Source of the DNA: Candidatus Binatia bacterium | GTDB lineage: Bacteria > Desulfobacterota > Binatia > HRBIN30 | Length of the DNA: 60,818 bases | Assembly: GCA_038245295.1 (NCBI GenBank) | Contig: JBBRSP010000035.1 | Coordinates: forward strand, 1 to 60,818 | Direction: 5' to 3' | In this document: positions 1 through 60,818 of the stretch, one piece after another | Layout of the letters: every line of letters begins with the position of its first letter | How positions within the stretch are numbered: the stretch's first letter is position 1 | The notes under the pieces: model-generated | Database searches by the model: none | Seen by the model: the letters and a program-made list of their open reading frames with translations, nothing else | What the model was told of the DNA's origin: nothing | Program-made: the position numbers and the translations under genes

Positions 1-124
1 CAAAACATAGGCTCACCCTTCGACGGGCTCAGGGCGAGCGGACAAAATGTCTTTGAAAATCAACCAAGCACCCGCTCAGGCTGAGCCTGTCGAAGCCGGC
101 TCCGCAAGGTTTTGAGACAGCCTC
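1..124 (-). mobile_element. MITE family A (134-bp TIR element), truncated by the window edge
   Basis: Exact reverse complement of 60680-60803. Ends in TIR GTTTTGAGACAGCCTC, followed by TAAA and the right arm of a GTAG-REP (GCCTGCGCCTACC). Confidence 0.8.
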
Positions 125-189
125 TAAAGCCTGCGCCTACCAAGCTGCAGGCGGAGTGGAAACCGGTAGGCGCAGGCTTTAGCCTGCGG
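125..189. repeat. GTAG-type REP doublet (first copy interrupted by MITE A)
   Basis: TAAAGCCTGCGCCTACC (125-141) and inverted GGTAGGCGCAGGCTTTAGCCTGCGG (165-189). Confidence 0.8.
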
Positions 190-238
190 TCAGCTGACCG
201 TAAGTCGATCTGGGAAACCATGGGCAAAGAACGCGCGC

Positions 239-2779
239 TCAGTTGAGGCTCAACGTTCCCTGGTTGCCGTTGCCATCGACGACCCGGATGGCGCTCACTC
301 CGGCGAGATTCGCGTTGTCTAGAGTCCACACCGCACGGCCGCCCGAAATCGCGGGTGCGCCTGGATGCAAGTCGCGTGTCGAGCTGTCGGACAAGATCGC
401 TGTCAGTGTCGCGCCGCGCAGCGGGTTGGCGCCACGAGAATTCCCTTCGATGTCGATCAAACGGAAGCCCTTGGCGTGTGCGTCAATCGAGGCACTCAAG
501 CTTGCGCCGTCGAGATGCACAGTGACCTCGGCCGGCACCACCTCGAAGCTCGACGAGCTGAGCTCGTATGGCTGGCTGGGCCACGGCCATGTTTCGGCCC
601 CGCCCGTGTAGCGGTGGCCGAAAATGTGAAAGCGATATTCGCCGAGCGGCAGTCCGGCGCGGTTGATGACGTGCGAGACCGCTTGCCAACCCAGCCACCA
701 ATAGTGACGCTGCACGGCATCGGCCGGGAGTAGGGGGTTCGGCGTCGTCGCCAGCAAGATGTCGTGCATCGGAGAAGAGACGTCGCGTCCTGCTGCTGTG
801 TGGACGCGCTCCCAGGCGCCGGCACTGCTGCGCTTCTCGAGATAGACGAGCGGCAAGTCGACGCCCGGATCACCACCTTCCCACATCATCTGCACGATAT
901 CGTTGACACGCCGCACCTGTGGCGGTGGAGCGACCGCTGGTGCGAGCCCGCGCAGCGGAATCAGCATGTACGCCGGCGGCTCGGTAAGCGCTGTGCCGGC
1001 TGCTGGGGTGAGGTCGGGCGCCAGGTGTGGCAATGGCGCGTCAGGATAGATCGGGTCGGGATACGATCCCGGCGGGTCGGGTGGATCGGCGGCTTCGCTG
1101 CGCAACACCGCGGCACTGGCGTTGAGCAAACCTTCCATGATGTGTTCGCCCTGCAGCGGGCCCCAGATGTTGATGTTCGGCTCGTAGCCGCCCTGCAACC
1201 AATCCTCCGGGATGAGCAAATAGCCTTGGTGATCCTGCGCGTAGCCAATGGGCAGGGTATGCTTCATTCCCAACTCGGCGGCAGCACGACGACGGAATTG
1301 CTCGGTGTAGGTGGATGTCGGCTCGCCGGGGAAGAAGGCGAGCAGGGCGTCGTCGGTGACAATGTTGCCACCCGGCTCGAGGATCGGCAGCGGACCGATC
1401 CGGCTCGCCGTGACCTTGGCGCGCAAGCTTTCCGGTAACGGAACCTGCACGTTCTGCAGATTGAAGAACAGGGTGAAGATGCCGGCCAGGTCGCCGACTT
1501 CGGCGCACGATGCATAGGGGAAAACCGAACTGCCAATCGTGCGCACCGGTAGCGATGGTGTGGCGTCGCCGCAGAAGGCGCCGCCGGTGTTGGTGTTGAA
1601 CTCGTCGATCGGGTTACGCAATCGTCCCTGGTCGTCGTAGATCACGTCGTCCGAATGAAACTCTGGATCGGGATTGTACGGCGCGTACTGCAAGGTGGCG
1701 TAGTCGCGGTGCACGCGCAGCACATCGCGCTGTGTATCGAGGGATCGCGTAATACTTTCGATGCTGATGGGTTTGCTGCTGGTCGGCGTGTTGCGCCACA
1801 GATCGAAGATGGAGTCAGCGGCGATGTCACCGATTGATTCCATGCGCGCGAATAGATCGTCCACACCACGTGGCGATGCGTCGCCGCCGCCATGCTGCAT
1901 GAAGCCGACGACGACCGGCGCGTCGAATCGTTCGGCGACGGCAGCTTCGACATGGCCCGAGGCCTCGACACTCCAGAGTTGATTGTCGTCACCCGCCACC
2001 GTGCCGTGCATGGCGAAGGCGAAGAATAGTCCGAGCGGCTTGCCGGCGACTGTGTCGACGCGCAAGACGCTGAGGTACGGGTCCTTGTATGGCCCAACCG
2101 GGATGTCACTGAAGAAACGTGTGTCGTCGTTCTCGCCGCGGCGGTCGCCGTAAACTCGATCGTGTGGATCCCAGTCCGTGCGCTGCCCAATGCCGATCGC
2201 TACCGGCTCGCGATGCTGCCGCGCTTCGAGTGCCACAGTAGTGATACTGGCGACGAGACGCTCGAAGATCTCACGATTGAACTTGTCGCCGCCGAGGTAC
2301 CAGGTGATGCCCTGATCGAAGTTGGCGGGCAGGCTGTGGCTATGACTCGACGCCACCACGACCTTGCCGGTCAGGTCGTGCCCCACCGCGGCGCTCAAAC
2401 GCTGCGCCACGGCGTTGACCACGCCCTCGAACGTGTAGATCGCATCGACCTTCAGCAGCACCAATTCCTGCGAGCCATTCTCCAACCACATCGCCGCGAC
2501 ACGTGGCTGCGTCTGCACGCCGACCGATGGCGTGAACGCATCATGATAGGCGCCGTGACGCGCGTCGTAGCGGCCCTTGCCGCCGAAGCAGCGGCAGCGT
2601 GAGGTGAAACCACCAAGCGGCGTGCCGACGGGGAAGTCGAGGTAGCCCTCGGCCATGCCGGCAATCGGAGCGCCACGATCGGAGTTCGCCGCGCTGACGG
2701 CTTCGCCATCGTCCCCACATCCAGCCAGCAAGAATGCCATCCACACCAGGCCAAGGGTGCACCACATCGCTCTCTTCAT
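239..2779 (-). CDS. Neutral/alkaline ceramidase-family lipoprotein
   Basis: 846 aa. Lipobox LAGC, SHSHS metal motif, FAMHGT and GGGDASP motifs, PGEPT and GYAQDHQGY..GGYE segments typical of the ceramidase fold. Confidence 0.75.
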   Translation of the reverse strand: MKRAMWCTLGLVWMAFLLAGCGDDGEAVSAANSDRGAPIAGMAEGYLDFPVGTPLGGFTSRCRCFGGKGRYDARHGAYHDAFTPSVGVQTQPRVAAMWLENGSQELVLLKVDAIYTFEGVVNAVAQRLSAAVGHDLTGKVVVASSHSHSLPANFDQGITWYLGGDKFNREIFERLVASITTVALEARQHREPVAIGIGQRTDWDPHDRVYGDRRGENDDTRFFSDIPVGPYKDPYLSVLRVDTVAGKPLGLFFAFAMHGTVAGDDNQLWSVEASGHVEAAVAERFDAPVVVGFMQHGGGDASPRGVDDLFARMESIGDIAADSIFDLWRNTPTSSKPISIESITRSLDTQRDVLRVHRDYATLQYAPYNPDPEFHSDDVIYDDQGRLRNPIDEFNTNTGGAFCGDATPSLPVRTIGSSVFPYASCAEVGDLAGIFTLFFNLQNVQVPLPESLRAKVTASRIGPLPILEPGGNIVTDDALLAFFPGEPTSTYTEQFRRRAAAELGMKHTLPIGYAQDHQGYLLIPEDWLQGGYEPNINIWGPLQGEHIMEGLLNASAAVLRSEAADPPDPPGSYPDPIYPDAPLPHLAPDLTPAAGTALTEPPAYMLIPLRGLAPAVAPPPQVRRVNDIVQMMWEGGDPGVDLPLVYLEKRSSAGAWERVHTAAGRDVSSPMHDILLATTPNPLLPADAVQRHYWWLGWQAVSHVINRAGLPLGEYRFHIFGHRYTGGAETWPWPSQPYELSSSSFEVVPAEVTVHLDGASLSASIDAHAKGFRLIDIEGNSRGANPLRGATLTAILSDSSTRDLHPGAPAISGGRAVWTLDNANLAGVSAIRVVDGNGNQGTLSLN

Positions 2780-2994
2780 GGCGGCGCTCTTACGCCGGTC
2801 GGAAGGACGCGGTCAAGGTAATACAAGGCGGAGTCGGGCTGCCCCCAACCCCGCGGTCGATGGATGACACGTCAACTGTAGGCCGATCCACAGGAGTCGG
2901 CGTGAGGGCACGCCGGCTCCGTTCCTCGAAATGTACCGATGACGTCGTCGCCCGTTGACTCCGTCACTACCTGGATGCTTGTAAGGACGCCCAC

Positions 2995-3083
2995 GGAGAG
3001 GTGGCCGAGTGGCCGAAGGCGCACGCTTGGAAAGCGTGTATACCCAAAAGGTATCGTGGGTTCGAATCCCACCCTCTCCGCCA
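2995..3083 (+). tRNA. tRNA-Ser(GGA)
   Basis: GGAGAGG/CCTCTCC acceptor stem, anticodon arm CACGC-TTGGAAA-GCGTG, long variable arm, GGTTCGAATCC T-loop, encoded CCA. Confidence 0.97.
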
Positions 3084-3085
3084 TG

Positions 3086-3300
3086 TGGCCATTTGGTCAT
3101 TTGGTCGTTTGTTGGGTGAGCATGGGAGGTTCTGGTTCATCGGCAAGGGTTTTTACCATTGGCTCTGGTGGATCGACTTCGACAGCGGTAGAGAATCGCG
3201 GGTCGGACGAATAGGCAAGCGGCAAACGCCAAGCGAGTCAAATGAAGACATGGCCAAAAGGCCAAATGATCAGATGACCAAAAGGCCAAAAGGCCAAATG
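3086..3300. repeat. Inverted arrays of degenerate 8-bp repeats (TTTGGYCA ... TGRCCAAA)
   Basis: TGGCCATTTGGTCATTTGGTCG at 3086-3107, mirrored by GGCCAAAAGGCCAAATGATCAGATGACCAAAAGGCCAAAAGGCCAAATG ending at 3300. Confidence 0.65.
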
Positions 3301-3312
3301 CAGGAGGGTGGT

Positions 3313-3428
3313 CAGAGTTGATAGCTAGGTCCCGCGCAAGAGAACGTCGCGAACCCCGTCAGGTCCGGAAGGAAGCAGCGGTACCGAATGTTTCTCTGTG
3401 CCGCGGGGAAACCTAGCTATCAACTCTG
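3313..3428 (+). ncRNA. ffs: Small SRP RNA (4.5S)
   Basis: Core AACCCCGTCAGGTCCGGAAGGAAGCAGCGGT. Closing helix CAGAGTTGATAGCTAGG/CCTAGCTATCAACTCTG. Canonical position upstream of dnaX. Confidence 0.95.
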
Positions 3429-3447
3429 CCCGTCCGCTCATCGGGCC

Positions 3448-3560
3448 GTTTGGCAATTTGGCGGTTTGGTTGTGGCGAGTGGAGAGACCCAGCCGCCAGA
3501 CATGGCAAGATGGCAAAATGGCAAAATGGCCAACCGGCAAGATGACCAAATGACCAAATG
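3448..3560. repeat. Second inverted array of 8-bp repeats, ending in the dnaX start codon
   Basis: TTTGGCAATTTGGCGGTTTGG ... ATGGCAAGATGGCAAAATGGCAAAATGGCCAACCGGCAAGATGACCAAATGACCAAATG. Confidence 0.65.
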
Positions 3561-5291
3561 AGCTACCTCGTCCTGGCGCGTAAGTGGCGTCCGCAGACCT
3601 TCGAAGAAATCGTCGGCCAACAACACGTCAGCCAGACGCTGACCAACGCCATCCGCGGCAACCGCGTGGCGCATGCCTTTCTGTTCACCGGCGTGCGTGG
3701 CGTCGGTAAGACGACCGCCGCTCGTATTCTCGCCAAGGCGCTCAATTGCGAGAAGGGGCCAACACCCGAACCGTGCAACGTCTGCACGAACTGCGTCGAA
3801 ATCACCAACGGCAACGCCGTCGATGTCCTCGAAGTCGATGGCGCCTCCAATACCGGCGTCGACGACGTGCGCGAGATCATCGAGAACGTCCGCTACCAAC
3901 CGGCCAAGAGCCGCTTCAAGATCTACATCATTGACGAAGTGCACATGTTGTCCACCAGCGCCTTCAACGCGTTGCTCAAGACGCTCGAAGAGCCGCCGGC
4001 GCACGTGAAGTTCATCTTCGCCACCACCGATCCCCACAAGGTGCCGCACACCATCCACTCGCGGTGTCAGCGCTACGACTTCAAGCGCATCTCGTATCAA
4101 GAGGTGTCGAAGTGGTTGCAGCACATCGCCCACAGCGAAGGCATCGAGATCAGCGACCACGCCCTTTTCCTGATTGCCCGGGAAGGCGAGGGCAGCATGC
4201 GCGACGCGCAGTCGCTGTTCGATCAGGTGATCGCCTATGCCGGCAAGACGATTAGCGATGCCGATGTGACCGGCGCGCTCGGCCTCGCCGATCGCAAGCA
4301 ACTGTACGCCGTCGGCGCCGCCATCGCCGAACGTAATCCCGGCGCCGCCGTGGCATTGCTCGATGACCTGCATCAGTTCGGCTACGACCTGCGACGCTTC
4401 GCCCGCGAGTTGCTCGAGCACATGCGTAATCTGGCCGTGGCGCGTGTTGTCGCGACAGACGACATCTTGTCGGACCTGCCCGAAGAGGAACGCAAGGAAG
4501 TTCGGCGCCAGGCCGAACGCATGAGCCAGGAAGACATTGACCGCGCCTTCCGTCTGCTGATCGAAGCCGAAGCCGAAGTCGGCCGTGTTCCGTTTCCCAA
4601 GCTGCTTCTCGAGATGACACTCATCAAGCTGACGACGCTGATGCCGATCGAGCCGATCGGCGCCCTGCTGGAGCGTGTCGAAGAGCTCAGCCGCCAGATC
4701 TCCTCGGGGCAAGTGGCGCCGCGCAGCGCGACGTCACCTGCCGCGCCGCCGTCGCGCGCACCAACACCGCCGAGTCCGTCCGCACCCACGTCGCCGCGCA
4801 GCCCCGACAAGCATGTGGCATCCGCACCAACACCCGGTCGTGCCGCCACCAGTACGGCGGGGTTGATGAAAGAGGTCGCGGCACCCGCCAAGCCGAACGC
4901 GGCGAAGGGCGGCGGTTGGGGTGAGTTCCTCTCATTTGTGACGCGCGAACGCGTGCTGCTGCTGCCGTATCTTCAAGCCTGTGACGGTCCGCGTCTTGAG
5001 GGAGACGAAGTTGTGCTGCGTGTGGCGCCCGGGCACATGTTCGATTTCTTGTCCGATCGGGCCCGCGCCCAGGGTGTCGAGGACCTGCTCAGCCGCTTCA
5101 TGGGGCACCCGATGCGAGTCTCTGTCGAAGCCGCCGCGCCACCACCTCCCGCCGAGTCGGCTGCCGACAAGGATGTCGATTTAGAGAAGGTTGCGTTGGC
5201 TCATCCCAAGGTGCAGGCTGCCTTGAAGGAGCTCGGCGGCGAAGTGCACGAGGTGCGCTCGCGTCCGCGCAAAGGGAAGGGAAGCGAATGA
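3558..5291 (+). CDS. dnaX: DNA polymerase III subunit gamma/tau
   Basis: MSYLVLARKWRPQTF, Walker A GVRGVGKTT, Zn-binding cysteines, DEVHML, SRC motif. Confidence 0.98.
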   Translation: MSYLVLARKWRPQTFEEIVGQQHVSQTLTNAIRGNRVAHAFLFTGVRGVGKTTAARILAKALNCEKGPTPEPCNVCTNCVEITNGNAVDVLEVDGASNTGVDDVREIIENVRYQPAKSRFKIYIIDEVHMLSTSAFNALLKTLEEPPAHVKFIFATTDPHKVPHTIHSRCQRYDFKRISYQEVSKWLQHIAHSEGIEISDHALFLIAREGEGSMRDAQSLFDQVIAYAGKTISDADVTGALGLADRKQLYAVGAAIAERNPGAAVALLDDLHQFGYDLRRFARELLEHMRNLAVARVVATDDILSDLPEEERKEVRRQAERMSQEDIDRAFRLLIEAEAEVGRVPFPKLLLEMTLIKLTTLMPIEPIGALLERVEELSRQISSGQVAPRSATSPAAPPSRAPTPPSPSAPTSPRSPDKHVASAPTPGRAATSTAGLMKEVAAPAKPNAAKGGGWGEFLSFVTRERVLLLPYLQACDGPRLEGDEVVLRVAPGHMFDFLSDRARAQGVEDLLSRFMGHPMRVSVEAAAPPPPAESAADKDVDLEKVALAHPKVQAALKELGGEVHEVRSRPRKGKGSE

Positions 5292-5605
5292 GCAAAGGAA
5301 TCGGAGACATCCTCAAGCAGGCGCAGGATCTACAGGAGCGCCTCGGCAAGATTCAGGAAGAGGCGGCGCTGAAGACGGTCGAGGCCTCGGCCGGCGGCGG
5401 CATGGTGACGGCCGTCATGACCGGTCGCCTCGAGCTACGCAGCTTGCGCATCGAGCCCGAGGTGATCAAAGGCGGCGACGCCGAGATGCTGCAGGACCTC
5501 GTTCTGGCGGCGGTCAATCAAGCCATCCGCAACGCCCAGCAGATGATGGCCGAGGAGATGAAGAAGGTCACAGGCGGTCTGAGTCTGCCCGGATTGAATC
5601 TTTGA
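5288..5605 (+). CDS. ybaB: YbaB/EbfC nucleoid-associated protein
   Basis: 105 aa, SAGGGMV and D.EMLQDLV.AA.N motifs, located between dnaX and recR. Confidence 0.95.
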   Translation: MSKGIGDILKQAQDLQERLGKIQEEAALKTVEASAGGGMVTAVMTGRLELRSLRIEPEVIKGGDAEMLQDLVLAAVNQAIRNAQQMMAEEMKKVTGGLSLPGLNL

Positions 5606-5606
5606 A

Positions 5607-6206
5607 ATGTCGGTAATGCCCGCGCCCATGCAGCGCCTGATCCAGGAGCTGACGAAATTGCCCGGCATCGGTGAAAAGACCGCAACCCGGCTTGCCTATC
5701 ACTTCCTGCGCACCGATCGGCGTGACGTCGAGTTGCTCTCCCATGCGCTGGTGGCCATGCGCGATGGCACCAAGCTGTGTTCGGTCTGTCTCGGCCTCAC
5801 CGCCGACGATCCGTGTCCCATCTGCAGTAACACCCAGCGTGACACGCACGCCGTTTGTGTCGTCGAGAGGCCGTCGGATCTCGTCGCCCTCGAACGCTCG
5901 GGCGGCTATCGCGGTCGTTACCATGTGTTGCACGGTTGTCTGGCGCCGCTCGATGGCATTGGCCCGGAGCAACTGCGCATCGCCGAGTTGCTGCAGCGCC
6001 TTCGGAGCGGGGAAATCCAGGAAGTTGTTCTTGCCACCAATCCAACGGTCGAAGGCGAAGCGACGGCGATGTATCTGGCCAAACTGATCAAGCCGCTCGG
6101 TCCGCGCGTCACCCGCATTGCCTACGGTTTGCCGATGGGCTCCGACGTCGAATACGCGGATTCCCTCACCCTTGGCCGCGCCCTCGAGGGCCGGCGCGAT
6201 ATGTAG
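5607..6206 (+). CDS. recR: Recombination mediator RecR
   Basis: LPGIGEKTA HhH, C4 zinc finger, Toprim ATNPTVEGEATA. Confidence 0.98.
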   Translation: MSVMPAPMQRLIQELTKLPGIGEKTATRLAYHFLRTDRRDVELLSHALVAMRDGTKLCSVCLGLTADDPCPICSNTQRDTHAVCVVERPSDLVALERSGGYRGRYHVLHGCLAPLDGIGPEQLRIAELLQRLRSGEIQEVVLATNPTVEGEATAMYLAKLIKPLGPRVTRIAYGLPMGSDVEYADSLTLGRALEGRRDM

Positions 6207-6223
6207 CAAGGCGTTTACGCACG

Positions 6224-7540
6224 ATGCCGATGCAGTTCGAGTTGGATTATGGCCGCACGGCCTTACCCGTTAGTATACCCGACACACTCAACGTCTCTGT
6301 CGTCGAGCCACCCAACGGTCGGCCGATCGGCGATCCAACGTCGGCTTTACAGGCCGCGATCGAAGCACCGATCGAGACGCGACCACTCGCTGAGCTGGCG
6401 CGCGGGCGCCGTAGCGCCGCGGTGGTGATCTCCGACAAGACGCGCCCGGTTCCCAATGGTCTGACCCTACCGGTGATTTTGCGCACGCTCGAAGCCTCGG
6501 GGATCGCGCGCGATGCGATCGAGATCGTTGTGGCCACCGGTCTGCATCGCCCGAACACGCCGGAGGAGTTGCGCGAGATGACCAGCCCGGAGTTGGTCGC
6601 GAACTACCGTTTCCGCAACCATGTCGCTCGCAACGCCGACCAGCACCGTCACCTCGGGCGCACCGCCCGTGGCACCGAGATCTGGATCGACAGTGGTTTT
6701 CTCGACGCCGAGCTGAAAGTCGTCACCGGCTTGATCGAACCACATCTGATGGCCGGCTTCTCGGGCGGTCGCAAAGCGGTTGCCCCGGGGCTGGCCGCTG
6801 TGGCGACAATGCACAGCGCCCACGGGGCACGTATGCTGGAAGACAACATCGGCCCGGGGATCATCGACGGCAATCCGTTTCACGCCGACCTGATGGAAAT
6901 TGCGGCGCGTGTCGGTGTCGATTTCATGCTCGATGTCTCGATCGACCGCCAGCGTCGACTCACCGGGGTCTTCGCCGGCGACATCGTCGCAGCACACGCA
7001 GCCGGGATGGCGGCGGTCGAAAAGCAGGTGCGTGTCGATCTCGATGCGGCGGCCGATGTCGTCATCACGTCGGCGGGTGGCTACCCGCTCGACCAGACCT
7101 TCTACCAGGCCATCAAAGGCCTCACCGGCGCGCTCAACGTCGTTCGTAAAGGCGGCACGATCATCCTGGCGGCGGAGATCAGCGAAGGGCTCGGCGGTCA
7201 GGAGTTCCAGGACCTCCTGCGCACCGTAGAGACCGACGCCGACCTCATGGTGCGGCTACTGGCACCGGGATTCTTCCGTATCGATCAATGGATGGTCCAG
7301 CACCTGTGCCAAGTGTTGCGCAAGGCCCATGTCGTGCTCGTCTCAGGCAATTTACCACTCGCCGCGCTCGATAAGCGCCTGGTCGACCGTGCCTCGAGTG
7401 TCGAAGCTGCCGTTCGTGAAACACTGCAGCGCTACGGCCGCAGCGCGCACGTAGCCGTCATCCCGCAAGGTCCCTATGCCCTGGGGACGGTGCGTGGTCG
7501 GAAACTCTCGCTCGGCAAAGCCTGGATGGACGCGGCCTGA
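6224..7540 (+). CDS. larA: Nickel-pincer-dependent lactate racemase family protein (LarA homologue)
   Basis: DKTRP, ATGLHR, EPHLMAGFSGGRK and YQAIKG motifs. Start chosen at ATG 6224, downstream of the recR stop. Confidence 0.85.
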   Translation: MPMQFELDYGRTALPVSIPDTLNVSVVEPPNGRPIGDPTSALQAAIEAPIETRPLAELARGRRSAAVVISDKTRPVPNGLTLPVILRTLEASGIARDAIEIVVATGLHRPNTPEELREMTSPELVANYRFRNHVARNADQHRHLGRTARGTEIWIDSGFLDAELKVVTGLIEPHLMAGFSGGRKAVAPGLAAVATMHSAHGARMLEDNIGPGIIDGNPFHADLMEIAARVGVDFMLDVSIDRQRRLTGVFAGDIVAAHAAGMAAVEKQVRVDLDAAADVVITSAGGYPLDQTFYQAIKGLTGALNVVRKGGTIILAAEISEGLGGQEFQDLLRTVETDADLMVRLLAPGFFRIDQWMVQHLCQVLRKAHVVLVSGNLPLAALDKRLVDRASSVEAAVRETLQRYGRSAHVAVIPQGPYALGTVRGRKLSLGKAWMDAA

Positions 7541-7580
7541 TCATTTGGCGGGCGTCATCTAAAGTAGCAGCAACATACGT

Positions 7581-7604
7581 CGCAGGCTGAAGCCTGCGCC
7601 TACC
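7581..7604 (-). repeat. GTAG-type REP overlapping the stop codon of the AAC(3)-family gene
   Basis: CGCAGGCTGAAGCCTGCGCCTACC. Confidence 0.8.
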
Positions 7605-8400
7605 TCCGCCGCGCCGCTTCACGCTTGCGGCCACAATTGACGCACTGCGGATCGTCGCAGGCGAAGAACCCCGGATCTCCCTCCAGGGCTTGGGTGGCAA
7701 GGTTGACGAGGTAACGGATCGACACCTTGCGCGCTTCTCCATTTGGCAGTGCCACACGTTTGACCTGCGTCGGGTTCCACAACGACTCGAGACGATCGAA
7801 GGCGCGGCTGCAACCAGGGAAGTTCTCGACGACAACGCGTTCTTCGTAGCCACCGGCGTTGATGCGCAGCGCCGTGGTGCGACCCAGGTAGCGCACCGTC
7901 GCTTGCTCTTCGGCGAGGTGAATCGCGGTGACGCTCGACAGCGGTGTTTCCATCGTCAGCATGTGACCCATCATGACGTTCAGCTTCTTGAGCGGCCCGA
8001 GCGGATTGTTGTCGCGGTGGGTGGCCAGGACATCGCGCGCGGCGCGGCCCCAGGCTGCGAACGAGTGTGTCGGATGCTGGCTGCGGAGGACCCCGGGAAG
8101 CCGCCGGAATGCCTCTGGGATGGGCCCGAGCGTCGGCGTTACCGGCAGGTCGGTATGAAAAGCCACCGGGCGGGAGCGCGGCGGTGTACCCGGCGTGACC
8201 GGCCGGCTGATCGTTTCCTCTTGTGTGAACGTCGGCATCACCAGCGTGCCATTCTCGCCGATCGACTCCATGAGGGCTTGGCAAACGGCCAACGCGCCGC
8301 CTTCCATCGGTTCGACACTGGCCATCGAGGCGTGCACGACGATGTGGTTGCTGCGTAAGGCCAGCGGTTCGAGAAGTTGTCGCAGCTCGGCGCGCGTCAT
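7600..8400 (-). CDS. AAC(3)/Antibiotic_NAT family N-acetyltransferase
   Basis: VVHAS, GTLVMPTF, G.IPE.FR, RSQHPTHSFAAWG, HLAE and C-terminal CxxxxCxxC. Confidence 0.85.
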   Translation of the reverse strand: MTRAELRQLLEPLALRSNHIVVHASMASVEPMEGGALAVCQALMESIGENGTLVMPTFTQEETISRPVTPGTPPRSRPVAFHTDLPVTPTLGPIPEAFRRLPGVLRSQHPTHSFAAWGRAARDVLATHRDNNPLGPLKKLNVMMGHMLTMETPLSSVTAIHLAEEQATVRYLGRTTALRINAGGYEERVVVENFPGCSRAFDRLESLWNPTQVKRVALPNGEARKVSIRYLVNLATQALEGDPGFFACDDPQCVNCGRKREAARRR

Positions 8401-9305
8401 GATTGGGTCCGTCCGTTCAGGTCATCGGCTGCAAGGCGTAGGCGCTGCAACGTTTCGTTTGCTCTCTGGCGCCGCACGAACATCAGTCCGGCGGCTGGGC
8501 TCAAGTGCAGCTCATCCAATCCGTAGCGCCGCAGTAACGGCTCGATCCGCCGACACAACTTATCGACAGTTTCGACCTCGGCGGCGTGGGGATCGGCGAT
8601 TCCCAGCACCAGCGTCTTGCTGGTCCCCGTTGCCTCGATGAGTTCGAGCAATCCGGGGCTGCTGGCGACGTCGAGGACGAGCATGTCGGTGGGCAATGAA
8701 TTCAGCTCGGCGTACATCGGTTGGGCATTGGCATAGGGTAGGGCGATGGCCATATCGGCTTTGCCACGCGCCGCCCACAGAGGTTCAAGGATGCGCCGCG
8801 CTAGACGTATATCTTCCGGGTGTTCTGCGAGCAGTGGTTCGTGGACCTGAATCAGCGGCGTCCCGGCCTTCGCCAGTTCCTCGACTTCGGTTGTGATGAC
8901 GGTACTCCAGGCCTCGGCAAGTGTCACCAACGATGCCGTGGGTTGCTGGCTTTGAATGAGCCGTGCCAGGGAGTAGGGTCCGGCAAGCAACGCCTTCACT
9001 GGCCGCTTGGCAACCCTGTGGGCATGCACGAAGTCGCGCATCGCGAACGGGTCGTTGTGGTGCAGTGTGCCGGTGATACGTGCGCTCGGGAGGAGGACCG
9101 GATACGAGCCGTAGGCCATGGCCAATCCGGTCTCGACACCGCCCGCCGAGTACAAGGCTGCCGCCAATGGATCCGACCAATTGATCAGACCATCGGTGAC
9201 GATGTCGGCCCCGGAGCTCTCCTGGTCGCCTATGACCTCGTCGAGCGCCACGCTGCCACTGTCGTTTGGCGGGTAGCCACTATGATTTTGAACCAAAAAC
9301 TTCAT
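8397..9305 (-). CDS. Cobalamin-independent methionine synthase-like single barrel lacking Zn ligands
   Basis: GADIVTDG..W.D, K..L.GPYSL and QVHEP (cf. QIDEP). No HxC motif, and PAAG replaces PxCG. Confidence 0.7.
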   Translation of the reverse strand: MKFLVQNHSGYPPNDSGSVALDEVIGDQESSGADIVTDGLINWSDPLAAALYSAGGVETGLAMAYGSYPVLLPSARITGTLHHNDPFAMRDFVHAHRVAKRPVKALLAGPYSLARLIQSQQPTASLVTLAEAWSTVITTEVEELAKAGTPLIQVHEPLLAEHPEDIRLARRILEPLWAARGKADMAIALPYANAQPMYAELNSLPTDMLVLDVASSPGLLELIEATGTSKTLVLGIADPHAAEVETVDKLCRRIEPLLRRYGLDELHLSPAAGLMFVRRQRANETLQRLRLAADDLNGRTQS

Positions 9306-9415
9306 TGCTGCGGGCGCACCATAACGGCGGGTCCTGTGGGCGACAAGAAGGCCGCCATCTGTGATGTTTGGGATATGGAAGCCAGCGTTGCACCTAATGC
9401 CGCAGCAACACACAT

Positions 9416-9433
9416 CGCAGGCTTTAGCCTGCG
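9416..9433. repeat. REP hairpin overlapping the glgB 3' end
   Basis: CGCAGGCTTTAGCCTGCG. The loop supplies the TAA stop of glgB. Confidence 0.7.
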
Positions 9434-11364
9434 GCGTGTTCCGGCTGCAGAACAATCATCGCCAGCGGCGGCAGGGTGAGACGCAGCGAGAACGGTCGGC
9501 CGAAGGCCGGCTGCCGTTCGGCGACAACCATTCCGGCATTGCCGAGATTACTGCCGCCATAAATCTCGGCGTCGCTGTTCAAGCATTCGTGCCAGTTACC
9601 GCCGGCCGGCACACCGACGCAGACGTCGCGCCGCGGCACCGGAGTGAAGTTGCAGGCAACCACGAGCGGTAGGGGCGCGGTTTTGCCGCGGCGCAGGTAG
9701 ATCAGCAAGCTCTCGTTGGCATTATCGCAGTCGACCCACTCGAAGCCTTTTGGTTCGCCGTCGAGCTCGTAGAGCGCCGCCTGCTCTTTATAGAAGTGAT
9801 TCAGATCGCGCAGCCACGTCTGAACGCCGCGATGCGGAGCGTGCTCGAGCAGATGCCAATCGAGGCTGCCGTCGTGCTTCCACTCGCTCCATTGCGCTAG
9901 CTCACCACCCATGAATAGCAGTTTCTTGCCCGGCTGTGTGTACATGTAACCGAACAGCAGCCGTAGGTTGGCGAACTTCTGCCAGTCGTCGCCCGGCATC
10001 TTGCCGAGCAAGGAGCTTTTGCCGTGCACCACTTCGTCATGCGACAACGGCAACACGAAATTTTCCGTAAACGCGTAGAGCTGGCGAAAGGTCAGCTCGT
10101 TTTGGTGGAACTTGCGGAATAGGGGATCACGACTGAGGTAGCGCAGGGTGTCGTTCATCCACCCCATGTCCCATTTGAAGCCGAAGCCGAGGCCACCGAG
10201 ATAGACGGGGCGCGACACCATCGGCCAGGAGGTCGATTCCTCGGCGACGGTGATGACACCTTCCTGCTCAGCGTAGAGCAGCTCGTTGCAGCGTCGGACA
10301 AAATCGACGGCATCGAGATTCTCGCGGCCGCCGTAGCGATTGGCCACCCAGTCGTCCTGCTGGCGCGAGTAATCGAGGTAGAGCATCGAGGCGACGGCGT
10401 CCACGCGCAGGCCATCGATGTGATACTTGTCGGTCCAGAATAGGGCGTTGCTGATCAAAAAGTTTCGCACTTCCCAGCGACCGAAGTTGAAGATCTTGGT
10501 GCCCCAGTCGCGGTGCTCTCCCTGTCGCGGGTCGGCGTGTTCGTACAGCGCCGTGCCATCGAAGTTGGCCAGACCGTGCTCGTCGCGCGGGAAGTGGGCC
10601 GGCGCCCAGTCCATCAAGACGCCGATGCCGTGCTGATGCAGGACGTCGACGAAATACATGAAGTCGTGCGGCGTGCCGAAGCGGCTCGTCGGCGCGAAGT
10701 AACCCGTCGTCTGGTAGCCCCACGAGGCATCGAGTGGGTGTTCGGTAACCGGCAGGAGCTCGACGTGGGTGAAACCCATGTCCTTGGCGTAGGCGGCCAG
10801 CTTCGGCGCCAGCTCGCGATAGGTCAGCCAGCGATCGCCGTCCTCCGGCACTCGTTGCCAGGAGCCAAGGTGGACTTCATAAATCGACATCGGGCTCTTG
10901 TGCGCGTGCCAGGTTCGCCGCGCCACCATCCACTCGCTGTCGCCCCAGGTGTAGCCCGTCAGTTCGAATACCTTCGACGCCGTGCCGGGGCGCAACTCGC
11001 TGGCGAAGGCGTAGGGGTCGGCCTTGAGGACGCGGTATCCACGGTCGCTACCGGTGACCGCATACTTGTAGAGGGCGCCGACCTTGGCGCCCGGAACAAA
11101 CGCTTCCCACACCCCGGGCTCGGTACGTCGGCGCATCGGGTGTGTGTTGGGATTCCAGGCGTTGAAGTCGCCGACGACGGAGACGGCGCGGGCATTCGGA
11201 GCAAGCACGGCAAAGCGAGTGCCGAGGGTCTCACCATCCGACTGGAGGTGTGCCCCGAGTTTGTCGAAGCTGCGGTAGTGGGTTCCCTCGGCCAACAGGT
11301 GCAGGTCGAAGTCGGTCAGAAAGGGGCTGCTCGGTTGCGGGTCGATGTTCACCTTCCGCGTCAT
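9424..11364 (-). CDS. glgB: 1,4-alpha-glucan branching enzyme
   Basis: IYEVHLGSW, SWGYQ, GLRVDAVASMLY, AEEST and LSHDEVVHGK motifs. Start chosen at ATG 11364. Confidence 0.97.
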   Translation of the reverse strand: MTRKVNIDPQPSSPFLTDFDLHLLAEGTHYRSFDKLGAHLQSDGETLGTRFAVLAPNARAVSVVGDFNAWNPNTHPMRRRTEPGVWEAFVPGAKVGALYKYAVTGSDRGYRVLKADPYAFASELRPGTASKVFELTGYTWGDSEWMVARRTWHAHKSPMSIYEVHLGSWQRVPEDGDRWLTYRELAPKLAAYAKDMGFTHVELLPVTEHPLDASWGYQTTGYFAPTSRFGTPHDFMYFVDVLHQHGIGVLMDWAPAHFPRDEHGLANFDGTALYEHADPRQGEHRDWGTKIFNFGRWEVRNFLISNALFWTDKYHIDGLRVDAVASMLYLDYSRQQDDWVANRYGGRENLDAVDFVRRCNELLYAEQEGVITVAEESTSWPMVSRPVYLGGLGFGFKWDMGWMNDTLRYLSRDPLFRKFHQNELTFRQLYAFTENFVLPLSHDEVVHGKSSLLGKMPGDDWQKFANLRLLFGYMYTQPGKKLLFMGGELAQWSEWKHDGSLDWHLLEHAPHRGVQTWLRDLNHFYKEQAALYELDGEPKGFEWVDCDNANESLLIYLRRGKTAPLPLVVACNFTPVPRRDVCVGVPAGGNWHECLNSDAEIYGGSNLGNAGMVVAERQPAFGRPFSLRLTLPPLAMIVLQPEHAAG

Positions 11365-11410
11365 AGCCGCGCGCGCTGCCGCGGTCCAATCACCGGAGTC
11401 CGGCGCAGCG

Positions 11411-11473
11411 GGTAGGCGCAAGCTTCAGCTTGCGGCCGCAGAGCAGCCGGTAGGCGCAAGCTTTAGCTTGCGG
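11411..11473 (+). repeat. Tandem pair of GTAG-type REPs
   Basis: GGTAGGCGCAAGCTTCAGCTTGCGG (11411-11435) and GGTAGGCGCAAGCTTTAGCTTGCGG (11449-11473), with compensatory stem changes relative to 165-189. Confidence 0.8.
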
Positions 11474-11528
11474 AGTTGCCGCCTCGCCTGCGCGCTGATT
11501 TATAGTAAAACCCCCACGAGGCCTGAGT

Positions 11529-13094
11529 ATGCAAATCCACGAACCCGCACCCACGACCTTCTCCTACGACGCCTGGAGCCGATTGCTCGGCGACATCGTG
11601 ACGCCGGACGGCAAGATCAACTACGAGCGGCTCGATCAACAACGCGACGGTCTGGAAACCTTCGTGGCGCAACTGGGTGCCGTCAGCCCAACCTCCCATC
11701 CTCAGCTGTTCGCCAGTGACGAGGATCGTCTCGCCTACTGGATCAACGCATACAACGCGTTCACCTTGCACGCGATCATGGCCGAGTACCCGATCAGCTC
11801 GGTGTGGAAGACGCGCGACGGTCAATTCTTCGAGCGCCCACGCCACATCGCCGGCGGCACGCCGCTGAGCCTCAACGACATTGAGCACACGATCCTCCGC
11901 GGCCAGTATGCCGAGCCGCGCATTCACTTCGCCATCAACTGCGGCTCGAACGGCTGTCCCGCTGTCCGTCCGACGGCTTACGAAGGTGCCGGGTTACGCG
12001 ACACCCTGCGGGTCGCAACCGAAGAGTTTCTCGCCAGCACGTGGAACTGCCGCGTCGACCATGACGCCAAGCGCATTTTCATCTCTCGGCTCTTCAAGAT
12101 GTATGCGGAAGATTTCGCCGGGGTGCAGAACTCGACCGATGCTTACCGCGAAGGAGTGTTGCGCTTTGTGACGCAGCATACCGGTCTCACGTTCGAGGCG
12201 ATTCACGACTACGAGGTCATCTATAACACCTACGACTGGGGCCTGAACGACGCAAACCGCGCACCGCATCTCGGTCCGATCCTGTTCCACGAGCCCGTCG
12301 AACACTACCTCGAAGGCGACACGCAACTGCGTGAACTGCATCTCTACGAGGGCAACTTCTGCAACCGCACCTGTGATTGGTGCACCATCCACGGCTCGCC
12401 CGAGGGCTGGTATCGCAACTACTCGCGCGACGTGCTCGACAACGCATTTGCCAGCGTCGCCGTCGATGGCAACGTCAAGTTCTACGGCGGCGAGCCGACG
12501 CTGCATCACCAGGCGATCATCGACGCCATGCAGTACCTGCGCGGCAAAGGGTTTCGCGGTCTCTATACGATTTTCTCCAACGGCGTGAAGGCCGATCGCC
12601 TGCTCGAGATCCTCGACAGCGACGAGCGCTCGGAGGCCGTGCTCAACTATTCCATCTACCACGGCCGCGACGCCGAGCCACTACCGGCGCATGCTCAGCA
12701 ACGCCTCGAGGACTGGGCGCGAGTCCATCCGAATCGAATCTTCCAGGGCTACAAGATCCTCTTCCACGCCGGAGCGGGAGCCGAACGGGTCTACGATCGC
12801 GATCGCGAGGCCGACTTTCACGGCCTGGGAAATGGCTGTGTGCGCTGCTTCCCGGTGCTGACGAGCAAAGGCCAGTTCCACGCCTGCCCGTTTGCCGCCG
12901 AGATCGACGCGCCGCACTTCGACCTTGGTCGGGTTGGTTCGAAGCCGGAGACTGTTTTCGAGAACTACCGGCGCTTCCGAACCTGGGTCGACGAGACCCT
13001 CGACCCAACCGCGCGCGCCCGCGGTCTCAGCAGTTGCGAGATGTGCCACAAGCATCTCGCCGAGATGCCGGCGGCTGAGTTTCAGCGTGAGTAA
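11529..13094 (+). CDS. DUF547 - radical SAM fusion protein
   Basis: N half has WINAYNA, RIHFAINCGS..CP and YDWGLN (DUF547). C half has CNRTCDWC, YGGEPT, SNG and a Cys-rich tail CVRC/HACP/CEMC. Confidence 0.8.
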   Translation: MQIHEPAPTTFSYDAWSRLLGDIVTPDGKINYERLDQQRDGLETFVAQLGAVSPTSHPQLFASDEDRLAYWINAYNAFTLHAIMAEYPISSVWKTRDGQFFERPRHIAGGTPLSLNDIEHTILRGQYAEPRIHFAINCGSNGCPAVRPTAYEGAGLRDTLRVATEEFLASTWNCRVDHDAKRIFISRLFKMYAEDFAGVQNSTDAYREGVLRFVTQHTGLTFEAIHDYEVIYNTYDWGLNDANRAPHLGPILFHEPVEHYLEGDTQLRELHLYEGNFCNRTCDWCTIHGSPEGWYRNYSRDVLDNAFASVAVDGNVKFYGGEPTLHHQAIIDAMQYLRGKGFRGLYTIFSNGVKADRLLEILDSDERSEAVLNYSIYHGRDAEPLPAHAQQRLEDWARVHPNRIFQGYKILFHAGAGAERVYDRDREADFHGLGNGCVRCFPVLTSKGQFHACPFAAEIDAPHFDLGRVGSKPETVFENYRRFRTWVDETLDPTARARGLSSCEMCHKHLAEMPAAEFQRE

Positions 13095-13271
13095 ACGAAC
13101 GCCTCGGAGCGGCGCTTCCGTGCCGGTTCTTTGCCACAGATGAATACAGATAAACACAGCCCGGCCGATGGCCAACCAACTCAGGCCAACCAGCCCTACC
13201 TCCGTCATTCCGGCGAAAGCCGGAATCTCCCGAGCATTCCGCAGTTTCCAATCGAGGAGATCCCGGCTTTC

Positions 13272-13593
13272 GAGTGTGTCGATTTACTCGGAAACCAAAT
13301 TTGAAACCGAGCAGACCTTTCCGTCATACCGGCGAAAGAGACTGTCGATTTTCTCTGATTCATCGTTGAAACGGCGCAAACACCTCCGTCATACCGGCGA
13401 AAGCCGGTATCTCCCCATCATTTTTGGCCTTCCACTCGAGGAGATCCCGGCTTTCGCCGGGATGACGTTGCTTCATTTCACTTTATCGACAGTCTCGAAA
13501 GCCGGTACCTCGCCAGCTTCGAGGCTTCCAGCAGGGGGAGATCCCGGTTTTCACCGGGATGATGTTGCTCCACTTTGGTTTTACGACAGTCTC
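13272..13593 (+). mobile_element. MITE family B, outer (older) copy
   Basis: Degenerate TIRs GAGTGTGTCGAT / TACGACAGTCTC. TTTC direct repeats at 13268-13271 and 13594-13597. Length is 159 bp once the inner insert plus its TSD is removed. Confidence 0.75.
13338..13496 (+). mobile_element. MITE family B, inner copy (159 bp)
   Basis: Perfect 12-bp TIRs GAGACTGTCGAT / ATCGACAGTCTC. GAAA direct repeats at 13334-13337 and 13497-13500. Internal CGTC-REP doublet. Confidence 0.85.
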
Positions 13594-13888
13594 TTTCGCC
13601 GGATGACAGGTCAGGGTGACAAAATACGAGACCGAGAAACTCTTCGCCGACAAGAATCGGAACGTTTGTTACACACAGATACAGGCCCGCGGCCTGCATC
13701 GTGGCCGTTTGCTGTTGGCAAGCCATCTGTGTTCATCCCATTCATCTGTGGCCGTACCCGTCCGTGCCTGCGTTGCGTTGGCGGCTTTGCCTCCTGCCTT
13801 TCGGCACGCTGCCACCCGAGTCGCCTGACGCGAGCAATGGCATCAAACGGTTCCAGGGTCTAATGTCGCGGCCGACCAGGGAGGTCGA

Positions 13889-14521
13889 ATGAAGTTCGAC
13901 ATCATTTGCATTTCGCGCCAGGCCGCTGCCGGCGGCGAGAGCATCGGGCACGCGGTGGCGCAGCGCCTGGGCTTTCGTTACCTCGATGAGCAGATCATCG
14001 AGAGGGCGGCGTGGCAGGCCAAGATATCGCCGACGATGCTGGCGGCGGCCGAACGTCCACAACCACTCGTCAAACGTCTCATGGAAAAGGTTGGTGTGGC
14101 GACGCCGCCGACCGACATTCTTCATTGGGTACAAGGCCAGGTCGACCACCGTCCGCACGATCAGGATCTGCGCGCGATGATCCGTGCCTCCATCCTGGAA
14201 GTCGCCGCCTACGGCCGAGTCGTCATTGTTGCTCATGCCGCTTCGATGGCGCTTGCCAGCATTGCCGGCGTGCTGCGTGTGCTGGTCACTGCGTCGCCCG
14301 ACGTGCGGATCCAACGCGTCGCCGATTTCGAGCGTATCATTCCAGAAGAAGCCGAGCGGCGTATCAGCTTGTCGGATCGGGCGCGCCAGGAATACTTGCA
14401 GCGCTTCTATAACGTCGACGCGGAACTGCCGACCCACTACGATCTGGTGCTCAACACGGATCGCTGGTCGGTGGAACAAGCCGCCGAGTTGATCGTTTCT
14501 GTCGCGGATGGTCCTGCCTGA
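13889..14521 (+). CDS. Cytidylate kinase-like family protein
   Basis: IICISRQ..AGGESIG..VAQRLG, D..R..Y..RFY and YDLVLNT motifs. GGAGG RBS. Confidence 0.85.
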   Translation: MKFDIICISRQAAAGGESIGHAVAQRLGFRYLDEQIIERAAWQAKISPTMLAAAERPQPLVKRLMEKVGVATPPTDILHWVQGQVDHRPHDQDLRAMIRASILEVAAYGRVVIVAHAASMALASIAGVLRVLVTASPDVRIQRVADFERIIPEEAERRISLSDRARQEYLQRFYNVDAELPTHYDLVLNTDRWSVEQAAELIVSVADGPA

Positions 14522-14569
14522 AGGGCCGCCGATCCGTCACGTGCCCGCACCAACACTGCTTTACGGAGG

Positions 14570-15781
<1,212 letters not shown>

Positions 15782-15964
15782 GCGACTCAGACAGAGGGGC
15801 GGCAAATTTCCCCGATGAACCTATTGCCACACCGCGCGTGCCCGAACCTGAATGGAACCGCGGCCAAGAGCCGGGCAGGAGCAGGGGCGCGATGCTTCAG
15901 ACGCTCGGAGATCCATTACTTGCGGTGATCGAAGTAGTAGCCGGCGAGTGGTCTTCATGGCACG

Positions 15965-16600
15965 TCAATCCGTTCGGCGATCCCCTGGCTTGACATACCT
16001 CTGACGGCTCGGGCGGATCTGCAGGACATAGTCTTCGACTTCGCCATCGGGTAGCAGCCCGGTCGGTTTGGGCGCGTGCACGGTAGCGCTGGTGAATCGG
16101 AAGCGGGCGTAGCGGGCGCCGACAACGGCGGTGCCGGGAATCGGAACGGCGAGCTTGTTTTCACCGGCCGCGAGGCGGCTGTTCTTGGCGACCTGCTCGA
16201 CGGGTGAGAACTTCCCATCGCCGTCAAAGTCGATCCAGACATTCAGGAAACCGGCGTCCGAGGCGAGGATGATGAACACGGCGCTCTCGCCGACCAAAAT
16301 CACTCCGTGTGCTGCGCCGTCGTCGTCAGTCCCGTCGCCGCTACCGTCGAGAGGCACGCGTGCGTCCGCTTCCCCGGTACGCTTGGTGCCCAGGGTTGGG
16401 CCGGCGACAACATGCCGCGCTCCGTCGCTGGCGCGGGTTGTCCCGAAGCTATTGGGGGCATCGCCGAAATCCGCTTCGGGTTCGGAGATCACGGCTCGTT
16501 GCGTTGCCGTTCTTGGCGCCGCCGCGCCCAGATGGGGTGGGCTGAACGCCAGACTCACGAGAGTGGCGAGACAAGTGAAGGCGTATATCTTTTTATCCAT
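15965..16600 (-). CDS. Secreted GEVED-domain protein
   Basis: Signal peptide, DFGDAP, WIDFDGDGKF, ARFRF and GEVEDY motifs. Start chosen at ATG 16600. Confidence 0.85.
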   Translation of the reverse strand: MDKKIYAFTCLATLVSLAFSPPHLGAAAPRTATQRAVISEPEADFGDAPNSFGTTRASDGARHVVAGPTLGTKRTGEADARVPLDGSGDGTDDDGAAHGVILVGESAVFIILASDAGFLNVWIDFDGDGKFSPVEQVAKNSRLAAGENKLAVPIPGTAVVGARYARFRFTSATVHAPKPTGLLPDGEVEDYVLQIRPSRQRYVKPGDRRTD

Positions 16601-16833
16601 AAGCGCAGCACGGACGATTGGATGTGAGCCAGGTCGTGTCGACCGGAGTGAAGATTGAAGCAAACCGCTTTCCCCCCATGAGGAATGTAGCAACAGGATC
16701 CAAGGACCGATAGGGCACCGGGGGCGAGTGTATCGGCCTGGTAGGCAGATCGAGGCGCGTATCTCGATCTGCAAGTTCATCGCAGGGCCCACTCTCGACG
16801 CGCCGCGCGCCGGTCTGTTAGGAAGCCGAGGCG

Positions 16834-18021
16834 ATGGATCTACGATTCAACCCTGAACAGGAAGAGTTCCGTACCCGACTGCGTGCCTGGCTGGCTGACA
16901 ACATGCCGACGGGCTGGAGCGGCGGGGGCAAGCATTTCGATACCTACGAAGACGAAGTGGTCTTCATGCGCGACTGGCAGAACAAGCTTTATCGCGCCGG
17001 CTGGTGTGGTCTGGCTTGGCCCAAGGAGTACGGCGGGCAGGGCGCGTCGCTGGTCGAGCAGTGCATCTACAATGAAGAGATGGCGCGCGCCCAGGCGCCG
17101 GAGTTGATCAACAAGGTCGGCGTTCACAACGTCGGGCCGACCTTGATCAACCACGGCACCGAGGAACACAAACGCCGCTTTCTGCCCGGCATCCTCTCCG
17201 CCGAAGAAATCTGGTGCCAGCTGTTCAGCGAGCCGGGCGCCGGCTCGGACCTCGCCGGGGTGCGCACGCGCGCCGAGAAGGAGGGCGACGGCTTTCGTCT
17301 GACCGGCCAAAAAGTCTGGACCAGTTACGCCGAGTTCTCGCGCTGGGCCATCTGTCTGGCGCGCACCGATGCCAACGTGCCGAAGCACAAAGGCATCACC
17401 TACTTCATCGTCGATATGCAGGCGCCCGGCATCACCATCCGGCCGCTGCGTCAGATCACCGGCGGCGCCGAGTTCAATGAGGTCTTCCTCGACTCCGTCT
17501 ACGTGCCGCGCGATTTCATCATCGGCCGCGAGAACGAAGGCTGGGGCGTGGCGATGAACACCTTGGCGCATGAGCGCGGCACCGGGTACTTGTTCAAGGA
17601 ACAGGTGAAGCACAAGATCGCTGTCGATCGCCTGGTGCAGATGCTGCGCCAGCGTCAGGCCGAGGGACGGCCGGTGCATCCGTCTCTGCGCCACGAAGTG
17701 ATGAGCTCCTTCATCCGTGTCGAGATCATGCGCATGCACAACTACGACACGATGACCAGGATGGCGCGCGGCGAAGAGCCGGGCGCCGAGTCGAGCTTGA
17801 AAAAGGAATTCTGGAACCGCTTGTCGCAACATCTGCACGAGACGGCATTGGCGATCGAGGGCCCGTGGTCGCAACTCATGGCGGGTGACGCACACGCCAT
17901 CGACGAAGGCCGCTGGCAGCAGACGTTCCTCTACAGTCGCTCGGTGACCATCTCCGGCGGCACCTCGGAAGTGCAGCTCAACATCGTGGCGCAGCGGCTG
18001 CTTGGGCTGCCGAAGACGTGA
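16834..18021 (+). CDS. Acyl-CoA dehydrogenase
   Basis: WCQLFSEPGAGSDLA, GQKVWTS, FNEVF and ISGGTSEVQ motifs. Confidence 0.93.
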   Translation: MDLRFNPEQEEFRTRLRAWLADNMPTGWSGGGKHFDTYEDEVVFMRDWQNKLYRAGWCGLAWPKEYGGQGASLVEQCIYNEEMARAQAPELINKVGVHNVGPTLINHGTEEHKRRFLPGILSAEEIWCQLFSEPGAGSDLAGVRTRAEKEGDGFRLTGQKVWTSYAEFSRWAICLARTDANVPKHKGITYFIVDMQAPGITIRPLRQITGGAEFNEVFLDSVYVPRDFIIGRENEGWGVAMNTLAHERGTGYLFKEQVKHKIAVDRLVQMLRQRQAEGRPVHPSLRHEVMSSFIRVEIMRMHNYDTMTRMARGEEPGAESSLKKEFWNRLSQHLHETALAIEGPWSQLMAGDAHAIDEGRWQQTFLYSRSVTISGGTSEVQLNIVAQRLLGLPKT

Positions 18022-18090
18022 TCTTCCGTCGCGAGACCTAGGCGGGACGAGCCCAACTCAACGGGGATGAAGAAGGTCAACAAGGTAACA

Positions 18091-18234
18091 CTCCCTCTCC
18101 CACGTTGGTGGGAAGCGCGGATCGTGGGAGAGGGTCGGGGTGAGGGCACCGCGATGATCCAGCCGATTCCGCATCCGGTCCCTCACCCTAACCATCTCCC
18201 AGCCGCGTGGCATCCGTTCGAGCTGGGAGAGGGA
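18091..18234. repeat. CCCTCTCCC/GGGAGAGGG palindromic repeat doublet
   Basis: CTCCCTCTCCCACG...CGTGGGAGAGGGTCGGGGTGAGGG followed by the inverted CCCTCACCCTAACCATCTCCCAGC...GCTGGGAGAGGGA. Confidence 0.7.
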
Positions 18235-18271
18235 ACTATGTCGCTGCTAAATTCATCCCAGGAGGCGAATC

Positions 18272-18952
18272 GTGACAACGATACCCGAAGCACACCCAGC
18301 GGCTACCGTGATCCTGCTGCGCGACGGCGAGCCTGGCATCGAGGTGCTCATGGTGCGGCGCAACTCGAAGCTCGCCTTTCACGGCGGCGCCTGGGTATTT
18401 CCGGGCGGGCGCATCGACGAGGCGGACTACGAACGTGCCGGTACACGTGACGCGCGCGAAACGGCCCGACTCGCGGCGGCGCGGGAAGCGCGTGAAGAAG
18501 CGGGCGTCGATGTCAACCCGCAGAGCCTGGTGATGTTGTCGCGTTGGATCACGCCGGAGAATGTCTTCAAACGTTTCGACACTTGGTTTCTCCTCGGTGC
18601 CGCCGCCGACATCGGTGCCGTGACGATCGACGGTCACGAGATTCAGGATCATGCGTGGCTGCAACCAACTCAGGCGCTGGTGGCGCAGCGCCAAGCCGAG
18701 ATCGAGTTGCCACCGCCGACCTTCGTCACCCTGACACAACTTCTGCCGTTCACCTCGACCCAGGCGGCAATCGACGCGTTCGCGGCGCGCGAAGCCGAGG
18801 AATTTCGCCCGCTCCTACACTTCCTCCCGGAAGGCGCGTGTACCGTCTACGTCGGTGATTCCGCATACGGCAGCGACGACCTCGAGGCGCCCGGCCGGCG
18901 CCATCGCTTGTGGATGATCGGTTCGGAGTGGCGCTACGAGCGCGACCTATAA
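18272..18952 (+). CDS. NUDIX hydrolase (CoA-pyrophosphatase / Nudt19-like)
   Basis: AATVILLR, VFPGG, REAREEAG, WITP and RFDTWF motifs. GGAGG RBS. Confidence 0.88.
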   Translation: MTTIPEAHPAATVILLRDGEPGIEVLMVRRNSKLAFHGGAWVFPGGRIDEADYERAGTRDARETARLAAAREAREEAGVDVNPQSLVMLSRWITPENVFKRFDTWFLLGAAADIGAVTIDGHEIQDHAWLQPTQALVAQRQAEIELPPPTFVTLTQLLPFTSTQAAIDAFAAREAEEFRPLLHFLPEGACTVYVGDSAYGSDDLEAPGRRHRLWMIGSEWRYERDL

Positions 18953-19305
18953 TCTAGCGCCGCCGTCCAGGTGCCATGCGGTTCGCGAGATTTTCCAGTT
19001 TTCGACAATCAGACTGGCTCCGACGACGCGCTAGGAAGCCCCAGGACGCGTCTTCAGCGACCAGGACGGGTCTACCTACCCACACAAACTCAACGGTTTT
19101 TGGTTTTTTCGGCTCTTTGATCAGCTCTGATACCTAATTTTGTTGGGGATTCTTACGGGGCGGGCAAGGGCAGGAGTTGGAGATCCCCATTGATGGGTTT
19201 TTTGGAAGATCGGCGAACCGCCATTCCCCAACAACCGTGCCCGTGTCCCTGCCCGTTACTCGGCCGGTTGCCGCACCGTTGTCCGCTGCTATCCTCGCCG
19301 GCCTC

Positions 19306-19551
19306 ATGACGGCGACCGAAATCGAAGCATTGATTACCGCGGGCCTGCCTGGCGCGCACGTCGAAGTGATCGACGAAGTTGGCGATGGCAATCACTGGCG
19401 CGCGGTGATCGTCACCGCGGCCTTTGCCGGGAAGAGTCTCGTCGAACGCCACCAAATGGTGTACGGCACCCTGCAAGGTGCCATGAAGGATCGGATTCAC
19501 GCGCTGTCGATTCAGGCGCAGACGCCTGAAGAGCAACAGCGTCGTTCGTAA
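19306..19551 (+). CDS. BolA family protein
   Basis: GDGNHW, F.GKSLVERHQMVY and IHALSI motifs. Adjacent to a monothiol glutaredoxin. Confidence 0.92.
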   Translation: MTATEIEALITAGLPGAHVEVIDEVGDGNHWRAVIVTAAFAGKSLVERHQMVYGTLQGAMKDRIHALSIQAQTPEEQQRRS

Positions 19552-19576
19552 TCCCAACGAGCGAGAGGAGAAACAA

Positions 19577-19912
19577 ATGGCTCGAGATGTAATGAAGGAA
19601 ATCGGCGACGAGATCGCCGCCAACAAGGCTGTTCTTTATATGAAGGGCACGCCCAGCTTTCCGATGTGCGGCTTCTCCGCCGCGACCATCGAGGTGCTGC
19701 AGGCGCTCGGCTACCCGTTCAAGCATGTCAATATTCTCGAAGACCAGGAGAAGCGCGAAGGCATCAAAGCCTACTCGAACTGGCCGACAGTTCCGCAACT
19801 CTACGTCGGCGGCAAGTTTGTCGGCGGTTGCGACATCGTGCGCGAGCTCTATGCCAACGGCACACTCAAGGACACGTTCAAGGAAGCGTTCGGCGAAGCG
19901 GCGCATGCCTGA
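19577..19912 (+). CDS. grxD: Monothiol glutaredoxin Grx4
   Basis: MKGTP, CGFS, WPTVPQLY and GGCD motifs. Confidence 0.95.
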   Translation: MARDVMKEIGDEIAANKAVLYMKGTPSFPMCGFSAATIEVLQALGYPFKHVNILEDQEKREGIKAYSNWPTVPQLYVGGKFVGGCDIVRELYANGTLKDTFKEAFGEAAHA

Positions 19913-19961
19913 GCCTTTGCGGCTTGCAAATTCAGCGGCGTCACACGATGGTTGCCGCGCC

Positions 19962-22655
19962 ATGCTGAACTTGTTTGCCTTCCGCTGTCCCGTCGCCCCC
20001 GGCTCTCGCCGTTTCATTCCGTCTGTATTCGTTGTGCTCGCCGTCGCGGTCATCGCCGCGACGGCGCAGGCGCAGACGCGCACGCCGCGTCCGACCTTCA
20101 CACGTATGCCTACCTTCACCGAGCGACCGACGCGTACACCGCGCGGCACGCCCGGGACCCAGGATTCGCCAACCCCAACCGTAACGCCAACGCGGCCGTC
20201 CGGTGAGAACACCCCGACCGCGCCGATCGACGCAACGGCGACGGCAACCCCGACCAGCGACGGCCAAGGAACGGAGACTCCGACCGGCGGAACGGCGGTG
20301 CCGACGCCGACGGTGACGCCGACTACGCTAGCCGTTGGTTCGACGGTCAACTTCCGAACGGCCAGTTTCGTGACGGTTGGTACATCGATCACCGGAATCA
20401 CCTCCGACAATTTCAATCCGAACGCCGCCGCACCGGACGGCGGTGATAGCCGCGACCTGATGGTCTGCGACGGCGTCGAAAGCACTGCCACGTTGCTCGC
20501 CGGCCGCCAGACGGGAGCATTCAACCCACGCCGTGCCGTGCCCGTCGGTGCCAACCCAATCGGTATTGCCAGTGGCGATTTCGACGGCGACGGGTTCGTC
20601 GACGTCGCAACGATCAACAATGTTGGACTCTCGGTTTCCCTGGTGTTCGGTCACGGTGACGGGAAGTTCGACCCCGCGACAACGTTCACCCCGGGTGGCG
20701 AGCCAAGCGCGATTGTCGCCCTCGGGAACATCCTGGTGATTGCCGATGCCCAATCATCGACGCTTTTGTTGGCGATCGTCCAGGCTGATCGCGGTGTCAT
20801 CGATGGCGGGCGCGTCGGTGTTGGTGGCGAGCCGCGCAGCCTGGCCGCCGGCGATGTTGACGGCGACGGTCTAACGGATCTCGTCGTTGGTAATGTCGCC
20901 GACAAAACCTTGAGCATTCTGCGCGGCACCGGCGGCGCTGCTTTCAACCTGCGCTCGGTCCTGCCCACCGGCAGCGCTGCCGGCGGCATCTCGCTCGGTG
21001 ATGTGAATCGCGATCGTCGCACCGATATCGTCGTCACGCTGCCTGACGAGAATTCGATCCTGACCTTTCTCGCCGACGCGCGCGGCGGTTTCACACGCAT
21101 CGCTCCACAGATCGTCGGTGTCTCTCCAAGCGCGGTGGCGATTGTCGACGACCAGACCTTCGGACAGATCCTCAACAACGACCAGCTCCCCGATCTGCTG
21201 GTCGTCAACAGTGGCTCGAATGACGTCATGGCGCTGACCGGACGCGGCAATGGCCAATTCATCCAGGGATCACGTTACGTCACCAGCTCGTTACCGGACT
21301 CTCTCGTGGTTGGCCAGTTGGACAACGACGCGGCGGGGCAGGTGGATCTGGCGATCGGCGGTCGTGGCGACGGCGCTGTCTCGATTCTACGCGGCGGTAC
21401 TGGTGGGACCTTTGTCGCTTCCCAGTCGTTCGAGGCCGGTCAGTTGCCGAGCTCGGTGCTGAGTGCGGATTTCGATCGCGACGGCAATGCCGATATCGTC
21501 GTGCTCAACAGCGGTACGCATACGATCTCTTTCCTGCGCGGCAACGGCCGTGGCGCCTTACGGGCGCCGGTGGACACGGCGGTTCCCCTGAATCCCATCA
21601 GCATGGCCGCCGGCGATTTCGATGGCGATGTGATCCCTGATGTTGCCGTTGCGAACCAGGATAGTTCCATCATCACTCGCTTGCGCGGCACGGCGGCGGG
21701 TTTTGTCGCGGGTGGTGGCGTTGATGTTGGCAGCCACGTTGGTCTGCTGATGGCGGGTGACATCAATCGCGACAATTTGATCGACGTTGTGGCGACGCAA
21801 CCGTCGGCGAACGAAGTGGTGATTCTTCTGGGCGGACGCGGCGGCCTCGGCGTTGCCAGTCGTGTCGCGGTGTTCGGCGTTGCCGTCGATGTCGAGTTGG
21901 TCCAACTGATCGGCGATGCGAGTCCGGATCTCGTCGTCGCGACCAACGCACCGTCCGGGCTCGAAGTATTTCCGGGCAATGGCGACGGCACGTTTGGCGA
22001 AGTTGTCTCGACCGATCTTTCGGAGGAACCTTCGGAAGTGGCGGTTGCCGACTTCGATGGAGACGGTATCAAGGATGTGGCCGTTCTTTCGGCAAAGTCC
22101 GGGTTGGTGCGCATCATGCGCGGTCAAGGCGATGGTACGTTCACGCCGCAGCGCTCGTTCGATGTCCCGGCGCAGCCGCTTGGTTTGGTGGCGGGCGACT
22201 TCAACAACAATCTGCTGGCCGATCTGGCAGTGGTCAGCCAAGCGACGGACCGCCTCGTAGTCTACCTGGGGAACGGCGCCGGCAATTTCGACCTTGGTCG
22301 ACCATTCCACGTCGGCCGTGGACCGACCAGTCTGGCGGCGGCCGATCTGAGCGGTGATCGGCAACTCGATATGACCATCGCCAATACCGAGGGTGATACA
22401 GTCACGGTTCTGCGCAATATCACCAGCGACATGGGCGGCCCGCAACTGACGCCGACGGAGACCGTCGGGCCGGATACACCGACCCCACTGCCGGCTGCCA
22501 CAGCGATTCCGACGCGTACGCCGCGCACACCGGTACCGCGCAACAAGGGTGGGGGCAGCAGCGGCTGCGCGCTCGATGCTTCCGGTTCGCCGGTCGCGCC
22601 GCTGGCACTTGCGGCGGCGGCATGGTGGCTGGCGCGTCGGCGGGCACAGAAGTAA
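19962..22655 (+). CDS. FG-GAP/VCBS-repeat surface protein with PT linkers and MYXO-CTERM-like tail
   Basis: Signal peptide ending AQA, many GDFDGDG..D repeats, C-terminus GGGSSGC-hydrophobic-RRR. Confidence 0.85.
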
Positions 22656-22696
22656 CGGCGGACAGCTCCGCCGTGTGGAACAACGGAGGCCAAGTC

Positions 22697-24346
22697 ATGA
22701 CTCAGTACGAGGCGGCACGAAGCGGTGTCATTACCGGAGAGATGCGACGCGTCGCGGAACGCGAGTGTGTCACGCCGGAGTTCATCCGCGGAGAAGTGGC
22801 GCGCGGCCGATTGGTGATCCCCGCCAACCGCCATCACCTGGCCGGTAGCGGCGGTGCGGCGCCCAGCTCGACGACGGCTCCGGCGTATCCTGATTCCGTC
22901 GTAGGCCACCCCGGGGCGCGCGAGGGCGCTCGCTACTGGGTCAATCAAACCGTCGAGCAGCGGCGTCGCGAGTTGGCCGATGATGAGCATCTGCGCGGCG
23001 ACAAGGCGCCGAAGCGCCTCGATCCGATGGGCATCGGCCGCATGGTCACTACGAAGGTCAACGCCAATATCGGTGCCTCGCCGGTCAGCAGCAGCACCGC
23101 CGAAGAGGTTGCCAAACTGAAGTGGGCGCAACAGTACGGCGCCGATACGGTGATGGACTTGTCTACCGGAGGTTCGCTGCGCGAGTGCCGCCAGGCGATC
23201 CTCGACAATAGTACGGTGCCGATCGGCACCGTGCCGATCTACAGCATGATCATCGGGCGGCGCATTGAAGACCTCAGCTACGATCTCATCCTGAAAGAGG
23301 TTGAGAGCCAGGCGCGGCAGGGCGTCGACTACTTTACGATCCACGCCGGGGTTCTGCGTGAACACCTGGGCCTGATCAAGAATCGCGTCACCGGCATCGT
23401 GTCGCGCGGTGGTTCGCTGCTGGCGAAGTGGATGATCCATCACGGCAAGCAAAATCCGATGTTCGAGTTGTTCGACGAGATCAGCGCCATCATGCGCGAG
23501 TATGATGTGACCTACTCGCTCGGCGACGGACTGCGGCCTGGTTGTACGGCGGACGCGTCCGATCCGGCCCAACTTGCCGAGCTGCACACGTTGGCAGAGC
23601 TGGTGCACCGGGCCCGCGCCGCCGGCGTACAGGTCATGGTCGAAGGGCCGGGCCACATTCCGCTCGATCAAGTCGCGTTCAACATGCAGTTGCAACAGCG
23701 CGTCTGCGACGATGCACCATTTTATGTTCTCGGCCCGCTGGTCACCGATGTCTTCCCTGGATACGACCACATCACCAGCGCCATCGGGGCGACCGAAGCG
23801 GCGCGCGCCGGCGCGGCGATGCTGTGTTACGTGACGCCGAAGGAGCACGTCGGCCTGCCGAAGGCGCAGGACGTCAAGGATGGCTGCATCGCCTACAAGA
23901 TCGCCGCGCATGCCGGAGACCTGGCGCGTGGCATCGCCGCGGCGCGGCAGTGGGATGACGACTTGTCGCGCGCGCGTGCGGCTCTGAACTGGCCGTTGCA
24001 ATTCGAGCTGGCGTTCGACGGTGAGACGGCGCGCGCGCTGCACGATGAAGATCTCGAGGTCGACACCGACTTCTGCGCCATGTGTGGCCACGACTGGTGC
24101 AGCATGCGTATCTCGAAGGAGATCGTCGAATTCGCCAGCGGCAAAGACCCCGGCTCCCAGCCGCAGCGCGCCGCCTTGCGCAGTCCCGGCATGAGTGAGT
24201 CGGCGCGCGCTCTGCTCGAACGCCGGGCCCAGGCTGTGTTGCCGACGGTGGATGGGAAACTGGCATGTCACAGCGACGTTGCCCCGGAAGCGGAGCAGGC
24301 GCGTGAGATTCAGGCGACCATCGAGCCGCTAACACCGGTGGCGTAA
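22697..24346 (+). CDS. thiC: Phosphomethylpyrimidine synthase
   Basis: [45 protein letters not shown] and CAMCG..WC motifs. GGAGG RBS. Confidence 0.96.
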
Positions 24347-24382
24347 GTAGTGCACCCAGTAGGATCAGGGAGGAGACAATTC

Positions 24383-24868
24383 ATGATGTTGAAACGAACG
24401 GCGCAACTGATTCTGATGGCGGTGTTGCTCGTGGGCGCGCTACGCGCAACGCCGGTTTGGGCTGGCACCGGGGACTGGAACGATTCCGAGATCAAATGGA
24501 TGGAGTATGAAAAGGGGCTGGCGGCGGCGAAAGAAACTGGTCGCCCGGTCTGTCTGATCTTCTTCACGTCGTGGTGCCCGCACTGCGCCAACTACTCCAA
24601 GGTCTTCAAGGATCCGAAGCTCGTCGAGAAGTCGAAATCGTTCGTCATGGTGCGCCTCGATGCCGACCTGAACAAAGAGCTCGCCATGAAGTACAGCCCG
24701 GACGGTGGCTACATCCCGCGCACGTTCTTCCTTTCCTCGGCAGGGAAGCTCGACGAAAGCCTGTCGGCCGAGCGGCCGAGCTACAAATATTTCTATGATG
24801 AGGCCAGTGCCGCGGGGATTCTTGCCGGGATGGATCGTGCGATCGCCAAGTTGACGCCGAGCAAGTGA
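24383..24868 (+). CDS. Exported thioredoxin-family protein (ERp18/AGR-like)
   Basis: Signal peptide, WCPHC and PDGGYIPRTFF motifs. Confidence 0.85.
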   Translation: MMLKRTAQLILMAVLLVGALRATPVWAGTGDWNDSEIKWMEYEKGLAAAKETGRPVCLIFFTSWCPHCANYSKVFKDPKLVEKSKSFVMVRLDADLNKELAMKYSPDGGYIPRTFFLSSAGKLDESLSAERPSYKYFYDEASAAGILAGMDRAIAKLTPSK

Positions 24869-24902
24869 TGCCGATCGTTTGGTTGTAGGTCATCTTGAGT
24901 TC

Positions 24903-24978
24903 CCGTCATCCCGGCGCGGGAGTCTGTTGATCTTCTGTGGAGCAGAGTTTGTCGAGATAGCGCCACCCCGGCGAAAGC
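24903..24978 (+). repeat. Eroded CGTC-REP / MITE B remnant
   Basis: CGTCATCCCGGC-GCGG, then GAGTCTGTTGAT (2 mismatches to the family B TIR), then CGCCACCCCGGCGAAAGC. Confidence 0.45.
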
Positions 24979-25006
24979 ACTGGTTCGGTCGTGCGCGATA
25001 ATTGAT

Positions 25007-25037
25007 TTGACAAACATTTCTAGGGCTGTGCTAGAGT
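25007..25037 (+). promoter_or_regulatory. Possible sigma70 promoter
   Basis: TTGACA at 25007 and extended -10 TGcTAGAGT. The 19-bp spacer is suboptimal. Confidence 0.3.
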
Positions 25038-25144
25038 CGGCTCGTTTCGCGTCGATTAATCGGAGTGTGGGTGGGCCTCATTCTCCGCGGTAGCTGTATC
25101 GGTGAACCTGGCTTGGCGAGCCATGATCGGGAGGAGCACATAAC

Positions 25145-28100
25145 GTGATTCAGCGGCAGTTCTCGGGGGTAAGCGTGACTCGTGCGGTCGTCATTGTCGC
25201 GGCTGGAATGTTGTTTGCCGGCAGCGCGGTCTTGGCGCAGTCGATCGGCAACTTGTCGGTGGTACGAAACCCGGGCAACACCGGCGACGAGTTTCAGGAT
25301 GGCGCCACCGTCAGCTTCGAGCGCACCTCGCGAACAGAAGTCATCTCGAGTACGGCAACGAGTTTCTCGGCACGCTACAAATCGACGGTCGGCACCGACA
25401 CCGGTCTGAATGTCGGCCGCGTCGAGCCGCTGAGCAGCGACTACTCCGCTTCCTTCGATATCACCGCCCCGGGCGCATATGATCTAACGGTGCAGACCAG
25501 TCTGGTCGGTGCCCTCACCACCGTCGATGAAGGGAATGGCGGCACCAGCGCCGACATCAGCGGCGTCACCGGTGGCCAGACTGGTGGGACGCTATCGAGC
25601 GGCAGCCTCAATCTGATCGATCCGGGCAATCTTGTTACCAACGCAACCACGAACTTCGCATTCAATCCGTCCAATACGGCGACCATTCAAGGTCTCAGCA
25701 ATGGAGTGACCCAGAGCCACGTTCTAAACTTCGCGTTCACGCAGACTTGTTCGAGTGCCAGCGGCACGACGGGCGGCGACGAGTGCGCCGTACGTCTGGG
25801 CCTGGGGATCTCGTACAGCGGACAAACCGCCGGTGATTATCCGGGGCAGGGCAGCCGCAATGCCGCCAACGACGGCCACTTCGTTACCGTTACCCTTACT
25901 TCGTATTGCGGCGACGGCACGGTTCAGGCCAGCCGCGGCGAACAATGCGATCAAGGCGCGTCGAACGGCACGACAGGATCGTGCTGCACCGCCAACTGCC
26001 AATTCCGCGCCTCTGGCCAGACCTGTCGCGCCGCCGCAGGCCTATGTGATCCGGCCGAGGCGTGTACGGGTTCGACCGCCACGTGCCCGACCGACATCCT
26101 GTCTCCTTCCGGTACCGTATGCCGCGTCTCTGCGGGCGTTTGCGATCTGGTGGAGACCTGTTCCGGGGCAAGTGCGGCCTGTCCGGCGGATGGCAAGTCG
26201 ACCGCCGAGTGCCGCGCCAGTGCCGGCGACTGTGACATTGCGGAGAACTGCAATGGTATCAGCAACACCTGTCCCGCCGATACCTTCAAGGCCAGCACGG
26301 TAACCTGTCGTGGTGCGGCCGGTCAGTGCGACATCGCGGAGAAGTGCACGGGGAACTCCGCTCTCTGCCCGGGCGACGCGTTCCAGCCGGACGGCACGGG
26401 TTGCAACGACTCGTCTGTTTGCACGCAAACGGACGAGTGTACGAACGGCGTCTGCGGTGGCAGCAATCCGCTGCCGTGTGATAGCTGCCAGACCTGTGAT
26501 TCCGTCCTCGGCTGTGTGGGCGCTCCGTGTACGCCGACGGCGACTCCGGTGAACACGGCAACCCCAACCTCGACACAGACGTCGACCTCGACCCAAACAC
26601 CGACGCCCTCCAACACGCGTACACCGACGAAGACGCGTACCTCGACGTCGACGGCCACCAAGACCTCGACGGTCACACAGACTCCGACTGTCACGGCAAC
26701 ACCGACGAGTCCGTGTGTTGGCGTCGCGCCCGGCAATCCGTGTATCCCCGGCAACGGCAGCAAGAGCACGGACTGCACGATGGAATGGGTCGTCACTCCG
26801 GTGCCGAAGCTGAGCAAAGCCGGCATCCCGAAGAATCTGATCATCTGTTACGAAGGCGACTCGCGTTGCGACAGTGACCCCGACATTTTTAACCGCAGCT
26901 GCACGTTCAAGCCGCGTGTTTGCATCAACAACACTGACCCACGTTTCACCACCTGTTTGCCTACGGCGGTTACCTCGTTCGAGGTAAAGAAGCCAAAGAT
27001 CAACAGCCTGGACGCTGCCGACATGGCCAACCTGGCAACGTTGGAAAGCACCTTCGGCGTTGGCGGCTTTGGTGTGCCGATCCTGCGATTCAACACGCCG
27101 ACCCCCGGTGTCGTGAACACCACGGCCAATGCTTGCAGCGCGCCGATGCCGATCGTTGTTCCGTTGAAGCTACGAGCCAGCGGCAAGGTTGCCAACGGCA
27201 CCCGCGGCCTCAAGCTCGCGGCGGTCGATAACCTTGGCAAGAAGGATACCGACTCGCTCAAGTTCCAATGCCGCGTCAGCACCTGCGGCAACTTCCTGAT
27301 CGAAACCGATCACGAGGAATGTGATGACGGTAACCGTATCGCCGGCGACGGCTGCGATCCGGGCTGCCAGATCGAGCACACCACACCGACACCGAGCGTC
27401 ACCAAGACGGCAACGCCAACGGTAACGCCGACCTCGACGGACACCGACACGCCGACGGAAACCCCGACGGAGACGCCATCGCCGTCGCCGACGCCGAGTA
27501 ATACTCTGCTGCCGGGCGTGCCGACGTATACGCCGACCCTGACGCCGACCGTCACGGCGACGCGGACTCGCACGCGTACCCCCACGAATACCCTGACGCC
27601 GACCAACACGCCTCTGGCGAGTGACACGCCGACGCAAACACCAACCCTGACGCCGACGCCGATCGTGCGCGTGTGTAAGGTGAAGGTCATCCCGAACAAT
27701 TCGTCGTTCGTCCGCATCAAGACGACCCTGGGCATCAACCCGCTGATCCAGGTGACGACGAGCCCGACGAACCCGACGCAGCAGACGTTCGAGATCATGC
27801 CCGAAGACCCCAGCACACACGTTCGCGTGATCAACATCCCGGCCAGCGGCTCACACTTCGAGCCGATCGATCTGCTCGGCCAGGCGACGGTCTGCGTGCG
27901 CGCCAACGGCACAGGCACCGGCCTGGTTGACTGTGACGGTGGTGAGCCTGGCTACAACAACGTGGCCGGCTGGGATCATGACACCTCGATTCCCCCGAGC
28001 GTCAACGGCGGCTTCCCGCAGGATCCGGAGTGCAACGACAGCTTCATCAACCCTGGTCCGTTCGTGACAAACGCGCGACTGGAAGACGCCTTGGCCCTCC

Positions 28101-28516
28101 ATCCGGGAGCTTGCAATAGCCCGTTGGAGATCAGCGAAACCGGTACCTTCCCGGCCGGCGGCCTCAAGCTCACCGAGCAACTCGCGGTGCGAATCCTTGC
28201 CGCCAACGCCACGTGTCCGCCGGACACGACGCCGTTCAGTTCAGTCGACGGCGACATCTCGCTGAGTGGATCACTGACCACCGGCACGGTGTCGGGTACC
28301 GTGTACGACAAGATCGGCAGCAGCATGGCGCCGTATGCCTTGTCGAATCAGACACTCACGGACACCGTCAGCGGCAACCCGTTCACGTGCAGCAACATCG
28401 ATGCGAATGTAATGACCGGTGGCAAGATCGTGATTTCGATCCCGGCCATCGATCTTGCCCTGCCGGGCTTCGGCAGTACCGATCTCACAGCGACCCTGCA
28501 GCTGCAGTGCCAATAG
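25145..28516 (+). CDS. Secreted Cys-rich protein with disintegrin-like and DUF4215 (Myxococcus Cys-rich) repeats and PT linkers
   Basis: Signal peptide, CR.AAG.CD..E.C.G....CP.D repeats, ECDDGN..GDGC, two long Thr/Pro tracts. Paralogue of 39534-43346. Confidence 0.8.
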
Positions 28517-28612
28517 ACGGGCACTAGCGATCCGACGATGCAGCGACGGCAACCAGAATGGTTGCCGTTGCTGCTTTCGTGTCATCGCCTGACCGCCACA
28601 CCAACAAAATCG

Positions 28613-29926
28613 ATGAGAGACTGGCGAATCAGGCGGCAGGTCGCGATTGCTCTTATGATTGGTGCGATTGGCCTGACCTTGCAGGCCTGTGGCGATTCTA
28701 CGACGACGGCGACGCCCAGCTCTACGCCGACGGCGACGTTGACCGCTACACCGTCGACACGACCGTCCGCAACGCCGAGCAACACCACAACGCCCAGCTG
28801 GTCGGTAACACCGAGCCCAACGTCGACCTCGACCCGGAGCTCCACGCCCAGCGTTACGCCGACGTCGACCGCAACCTCAACGGCAACTGCAACGTCGACG
28901 CCGACACCCACGTCAACGCCGACTCGATCGCTGACGTCAACCTCGACCCCGACGGCGACATTCACTCATACCGCTTCAGCTACCCCGACTTCGACCGCAA
29001 GCCCGACGCCGACCGCTTCGGCGACGGCATCGACAAGTGCGACGGCCAGCGAAACCGCGACGCCGACCGCTTCGCCGAGCCTGACGGCCACCGCTACGCC
29101 GACGCCGAATCTCGCGCCGCTGGTCGATACGCCGCCGCTGTACCGTGGATATGTCGGCCAACCGATCGATCTACTTCTGACGGCGCGTGATCCGGAAGAG
29201 GGAGTCGTTCGCTTCACGGCGGACAAGTTGCCCGACGGCGCCAGCCTCGGCGTCGATGGCCACTTCCAGTGGACACCTTCCGATCGAGATGTCGGACCAA
29301 CGGGGATCTCGTTCCACGTTGTCGATGACGCCCAGCCACCAGCCACGGCCGACGGAACGTTGACAGTTCAATTGCCGGCTCCAGATGCGTGCACGCAGGC
29401 CTCGTGCACTCCGGAGGCCGGATGCCGTTACGATCTGGCGGCGCTCGAATCGGGGCCGTGTTGTCAGGCGATGCCGCAGCAGCGTGTTGCCGACCCATCC
29501 GTGTCATGCCCGGAGGCGCGCCTCCTCCATGTTGGGCGCAATGCCATCAGCGGCTTCGGACGCATGCAGAACTGCGATCGCCTTCGTATCGAAAACTCGG
29601 CGCAGTCGAGCGCCCGCGCCCGCTTCAGTGTCGAAGCCCGCTGCCTCCGGACGAATGCACCGCTGAGCTTGACGGCGCGTTTGCGCACGGCCAATCGGGT
29701 GGTTTTCGACGGTACGTTCCCGCGCGTCATCTTGAGCCAGCGTGCCGACGGTTATGCGCAGCGCATCGCCGTCGTCCTCGACGTGATTGGTCCGGGGCCG
29801 TTCTTCGAATTCGAAGGAGCCGAAGCCGATCTCGAGGTGACGCTCACCGACGCGGACGGCAACGCGGTAAGCGACCATCTGCGTCTTGTGCTTACCTTCA
29901 ACGTGCTCACCGACCTGCCTTCGTAA
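28613..29926 (+). CDS. Lipoprotein with long Ser/Thr/Pro linker, Ig-like (cadherin-like) domain and Cys-containing C-terminal domain
   Basis: Lipobox LQAC, long STP tract, A.DPE..LP.GA..G.F.WTP Ig-like motif. Start uncertain. Confidence 0.7.
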   Translation: MRDWRIRRQVAIALMIGAIGLTLQACGDSTTTATPSSTPTATLTATPSTRPSATPSNTTTPSWSVTPSPTSTSTRSSTPSVTPTSTATSTATATSTPTPTSTPTRSLTSTSTPTATFTHTASATPTSTASPTPTASATASTSATASETATPTASPSLTATATPTPNLAPLVDTPPLYRGYVGQPIDLLLTARDPEEGVVRFTADKLPDGASLGVDGHFQWTPSDRDVGPTGISFHVVDDAQPPATADGTLTVQLPAPDACTQASCTPEAGCRYDLAALESGPCCQAMPQQRVADPSVSCPEARLLHVGRNAISGFGRMQNCDRLRIENSAQSSARARFSVEARCLRTNAPLSLTARLRTANRVVFDGTFPRVILSQRADGYAQRIAVVLDVIGPGPFFEFEGAEADLEVTLTDADGNAVSDHLRLVLTFNVLTDLPS

Positions 29927-30033
29927 CTCTCTTCATAAAAGTGATTGAATGTTGCACGATTCCCACGGTTGCTCCGCGCCGTCGCTTCCTTTAGAAAACT
30001 CGGGTCCCCCGCGGCGTCCGAAGGAGAGCGAAA

Positions 30034-32475
30034 ATGGTTTCACGTATCGTTGGTGTGGTGGTGTCGGTGGTGTTGGTTGGCTCGCTCGTAGGAGGGGCAG
30101 CCGCCTGCCCGGGTGATTGCTCCGGCGACGATCAAGTGACCGTCGACGAGCTCATCAAGGGCGTCAATGTTGCCCTCGGCGATTCGGCGATGAACAGTTG
30201 TCCCGAGTTCGACCGTGACGGCGACGGCGCGGTACGAGTCGACGAACTGTTGCGCGGCGTCGCCGCCTCCATCAACGGATGCCCGGTGCTCACCATCCGC
30301 ACCATCGCCGGTAGCGGCCTCGCCGGTTACGACGGTGATGGCAAGGCGCCGCAAGACACCGCCTTCTATCTACCGCAGGACCTGACCATCGGCCCCGACG
30401 GCTTGCCCTACCTAGTGGACTGGAACAATCACCGTCTGCGGATCCTCAAGGATGATATCATCCAGACGATAGCCGGAACCGGCGACATTGGTGATGCGCA
30501 GGACGGATTGGGCCTGTACGCCAACTTCAATCATCCAACCAATGTAAGCTTCGACCACCAGGGCAAGGCGATCATTTCCGCCTGGCACAATAGTCTGATC
30601 AAGCGCATGGATCTGGTGACCGGTCTTCTCGAGAACGTCGCCGGTACGGGCGCGCGCGCCTACGGCGGCGACGGTGGGCCGGCCAACGCCGCCAAGCTCG
30701 ATCTGCCGAGCTCGACGGTGGTCGATAGCCACGGCAACATCATCGTTTCCGATCAAGGCAACTACCGCCTGCGCATCATCGATCAGACCGGCACGATCAA
30801 CACGATGTGCGGCAAGGGGACACCCGGTTACTCCGGCGACGGCGGACCGGCGTTGAACGCCGAGCTGCGCGCTCCCAAAGGGCAGGCAGCGCCACCGGCC
30901 GGGCGCATCGCCATCGACGCGCAGGATAGGATCTACATCGCCGATAGCGGCAACCACGCCATTCGTCTGATCGACACGGACGGAACGATCCGAACGATCG
31001 CCGGCACCGGTAACCCGGGATATTCCGGCGATGGTGGCCCGGCCACGGCGGCGCAGCTGAACACTCCCAGCGACGTGGCCGTAGCGCCAAATGGGCGCAT
31101 CTACATCGCCGATACCTTCAACAATGTGATCCGCGTCGTCCTGCCGAATGGCATCATCCAGACCTATGCCGGCACCGGCGCTGGCGGGTTCTCCGGCGAT
31201 GGCGGCGATGCGCGCCAGGCACAACTCGACCGGCCCTATGGTGTCGAGGTTGCCCCCAATGGCGACGTGCTCGTCGCCGACACCCACAATCAACGCTTTC
31301 GCCAGATTGCCGACACGACGGCCGTCATTCCGACCCCCATGCCTGAGCCGACGCCGCAGATCATTCCCTGCACCGACGTCGTCGGCAGCATCTGCACCTA
31401 CGTCGGTACCGGTACCACCGCCTTCAATGGCAATGGTCACGACCGTCGCGAGACGGCGCTTTACTGGCCCTTCGATATCGAGTTCACACCGGCGGGCCGG
31501 CGCATCTTCATGGATTGGAACAATCATCAGGTCCGCGAAGTGCTGCCGGATGAAACGGTGACGACGCTCGTCGGCACTGATTTCGTCGGCGACGGTCCGG
31601 ACGATCTGAGTGATCTGACGCCGGCTGGTGCGACGCCGGACAGTGTAAATCTGAATCACCCGACGGACGTTCAAGAGTTCCCCAACGGCGACATCATGAT
31701 CATGGCGTGGCACAACCATAAGATCCGCGTCGTCGATCACGTTACTAAGCGCGTGCGCGTGTTGATGGGGCGTGCCGCCGGTTTCAACGGCAATGGCCTG
31801 ATCGCCGACCAGACGTTGGTCAATCAACCGCCGCACGGCGTGCTCGATCCCAATGGAAATCTCTTCTTCGTCGATCAGCGCAACCAGCGCCTGCGCGTCA
31901 TCTACAACTTCGCAGCGCTGCGGGAGCAGGCCATCGTCGGCACTGTCCTGGGCACCGGTGACAAGGGCTTCAACGGCGACGGCCTGAGCTCGGAAGTGTG
32001 GGTCAACCTGCCGACCGGACCGAACCCGGAGCCCTCCGGCGGTCTGGCGCTCGACAGCGATGGCAATGTGTATTTCTCCGACACTCTGAACAATCGCATC
32101 CGCCGCCTGCAATTCTGCAGCAGCGATTTCACGTGTGGCGTCGTCACGACGATCGCCGGTACCGGTGACGCGGCCTACGGTGGCGACGGCGGACCGGCGA
32201 CTGAGGCGCAGATCAACTACCCCGAGGACATGGAGATCGGGCCGGACGGCAACGTCTACTTCGCCGATACCAACAACAACCGCGTGCGCATGATCGATCT
32301 CACCAACGGTACGATTCAAACCGTTGCGGGGAACGGAACACGCGCCTACGGCGGCGACGGTGGTGCCGCCGTCAACGCCCAGTTCAATCGTCCGTTCGGC
32401 GTCGCCTTCGACGCAAACGGCGACTTGTATGTGTCGGACACTTTCAATGGCCGCATCCGCAAGGTGAAGCGTTAA
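30034..32475 (+). CDS. Secreted NHL-repeat protein with N-terminal dockerin-like paired Ca-binding module
   Basis: CPGDC.GD..VTVDELI.GVN.ALG...D.DGDG.V.VDEL, plus many G.SGDGGPA..A.L..P..YIAD..N.RIR repeats. Confidence 0.88.
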   Translation: MVSRIVGVVVSVVLVGSLVGGAAACPGDCSGDDQVTVDELIKGVNVALGDSAMNSCPEFDRDGDGAVRVDELLRGVAASINGCPVLTIRTIAGSGLAGYDGDGKAPQDTAFYLPQDLTIGPDGLPYLVDWNNHRLRILKDDIIQTIAGTGDIGDAQDGLGLYANFNHPTNVSFDHQGKAIISAWHNSLIKRMDLVTGLLENVAGTGARAYGGDGGPANAAKLDLPSSTVVDSHGNIIVSDQGNYRLRIIDQTGTINTMCGKGTPGYSGDGGPALNAELRAPKGQAAPPAGRIAIDAQDRIYIADSGNHAIRLIDTDGTIRTIAGTGNPGYSGDGGPATAAQLNTPSDVAVAPNGRIYIADTFNNVIRVVLPNGIIQTYAGTGAGGFSGDGGDARQAQLDRPYGVEVAPNGDVLVADTHNQRFRQIADTTAVIPTPMPEPTPQIIPCTDVVGSICTYVGTGTTAFNGNGHDRRETALYWPFDIEFTPAGRRIFMDWNNHQVREVLPDETVTTLVGTDFVGDGPDDLSDLTPAGATPDSVNLNHPTDVQEFPNGDIMIMAWHNHKIRVVDHVTKRVRVLMGRAAGFNGNGLIADQTLVNQPPHGVLDPNGNLFFVDQRNQRLRVIYNFAALREQAIVGTVLGTGDKGFNGDGLSSEVWVNLPTGPNPEPSGGLALDSDGNVYFSDTLNNRIRRLQFCSSDFTCGVVTTIAGTGDAAYGGDGGPATEAQINYPEDMEIGPDGNVYFADTNNNRVRMIDLTNGTIQTVAGNGTRAYGGDGGAAVNAQFNRPFGVAFDANGDLYVSDTFNGRIRKVKR

Positions 32476-32481
32476 GCAAAA

Positions 32482-35400
32482 GTGCAGCACCCGCCGATTT
32501 GCAACGCCGGATCGAGTCGCCACAGCGCCTCGATCCGGCTAAGCCTAACCCTAAGCCTAACCCTAAGCCTGAGCCTTTGCCTAAGCCTGGCGGCCACCGC
32601 GCACAGCGCGTCGGCCGCCTGCACCGGCGATTGCGACGGTGGTGGCGACGTAACCGTCGACGAGATCCTCAAAGCCGTCAATATCGCCCTGGAGGTTCGC
32701 CCCGTTACCGACTGTAGCGCCGCCGACGAAAACGCCGACGGCACGGTTACGGTGGATGAATTGATCAGTGCCGTGAGCCACGATCTGAACGGTTGCCCTC
32801 CCGGGGCGATCTTCCCCGCCAACTACCGCGATACCTACAAGGAGGTACGCGACTGTCGGTTCAGCATCGAGCACGACGGCGTCAACATCCGCGTCCTCAC
32901 CAATCCCGAATCCGAGGCCGCGTACCTGAACAACAACAACCCGATGCCGGTCGGCAGCATCGTGATCAAGGAAGAATTCGGCGGCGGCAACTGCAACGAT
33001 GCCAACCTGCTGCGCTGGCGCGTCATGAAGAAGGAAGCCCCGGGCTTCGACAGCGAAGACGGCGACTGGCGTTGGCAGTGGCTCAATCGTGACGGCACGA
33101 TCATCTTCAACGACAAGGCGACGTGTATCGGTTGCCATGATCGACCGGCCTGTCTGGCCCGCGATCGCATGTGCACCGTCGGCGGCGCCGACAACAAGAT
33201 CGATCTGCCGATTCGTAATATGCCGGCGGCTCTTCTGTCGATTGCCGGGACGTCGGCTACCGATGTCTACACGGTCGGCGCCGACCCGGACGGCGACAGC
33301 TTCGGGCCGTACGTTCTACACTACGACGGGACACGCTGGACACGTCTCAACACGGGGGCCACGGGCGGCCTGTGGTGGATCAGTGTCACGCCGATCAACT
33401 CGGCCTTCTACATGGCCGGTGATAACGGGCTGGTGCTGCGCTTCGATCTCGATACGCACAAGTTCAGCCGACTCGACGTGCCGGCTCCGACGCAGACGCT
33501 GTTCGGCATCTGGGGCGACGCGGCGAACAACCTCTACGCCTGCGGCGGCGACGTTGCCGATGAAGACTTCGGCGGCGCGCTCTGGCACTACGACGGCTCG
33601 ATGTGGTCCTCGATTGATCTGAGCGCCGTGCTGCCGGGCGGTGTTCCGACTCTGTACAAGGTGTGGGGTCGATCGGCGAACGATGTCTGGGTTGTCGGTC
33701 GCGAGGGCGCCGTGTTGCATTTCGACGGCACGTCGTGGAGCAAGATCAACAGCAACTCCGTGCGGCCGCTCTTCACCGTGCACGGCAATGCCGATCGGGT
33801 CGTGGCGACAGGTGGTTTCGCCGACGGTGTGATCCTCGAGTACAACGGCACTTCCTTCACCGATGCGACACCGCTTGGCACGCCGCAGATGAACGGCGTG
33901 TTCATGGCCCCCGATGGTAGCGGTGTCACAGTCGGTATTGCAGGCGCGTTCGCTCGACGCACCAACCTCGGATGGGAGCTTCCGGACACGGGCTTGAGCA
34001 CGGCGCGCGATTTCCACGGCAGCTGGATCGATCCCGAGGGCGGTGTGTGGGCCGTGGGTGGTGACCTCAGCGTCGCACTGACGAGTGGCATCGTCGGTTA
34101 TGCCGGGCAGCGCACGATCAGCGGCGAAGTTGTGCCTCTGTCCTTGTGTCCCGCACCACCGGCGAATCCGTCATCGACGGGATCGGTGAGTTACGCCCGC
34201 GACATTGTCCCGATTCTCGCCGATCGCGGCTGCCTCTCCCCGGCCTGCCACGGCGGTGTGTTCCCTTCGTCGGGGTACGACCTGCGTGCCTACCAGGGAA
34301 TCTTCGGCCCCGGCGTGCTGGCACGCAGCCGCCAGCTCTGCGAAGTGACGCCCGGCAATCCCGACACCAGCTTCCTCATCGAGAAGCTGGGTGCCATGCC
34401 GCGTGTCGGCGGCTCGATGCCCCCGGCACCGCGTCCACTGCTGCCATCGGAAGAGATCGATCTACTGCGAACCTGGATTCTCGAGGGTGCGGTGGATGAC
34501 CGGAATGCGACGCCGACACCGACACCGACGGCGACCCGCCCACCGGTGATGACGCCAACGCCGAGTGTCGCGACGACGCCCCTGGCGTGCGGCACGCCGG
34601 GCAACATCTGCACCGTTGCCGGCACCGGCCAGGCCCTCTTCAACGGCGACGGCAAGCCGGCGACGCAGACATCGCTGTACTACCCGCTCGGGGTCACGTT
34701 CGAATCGGCAGGCACAGCCTTGTTGGTCGATTGGAACAACCTGCGAATCCGGCGGCTGCAGAGTGACGGCACCGTAATCACCATCATGGGGAAGTCGTAC
34801 GAGGACAGTCCCGTCGACGGCGCGCTCGCCAGCGACACGGCGTTGCATCATGCGAGTGACGTAGTGTTCGACACGCTAGGGCAGATGTACGTTGCTGGTG
34901 ATCACGCTCCGGTCGTATTTCGCGTCGGACTCGACAACCGCGTATTCATCGTCGCCGGTAACGGCGACGTCGGTAATAGCGGCGATGGCGGGCCGGCGCG
35001 CCAGGCGACGTTATCCACCCCCTTCGGACTGGCCGCTATCGGAGACGATATCTACGTCACGGATATCGATGCCCATGTGGTTCGCCGCATCGCCACGGAC
35101 GGTACCATCTCCACGGTTGCCGGCAACGGCACGCTTGGGCACGGCGGCGATGGTCCGGCGGCGACGGCGATCGCCCTGGGTGGGCCGGCCGGCATCGACA
35201 GCGACGCCGCCGGCAACCTCTACTTCGCCGAGACCAAAAACCATCGTGTGCGGCGCCTCAATCGCGACGGCAGCATCGTGACGGTGGCCGGCTCCGGGAC
35301 GCGTGGCTTCGACGGCGACAATGGCCCCGCGACAGACGCGAAGTTGAACGGGCCCTATGATGTGCGAATCGGGCCCGATGGGCTGCTGTACATCGCCGAT

Positions 35401-35604
35401 ACAGGCAACAGCGTCATCCGTCGGGTGCGCGCCGACGGCGTGATCGAGACGATTGCTGGTACCGGCGTTTCCGGGTTTGGCGGCGATTCGGGCTCGGCCA
35501 CAGCAGCACAGTTCGATCGACCATCCGGTATTGCCTTCGCTCCGGACGGTGCCTTGTGGATCGCCGACACATTCAATAACCGCGTCCGCCGTCTGGCTCG
35601 CTGA
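32482..35604 (+). CDS. Secreted multidomain protein: dockerin-like module, cytochrome P460-like domain, beta-propeller, Cx4CH cytochrome-c-like domain, NHL repeats
   Basis: PVGSIVIKE...MKK..G...GDW.W...CIGCH. Also CLSPACH..NPDTSFLIEKL..MPP..WI.EGA, and C-terminal NHL repeats. Confidence 0.8.
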   Translation: MQHPPICNAGSSRHSASIRLSLTLSLTLSLSLCLSLAATAHSASAACTGDCDGGGDVTVDEILKAVNIALEVRPVTDCSAADENADGTVTVDELISAVSHDLNGCPPGAIFPANYRDTYKEVRDCRFSIEHDGVNIRVLTNPESEAAYLNNNNPMPVGSIVIKEEFGGGNCNDANLLRWRVMKKEAPGFDSEDGDWRWQWLNRDGTIIFNDKATCIGCHDRPACLARDRMCTVGGADNKIDLPIRNMPAALLSIAGTSATDVYTVGADPDGDSFGPYVLHYDGTRWTRLNTGATGGLWWISVTPINSAFYMAGDNGLVLRFDLDTHKFSRLDVPAPTQTLFGIWGDAANNLYACGGDVADEDFGGALWHYDGSMWSSIDLSAVLPGGVPTLYKVWGRSANDVWVVGREGAVLHFDGTSWSKINSNSVRPLFTVHGNADRVVATGGFADGVILEYNGTSFTDATPLGTPQMNGVFMAPDGSGVTVGIAGAFARRTNLGWELPDTGLSTARDFHGSWIDPEGGVWAVGGDLSVALTSGIVGYAGQRTISGEVVPLSLCPAPPANPSSTGSVSYARDIVPILADRGCLSPACHGGVFPSSGYDLRAYQGIFGPGVLARSRQLCEVTPGNPDTSFLIEKLGAMPRVGGSMPPAPRPLLPSEEIDLLRTWILEGAVDDRNATPTPTPTATRPPVMTPTPSVATTPLACGTPGNICTVAGTGQALFNGDGKPATQTSLYYPLGVTFESAGTALLVDWNNLRIRRLQSDGTVITIMGKSYEDSPVDGALASDTALHHASDVVFDTLGQMYVAGDHAPVVFRVGLDNRVFIVAGNGDVGNSGDGGPARQATLSTPFGLAAIGDDIYVTDIDAHVVRRIATDGTISTVAGNGTLGHGGDGPAATAIALGGPAGIDSDAAGNLYFAETKNHRVRRLNRDGSIVTVAGSGTRGFDGDNGPATDAKLNGPYDVRIGPDGLLYIADTGNSVIRRVRADGVIETIAGTGVSGFGGDSGSATAAQFDRPSGIAFAPDGALWIADTFNNRVRRLAR
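32539..32589 (+). repeat. Hexamer tandem repeat (CTAAGC/CTAACC) in signal-peptide region
   Basis: CTAAGCCTAACCCTAAGCCTAACCCTAAGCCTGAGCCTTTGCCTAAGCCTG encodes LSLTLSLTLSLSLCLSL. Confidence 0.75.
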
Positions 35605-35605
35605 T

Positions 35606-35673
35606 CCTCCTTCGCGCGCGTAGCGCTACGGAGGACAAGGTTCCTCCTTCGCGCTCAGCACTATGGTGGGCAG
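35606..35673 (+). repeat. Tandem pair of short imperfect palindromic repeats
   Basis: TCCTCCTTCGCGC...GCTACGGAGGACAAGG followed by TCCTCCTTCGCGC...ACTATGGTGGGCAGG. Confidence 0.55.
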
Positions 35674-35703
35674 GGCTTTCTTCTTGTTGCGCTTCCAGAT
35701 TGA

Positions 35704-37599
35704 ATGCGTGCGGTGCCTCTGCTGACGAAGTCTCGAGCCGTTTGCCTGACGACGTTCCTATTGTTGTTTGTCACGGCAGTGGTGTATGCGCCGGTGCGTT
35801 CGCACCAGTTCCTCAATTTCGACGATAACGCCTATGTCACCGAAAATTCCCATGTGCGCGCCGGTTTGACGTGGGACGGTGTCGTGTGGGCGTTCACGTC
35901 GCCACACGGCGCGACGTGGCATCCACTGACCGGTCTTTCCCACATGCTCGATTGTCAGCTCTGGGGGCTCGATGCCGGCAAGCATCTGCGCACCAACGTG
36001 ATCCTGCATCTGGGCGCGACGCTGCTGTTGCTGCTGTGGCTATACCGGGCAACGCAATCCTTCTGGCGCAGCGCCACAGTGGCGGCGCTGTTCGCGTTGC
36101 ATCCACTTCATGTGGAGTCGGTCGCGTGGGTTGCCGAGCGCAAGGACGTTCTCAGCGGCGTCTTGTGGATGCTCACCCTGCTGACCTACACCGAGTACGC
36201 TCGGCGGCCTGAATGGCGACGGTATGCCCTGGTGTTGGTCGCTTATGTCCTGGCCTTGTTGGCGAAGCCGATGGTGGTGACGCTGCCGATGGTCCTCCTG
36301 CTCCTCGATATCTGGCCGCTGCGGCGTCGTGAGGCGTGGCGCCGCCTGGTGCTCGAGAAGACACCGTTGCTGGTCTTGGCGGCGTTGGACAGCATCATCA
36401 CATACTGGGCGCAGAGCAGCCGCAGTGCGGTGGCCGATCTGGAGACCTATCCTCTCCTTGTGCGTATCGGCAATGGGCTCATCGCCTACGCAACGTACGT
36501 GTCGAAGACGGTTTGGCCCGTCGATCTCGCGGTCTTTTACCCGCATCCTGCCGTCGTATCGCTAGGTGCGGCGATGGTCGCCTTCTTGTTCCTACTCGGC
36601 ACCACGGCGGCAGTCTTGTGGCAAGCGAAGAAGCGTCCCTACCTGTTCGTCGGTTGGTTTTGGTACCTGGGTGTGCTGGTGCCGGTGATCGGCATCATCA
36701 AGGTGGGCGACCAGGCGATGGCCGACCGCTTCACCTATCTGCCGCACGTAGGGCTGTTTGTCGCGGCGGTATGGCTGGCGGCTGATGCGGCACGGCGCTG
36801 GCACATGCCGCGTGCCGCCGGCGCGGCGGTGGCACTGATTGTCGTGGCGCTTTGCGCCACGGCGACGCGGCGGCAGCTCGCCTACTGGCAGGACAGCGAG
36901 ACCCTTTTCCGTCACGCTCTCGCGGTGACGCGCGACAATGCCCTGGCGCATACCAACCTGGGTGCCTTGCTGTTCGAGCTCGGCGCGATCGCCGACGCCC
37001 GACCTCATCTGATGGAGGCGATCCGCATCCGCCCGACCTACGCCAAGGCGCAGTTGAATCGGGGCTTGTTGGCGGCGGTGGACGGGCAGGCGGATGCGGC
37101 CATCGGCTACTACAACGAAGCGCTGCGCCTCGAGCCGGAGTATGCGCCCCCCTATTACAATCTGGGAATTCTGTCGGCCGAGCGCGGTGAATACGAGACC
37201 GCGATCCGGCAGTACCGCGAGGCCATCCGCCGCTACCCAGACTATGCCAAAGCCTACAACAACCTCGGCTGGGCGATCGCGGCCGAACATCGCTTTGCCG
37301 AGGCGATACCAGAATACGAGGCGGCGTTGCGGATCGACCCAAATCTGGCGGCGGCACACAACAACCTGGCGATTGCCCTGGAGGAAACCGGCCAGGTGCC
37401 ACAGGCGGTTCGGCACTACGAAGAGGGAGCGCGCCTGTTGCCGCACGATGCGCGGCCGTTGTTCAACCTGGCGCTGGCGCTGCGCCAAATCGGTCGCGGT
37501 GCCGAAGCGACGGCACGCCTCCGCGAGTGTCGGCGTATTGCCGAAGCGAATGACCAGAAGGCTGTCGCCGAGGCGGCGCGACAGCAGCTTGGTGAGTGA
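35704..37599 (+). CDS. TMTC-like membrane GT-C glycosyltransferase with C-terminal TPRs
   Basis: NFDD loop motif, LFALHPLHVESVAWVAERKD, ADRFTY, W.DSETLF, several TPRs. Confidence 0.85.
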   Translation: MRAVPLLTKSRAVCLTTFLLLFVTAVVYAPVRSHQFLNFDDNAYVTENSHVRAGLTWDGVVWAFTSPHGATWHPLTGLSHMLDCQLWGLDAGKHLRTNVILHLGATLLLLLWLYRATQSFWRSATVAALFALHPLHVESVAWVAERKDVLSGVLWMLTLLTYTEYARRPEWRRYALVLVAYVLALLAKPMVVTLPMVLLLLDIWPLRRREAWRRLVLEKTPLLVLAALDSIITYWAQSSRSAVADLETYPLLVRIGNGLIAYATYVSKTVWPVDLAVFYPHPAVVSLGAAMVAFLFLLGTTAAVLWQAKKRPYLFVGWFWYLGVLVPVIGIIKVGDQAMADRFTYLPHVGLFVAAVWLAADAARRWHMPRAAGAAVALIVVALCATATRRQLAYWQDSETLFRHALAVTRDNALAHTNLGALLFELGAIADARPHLMEAIRIRPTYAKAQLNRGLLAAVDGQADAAIGYYNEALRLEPEYAPPYYNLGILSAERGEYETAIRQYREAIRRYPDYAKAYNNLGWAIAAEHRFAEAIPEYEAALRIDPNLAAAHNNLAIALEETGQVPQAVRHYEEGARLLPHDARPLFNLALALRQIGRGAEATARLRECRRIAEANDQKAVAEAARQQLGE

Positions 37600-37615
37600 C
37601 GTCCGCCAACCCTAC

Positions 37616-38407
37616 CTACAGGGGTGGGTCGCAGTTGACCGTCTGTTGCACGTACGCTGAGCCGGCGGCGCAACGCATCGTGTCGACGATCTGCGTTGCC
37701 AGGGTAGTTGCGTCCATTCCATAGGATGTGGCCAGTACACCCGCGCCGCAGCGTTTGTCCCATTCCCGGGCGGCGGCCGCGGTATGCCGAGTGATGCGCT
37801 GTTCGGCGCGCGTCACGAGGTGCATCTTGGCCGAAGCCGGCGTCGAGCCGCTGGCGATCCGATCGAACGCGTCACGCCATTCGCCGAGCCCGGCGCGCAG
37901 CTCCCTTACGGTTTGGTTTGCGGTCGATTGTAGGCAGGCGAGATCAGGATGGCCGAGCGGATCGCGGACCGGCGCATACAGGATCGAGGCGGCGGCCTGC
38001 TCGGCGCGCGTGCAGGCGTTGGTGAGGTCGGTCTGTACTTCGAGGACGCCGAGAAAGCCGATCTCAATGGCCCCAAGCTCAGAGCACGCGGCGTCGACCG
38101 CATCCTGCGCTTGCGCCCGAATGGCGCGTACCGCTGCGTCGGGGTTCACGATACTGCAGCGCTGGCCGCCGAGCGCGGCGTTGTAGCAGGTTACCCGGAC
38201 CTGCACGGCCTGGGTGATGCACTGCTCGATGGCGCGCGCCAGAATACGTTGGCAGCGCGCCGCGGCGGGCCTGAAGGTGCCCCAAAGCGCCAGTGGGAGA
38301 CGGGCGCCGTGTGCGGCGGCCTGATGCGGGAGGGCTACGTTTGCAGCCGCACTGAGGACAAGCGCGGCGAACCATGTGCGAGCATGGCGTGGTGGGCTAG
38401 CGCGCAC
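37616..38407 (-). CDS. Secreted helical Cys-containing protein, paralogue of 38397-39284
   Basis: Signal peptide AAA|HG and Cys spacing shared with the upstream gene. GTG start overlapping the upstream stop is inferred. Confidence 0.65.
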   Translation of the reverse strand: MRASPPRHARTWFAALVLSAAANVALPHQAAAHGARLPLALWGTFRPAAARCQRILARAIEQCITQAVQVRVTCYNAALGGQRCSIVNPDAAVRAIRAQAQDAVDAACSELGAIEIGFLGVLEVQTDLTNACTRAEQAAASILYAPVRDPLGHPDLACLQSTANQTVRELRAGLGEWRDAFDRIASGSTPASAKMHLVTRAEQRITRHTAAAAREWDKRCGAGVLATSYGMDATTLATQIVDTMRCAAGSAYVQQTVNCDPPL

Positions 38408-39284
38408 GCGTACAGTCTCCGGGGCAGGTGTCACCATTCGTCCGGTTGGCATCGTCGCAGAACTCATCGCCCTCGACGATGCCGTTGCCGCATTTCGGCG
38501 CCGGGCAGACGAATTCACCTTGCACGTAGATTGCGCCGGTGGCGCAGTGGGCGAGGCTTCCTACCGTGGTCAGGAAGGCCGGCGCGTCGAGCCCGTACAG
38601 GGCGGTGACGTCCTCCGCGGCGCACAGTGGCGCCAGTCGGCGTGCCAAAGAGCCGGCCGAGGCGTTGAGGCGATCGCGCGAGCGGGTAACGCGGCTGCGT
38701 TTTGCGGCGGGGCCAATCAGGCTGCGAACGATCGGGGCCAGGGTATGGCGATCGATCTCGAAGGCGCTGCGTGCAACGCGAATGATGGCGGCGCCCATGG
38801 CGCGTGTGCATTGCACTTGTGCGACACCAACCGGGGTGACGCCGCGGCGCGTCGGCAGGTCGATGGCCGAAAGGGTGGTGCCTTCGAGGCCGCGACAACC
38901 GTTTGTCGCGTCGCGCAGCAACTCGTCGACATTCATGAACTGCAACTGATTGGCGCTCTGGTCGCTGCAGTGCGGGCGAATCCGATTCGTTAGTGTCAGC
39001 CGGGCCTGGTTGACCTTTGCGTCGACGGCCGCGGCATCGCATGGATCGTCCGGCATCGCGCCCAGGTGGCAGGCCGCTTCGGCGCGTAGAACGGTGGCGA
39101 CGCAACGCTGTGTTTCGCGCGCCGTCACCGCTTCGCAACGCGCCGCGGGATTCGGGTAGTTGCCGTAGAACGCCAGGTCGGGGGGTAACCCGTGGGCTGA
39201 TACCTGCCCTGCGAGAAGGGCGAGGGCAGCGACGGTGCCCAACCCGTTGTGTCGGAGGGCTCGCCAAGAAACGTTGCGCGACAT
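38397..39284 (-). CDS. Secreted helical Cys-containing protein with one C-terminal DUF4215 repeat
   Basis: Signal peptide VSA|HG and C-terminal CGNGIVEGDEFCDDAN...C. Start chosen at ATG 39284. Confidence 0.7.
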   Translation of the reverse strand: MSRNVSWRALRHNGLGTVAALALLAGQVSAHGLPPDLAFYGNYPNPAARCEAVTARETQRCVATVLRAEAACHLGAMPDDPCDAAAVDAKVNQARLTLTNRIRPHCSDQSANQLQFMNVDELLRDATNGCRGLEGTTLSAIDLPTRRGVTPVGVAQVQCTRAMGAAIIRVARSAFEIDRHTLAPIVRSLIGPAAKRSRVTRSRDRLNASAGSLARRLAPLCAAEDVTALYGLDAPAFLTTVGSLAHCATGAIYVQGEFVCPAPKCGNGIVEGDEFCDDANRTNGDTCPGDCTRAR

Positions 39285-39533
39285 GTCTGCCTGCCGCCAT
39301 AGAGACACGTGGCGGCCCAGGTCAAGGTAATCTCCGCACCTCATTTGCGAGATTCCCGTCCGACTTCTTGCAACGGAGGGTAAGCCGTTCGGGTTACGAT
39401 TTGGGCATAATGTTCGAAAAAATCCCCGGTGCGGGCGTTTTTTATTTGACATAAGGGGGTTCAACTGTGGTAACTCCACCCAAACCGATAGAGTTCGCGA
39501 GAATCGTTTAGCGTTGTAGGAAGGGGCTACCGA

Positions 39534-42500
39534 ATGAGAAGCGCAATGACGGGCGTCGGGGTCAGACTGGCCGCTGGCCTGTTGGGACTTGTTGTGGGGT
39601 CGGGACATTCGAGGCCCGTTTGGGCACAACTTGCCTCACCGAACACGACCGGCTCGACGGCCACCTGCAACACCAACGATGGCAATGGGTCGTGTAGCAG
39701 CAGCGTGAACATCACGACCAACACCGCCGCCACCGTTGCCAGTCGTTTTGGTTGGAACGTCGGCGCCGACGTCGGCTCTGGGGGCACGGCCGATCGCAAT
39801 TCCAGTGCGACGGATAAACTCGCGTTTAGCGCCACGGCCCCCGGTAGCTACCGACTCGACATTACGTCGAGCATCGCTGGTGTCATCGTGGTCCGCAACG
39901 ATGCGCTCAATTGCAGCGGCAGCGCCGACATGACAGCCGTCACCGGCACGTCGAACATCGCTTTGACATCCGGCAGCTTGAGCTTGGGGGATCCTGGAAG
40001 CCAGGGCCCCAACGGCGGCGGTACTACCGTTATCTCCGCTTCCACCCCCGCGACAATCCTGCGCTCCAGTAACGGCGCGGCCCAAGCCCACCAGCTCACG
40101 TACACCTGGTCAGGGACAGCGAGAAGCAACTCGTGCGAAGGTGCCGTCCGTTTGGGTGAGAATACGGGTGCTGTAACGGGCTGCGATGCCTGCGGCTACC
40201 CTGGTAACCCCAGCCGCACGCAAGCCAATGATGGTTTGTTTGTGACGGTCAACTACACGAGCCTTTGCGGCAACGGTGTGATCGATGCCGGAGCCAACGA
40301 GCAATGCGATGCCGGCGGGGCCAACGGCTTGGCGACATCGTGCTGCACATCCAACTGTCAGTTCCGCACCGCCGGTTTAACCTGCCGCGCATCGGCAGGC
40401 ATATGCGACACCGCAGAGGTTTGCCCCGCCAATCCCGGTACTGGCGGCGCCTGTCCAGGCGATGTTCTGGTAGCCAATGGTACGCCTTGCCGTGGCAGCG
40501 CCGGCGTCTGTGATCCAGCTGAAGCATGTACGGGAGCGAGCGCGGTCTGTCCGGCTGACGCTAAAACGGCGTCGGGCACCGTCTGCCGCGCCGCGGTTAC
40601 CGCGATACCGCCGACCGTTACGTGCGACATCCAGGAAGTGTGCGACGGGTCGTCGAATGATTGCCCCGTTGACTCCTTCAAGGCCTCCGGCGTTTCCTGC
40701 CGCACCAGTGTCGATCTCTGCGATTCGGCCGAAGTTTGCACAGGTTCGGCCGCGACCTGCCCGACTGATTCGAAGTTCCCTATCGGCCACGTCTGCCACG
40801 GCTCGACCGGTCCTTGCGACCCGCAAGAGATCTGTAACGGATCGAGCGATACCTGCCCCACCGACGTCCTGTCGCCCTCCGGCACGCCCTGTCGCTTCGC
40901 GCAAGGCATTTGTGACCTCGAAGAGGATTGCAGCGGTGTCAGCGCCGCTTGCCCGGCCGATGCGAAGGCGCCGCCAGATCAGCTCTGCCGTGCCTCGGCG
41001 GACGGCGAGATCTGCGACCCGATCGAGCTCTGTGACGGCGTGAGCGACAACTGTCCCGCCGATGCGTTCCAACCGTCGACGACGATCTGCCGCGCTGACC
41101 AGGGCACATCCGGCCCCGGGTTCATCAGTTGCGACGCAGTCGAATTCTGTACCGGCTCCGGTCCCGGATGCCCGACGGATCTCAAGAAGCCATCGAGCAC
41201 AGTCTGTCGGCCCGATGTCGGCGCCAATATCGGCGCAGACTTCACCTGCGACGTTGCTGAGAACTGCACCGGCGCGGCGAACAATTGCCCGGCCAACGGG
41301 TTCAAACCTGCCAACACGCTGTGCCGCACGGGTAGCGGCGATCCGAATAGCTCTGGGTTCATCTGTGACCCGAACGAGACATGTACAGGTGGTTCGACCA
41401 CGTGCCCGCCTGAGTTTGTCGTGGCGGCTGGAACGGTCTGCAACAACGGCACCAGCGTCGACGACGCAAGCCGTGATGCGGTTTGTGACCCGAATGAAAC
41501 CTGCACCGGTATCGCCGACCAGCCGTGCCCTGCCGATACCATCACGGCGGTAGGAACGGTCTGCGACAATGGCTCCGGCGACATGTGTGATCCGAATGAG
41601 ACCTGCACCGGTATCGCCGACCAACCGTGTCCGAGCGATGTGGTCGTCGACCCCTCCGTCATCTGCAACATGGGCACGAGTGCCGCTGACGCATCACGCG
41701 ACAACGTCTGCGATCCCGACGAGTATTGCCCGGGAGTCGCGGCCGCCTTCTTCGGTGACTCCAGTGCCAAGTGCCCGCCCGATACCATCGCTCCGATGGG
41801 AACCCTCTGTGACCATGGGTCGGGTGATCCGAATGGCTCCGGCTCGATTTGTGACCCGGACGAGACCTGCAGTGGCACCGCCGATGTGGCCTGCCCGCCC
41901 GACTTCGTCCGCTCCAGCAGCTTCATCTGTAACGCTGGTACCAGCACCGCTGATGCATCGCGCGACGCGGTCTGCGACCCGGATGAGAAGTGTCCTGGCA
42001 CTCCCGCCGCCTTCCAAAACGATCCGAGCTCGGCTTGCCCGGCGGATACCTACAAACCTGCCGGCTTCGTGTGCGGCATTGGTACGGATCTAGCGGATTC
42101 GTCGCGCGACGATATCTGTGATCCTCAAGAAACCTGCTCCGGCAACCCGGATTCGGCGTGTCCCGCGAACGTCATCCGCCCGGTGGGTACGGTCTGCAGC
42201 TTCGGCTCGGGCGCGCCGAACGGTGGTTCGGAATGTGACCCGCAGGAAGTCTGCAGCGGTGTCTCGCATCAACCATGTCCAACGGACGTGTTTGCTCCCA
42301 GCAACACGGTCTGCCGCGGCGATGCGGGCGACTGTGACGTTCCCGACTTCTGTCCCGGAACCAACAACGGCGTCTGCCCGCCGAATGCTTTTGAGGCGGC
42401 CAACACGTTGTGCGGTAGCTCAACGGACAACGACTGCACCAATCCCGACCAATGTGATGGCCTCGGTGTCTGCTTGCCGAAGGATGAGCCTGCCGACACC

Positions 42501-43346
42501 CCTTGTTTCGGTCCGGCAGCGAATTCCAACGGTCGTGTGCCTACCAGCAATACCTGTAAGTTCGCATGTAACGGTGGCGGCTCTTGCGCGACGCGCGGTG
42601 CGCCCTTCCCGAATTGCTGTGGTAACGGTATTCCGGGTGAGCCGGGCGAACTCTGCGACGACGGTAACCAGTTCACGGGTGCGTCGCCGGCGCCGGACGG
42701 CAGCACCGAGAGTTGCCCATCCGACGTAGCGTTCAACTGTACATACACCGCCGGTGGATCGAGCTTGTGGATCCGCGGTAACCGCAAGAACCCCTCGAAG
42801 GATCTGAAGGGTTGTCAGCACGAGTTCTTCGTGGTCAATCCGAGCAATCCGAAGGACAAGTACCTTCTGCCCAACTACTTCCAGAGCTGTCTTGACCAGG
42901 ATCCAACGTGTGATTCCGATCCGACGCCAGGGCGGTGTGGATTCGTGACGGTGGTTTGCGCCAACACCAACGACTCCAACTTGCCGGCCTGTTCACCGAC
43001 CGGTCTCACGAGCATCGAAGTGTTGCCGCAACACGCCGCATTGGGTAACCCGATCATCGCCGCCGCCAACGCGGCGAACACGGCAGCCATCCAGGATGCG
43101 GTCATCCATCTCTTCGATCCAAACAACCCGGGAGCCGGCTTCAGCAACACGGCGCCGATTTCGGCGGCCCAGACCGACATGTGCAGCTTGCCGAAGCTGC
43201 TGACGGTGTTCGCGGCCAGCGCGCGTTCCAACGAAAGCGCTCGGGCACGCTTCACCCTGCGGACGAAGTCGAAGGACACGCACACGCCGTTGCCGCGTAC
43301 CAAGCGTGCCTTGCTCCGTCTGACCTGCGTCGCACGGCCTCTGTAA
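39534..43346 (+). CDS. Secreted Cys-rich protein with a long array of disintegrin-like repeats
   Basis: Signal peptide, about 20 C....CD..E.C.G....CP.D units. Shares N-terminal and post-repeat domains with 25145-28516. Confidence 0.82.
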   Translation: MRSAMTGVGVRLAAGLLGLVVGSGHSRPVWAQLASPNTTGSTATCNTNDGNGSCSSSVNITTNTAATVASRFGWNVGADVGSGGTADRNSSATDKLAFSATAPGSYRLDITSSIAGVIVVRNDALNCSGSADMTAVTGTSNIALTSGSLSLGDPGSQGPNGGGTTVISASTPATILRSSNGAAQAHQLTYTWSGTARSNSCEGAVRLGENTGAVTGCDACGYPGNPSRTQANDGLFVTVNYTSLCGNGVIDAGANEQCDAGGANGLATSCCTSNCQFRTAGLTCRASAGICDTAEVCPANPGTGGACPGDVLVANGTPCRGSAGVCDPAEACTGASAVCPADAKTASGTVCRAAVTAIPPTVTCDIQEVCDGSSNDCPVDSFKASGVSCRTSVDLCDSAEVCTGSAATCPTDSKFPIGHVCHGSTGPCDPQEICNGSSDTCPTDVLSPSGTPCRFAQGICDLEEDCSGVSAACPADAKAPPDQLCRASADGEICDPIELCDGVSDNCPADAFQPSTTICRADQGTSGPGFISCDAVEFCTGSGPGCPTDLKKPSSTVCRPDVGANIGADFTCDVAENCTGAANNCPANGFKPANTLCRTGSGDPNSSGFICDPNETCTGGSTTCPPEFVVAAGTVCNNGTSVDDASRDAVCDPNETCTGIADQPCPADTITAVGTVCDNGSGDMCDPNETCTGIADQPCPSDVVVDPSVICNMGTSAADASRDNVCDPDEYCPGVAAAFFGDSSAKCPPDTIAPMGTLCDHGSGDPNGSGSICDPDETCSGTADVACPPDFVRSSSFICNAGTSTADASRDAVCDPDEKCPGTPAAFQNDPSSACPADTYKPAGFVCGIGTDLADSSRDDICDPQETCSGNPDSACPANVIRPVGTVCSFGSGAPNGGSECDPQEVCSGVSHQPCPTDVFAPSNTVCRGDAGDCDVPDFCPGTNNGVCPPNAFEAANTLCGSSTDNDCTNPDQCDGLGVCLPKDEPADTPCFGPAANSNGRVPTSNTCKFACNGGGSCATRGAPFPNCCGNGIPGEPGELCDDGNQFTGASPAPDGSTESCPSDVAFNCTYTAGGSSLWIRGNRKNPSKDLKGCQHEFFVVNPSNPKDKYLLPNYFQSCLDQDPTCDSDPTPGRCGFVTVVCANTNDSNLPACSPTGLTSIEVLPQHAALGNPIIAAANAANTAAIQDAVIHLFDPNNPGAGFSNTAPISAAQTDMCSLPKLLTVFAASARSNESARARFTLRTKSKDTHTPLPRTKRALLRLTCVARPL

Positions 43347-43371
43347 GCCGGGTCCAGGAATCGTAGATCAG

Positions 43372-43405
43372 AGAGAGGGGATCGGCGTTTGCCGATCCCC
43401 TCTCT
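43372..43405 (+). terminator. Strong hairpin, probable intrinsic terminator
   Basis: AGAGAGGGGATCGGC-GTTT-GCCGATCCCCTCTCT, 26 nt after the stop. Weak U-tract. Confidence 0.55.
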
Positions 43406-43454
43406 GCGTTCTGGGCGGACAACACTCGGATGCCACCCCGTCATCCCGGCTTTC

Positions 43455-43614
43455 GAGACTGTCGATAAACTGAAATGAAGCAACGCCATCCCGGCGAAAG
43501 CCGGGATCTCCTCGAGTGGAAGGCCAAGAATGCTGGGGGGATACCGGCTTTCGCCGGTATGACGGAGATGTTTGTATGCTTTCAAACGTGCGATCAGAGG
43601 AAATCGACAGTCTC
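43455..43614 (-). mobile_element. MITE family B copy (160 bp)
   Basis: TIRs GAGACTGTCGAT / ATCGACAGTCTC. Reverse-complement homologue of 13338-13496, flanked by REP arms CGTCATCCCGGCTTTC and AAAGCCAGGG. Confidence 0.85.
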
Positions 43615-43623
43615 AAAGCCAGG

Positions 43624-45501
43624 GTGCCGGCTGCTTGGTTACCGGCGCTGCTGATCGTCGTTGCGACTCTCCTCGCCTACAGCTCGGTCTGGGGGGCCGG
43701 CTATATTTGGGACGACGATGCCTACGTCAGCAACAACAACACATTGACTTCGGTGGACGGCCTCAGGCGCATCTGGCTCGAACCGGGCGCCGTGCCTCAG
43801 TACTACCCCCTGACCCATACGACCTTTTGGATCGAACATCAGATCTGGGGTGTGAACCCGCGCGGCTACCACGCCACCAACGTGCTCATGCATGGCGCCA
43901 ACGCTCTGCTGGTCGGGCAGGTGCTGACCTCTCTCGCTGTGCCCGGGGCGTGGGGGGCGGCCGCCTTGTTTGCACTGCATCCGGTGCATGTGGAGTCGGT
44001 GGCGTGGATCACCGAGCGGAAGAACACCTTGTCGGGTTTCTTTTACCTTCTCGCGTTACTCGCCTTCCTACGCTTCGATGCGGCCCGGCAGCCCGAGGAA
44101 AAGGTCAAGCGACGTCTCGCCTACATCGTGTGCCTCGGCTGTTTTGTTGCTTCCTTGCTCAGCAAGACGGTCACAGCGACGCTTCCGGCGGCCCTGCTCA
44201 TCCTCACCTGGTGGCGCCATGGTACCGTGGCGCGGCGCGACTGGGGCGCCGTGGCGCCGATGTTCGTGATCGGGCTGTGCCTTTCCGCCGTGACCGTGTG
44301 GATGGAACGCGGCCACGTGGGCGCCGTTGGTAGCGACTGGGATCTGTCGTTTGTGGAGCGATGCCTGATTGCCAGTCGAGCCGCCTGGTTCTACCTCGGC
44401 AAACTCGCGTGGCCGGCACCGCTGATCTTCAACTACCCACGCTGGCAGATCGATGCCGGGCAGATGCTTCAGTACGTTCCACTCGTCGCCGCCGCGGCGG
44501 CTGCTGTCCTGCTGTATCGCTTCCGCGGAACCCTGGGTCGTGGTCCATTCGCGGCGGCGCTCTACTTCGTGGCAACCCTGGGGCCGGCGCTCGGTTTCGT
44601 CAACACGTTTCCGATGCGCTATTCGTTTGTCGCGGACCATTTTCAATACCTGGCAAGTCTCGGCCCGTTGGTTCTGCTGGCTTCCGCCGCGACCTGGTAC
44701 GGGCCGCGCTTGCATCGGCGAGCGGCACCGATAGCGGCGATGTTGAGTGCGCTCGTGCTGACGGTGCTGACCTGGCAGCAGGGGTGGGTTTACCATGATT
44801 TGAAGTCGTTGTGGCACGACACCATCGCCAAGAATCGGGGATCTGTGCTGGCCCACAACAATCTGGGGCTGATCCTGATGGAAGACGGCCAAGCGGAGCT
44901 GGCGGCGCGCAGTTTCCAGGCGGCCCTTTCGGTCAAGCCGAACGACGGCTTCGCCTACAACAACCTGGGCCTGGCACTGATGCGGATGGGTGACGAGCGG
45001 GCCGCGCGCGATGCCTTCGAGAATGCGGTTCGCTACGACCCAGGTAACGCCCAGGCCCACAACAACCTGGGCAATTGGTTGGCCGGACAGGGCTCTCTCG
45101 AGGCGGCCGCCGAATCGTTTGCCACGGCGACGCGGCTCCAGCCGACGTACAGCGACGCACTCGGCAATCTCGCTAATGTCAGAATGCTACAGAACCGCAC
45201 CCAGGAAGCGGAGCAGCTTTATCAACGCGCCATCGAGATAGACCCCGAGTTTGCCGACGCGCTTCACAACCTGGCTGTGCTGCGGGCTCAGCAGGGGCGA
45301 CTCGCCGACGCCGAGGCACTCTACCGCCGCGGCATTGCAATACGACCATCCTCCGCGGATGCCTATCTGCACCTCGGGTACGTCGTCCAGGCACAGGGAC
45401 GATTGGACGAAGCGCGCCGGCTGTATGACAAGGTCCGCCAGTTGCGGCCCGGGGATGCCGCCGCCACGGCGGCGCTGAACGAGCTCTCCAACGGCAAGTA
45501 G
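43624..45501 (+). CDS. Second TMTC-like GT-C glycosyltransferase with TPRs
   Basis: WDD motif, YYPLT, LFALHPVHVESVAWITERKN, ADHFQY, TPRs. Start uncertain (GTG 43624, or ATG 43576 inside the MITE). Confidence 0.85.
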   Translation: MPAAWLPALLIVVATLLAYSSVWGAGYIWDDDAYVSNNNTLTSVDGLRRIWLEPGAVPQYYPLTHTTFWIEHQIWGVNPRGYHATNVLMHGANALLVGQVLTSLAVPGAWGAAALFALHPVHVESVAWITERKNTLSGFFYLLALLAFLRFDAARQPEEKVKRRLAYIVCLGCFVASLLSKTVTATLPAALLILTWWRHGTVARRDWGAVAPMFVIGLCLSAVTVWMERGHVGAVGSDWDLSFVERCLIASRAAWFYLGKLAWPAPLIFNYPRWQIDAGQMLQYVPLVAAAAAAVLLYRFRGTLGRGPFAAALYFVATLGPALGFVNTFPMRYSFVADHFQYLASLGPLVLLASAATWYGPRLHRRAAPIAAMLSALVLTVLTWQQGWVYHDLKSLWHDTIAKNRGSVLAHNNLGLILMEDGQAELAARSFQAALSVKPNDGFAYNNLGLALMRMGDERAARDAFENAVRYDPGNAQAHNNLGNWLAGQGSLEAAAESFATATRLQPTYSDALGNLANVRMLQNRTQEAEQLYQRAIEIDPEFADALHNLAVLRAQQGRLADAEALYRRGIAIRPSSADAYLHLGYVVQAQGRLDEARRLYDKVRQLRPGDAAATAALNELSNGK

Positions 45502-45539
45502 GAAACGGCGGAGAGCCCGCACCTCGCCGTCGCGCCAGT

Positions 45540-46058
45540 TTACTTCTTTCGCCCAGGCAGAACGTCCGTCGCCCGGCGATCCTGCGCATCGCAGTATCGC
45601 TGCACACCCGGGGCGGCGAGGTCAAAAGCGATTGCCGCGACCATCGCATCATCGAGTGTCCCAATGCGTGGCAGGAAATCGGGCACGATGTCGTTCTCGT
45701 CGGCGAAGTAGAAGACGGCGGCAGCCAGCAGCGCGATCGTCCGGTAGGGAATCTGGGGAATTCGTCCGCTGGCATGATCGCGTAGGCAATCGACTGCCAG
45801 ATTGAGCTGCTTGTGGAAGCGTCCGCCGGTGCGATCTTCGCTGACGTCAATGCGGCGGCGCAGCGCGCGCTCCTGAGCCAGCAGGGTCTTCACGTCGCCC
45901 GGCGCGAGTTGTGCCGCGGATTCTTCCAGCATGGCTTCGAGCTCGGCCGGATGAACGATCGTATCGTCGGTCTTCGAGCTTGGGCGCTTCGGTACCGTGT
46001 CGGTTGCCGCTTTTACGGCTTTGGTGCGTGTCGTCCGCCGCGGCGGTTTGGTTGCCAT
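45540..46058 (-). CDS. YkvA/DUF1232 family protein
   Basis: YF....DIVPDFLP.IG.LDD motif. Confidence 0.85.
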   Translation of the reverse strand: MATKPPRRTTRTKAVKAATDTVPKRPSSKTDDTIVHPAELEAMLEESAAQLAPGDVKTLLAQERALRRRIDVSEDRTGGRFHKQLNLAVDCLRDHASGRIPQIPYRTIALLAAAVFYFADENDIVPDFLPRIGTLDDAMVAAIAFDLAAPGVQRYCDAQDRRATDVLPGRKK

Positions 46059-46067
46059 CTTGTTTTC

Positions 46068-47690
46068 CTACCTTCCTCTATCGACATCGATCAGCACGCC
46101 CGGGTTGAGTACCCATTGGGGATCGAGGCTGCGTTTTGACGCCGCCAGACTGCGCGCAAACAAGTCGGGCCGCTGGCGATCATACCACGGCCGATGATCG
46201 CGCCCGACGGCGTGATGGTGCGTGATGGTCCCGCCGTGAGCCAGCAATGCCTCGGACGCGGCCAGTTTTATCTCCATCCACTGGCTGATTTGCCCACCAG
46301 GTCGCGCCGGCGCAATGACGGTGTAGTAGGGGGCGGGGCCGTCGGGATAGACGTGTGTGAATCGTACCGAGACCTGACCTGCGCCGCAGACGCGGCGCAC
46401 GGCTCCTGTGACGCTCTCCATCACGGCGGCGTGAAACTCCGGAAAACGGTCCCAGGTAACCGCCGTCTCGAAGGTCTCGCTAATCATACCCATGCACACT
46501 AGCGCATCGCGCAGGTATGGGGCGTTGACGAACGATTGGCGCCAGGCGCCGGCAGGTCCCTCACGTCCCGCTGTCTCGTCGGTTCGCGTCTCTCCCGCCC
46601 CGGCGGGGATAACACCGCCATGGTCCGCGCAGCACTGCAGTGCGCGCGCCATCCAGGCATCGAGCGAATGATCTGCCGATTCGAAGCCGAGGACGAGGAC
46701 CGCGTGCACACCGTCGCCCGCACCCGACGTTTGCGCTTCGGCGGCATCGAGGAGGCGACAGTTCGACGGGTATAGGCCCGACTGGCTGATTGCCCGCACG
46801 GCCTCTACGGCCGCATCGAGCTCACGAAAGGTCACCGACGTGGCATTCCGAAAGCGCGGTCGTGCCTGGATACGCATCCACGCTTCGGAGATGATCCCAA
46901 GGGCTCCTTCCGAGCCGATGAAGAGTCGGTCAGGGCTAGGACCGGCACCGGAGCCGGGCAGGCGGCGCGATTCGTAGATGCCGGCCGGTGTCACGACGCG
47001 CAGCGACTCAACAAAGTCGTCGATATGTGTGTAGAGGGTGGCGAAGTGCCCTCCGGAACGGGTCGCGATCCAGCCGCCCAACGTCGAGAACTCGAATGAT
47101 TGCGGGAAATGGCGCAGCGTGTAGCCGTGCGGCCGCAGCTGATCTTCGAGGGCTGGACCGAGCACGCCGGCCTGAATGCGCGCGGCGCGCGAGACATGGT
47201 CGACTTCAAGGACGCGATCGAGACGGCCCAGGTCAATGCAGACGGCCCCGGCATAAGAATCGTCGACGGGTGGTTCAACCCCACCCACGACACTCGAGCC
47301 GCCGCCGTAAGGAATTGCCGCGATATTGGCGTTGCCGCACCATTCGAGAATCGCGCTAACCTCGGCTTCAGAGGTCGGGAAAGCAACCACGTCAGGCGGG
47401 TTCACGAACTGCCGGCCGAGGCCGCGCACAACGTCGCGAAACGATTTGCCTAAACTATGCCCGGCCCGGTCGAACGGATCGATCGAGCAGATTCCCGCCA
47501 ACCCCGTCGGCGCGGCGATTCGAGGGTGTCGCAACTCGATGTCGGCAAGTCGTGGTGGCGGCTGGAGATCGACCGAAGCCAGATGGAATCGTGCCGCCAG
47601 GAGCTGGGCAATCGCTGCCTTCTGTTCGGACGAAGGGCCTTCGTCTTCGTAGCCCCAGCCCCAGAACTTTCTGCGTCGTGTTTCGGTCAT
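46068..47690 (-). CDS. FAD-linked oxidase, alkyl-DHAP synthase-like
   Basis: PYGGGSSVVGG, HFPQSFEFSTLGGWIATRSGG, GSEG and HHHAVG motifs. Confidence 0.9.
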   Translation of the reverse strand: MTETRRRKFWGWGYEDEGPSSEQKAAIAQLLAARFHLASVDLQPPPRLADIELRHPRIAAPTGLAGICSIDPFDRAGHSLGKSFRDVVRGLGRQFVNPPDVVAFPTSEAEVSAILEWCGNANIAAIPYGGGSSVVGGVEPPVDDSYAGAVCIDLGRLDRVLEVDHVSRAARIQAGVLGPALEDQLRPHGYTLRHFPQSFEFSTLGGWIATRSGGHFATLYTHIDDFVESLRVVTPAGIYESRRLPGSGAGPSPDRLFIGSEGALGIISEAWMRIQARPRFRNATSVTFRELDAAVEAVRAISQSGLYPSNCRLLDAAEAQTSGAGDGVHAVLVLGFESADHSLDAWMARALQCCADHGGVIPAGAGETRTDETAGREGPAGAWRQSFVNAPYLRDALVCMGMISETFETAVTWDRFPEFHAAVMESVTGAVRRVCGAGQVSVRFTHVYPDGPAPYYTVIAPARPGGQISQWMEIKLAASEALLAHGGTITHHHAVGRDHRPWYDRQRPDLFARSLAASKRSLDPQWVLNPGVLIDVDRGR

Positions 47691-47797
47691 CGCGTCACGA
47701 ATGCGCCGTCTCTACCAGATGCGCGCACGGCGTCAAAACGCCCGCCTATTGGCTCGGCCGTCGTTCTGTGAAAACACAGCGACACCGGAGGTCGACC

Positions 47798-49000
<1,203 letters not shown>

Positions 49001-49010
49001 GAGGTAAGAC

Positions 49011-50183
49011 GTGCGTTACGACTTCACTCCCGAACAGCTCGCCTGGCGTAACGAGATCCGCGCCTTCGTACGCGACCATCTTGGAACCGATCTGCTCGAC
49101 GAACTGCGCGAAGCCGGCAACGAAGGGCAGGGGCCACTCGCCAAACAGTTTATCGTTAAACTGCGTGAGCATGGTTGGTGGGGTCTGCCTTGGCCGGCGG
49201 AATACGGCGGACTCGGGCGCTCGGCGATCGATCAGTGGATCTTTGTCGATGAGCTCGAGGGTGCCGGCGCCCCGATGTTGCCACTGACCGTGACGTCGGT
49301 GGCGCCGACGATCATGCGTGTCGGTAGCGAACAGCAAAAGCAGTATTGGCTGCCGAAGATCAAGAATGCCGAGATCGAGTTTGCTCTCGGCTACTCCGAG
49401 CCGGATGCCGGCACCGATCTGGCGGCGTTGCGTATGCGGGCGGTGCTCGATGGCGATAGCTGGGTCGTCAACGGCACCAAGATGTGGAACACCATGGCGC
49501 ATATGGCGACGCACAATTGGCTCGCCGTGCGCACCGAGCCCGATGCCCCGAAACACAAAGGCATCTCGATGTTGATCGTGCCGATGGATGCTCCCGGCGT
49601 GACCGTGCAAGCGATCTACGTGTGGCCCGGCCTGCGCACCAACGCCTTGTTCCTCGACAACGTCCGAGTGCCGCGCGACTACCTGATCGGCGAGCGCGGC
49701 ATGGGCTTCTACTATGCGGCGATGGCTCTCAACTTCGAGCGCCTGAGCATCGGTTCGGTTGCCATGACACGCCGTTACTTCCGCGAGCTCGTGGCCGTGG
49801 TGCGGGAGATGGTTGTCGATGGCCGGCCGCTCAAGAACGATCCGTGGGTGCGTGAGCGCCTGGCGCGTCTCGCCGTGGATATCGAAGCGGCGCGTATGCT
49901 TGGCCTCGAAACCGCCTGGGCCCTCGATCAAGGGCGTGTGCCGGCCGCCGAGTCGTCGATGGCGAAAGTCTTCGTCAGTGAACTGGCCCAACGCGTTTCC
50001 GATGTCGGCAGCGAAATCCTCGGTATGGCCGGCCAACTCGATCTCACCGAACCATCGGCGCCGCTGCACGGCCGGCTGCAATGGCTGTACCGGATCGCCC
50101 CGATGCTCGCCTTCGGCGGCGGCACCAACGAAGTGCAACGCAACATTATCGCCATGCTCGGCTACGGCATGCCGCGAAAGTAG
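49011..50183 (+). CDS. Acyl-CoA dehydrogenase, FadE26/ChsE4-like subunit
   Basis: GYSEPDAGTDLA, KHKGIS, LNFER and FGGGTNEVQR motifs. Confidence 0.9.
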   Translation: MRYDFTPEQLAWRNEIRAFVRDHLGTDLLDELREAGNEGQGPLAKQFIVKLREHGWWGLPWPAEYGGLGRSAIDQWIFVDELEGAGAPMLPLTVTSVAPTIMRVGSEQQKQYWLPKIKNAEIEFALGYSEPDAGTDLAALRMRAVLDGDSWVVNGTKMWNTMAHMATHNWLAVRTEPDAPKHKGISMLIVPMDAPGVTVQAIYVWPGLRTNALFLDNVRVPRDYLIGERGMGFYYAAMALNFERLSIGSVAMTRRYFRELVAVVREMVVDGRPLKNDPWVRERLARLAVDIEAARMLGLETAWALDQGRVPAAESSMAKVFVSELAQRVSDVGSEILGMAGQLDLTEPSAPLHGRLQWLYRIAPMLAFGGGTNEVQRNIIAMLGYGMPRK

Positions 50184-50193
50184 GACGACACCG

Positions 50194-51267
50194 ATGTATC
50201 TGGCACCCAACGAAGAACAGCAGGCCCTCAAGGACGCGGTACGTCGCATCTGCATCGAGCAGGTGACGCCGGAGCGGCTCGCCAATTGGTCGCGCAGCCC
50301 GCTCGGCTACGACGCGGCGATCTGGAAAACCGCCGTTGATCTCGGCTGGCTCGGCCTGGGCGTGGCGGTTCAAGCAGGCGGCAGCGGCCTTGGTCTCAGC
50401 GACGTTGCCATGGTCATTCAGGAATGCGGCCGCGGCTTGATTCCGCGGCCGATCATTAATGCGATTGCCGCCGGCTTCATCCTCAACAAACTCGGTGCAA
50501 GTCAGGTTTTGCTGGCGGCGCAGGCGCGCGGCGACAAGCGAGTGGCGTTTGCCTTTGACGAGGTCGACGCGCAGGAGGCGCAGTACTTTTCGACCGTCGT
50601 CGACAGCGGGTTGGTGCGCGGCGAGAAGTCGTACGTGTCGGACGGCGCCACCGCCGATCTGCATCTCGTCGCCGCACGCGACTCGACCGGGGTGACCCTG
50701 GCGCTGGTCGCACGTCCGGCCGACCTGACACCACAGCGGACCTTCGATGGCGACCGCCAGGCGAGGGTACGCTACGCCGGTGAGGCCTCGCAGAGTATCC
50801 TCAAGCAGGGCCCGGAAGGGGCCTGTTCCCTGGCCGGCACGCGCCGCTGGCTCACGGCACTGGCCTTGGCGGAGATGGTTGGCGGCATGGAGGCGGTGAT
50901 TGAGATGACCGTCGAGTACACCAAACAGCGCGAACAGTTCGGCCAGAAAATCGCTGTCTTTCAAGCCGTGCAGCATCAGGTCGGCGACATGGCGACTGCC
51001 TTTACCAGCGCCCGGCATCTGGCGTGGCAAGCCATCACGCGAATGGAAGCGGGTACGGAAGAGAAGATCGATCTGCCGGCGGCGGCGGCGTTTGTCGGTC
51101 AAGCCTACAAGAAGATCACGCTGGCCGGCCATCACCTGCACGGCGGTGCCGGCTTTGTCGTCGAGCACCCGCTACACTTTTATTCGGAGAGAGCCCAGTC
51201 GTTGTGCATTCGCCATACGCCGGAACGACCGGCGCTTGCGGCGATTGCCAGCCAGTTGCTCGACTAG
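50194..51267 (+). CDS. Acyl-CoA dehydrogenase-like short partner subunit (FadE27/ChsE5-like)
   Basis: 357 aa with REQFG..I..FQAVQH and HGGAGF, but degenerate FAD-binding motifs. Lies directly after the FadE26-like gene. Confidence 0.85.
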   Translation: MYLAPNEEQQALKDAVRRICIEQVTPERLANWSRSPLGYDAAIWKTAVDLGWLGLGVAVQAGGSGLGLSDVAMVIQECGRGLIPRPIINAIAAGFILNKLGASQVLLAAQARGDKRVAFAFDEVDAQEAQYFSTVVDSGLVRGEKSYVSDGATADLHLVAARDSTGVTLALVARPADLTPQRTFDGDRQARVRYAGEASQSILKQGPEGACSLAGTRRWLTALALAEMVGGMEAVIEMTVEYTKQREQFGQKIAVFQAVQHQVGDMATAFTSARHLAWQAITRMEAGTEEKIDLPAAAAFVGQAYKKITLAGHHLHGGAGFVVEHPLHFYSERAQSLCIRHTPERPALAAIASQLLD

Positions 51268-51368
51268 CCGAGGGCCGCGTGCAGCTGGCCGCACCCAGGT
51301 GGGCGGCAACGAGTCGCTCGACGATTGCTGACGTTCCAGGCGACGGGGTCTCGCCCACAGACGCAGGG

Positions 51369-51459
51369 CTCACGCAGAGGTGCAACCACAAAGAAGCAGA
51401 GAGCAAGGACAACAAAGATTCGCCGCCGTTCGCTCCGCGGCTTTGCGTCTCTGCGTGAG
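51369..51459. repeat. Inverted repeat CTCACGCAGAG / CTCTGCGTGAG with degenerate internal units
   Basis: Perfect 11-bp IR with CGCAGAG/GCAGAG/CAAAG-like subunits between. Confidence 0.55.
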
Positions 51460-51601
51460 ATCCCTCAACCGCTGGCAAGCGCGCCGCTGTATCCCGAATT
51501 CCTTTGGGTTGACATTGCATACCACGGTAACGGATACCTTCGACTTGCCCGGGGGCGGGGGGCGAAGTGATCGCGCTGCGGCAACCTGAACCGGAGGCAA
51601 C

Positions 51602-54600
51602 TTGACCACGGGGCTATGTGAGCGTTGGACCGGCGCGCTTCTGGCGTGCGCGACCGCAGTTGTTTGCAACCTGCCCAAGGCGGCGCCTGCAGCGTGCAAT
51701 CTGATCCCAGGAACGATCAAGACGTTCAACTCGGCCCTCGGCGCCACCAACCGGCCGTTTGCCGGACCGGGTGAGAGCCTCGAAGTGCGCTTGCGACCGT
51801 GCGACGTGAGCTCGCCGGGCATCCCGGCATTGCCGGCCGGTAGTGTGGTCACCGTCGTCTTCACACCGCCCAGCGGCACCAAACATGCCGTCATCCTCAC
51901 ATCCGCCGCCGACTGCTCGGCGATCAATCCCTTGCTGGCCGCTTGCAACGCGCAACTAGGCGGCGGCACCTCAAGCTGCGTCAGTGCGCCGACGTCGGGG
52001 CTTCAGGTCGTCGACCGCGACAACGTGCGCTCGCTGCGCTTCGCCTTTCCGGACACCGACGCGTTGATCGGCGCGGTGAATGACGACGTGACCCTCGCCG
52101 GCCAGGCGAAAATCGCCATCAGCCCCGCTGGTAGTCCTCTGCCGTGCGGACTGGCGACACAGACCTGTGGCGCGCAGAGCGGATTGCTGGCTTGCATCGA
52201 CGGCTACTACGCCAACGACGGCAACTGCGGCACCGGTACCCAACTGGCGACATTTCCGAGCTTCACGGCTCTGCCGCCGCCGAACGACTACCAGGCTGAC
52301 TGCTTCGACGATTCGCCGCCGTGCACCGCCAGCGCCACGGAAGTCCGCGCCGCGCTCGACAGCGCTGGGAATCTCCTCACGCCGTTCCGCTGGACCGGCA
52401 TCCTGGTGCGTGACTCCGGTGTGCCGGTGCCACGCCTGCTGCAGAGTCGAATCAAGTCGCCCGTCCCATTCAGCCTCAGCGTTCCGATCTACATCGGTAG
52501 CTACACGCCTGAAGGCGGCCTGCTGCCGCCGATCTTCGAGCCGCAGCGCGACCCGAACGTGATGGATCCGTCCACCGTGTCGCTCTTCGGCAGCGCCGAT
52601 GCGCCCTACACGATCCTGCGCTTCGCCCGTAATCAGGGCACGTGCAGCGGCGGCGGCCGCGATACGCTCGCCTGCTCCAATGACACCGACTGCCCGGGCG
52701 GCAGCTGCTCGAGCAGCGGCGAGAATTTCAACTTCAGTCTCCTGCCGCAGGCGCCGACCGGCGGGCCGATCGTCTTCGCTCGCACCTCGACGGCCGGCTT
52801 CTGCGAGGAAAACGTCGGCATCATGTGCACCGCCAACTGCGGCATGGCCAACGGCCCGTGTGTGAATTACGCCTACGAGGCGCACATCCCCGTTCCCCTG
52901 GAAGGACTGGCCGCGAGCAGCACGAGCCGCACCTTCAGTATTCGTGAATCCATCGACGGGGTTGATCGCAACGGTGACGGCGACACCAACGACACCGTCG
53001 TCGTGTTGCGCGATCGCGTCACCGGCGAGGGCCAGGACCTGGGCGCGTCGCCGATGTGCAGCCTGGCCGGAACGCCGGCGGGGCGCGGCATCGTGCGTGT
53101 GTCGAGTCCACCGTTCACCTTCCCGGCCGTTGCTGTCGAGAACAACGTGATGGCGTTCCTCGAGTCGGAGGTCGATCAGAATCGCTGCGTCGAAAACAAC
53201 GACGAAGATTCCGCCGATGCGCTGCTGCGCATCGAGCGACTCGGGGTCGGCGAGACCAACTACGGTCCGCCGCTGCGCGCCGTCGACGCGGCACCGAAGA
53301 TCAATGCCCGGCCGCTCGTGGTATCGAATGGGAAGGTATTCGTGCGCAGCTGGGAAGCGGCGATGGCCAAGCGGATCACCGAGCGGGTGAGCGTCAGCTC
53401 GAGCGGCGTCGAAGCGAACGGCTTATCGGGATATTCCCCAGCCAAAATTTCCGCGGATGGACGATTCGTCGCCTTCGATAGCCCCGCTACGAATCTCCTC
53501 GGCGCGGGCGTCGACACGAACGGCCTGCGCGACATCTTCGTTCACGATCGGCAAACCGGGACGTTGGAGCGCGTCAACGTTGGGCCCGGAGGCGTTGCGG
53601 CCAATGCCGAGTCGAACCAGTTTGCGCTGTCGGCGGACGGGCGCTTCGTATCGTTTTATAGCTTCGCCACGAACTTGGACGGGCCGGGGGGCGACGTCTA
53701 CGTCCACGACCTGCAGACCGGAGTGACGGAGCGGGTCAGCGTCGGGCCGGGCGGCCTTCAGGCGGACAGCTACTCGCTCAGCACCGACATCTCGGCGGAC
53801 GGGCGCTTCGTGGCTTTCGGTACCACGGCCACCAACCTTACTGGCTCGCCCCTGACCGGGCAAAATAAGCAGATGGTCCACGACCGCTGTTTATCGCACG
53901 GCATCCCAGTGCCGGCATGCACGTCGGCGACGGAGCTGGTCAGCCGCACACCGGGCGGGGCGGAGCCAAATAGCTACTCACAGTACCCAGCGATCTCGGC
54001 GGATGGTCGCTTCGTGGTCTTTCAAAGTGCAGCCACGGATCTGCTGGGAGCCGGCGGCGATACCAATGCAAACATCGACTTCTTCCTCTACGATCGCCAG
54101 ACGGGTGTGACCGTGCGCGTTGGCGGCGGCCCCGGAGGGGTGTTGGAACCCGACGGACCCTCTGGGCTCTTCAGCTCCAGCGCCGGAATCTCCGCCGATG
54201 GACGTTTTGTAGCGTTCGAAAGCAACGCTACGAATCTGCTTGGGCCAGGTGGTGATACCAACGGAGTGGCGGATGCCTTTGTCTACGACCGCGAGACCGG
54301 GATAACCGAGCTCGTGAGCGCCGGGCCCGGCGGCGTGCAAGGCGACGGCGTTTCGGCTGGGCCGAAGATCTCCGCGGACGGGCGCTTCGTCGCTTTTCAG
54401 AGCACCGCAACGAATTTACTCGGACCTGGCGGCGACACCAACGGTCAGACCGATATCTACGTCCACGACCGGGTAACCGGCATCAACGAGCGCGTCAGCG
54501 TCGGGCCGGGCGGCCTTCCGACCGACAACTCTGCGACTGCTCCGGCTCTGTCAGCCGACGGCCAGGTCGTCGCCTTCAACAGCAACGCTACGACGCTCCT

Positions 54601-57600
54601 CGGACCCGGCCACGACACGAACGAAACCGGCGACGTCTTCGTTCGCGCCGCCGACCCTACCGACCCGCTGGGGATCGGCGCGGTGTTGTTCGCCAATGGT
54701 CAGCTCGGCGATACGGTGTTGGAAGCCATCAACGCCTCCTCCGGAGGGGTGACGACATTGTGCCCCGCCGATCAGGTGAGCGTCGCCGCCGGCGCGGCCG
54801 CGTTCTTGCGCCCCGAGGCAGCGAGCGGACTGCCCGCGACACCGGCGTGCCCGAAGGGATCGCTCAACAGTGATGCGGATACTAGCGACCTCGTCGTGCA
54901 GTACTGGTCGGGTTTCGGTGCCGTGCAGAATCTTGGCAAGGCCGCGACGGCAGTATCGCTTTCGTCGTCCTACATCGCCGCTCTCGTTTCCGAGTCGGGC
55001 GAGAATTCTTCCGTGCTCAATGGCGACTCCGACAGCAACGATACGGTTGTCGAGATTCATCCGGCCGGTGCTGGTAGCTGGACCAACACCGGTCAGGCGG
55101 CCGACATCGTGCAGATGACCAATCACTACGCGCTGTTCATCACTCCCGAGGCGGCGCAGGGCGCTGGTCCTCTCAATGGCGACGGTGATTCGACGGATCG
55201 CGTCCTGCAGGTTTTTGACGCGAGCACATCCCAGCTGGCCCCATGCACCCCGGTCATGGGCGCCTCCTGCACGACAGGCGTGCGCCAGGCCGCCGAAGAG
55301 TTTGTGGTCGGTGAGCCGACGGTCACCTCATGTGGCACGCTGCAACTCGTTGCGTTCCGCACGCGCGAGTCGGCGCAAGGTGTGAATCTCAACGCGACGG
55401 CCAACGGTGCTTCCACGGGGGACAGCGACACGAGCGACGACGTGCTGCAGGTCTACGACCTCGTCAGCGGCAACCTGCGCAACACCGGCGTCGCCGTAAC
55501 TCCCTGTCATATTCCAGAGTGTGATCCCCTGTTCCCCTACAAGGTCGAGGGCGGCAAAGTGCGCTTCCTCACGACCGAGGCGGATCAAGGCAATCGCGAT
55601 CTCACCGGCGAAGGTGTTCTCGGCCTCGCCCTGCAGCTCTACGACTTCTGCGGCGACGTGACGACGACGCTCGGTGCAGTGCAGACCGGAGCGGGAAGCA
55701 ACGACGCCGATCCGATCGCGACACACGACAGCAGTGTGGCCCACGTCGTCGAATCGGGTCGTTGTGTGCTCAATACGCCAACTCCGTGTGATCCCCTCAA
55801 TGACCTGTGCGCTGCCGGTGCCTCGTGTGACGCCGACAAATGCGTCGGCAGTGTCTGCTCGCACTACGGCGGCGCCTGTACCGTCGACGGAGACTGTGCG
55901 CGCTGCGTCGTGCACCAACCGGGCACCTGTCAAAGCAACAACGACTGTGGCACCGGTTCCACCTGCCACTCGGTTCTCATCGTTGCGGCCACCGGTCTGG
56001 CCGATCAGGACGACGACGGTGTGCCGGATGACGTCGACAACTGTCCCACCATCCCCAACTCGGATCAGGCCGACCTGGACGGGGACAAGTTGGGTGACGC
56101 GTGCGACCTGCAGACCTGCGGCAATGGCAGCATCGAGCCGCCCGGGGAAACATGTGAAGATGGCAACGCGAACAACCAGGACGGTTGCAAGAACAACTGC
56201 ACCAGTAATGTCTGCGGTGACGGCGTCGTCTATATCGGTGTCGAGGCCTGCGACGACGGCAACGCCGACAACACCGACGCCTGCACCAATACGTGTGAGA
56301 ACGCGCGTTGCGGCGATACGTTTGTTGGGCCGGGCGAGCAGTGTGATGACGGCAACATCGACAACACCGACGCTTGCACCGATACGTGTCAGAACGCGCG
56401 CTGCGGCGATACCTTCGTTGGGCCAGGTGAGCAGTGTGACGACGGCAACGCCGACAACAGCGATGCTTGCACCACGGCGTGTCAGAATGCGCGCTGCGGC
56501 GACGGCTTCGTCGGACCGGGGGAGCAATGTGACGACGGCAACGCCAATGACACCGACGCTTGCACCAACGTGTGTCAGAACGCGCGTTGCGGCGATGCAA
56601 TCGTCGGCCCCGGCGAACAGTGCGATGACGGCAATGCCGACGACCACGACGACTGCCGCAACAACTGCCTGAGCAACGTCTGCGGTGACGGCATACGGAA
56701 CAACCCCTCCACTAGCGAGGAGTTCAGCACGATTCCGTTCCACTACATCGACATCTCCGGCGTCGCCACGCCGTTGACCTTGGACGACGACGAAGTCAGC
56801 AGCGCGCTGCCGCTTGGTTTCAGCTTCACATTCTACGGCAATTCGTTCACGCAAGTGTATGTCAGCTCAAACGGATTCATCGGTTTCGACAGTGGCACGG
56901 GTGATGGCTGCTGCGATGGGCAGGCGTTTCCGTCGCCCGGCTATCCCGGTAACAACCTGGTCGCCGGATTTTGGACGGACCTCAACCCGCCGTCCGGCGG
57001 GACCTACTCCTACGCGCACGTTGGCAACACCTTCGTCGTCCAGGCGGATGCGATTCCTCTCATCAGTGGCGAAGGTACGGTCAGCCTGCAGTTTCAGATC
57101 CACGGCGACAGCAATCGCGTTGAGATCCACTATCAAAACGCGCAACCGGGAATGCAGGTCGTTACAGCGGGCGCCCAAAACAGCGACGCGAGTCAAAGCC
57201 ACCAGCACTACTTCGGTAGCGGCGATCTCGCGAACGTTGCCGTTGCCTACAGCTATCGCACCGGCGAGCAGTGCGACGACGGCAATAGCAACGACAGCGA
57301 TAGCTGCCGCAACAACTGCACGATCAACCTGTGCGGCAATGGCAATGTCGACGCTCCGACGGAGGAGTGCGACGACGCGAACACGACCAATGGTGACGGC
57401 TGCGACAATAACTGCAAGCTGACGGCTTGCCGCAACGGCATTGTCACGAGCGGTGAAGCCTGTGACGACGGCAACAACACCAACGGCGATGGCTGCGACA
57501 ACAACTGCACCGTGACCGCCTGCGGCAACGGCGTGCAGACGGCCGGCGAAACGTGCGACGACGGTAACCTGGGCAATGGCGACGGATGCGACATCAACTG

Positions 57601-58750
57601 CACGCTTACGAGTTGTGGCAACGGCATCGTCACGACGGGTGAGGCCTGCGACGACGGCAACAACGCCAACGGCGATGGCTGCGATAATAACTGCACCGTG
57701 ACCGCCTGCGGCAACGGCGTACAGACGGCCGGCGAAACGTGCGACGACGGTAACCTGGGCAATGGAGACGGATGCGACATCAACTGCACCCTTACGAGTT
57801 GTGGCAACGGCATCGTCACGGCGGGCGAGGCTTGCGACGACGGCAATGCGACGAGCGGGGATGGCTGTCAGGCCGACTGTACGCTGCTACCACCGCACGA
57901 TTCGGTGGTAGCCTCGGTGTCGCCGATCAACATTACGATTCCAAGCGGCGCAACCTCGATCAGCAAGAAGGTGAAAGTGGGTGTGCTGAACGGTGACTTG
58001 CTGCCGGTTCCGGCCTCTCCGGGGCATACGATCAGGCTGAGCGCCACCACGACCTGTGCCGGCGCGACTCTGACGACACCGGACTTCGACCCGGCGCCCG
58101 GCGAGCAGGACACCATCCAGTTAGCCGGCGGTAAGAAGAAGGCCGCCACTCTGCTGCTGACGGTTCCGAGCTCGATCACGTCGCTAAACAAGAAGGCGCC
58201 GGCCCGCTGCAGCGTCACGTTCACCGCACAGGACAATGCGGGAGCCGGGGCGGACCCGGCACCGAGCAACAACACCTACACGGTCGACGTAAACATCGTC
58301 GACAGGAACGATCCAGAGCAGGCGACCACGACCGAATCGGTGATTGCCAGCATGAAGGCGGTCAAGGTAATCGTGCCGCACGCGAAGCCATCGGCGACCA
58401 AGAACGCCGTCGTAAAGGTGGTCAACGCCGACATCCTGCCGATGCCGGCCAACCCAGGACACAGCATCACCGTGCTGGTCGCCGACGGGACGTGCCCGCC
58501 CGGCGCGGTGGGGGTCGTGGACTACGATCCAACCGCCGCCAGCTCCAACTCGGTGACGGTGAAGGGCGGCGCGGCAAAGGCCGGCAAGTCGTTGCTCACG
58601 ATCAACGCGGCGGCGTTCAGCACTGCGAACAGCAAGTCGCCGCGGCGCTGCGTCGCAACCCTGACCGCCAGCGACGCCATCCCGGATGCCGACAGCAGCA
58701 ATAACACGACCTCGCTGGTCATTGACGTGTACGACAAGAACGATTTCTGA
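51602..58750 (+). CDS. Giant secreted protein (2382 aa): PD40/TolB-like propeller, TSP3-like repeat, DUF4215 arrays, NIDO-like domain, duplicated C-terminal domain
   Basis: ISADGRFVAF repeats, DQDDDGVPDDVDNCP, CGDG...E.CDDGN arrays, F.F.FYG..YVSSNG..FWTDL. TTG start with GGAGG RBS. Confidence 0.85.
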   Translation: MTTGLCERWTGALLACATAVVCNLPKAAPAACNLIPGTIKTFNSALGATNRPFAGPGESLEVRLRPCDVSSPGIPALPAGSVVTVVFTPPSGTKHAVILTSAADCSAINPLLAACNAQLGGGTSSCVSAPTSGLQVVDRDNVRSLRFAFPDTDALIGAVNDDVTLAGQAKIAISPAGSPLPCGLATQTCGAQSGLLACIDGYYANDGNCGTGTQLATFPSFTALPPPNDYQADCFDDSPPCTASATEVRAALDSAGNLLTPFRWTGILVRDSGVPVPRLLQSRIKSPVPFSLSVPIYIGSYTPEGGLLPPIFEPQRDPNVMDPSTVSLFGSADAPYTILRFARNQGTCSGGGRDTLACSNDTDCPGGSCSSSGENFNFSLLPQAPTGGPIVFARTSTAGFCEENVGIMCTANCGMANGPCVNYAYEAHIPVPLEGLAASSTSRTFSIRESIDGVDRNGDGDTNDTVVVLRDRVTGEGQDLGASPMCSLAGTPAGRGIVRVSSPPFTFPAVAVENNVMAFLESEVDQNRCVENNDEDSADALLRIERLGVGETNYGPPLRAVDAAPKINARPLVVSNGKVFVRSWEAAMAKRITERVSVSSSGVEANGLSGYSPAKISADGRFVAFDSPATNLLGAGVDTNGLRDIFVHDRQTGTLERVNVGPGGVAANAESNQFALSADGRFVSFYSFATNLDGPGGDVYVHDLQTGVTERVSVGPGGLQADSYSLSTDISADGRFVAFGTTATNLTGSPLTGQNKQMVHDRCLSHGIPVPACTSATELVSRTPGGAEPNSYSQYPAISADGRFVVFQSAATDLLGAGGDTNANIDFFLYDRQTGVTVRVGGGPGGVLEPDGPSGLFSSSAGISADGRFVAFESNATNLLGPGGDTNGVADAFVYDRETGITELVSAGPGGVQGDGVSAGPKISADGRFVAFQSTATNLLGPGGDTNGQTDIYVHDRVTGINERVSVGPGGLPTDNSATAPALSADGQVVAFNSNATTLLGPGHDTNETGDVFVRAADPTDPLGIGAVLFANGQLGDTVLEAINASSGGVTTLCPADQVSVAAGAAAFLRPEAASGLPATPACPKGSLNSDADTSDLVVQYWSGFGAVQNLGKAATAVSLSSSYIAALVSESGENSSVLNGDSDSNDTVVEIHPAGAGSWTNTGQAADIVQMTNHYALFITPEAAQGAGPLNGDGDSTDRVLQVFDASTSQLAPCTPVMGASCTTGVRQAAEEFVVGEPTVTSCGTLQLVAFRTRESAQGVNLNATANGASTGDSDTSDDVLQVYDLVSGNLRNTGVAVTPCHIPECDPLFPYKVEGGKVRFLTTEADQGNRDLTGEGVLGLALQLYDFCGDVTTTLGAVQTGAGSNDADPIATHDSSVAHVVESGRCVLNTPTPCDPLNDLCAAGASCDADKCVGSVCSHYGGACTVDGDCARCVVHQPGTCQSNNDCGTGSTCHSVLIVAATGLADQDDDGVPDDVDNCPTIPNSDQADLDGDKLGDACDLQTCGNGSIEPPGETCEDGNANNQDGCKNNCTSNVCGDGVVYIGVEACDDGNADNTDACTNTCENARCGDTFVGPGEQCDDGNIDNTDACTDTCQNARCGDTFVGPGEQCDDGNADNSDACTTACQNARCGDGFVGPGEQCDDGNANDTDACTNVCQNARCGDAIVGPGEQCDDGNADDHDDCRNNCLSNVCGDGIRNNPSTSEEFSTIPFHYIDISGVATPLTLDDDEVSSALPLGFSFTFYGNSFTQVYVSSNGFIGFDSGTGDGCCDGQAFPSPGYPGNNLVAGFWTDLNPPSGGTYSYAHVGNTFVVQADAIPLISGEGTVSLQFQIHGDSNRVEIHYQNAQPGMQVVTAGAQNSDASQSHQHYFGSGDLANVAVAYSYRTGEQCDDGNSNDSDSCRNNCTINLCGNGNVDAPTEECDDANTTNGDGCDNNCKLTACRNGIVTSGEACDDGNNTNGDGCDNNCTVTACGNGVQTAGETCDDGNLGNGDGCDINCTLTSCGNGIVTTGEACDDGNNANGDGCDNNCTVTACGNGVQTAGETCDDGNLGNGDGCDINCTLTSCGNGIVTAGEACDDGNATSGDGCQADCTLLPPHDSVVASVSPINITIPSGATSISKKVKVGVLNGDLLPVPASPGHTIRLSATTTCAGATLTTPDFDPAPGEQDTIQLAGGKKKAATLLLTVPSSITSLNKKAPARCSVTFTAQDNAGAGADPAPSNNTYTVDVNIVDRNDPEQATTTESVIASMKAVKVIVPHAKPSATKNAVVKVVNADILPMPANPGHSITVLVADGTCPPGAVGVVDYDPTAASSNSVTVKGGAAKAGKSLLTINAAAFSTANSKSPRRCVATLTASDAIPDADSSNNTTSLVIDVYDKNDF

Positions 58751-58804
58751 GGCGGCCAACGCGCCGCTCCCTTGGCGTTTGAACGTGACGAAGGAGTGTT
58801 GACC

Positions 58805-60622
58805 ATGGCGACCAACGCCGCCGACGCGATTTTCTCCAAACTGTTCCTCACCGCCGAAGGGCGCTCCGAGCCCTATCCGCTCTACCATCAGTTGCGCGAA
58901 GCAGCGCCGGTGTTGCGCACCAGTCTCGGGATGTGGGTACTGACTCGTTACGACGACTGCTGGGCCGCGATGCGCGATCCGCGTCTCGGTAAGGACTATG
59001 CCGGCATGATCGAGCAGCGTTTCGGCGCCGATTGGCGCAAACATCCGTCGCTGACATCCGGCGAACACTCGATGCTCAACACAAGTGGTCCGGAGCACAC
59101 ACGATTGCGTAAGCTGGTGACCAAGGCGTTCACGCCGCGCATGATCGAGAACCTCAAGCCGACGATCGAAAGCGTCGTCAACGAGCTGCTCGATCCGGTT
59201 GCCGAGGCCGGCGGCGGAGATATTCTCGAAGCTGTCGGTTTTCCACTGCCGGTCACCATCATCGGTGAAATGCTTGGGGTACCGGTGGCTGATCGCGGTC
59301 AATTCCGCCATATGGTCGGCGACCTGGTCGCCATCTTCGAGATGCAGCCAACCGCCGAGCAGATGGTTGCGGCGGACGCGGCGCAACTAAGCATCAACTC
59401 CTACTTCCTGAACCTCATCGCCGAAAAGCGGCGCAGCCCGGGCACCGACCTGCTGAGCAGCCTGGCGATGGCCGAGGTTGGCGGGGATCGGCTGACCGAC
59501 GACGAGCTCGTCACCCTGGCTGGCCTTCTGTTTGCGGCTGGTTTCGAAACCACAACCAATCTGTTCGGCAATGGCCTGCTGGGACTTCTCAAGGCCCCTG
59601 AGCAATTGGCGCTGTTGCGTCGCGATCCGTCACTGTACGCCAATTTACCCGACGAGCTCCTGCGCTATGACGGCACGGCCCAACTGGTGAATCGGACGAC
59701 CGAGGCGAGCATCGAGATTGGTGGCGTTACCATTCCCGCCGGCGAAAGCGTCTTCACCTTGCTGGGCGCTGCCAATCACGATCCGGCGCGTTTTCCCAAT
59801 CCCGATCGACTCGACGTCACCCGCACCGACATCCAGCCCGTCAGCCTGGGCGGCGGGGTTCACTTCTGCCTCGGTGCGGCCTTGGCGCGCGCCGAAATCG
59901 AGATCACGTTCCGGACCCTGCTGCAGCGCTTCGATCAGATTGAGCTGCGCGACGAACCGCGCTTCCAGGATCGCTTGACCTTGCGCGGACTGATCGACCT
60001 CAATGTCGATTGTCGCACGTCCTCCGGCGCTCGTAGCAGTGTCATCGCCGACACCGCGCCCGTGCCGGGTGCAGCGCCTGAGGCGACGGCAGCGGTGGTC
60101 GTCGAACGCGGCCTGCGACCACGGGCTGGAGCCGACCTGCGCTGGCGTGCCGAGCTGCGCCAACGCACCGAGAGTAACCCTTCCGGCATGGGGTCGGTGC
60201 CGACTCTGACCGGCGACCGCCTTGCCGCGACCGTGGCACTGCTCAAGACGAACAGCTTGTTCGAGCGCTGCACGGATGCGGAGCTCGAGCAGCTCGCCTC
60301 GACCGCTTATCCGATGAGCTTCGACGCCGGCGACCTCTTGTGCGGCGAAGGCGACGAGTCGCCGGAGTGTTACATCATTCAAGAAGGTCAGGCCGTCGTC
60401 ACCATCGGTCGTAAGGGTGTTGCCACGGTTGGCGAACATGACGTCGTCGGCGAGCGAGGCGTGCTGCTCGACACGGTGCGCTCGGCCACCGTCACGGCGA
60501 TGACCCACATGCTCACCTACGCCATCTCGCGCGAGCGATTACGCGCCCTGGTCGACGCCAACCCGGCGACGCGCGAATGGATGTTGGCCGAGATTCGGCG
60601 CCGCTACCCGAAGCTTGGCTGA
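58805..60622 (+). CDS. Cytochrome P450 fused to a C-terminal cyclic-nucleotide-binding domain
   Basis: AGFETT, ELLR and GGGVHFCLG, then L..EGD....YII.EG...VGE.GVL...RSATV. AAGGAG RBS. Confidence 0.9.
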   Translation: MATNAADAIFSKLFLTAEGRSEPYPLYHQLREAAPVLRTSLGMWVLTRYDDCWAAMRDPRLGKDYAGMIEQRFGADWRKHPSLTSGEHSMLNTSGPEHTRLRKLVTKAFTPRMIENLKPTIESVVNELLDPVAEAGGGDILEAVGFPLPVTIIGEMLGVPVADRGQFRHMVGDLVAIFEMQPTAEQMVAADAAQLSINSYFLNLIAEKRRSPGTDLLSSLAMAEVGGDRLTDDELVTLAGLLFAAGFETTTNLFGNGLLGLLKAPEQLALLRRDPSLYANLPDELLRYDGTAQLVNRTTEASIEIGGVTIPAGESVFTLLGAANHDPARFPNPDRLDVTRTDIQPVSLGGGVHFCLGAALARAEIEITFRTLLQRFDQIELRDEPRFQDRLTLRGLIDLNVDCRTSSGARSSVIADTAPVPGAAPEATAAVVVERGLRPRAGADLRWRAELRQRTESNPSGMGSVPTLTGDRLAATVALLKTNSLFERCTDAELEQLASTAYPMSFDAGDLLCGEGDESPECYIIQEGQAVVTIGRKGVATVGEHDVVGERGVLLDTVRSATVTAMTHMLTYAISRERLRALVDANPATREWMLAEIRRRYPKLG

Positions 60623-60679
60623 GATTGATCTTTAGCGGCTTTAGCCTTCGATGGGCATCGCAACACTTCGCAGGCTGAA

Positions 60680-60813
60680 GAGGCTGTCTCAAAACCTTGC
60701 GGAGCCGGCTTCGACAGGCTCAGCCTGAGCGGGTGCTTGGTTGATTTTCAAAGACATTTTGTCCGCTCGCCCTGAGCCCGTCGAAGGGTGAGCCTATGTT
60801 TTGAGACAGCCTC
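60680..60813 (+). mobile_element. MITE family A, complete copy (134 bp)
   Basis: 16-bp TIRs GAGGCTGTCTCAAAAC / GTTTTGAGACAGCCTC. TGAA direct repeats at 60676-60679 and 60814-60817, inside REP CGCAGGC-TGAA-G. Confidence 0.85.
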
Positions 60814-60818
60814 TGAAG

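Follow-up and report, generated by a model that had tools for sequence, protein, structure and literature searches.

The gene considered here is on the forward strand of contig JBBRSP010000035.1 from a Candidatus Binatia bacterium, the whole 60,818 nucleotides analysed being referred to as the window. It occupies positions 11529..13094 as one open frame of 521 amino acids. The initial annotation described it as an uninterrupted ORF joining a DUF547 domain, without signal peptide, to a radical SAM enzyme, and no internal stop is present. In order, and all on the forward strand, it encodes a DUF547 domain (residues ~10-241; 11556..12251), an inter-domain segment (residues 242-266; 12252..12326), a radical SAM core (12327..12818) and a Twitch-like C-terminal region (12819..13058). 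Immediately 3′, at 13096..13135 on the same strand, is a predicted terminator-like hairpin with a short T run (-15.5 kcal/mol). REP-like palindromic repeats are present on both sides of the gene (window 11406-11480 and 13196-13470), with ~150-220 BLAST matches of at least 22 nt per query on 33-42 contigs of the same genome. It is flanked by a divergent gene for a glycogen branching enzyme and, beyond the repeats, by a cytidylate-kinase-like gene; no arsenic gene, nor any of the TIGR04282/TIGR04283 cassette discussed below, is within ~10 kb of it in the window. At 7600-8400 on the reverse strand is an AAC(3)-family acetyltransferase-like gene which is below all NCBIfam resistance cut-offs, and a gene similar to it is near relatives at loci L172, L174 and L233.

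Is the fusion genuine? A search among proteins of similar length gave 1323 matches among 8000 scored candidates, and the figures here are from the best 120 of these 1323. Those 120 are 69-79% identical to the fusion across almost the entire length, and as 120/120 have both the DUF547 and the radical SAM motifs in one chain, the fusion is real and conserved, and no assembly artefact. The annotation had wished to know whether homologues are ever fused, and this provides the answer; with respect to a stop or frameshift between the domains, a Logan contig covering 11300-13203 is identical to the window, though the run may be the window's own source and so is not independent; no RNA data set is listed among those with the sequence. 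By the source labels of the listed matches, the homologues are from Candidatus Binatia, Thermoanaerobaculia/Multivorans and Rokubacteria. The Pfam PF04784 (DUF547) match, to residues 63-168, is well above its cut-off (E 6.6e-28, 97.7 bits vs 27) and the conserved Cys motif of DUF547 is present. The Pfam Radical_SAM match, to residues 276-362, has 26.8 bits, slightly below the 29.5 cut-off, and both motifs of the superfamily, CxxxCxxC and GGEP, are present. No NCBIfam family matches the protein at its own cut-off, and TIGR04167, the ArsS family, is missing from the nine weak matches at E 0.1. Literature on DUF547 (titles and the start of abstracts), on the TIGR and DUF identifiers, and on Binatia with radical SAM and arsenic, subscription papers and supplements being outside the scope, yielded nothing on the fusion family.

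The DUF547 half aligns with stand-alone DUF547 proteins, which are also common in plants, and is modelled with a pLDDT of 95.8. Its C138-x4-C143 motif (CGSNGC-P; 11940..11957, forward strand) is in 79/79 fused sequences, and its cysteines are in 60 and 61 of the 61 rows of a mixed DUF547 alignment. A third cysteine, C174 (12048..12050, same strand), is specific to the fusion, being present in 77/79 fused sequences and, in the mixed alignment, in 13/13 fused rows vs 0/48 stand-alone ones. A hydrophobic N-terminus occurs in 45/51 stand-alone DUF547 proteins vs 1/120 of the listed fused homologues, in agreement with the annotated absence of a signal peptide. For the DUF547 fold there was no Foldseek match at E 0.001, the best VIA Z was 5.6, and there was no clear PDB sequence match; this does not show that the fold is new. 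The inter-domain segment is conserved to the same degree as both domains, its mean identity being 0.72 vs 0.69 for DUF547 and 0.77 for radical SAM. When the two halves were folded as separate chains the contact score was 0.59 vs 0.01 for the best control, with at least 90% of contacts common to the runs and a partner pLDDT of at least 88. The pass mark used is reached by 116/157 solved pairs and by 2/215 mismatched pairs; among those passing, scores of no more than 0.60 are those of 18 solved pairs and of both mismatched ones, and 0.59, obtained here with halves of one gene, is in the range where passes are often wrong. The prediction lends weak support to a fixed contact between the domains. 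In view of the two invariant cysteines, the third found in the fusion only and this weakly supported interface, DUF547 may be, as the annotation had proposed, a substrate binder or redox partner of the radical SAM half. Separately, other radical SAM types (weakly ArsS-like, or TrsS/Tes-like) adjoin stand-alone DUF547 at L024:11481-12425, L025, L032 and L051, which suggests that several radical SAM families pair with DUF547.

In the other half, CxxxCxxC is at 12360-12383, as annotated, and GGEP, also noted previously, is at 12486-12497; the core is delimited by these motifs, Pfam and the predicted fold. An AlphaFold model of the fusion protein has a pLDDT of 86 and a pTM of 0.84, and the partial TIM-barrel in it matches radical SAM structures with Z up to 13.1. 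EpeE, a peptide epimerase, ranks first among them (Z 13.1, rmsd 3.9, 226 aligned); the Twitch dehydrogenase BtrN also matches (Z 12.6, rmsd 4.0, 188 aligned). The C-terminal extension with its conserved cysteines, and a structural alignment to BtrN/EpeE/anSME that reaches residues 509-514, point to membership of the SPASM/Twitch group. The ESM Atlas returned only generic radical SAM clusters, many of them viral, and DUF547 clusters. All 11 cysteines of the protein are conserved, namely C138, C143, C174, the CxxxCxxC triad, C437, C440, C453, C503 and C506. The last five form the Cys-rich tail to which the annotation drew attention, and are invariant in 79/79 fused and in 54/54 mixed fused and stand-alone sequences. 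As the ligands of a Twitch cluster are four cysteines, as in BtrN, the region, whose fold is matched over model residues ~262-514, is predicted to have an auxiliary [4Fe-4S] site and one spare thiol. Selenocysteine in the radical SAM enzyme was considered and rejected, the flagged TGA being the normal stop. Judged by sequence, the radical SAM half is not ArsS: profile similarity is confined to 78 N-terminal columns, the SAM-binding start, where the alignment ends, and the C..DCDFNQ..CxxCTAGxGSSC region of the ArsS C-terminus is absent from it.

Stand-alone relatives of the radical SAM half are ~270-310 amino acids long, 40-50% identical to it, and have the same eight cysteines. In a quick unrooted tree of 69 rows the fused copies cluster together amid stand-alone copies, and acidobacterial fused copies are nested within those of Binatia, which suggests a single fusion event with later transfer. 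No plasmid-borne relative of the stand-alone enzyme was found. What of gene neighbourhood? Fused homologues are in many unrelated settings and, with the neighbours in the window uninformative, local operon context was set aside as a guide to function. Also set aside, each being restricted to one lineage, were the bufferin/ferritin/encapsulin/thiC and the TonB/rhodanese/AhpD neighbours. In the lineage with loci L131, L133, L136, L143 and L201, the fusion is between thiC, which it precedes, and a ferritin-like/encapsulin gene, which it often overlaps by one base; further upstream is a bufferin (BufA/BufB) cluster. Elsewhere, beside fused homologues at L003:9565-10647 and L002:9640-10824, the genes for an AhpD-related (seleno)protein and an AhpC/TSA redoxin each consist of two consecutive ORFs, a split possibly due to selenocysteine UGA.

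Both TIGR04282 and TIGR04283 are within 6 kb at 10/95 fused loci, and neither at 85/95, the 95 including some genomes fetched twice. Nine of the ten are in one clade, with a divergent TIGR04282-TIGR04283 fusion, and that of G050 is separate. In an armatimonadotal genome, G376, that has no ArsS, the unfused enzyme is beside DUF547 (identified by motif and BLAST), TIGR04283 and TIGR04282; the phylum to which G315 belongs, Armatimonadota, has the stand-alone enzyme in 1/131 genomes. With the unfused enzyme sharing a cassette with DUF547, the Rosetta-stone reading of the fusion holds. The annotation had also linked DUF547 with ArsS/glycosyltransferase clusters, and this too holds: in addition to this cassette, DUF547 is near ArsS at 6 of the 16 ArsS loci listed. 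In Binatia, among the loci listed, ArsS has TVP38, FAD oxidoreductase and DUF547 on its flanks, and usually adjoins an ArsM-like gene. In Thermoanaerobaculia-class genomes without ArsS (L267-L279), TIGR04283 is repeatedly next to a gene that by eye is MoaC-like, and often also to a MobA-like one, away from any cassette.

The own-class survey involved 201 Binatia genomes. The fusion enzyme is in 22 of them (19 confirmed full fusions and 3 cut by contig ends), TIGR04283 in 182, and TIGR04167 (ArsS) matches in 155, or 152 when three weak ones (G084, G195 and G131; E 1e-13 to 1e-18) are set aside. In G084 and G195 the match spans no more than the first, generic half of the TIGR04167 model, and that in G131, at a contig end, may be a true ArsS fragment. 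The 182 genomes with TIGR04283 comprise 149 with ArsS only, 21 with the fusion only, 1 with both and 11 with neither; of the 19 without TIGR04283, 0 have the fusion. As kin genomes are not independent, a Fisher value overstates the exclusion; within the five carrier families 12.7 overlaps would be expected and 1 was observed; counting two weak carrier matches as ArsS makes the overlap 3/22. At least 90% completeness characterises 17/22 carriers. Even within a genus, g24, there is a clean split of 2 genomes with the fusion and 3 with ArsS, and g53 is also split between them. The fusion and ArsS are nearly mutually exclusive, a relationship the annotation did not foresee. Among the 111 genomes of the class to which G201 belongs, 16/16 carriers, probably one lineage, have TIGR04283 and 2/16 have ArsS, and among its non-carrier TIGR04283 genomes ArsS is in 27/67 (27/66 without the unpublished G208). 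In that class 40/83 TIGR04283 genomes have neither enzyme, showing that TIGR04283 is not invariably dependent on the one or the other. Rokubacteria, where 4/131 genomes have the fusion and 15/131 ArsS with no overlap, provide too few to weigh, and one of the four carriers has no TIGR04283 match.

TIGR04282 was present in 5/5 carriers tested and in the genome of the window, and the fusion, like ArsS, co-occurs with TIGR04282, TIGR04283 and DUF547. The genome of the window has TIGR04282, TIGR04283 and TVP38 with an oxidoreductase, and a CDP-alcohol transferase in it adjoins a second DUF547. It is without ArsS, its best TIGR04167 score being 28 bits at other loci (cut-off 300). It is probable that the fusion enzyme fills the slot of ArsS; displacement of the one gene by the other is well supported, and the chemistry is unproven. 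As a separate matter, that TIGR04283 (182/201) and ArsS (152/201) are near-core in Binatia is unexpected for arsenosugar-synthesis labels, and the ‘arsenosugar’ names of TIGR04282 and TIGR04283 are database labels for which the literature yielded no paper testing them.

What chemistry would suit that slot? According to the accessible text of PMC13598754, PMC12159101 and bioRxiv 10.64898/2026.04.29.721666, ArsS adds the 5'-deoxyadenosyl radical of SAM to DMA(III), yielding DDMAA. An ArsM-type methyltransferase was found in 115/201 Binatia genomes, 102/152 of those with ArsS vs 6/21 of those with the fusion only, and not in the genome of the window, all of these being lower bounds with only 9-11 candidates scored per genome. 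On this basis the fusion probably acts on something other than home-made DMA(III). The reading we favour, though tentatively, is that the fusion is a second C-As bond-forming adenosylase, replacing ArsS in the TIGR04282/TIGR04283 pathway, with DUF547 passing it trivalent arsenic on cysteines; conservation of the fusion, its near exclusion with ArsS, its co-occurrence with TIGR04283 and the repeated transferase adjacency argue for it. Counting against it are the scarcity of ArsM, the short stretch of ArsS profile similarity, closest folds that are those of a peptide epimerase and a sugar dehydrogenase, the lack of cassette genes near the fusion in the window and at 85/95 fused loci, the G201-class genomes with TIGR04283 but neither enzyme, and the Rokubacteria carrier without a TIGR04283 match. 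C278, C282 and C285 would bind the SAM-cleaving cluster and, by analogy to Twitch enzymes, four of the five tail cysteines the auxiliary one, leaving the fifth as an arsenic-holding thiol comparable to those in the ArsL tail. DUF547, normally exported, would have been recruited to the cytoplasm, where C138, C143 and C174 may collect As(III), MMA(III) or DMA(III), or keep it reduced, and then hand it over, so that the cell would depend less on an ArsM of its own. The 5'-deoxyadenosyl radical would be joined to the trivalent arsenic species and the arsenic-adenosine product passed to TIGR04282, a CofC-like nucleotidyltransferase, and TIGR04283, a GT2 enzyme. A bolder and doubtful proposal is that this is a new radical SAM family, beyond the shared core unrelated to ArsS and ArsL, that builds organoarsenic ribosides without a methyltransferase, the three-Cys site of DUF547 feeding arsenite or scavenged methylarsenite to the adenosyl radical.

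Depletion of ArsM in carriers would also suit salvage, with the fusion feeding the same transferases but acting on an imported arsenosugar or 5'-substituted riboside by H-abstraction, oxidation or cleavage, like BtrN, to which its fold is close, and with ArsS and ArsM needless. Stand-alone copies resembling cyanobacterial proteins are directly after a YnjB-type ABC importer at 20/32 unfused or truncated loci, and an APH-family kinase is near the stand-alone enzyme at 14/32. Of five annotated YnjB regions, one has DUF547, FAD oxidoreductase and CDP-alcohol transferase, another TVP38, FAD oxidoreductase and CDP-alcohol transferase, that of E. coli DedA, AhpD-like and CDP-alcohol genes, one the CDP-alcohol transferase only, and one none of these. 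However, the genome of the window has no YnjB or APH homologue, none is near the 95 fused loci, and the G376 enzyme is with the transferases and not a transporter, and salvage seems unlikely. In their own right, the metagenomic, cyanobacteria-like contigs L107-L128 have a conserved operon in which the stand-alone enzyme is accompanied by an APH-family kinase and a YnjB-type ABC transporter; this is a candidate pathway of uptake and modification, from which the substrate of YnjBCD may be learnt.

Alternatively, with the fusion still in the ArsS slot, does the pathway in these bacteria handle another chalcogen or metalloid, or a sugar or lipid head group, arsenic being a side substrate of ArsS? 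The near-core distribution of TIGR04283 and ArsS, for a supposed detoxification trait, with ArsM found in fewer genomes, prompts the thought, as does the listing, in the accessible text of PMC13188914, of TIGR04167 as a selenoprotein family, the last tail Cys, in GxxC, being GxxU in selenoprotein forms. Against this, ArsS in Binatia is usually beside the ArsM-like gene, and its activity on DMA(III) is published (as cited in the parts available of PMC13598754 and PMC12159101); we consider the idea improbable. Finally, with a peptide epimerase as the best fold match, and bufferin (8/95 loci) and ferritin/encapsulin and thiC (22/95) nearby in one lineage, the fusion could be a peptide- or cofactor-modifying SPASM/Twitch enzyme unrelated to the cassette, with DUF547 as its module for binding; ArsS would then be excluded through a lineage effect. 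As the exclusion recurs in five families and within single genera, adjacency to TIGR04282 and TIGR04283 came about in three or more separate branches, and no other lineage has the bufferin and thiC neighbours, this is very improbable.

If the bolder proposal, of a family independent of methyltransferases, is correct, DUF547 would have its first function, that of a thiol metalloid carrier, and most Binatia would make arsenic-containing sugars or lipids. Few enzymes are known for radical C-As bond formation, ArsS and ArsL being those in the literature found, and if a further family takes the place of ArsS across phyla, arsenosugars and arsenolipids would have more known sources among the bacteria of soils, sediments and sponges. 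A simple assay of this single soluble protein would test at once the role of DUF547 and the product of the TIGR04282/TIGR04283 pathway.

How, then, does the fusion compare with known systems? Fused and stand-alone DUF547 (PF04784) are 33-40% identical over the full domain, and the W-x-N-A-Y-N, RxHFAxNC and CP motifs are retained; however, the stand-alone proteins are mostly exported (45/51) and without C174, whereas the fused form, from its absent leader, is predicted to be cytoplasmic. The Twitch enzymes BtrN, EpeE, SpeY and BlsE share with the fusion the fold predicted for its residues ~262-514 (Z 10-13) and the GxxxxC and CxxC tail pattern, yet they are only 13-17% identical to it, none has DUF547, and the fusion has one extra invariant cysteine; for their substrates, aminocyclitols, peptides and nucleosides, the gene context of the fusion offers no support. 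With ArsS the fusion has in common a compact radical SAM domain, CxxxCxxC, five conserved tail cysteines, the partners TIGR04282, TIGR04283 and DUF547, and the genomic slot. They differ in the tail, C..GxxxxC..CxxC..C in ArsS vs CxxC..GxxxxC..CxxC in the fusion, and the fusion has no TIGR04167 match at E 0.1, is joined to DUF547 and is mostly without ArsM. ArsL, the arsinothricin C-As enzyme, which by the accessible text of bioRxiv 10.64898/2026.04.29.721666 holds arsenic through three C-terminal cysteines, is a precedent for a second radical SAM family making C-As bonds from As(III) on such cysteines; ArsL differs in its CCxxC tail and in transferring an aminocarboxypropyl group, and the fusion has no CC motif.

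Follow-up and report, generated by a model that had tools for sequence, protein, structure and literature searches.

The window is a stretch of 60,818 nucleotides, contig C35 of a metagenome-type assembly (hereafter G000; 6.63 Mb, 129 contigs, 96.6% complete), and it contains a nest of mobile elements. It is very probable that these elements include MITEs with IS1182 ends and a pair of CGTC-tagged REP palindromes as cargo, that a trans-acting IS1182 transposase inserts them into the loops of REP hairpins, and that later copies nest in the hairpins of earlier copies. We directly observed the element ends, the 4-bp duplications of the loops, the cargo and the nested arrangement, and in sister genomes we found complete IS1182 elements that share these ends.

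Architecture of the nest

The nest fills the 794-bp gap separating two co-directional genes, and its features are as follows.

11529..13094, + strand: upstream gene, in which DUF547 is fused to a radical-SAM-like domain (context)
13133..13159, + strand: left arm of a GCCACAGATG-type repeat pair, including the left arm of a 13-bp IR
13160..13672, + strand: carrier element "X", owner of the outer REP pair; about 187 bp when empty, with ACACAG on both sides
13203..13607, no strand assigned: outer CGTC-REP pair; intact REP at 13203-13230, second REP split into 13256-13271 and 13594-13607
13268..13271, + strand: TTTC loop; the middle MITE's target duplication, left copy, with the right copy at 13594-13597
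13272..13593, + strand: middle MITE, family B, 159 bp without its insert
13334..13337, + strand: GAAA loop; the inner MITE's target duplication, left copy
13338..13496, + strand: inner MITE, family A, 159 bp; IS1182-type ends (left GAGACTGTCGATTTTCTC, right GAGACTGTCGATAAA) and a CGTC-REP pair as cargo
13387..13414, + strand: first CGTC REP of the inner MITE, loop GAAA intact; matches the SRM motif
13440..13467, - strand: inverted CGTC REP, the second in the inner MITE; fits the SRM motif
13497..13500, + strand: GAAA; the inner MITE's target duplication, right copy
13537-13564: second REP of the middle MITE
13673..13752, + strand: remainder of the GCCACAGATG-type repeat pair, terminating in the right arm of the 13-bp IR (13740-13752)
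13889..14521, + strand: downstream gene, cytidylate-kinase-like (context)
43455..43614, - strand: second family-A element of the window, with 89% identity; one flank is a REP head, and the would-be duplication (TTTC and AAAG) is not clean

The inner MITE has a perfect 12-bp TIR (GAGACTGTCGAT), is flanked by GAAA on both sides, and occupies the loop of the hairpin CGTCATACCGGC-GAAA-GCCGG, just as the preliminary description had reported. Its target is the first REP of the middle MITE (head 13322-13333, tail from 13501). When the inner MITE and one GAAA are excised, the middle element becomes exactly 159 bp long with TTTC at both flanks, and the two elements can be aligned end to end. The middle element had been described as an older sister with decayed TIRs. 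Its restored length and its TTTC duplication stand, but its left end, GAGTGTGTCG, occurs in 23 of the 34 family-B copies, its identity to the nearest copy is 98.1% (96.8% for the inner element), and the B copies are at least as similar to one another as the A copies are. Therefore, B came first at this site, yet it is not an older, decayed family. The elements are short and non-coding, possess TIRs, are dispersed in multiple copies and show a 4-bp duplication at both nest levels, as is typical of MITEs. The inner element folds well beyond chance (z = -8.65 versus 200 shuffles), and an Rfam scan gave nothing above the cut-off and three chance microRNA matches below it. The published SRM pattern matches the nest REPs at 13203, 13387 and 13440, all three of the intact-consensus REPs tested.

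Outside the two MITEs, a CGTC-REP doublet enclosed by a 13-bp IR had been proposed. The coordinates were exact, and the IR arms (13133-13145 and 13740-13752) match exactly; the doublet, however, belongs to carrier X, and the IR to an unrelated repeat family. Carrier X lies within a pair of GCCACAGATG-type repeats, the source of the IR, which is one pair of a separate dispersed repeat (29 CCACAGATGAA and 43 ATCTGTGTTCATC sites). With some 30-40 copies, the GCCACAGATG-type family also surrounds a GxxExxY gene on C10. Carrier X itself shows no TIR, and its ends are uncertain by a few bases; it has 28 left ends genome-wide and empty copies on C13, C25, C41 and C9, and its partner enzyme was found neither through the only IS110-type gene nor through three candidate ends. 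The locus is thus five layers deep, and only the two innermost layers are IS1182-type.

Two minor observations may be added. The genome has two GxxExxY genes (C10:198-539 and C12:78323-78667), each with its own short repeat family around it, and the family of the C10 gene forms the outermost layer of the nest. Elsewhere in the window (24904-24972), a lone REP head adjoins a decayed MITE left end from another cargo family.

Insertion into REP loops and a probable IS1182 partner

How general is this mode of insertion in the genome? The 10-base end GAGACTGTCG occurs 189 times in G000, mostly directly after CCGGC plus four bases. By pairing left-type with right-type ends without requiring a duplication, and by peeling nests from the inside, we obtained 107 elements, as compared to 0 in the reversed-genome control. 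Among them, 80 are 155-163 bp long, and 13 were detected only once an inner element had been removed, indicating second-round nesting. The 4-bp flanks are identical in 41 elements, differ by one mismatch in 26 and by two or more in 40, while flank matches of 3, 5 or 6 bases are rare. The 41 perfect duplications exceed the shuffled-flank expectation (mean 14.7, maximum 27 in 5000 trials). An unusual left 4-mer is nevertheless duplicated in 8 of the 35 elements that have one, and the rare 4-mers AGAT, AGTC, CGAC and TTTA are among the perfect duplications. The tabulation of flanks suggested earlier supports the duplication, although only 41 of the 107 elements have it in perfect form.

A single REP is split at its loop by 51 of the 107 elements (31 with perfect, 17 with one-mismatch and 3 with two-mismatch duplications), in both orientations (29 and 22). 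In another 26 elements, REP heads lie on both flanks, with exactly inverted loops in 12. In these cases the interior of a REP pair is gone, replaced by the element instead of the loop being duplicated, and the net gain in loops is zero; the earlier claim that each insertion creates new target sites is accordingly overstated. The remaining flanks are tail/tail (2 elements) or include at least one unclassified flank (28). In both the duplication and the replacement classes, the junction is CCGGC^NNNN on each strand. Two earlier proposals are thus supported: the elements enter REP loops with a 4-bp duplication, and they carry a pair of the same REP that they target.

Insertion into relatives, also proposed earlier, is borne out by the 71 of 201 interrupted REP heads that adjoin a MITE arm. 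By host class, 52 of the 107 elements have a flank in another TIR-MITE, an upper bound because the classes confuse family-A and carrier-X spacers. Families A and B have common ends and layout and differ in arms and spacer. B inside A is commoner genome-wide than A inside B, subject to the same noise in the host classes. B copies lie within A hosts in both orientations, and the MITEs occupy several different hosts. Our repeat token map is noisy and was used for illustration only.

Next, we asked which enzyme recognizes these ends. The initial lead was a broken IS1182-like gene (L095) that begins at the same end, found in a genome-collection scan with at least 83 loci, in which the loci listed were mostly chance matches. 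The MITE ends match full-length IS1182-family elements in sister genomes, in agreement with the earlier view of a non-autonomous DDE-type element. The first 19 bases of MITE A are identical to the left end of the IS in the relative G001; the right ends of MITEs and IS agree over 10-16 bases, and the G001 copy terminates in a B-type right end. The G001 IS protein (544 residues, encoded at L121:99-1730) scores 311.6 bits on the NCBIfam IS1182 model NF033551 (cut-off 270) and has DUF772 and DDE domains, with D179, D321 and E457 invariant among 7 of 7 aligned homologs. Matches at 40% identity or more are present in 9 of 60 relatives. Both ends were obtained at 14 of the 16 IS loci examined, giving lengths of 1725-1758 bp; the elements are located in palindromes, with 9 perfect 4-bp duplications, 3 with one mismatch and 2 loci with none. 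The IS ends adjoin CGTC-REP loops in G001 and G259 (L028; L168, L160, L175, L180); those in G013, G006, G028 and G272 are found in another palindrome, of the CCCCTCC type. Therefore, target choice differs within this IS1182 subgroup. As a separate observation, G013 contains eight recent IS1182 copies of the same subgroup (L222, L226-L232), whose 4-bp duplications are off-centre in CCCCTCC-type palindromes.

The full-length IS with matching ends that had been suggested as a check thus exists in sister genomes and is absent from the G000 assembly, where we found no cognate transposase (0 at E<=1e-20). Neither tblastn nor blastn with the sister IS revealed a partner, and the best tblastn match in G000 (25% identity) was to a different IS1182 with other ends. 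That other-ended IS1182-like element, present in several copies (C10:118600-120110, C18:1-1500, C20, C62:1-130), is not the partner, and the Pfam matches in G000 (PF05598, 6; PF01609, 8; PF13751, 6; PF01797, 5) were rejected since MITE ends are not nearby. Two scans of metagenome contigs with MITE-end patterns gave 0 matches each. The putative mobiliser of the G000 MITEs is therefore identified through its ends only, and it is either lost or unassembled, two cases that a 96.6% complete assembly in 129 contigs does not distinguish.

Cargo choice and the multiplication of CGTC REPs

What fraction of the CGTC REPs travels in these MITEs? The SRM pattern has 300 matches in G000, as compared to 29 in each control, and 142 of the 300 are inside the 107 elements. 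Our own REP-head pattern finds 556 heads in G000 and 3 in the control: 319 are beside IS1182-type MITE arms, carriers X, Y and Z contain 46, 36 and 27, respectively, and 128 are elsewhere. By state, 248 of 355 intact and 71 of 201 interrupted heads are in a MITE context. The MITEs thus contain half or more of the REPs and about one third of the sites hit, with some of these counts inflated by block movement; likewise, some copies moved passively in other carriers, which inflates the count of independent insertions. An IS1182 transposase likely moved the MITEs, and about half of the genome's CGTC REPs thus likely owe their multiplication to it.

The preliminary description included neither the Ssn homolog flanked by CGTC REPs nor the three unrelated carriers of the REP pair, X, Y and Z. 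Carrier Z is a MITE with the TIR CAATGTCGTTAAGTT, 167 bp when empty, with a CGTC pair inside, and it adjoins CCCTC-type palindromes; it has an empty copy at C11:196102-196268 and 13 other loci, as well as two 203-bp relatives with other repeats. Carrier Y has conserved arms around a CGTC pair, often enclosing an IS1182-type MITE, at about 20 loci (for example, C5:63999 and C13:33690). Taken together, about three quarters of the heads (428/556) are in four unrelated gene-less carriers. We tentatively suggest, at somewhat less than even confidence, that CGTC REPs became numerous in this lineage mainly by hitch-hiking, with the IS1182 MITE, which makes its own landing sites, as a self-feeding amplifier. 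If true, REP families that lack a dedicated transposase would have a general, enzyme-borrowing route of multiplication, and all of the genome's palindromic repeat families (GIY-YIG-, GxxExxY- and GTAG-type) would serve as sources of MITE cargo.

A different enzyme could account for the same abundance. The CGTC REPs may have been spread mainly by an Ssn-type GIY-YIG single-strand nuclease, with the IS1182 MITEs as parasites and occasional vehicles, which we consider rather doubtful. An intact 95-aa GIY-YIG gene (C22:5435-5725, L136) has SRM-matching REPs on both sides, the layout given for ssnA in the accessible part of PMC11893778. In addition, the presence of the REP pair in four unrelated carriers suggests autonomous entry, and two other small GIY-YIG genes are flanked by a repeat that other MITEs carry. 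However, what that text reports is that Ssn cuts single-stranded DNA, and amplification of the repeats by Ssn is presented there as a hypothesis (PMC11893778). Moreover, 319 of the 556 heads adjoin IS1182-type MITE arms with family-specific spacers and were thus copied with the MITE, and the nuclease route leaves the TIR and duplication junctions unexplained. With one query at E<=1e-15, an Ssn homolog was absent from 4 of 5 sister genomes (fragmented assemblies), three of which have CGTC-REP junctions. The nuclease route is compatible with the IS1182 explanation as the origin of the cargo, and it may be the source of the REP pairs or of their entry into carriers.

With regard to the nuclease genes themselves, the REPs around the C22 gene are themselves invaded by MITEs, and NCBIfam assigns its protein to no specific family. 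The two other small genes (C12:172419-172634 and C43:25299-25514) lie between CCCTTCGAC...CTCAGGGTGAGCG repeats, which two MITE families carry as cargo, and form a second nuclease-repeat pair with these repeats. As for RAYT, the REP pattern is within 1.5 kb of 0 of the 5 PF01797 (Y1) genes, three of which are near contig ends. The earlier proposal that the MITE spreads REP doublets without a RAYT thus gains support from this result and from the large share of REPs in MITEs, but the Ssn rival leaves the MITE short of being established as the only spreader.

The preliminary description also had the element capturing the palindrome that it targets. A special adaptation of this kind is not supported: same-ended MITEs, in G000 as well as in sister genomes, carry many other types of repeat, often non-target ones. 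Of 49 other genomes in the order, 10 show the exact-ended MITE pattern, as compared to none of 251 that represent the remaining orders of the class. Its cargo varies: G001 has CGTC pairs (and, in an independent assembly, nests too), G005 and G028 have GTAG-type palindromes, G259 and G019 have CCCTTCGAC-type pairs, and G037 and G015 have short tandem repeats. The cargo equals the target in G000, G001 and one G019 element, and differs from it in G037, G005, G015 and G028; G000 also contains same-ended MITEs with different cargo. Given this variety, the carriage of palindromic repeats is common in these MITEs, and carriage of the own target is a recurrent special case.

Proposed mechanism of insertion and comparison with known systems

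IS1182-mediated insertion has to be weighed against rearrangement of existing copies. We consider it improbable that most nests and mismatched flanks were produced by recombination and gene conversion between the roughly one hundred similar repeats, or by block movement of composites, instead of repeated loop-targeted insertion. Recombination clearly reshapes some loci: same-side ends are stacked 45 or 66 bp apart at many of them, 14 of 53 classed elements are A/B chimeras, and the GAAA/GAAG hybrids, frequent among the one-mismatch cases, point to recombination between copies. The recurrence of the same MITE-in-carrier-Z layout at several loci and the 40 would-be duplications with two or more mismatches fit it as well. 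The perfect duplications of rare 4-mers and the two exact nested duplications at this locus, however, are beyond its reach; B copies within A hosts in both orientations and the variety of MITE hosts also argue against it, and chimeras are not significantly enriched in the replacement class (7/16 versus 7/37, p = 0.09).

Although the assembly is of metagenome type with 129 contigs, and public contigs break at 13203 and 13724 with none crossing the nest, a short-read artefact across near-identical repeats at 13133-13752 is very improbable, because each of the two levels gives back a 159-bp family member between exact duplications, the copies differ by 2-20%, sufficient for resolution, and nests recur both elsewhere in the genome (the 13 second-round elements) and in the independently assembled G001. 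The nest is also not spanned by any contig of four runs in a single study, the best of which may be the source sample; the joints there belong to other repeat copies and are not empty alleles. In the relatives, the upstream gene is not within 1.5 kb of any of the 11 downstream-gene homologs. The empty sites suggested earlier as a check were found neither at these 11 loci nor in the contigs of the four runs; the only empty hosts are paralogous.

Returning to IS1182-mediated insertion, we propose the following scheme, modelled on the junctions.

Cargo entry: The REP pair probably entered the MITE as general cargo, like the other palindromic repeats.

Insertion: Each transposase subunit would join one element end just 5' of the loop (CCGGC^NNNN), one per strand. 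With both cuts within one hairpin, the loop would be duplicated, for a net gain of one target. With the cuts in the two hairpins of a pair, or after a later deletion between them, the interior would be lost without net gain.

Feedback: The match between cargo and target would then create a feedback loop.

A single REP pair was found to have both of its loops filled, so that direct replacement or adjacent deletion seems more likely than recombination between two insertions. A product with a duplicated pair interior was sought at four loci and was absent; the flanks there derive from different hosts. For IS1272, the accessible text of PMC5678879 models both loop duplication and stem-loop replacement, and cites a review that assigns palindrome-targeting members to IS1182.

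IS1272 of staphylococci is a close likeness: it belongs to the IS1182 DDE family and uses palindromic targets, and the two junction types modelled for it are both present here. In the same part of PMC5678879, its targets are unrelated hairpins without duplication, in contrast to the single REP family, the usual 4-bp loop duplication and the gene-less, target-carrying units found here. The insertion sequences ISRm22, ISPsy8, ISPpu9/10 and IS1397 target REPs (PMC1525189) and resemble the present case in their fixed point within the REP, the palindrome axis for ISRm22, and hybrid duplications ascribed to recombination. They belong, however, to the families IS3, IS4, IS5, IS110 and IS256 and are autonomous, and none is described in the available portion of that paper with the target REP as cargo. 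QMITE2 of Coxiella burnetii, a 150-190 bp MITE, contains a REP that an IS targets; according to the accessible sections of PMC5896051 and PMC10969869, its REP is of the GTAG type, its invader is IS1111 of another family, and the duplications are 7-11 nt long.

The CGTC REPs and SRM/NTS repeats of PMC3733652 and PMC11893778 share the CGTC tag, the 4-base loop, the head-to-head pairs and the flanked Ssn-like gene; their carriage inside MITEs is undescribed in the portions of those papers available to us. The 2013 study, as far as its accessible text goes, did not identify a dedicated transposase and proposed a wide range of such enzymes (PMC3733652), and Ssn nucleases are put forward in the corresponding part of PMC11893778 as a candidate partner enzyme of the CGTC-type SRM/NTS repeats. 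The RAYT/REPIN system (in part after PMC3733652) also multiplies REP pairs within a genome by a trans-acting enzyme. It employs an HUH tyrosine transposase and GTAG REPs, unlike the TIRs, 4-bp duplication and DDE partner seen here, with no Y1 gene beside the REPs.

The self-nesting case does not appear in the accessible part of the small-repeat review PMC3184786. In searches of the open-access literature, we found no paper on an IS1182 MITE carrying its own target REP. Within that literature, IS1182 hairpin targeting and REP-carrying MITEs were already known separately, and the self-targeting combination appears to be new. How CGTC REPs multiply was open in 2013, and the answer was a hypothesis even after the 2025 work on Ssn; in G000, about half of these REPs are demonstrable MITE cargo. 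Since the MITE ends point to a specific transposase, a single protein and a substrate of 160 bp would suffice to test the route. On a defined target, the system also yields the two kinds of junction that structure-guided IS1182 transposition is predicted to give, which makes it a clean test case where biochemical data are scarce; no new enzyme or host function is revealed by these MITEs.

Finally, a second, younger MITE family of 134 bp with the ends GAGGCTGTCTCAAAA occupies both margins of the window (1-124 and 60680-60813). It has 26 complete, near-identical copies genome-wide, which break contigs. These MITEs sit in the loop of the hairpin CGCAGGC-TNAA-GCCTGCG (225 intact), with a 4-bp duplication in 14 of 24 cases, and their cargo is a different repeat, so that this family is not self-targeting.
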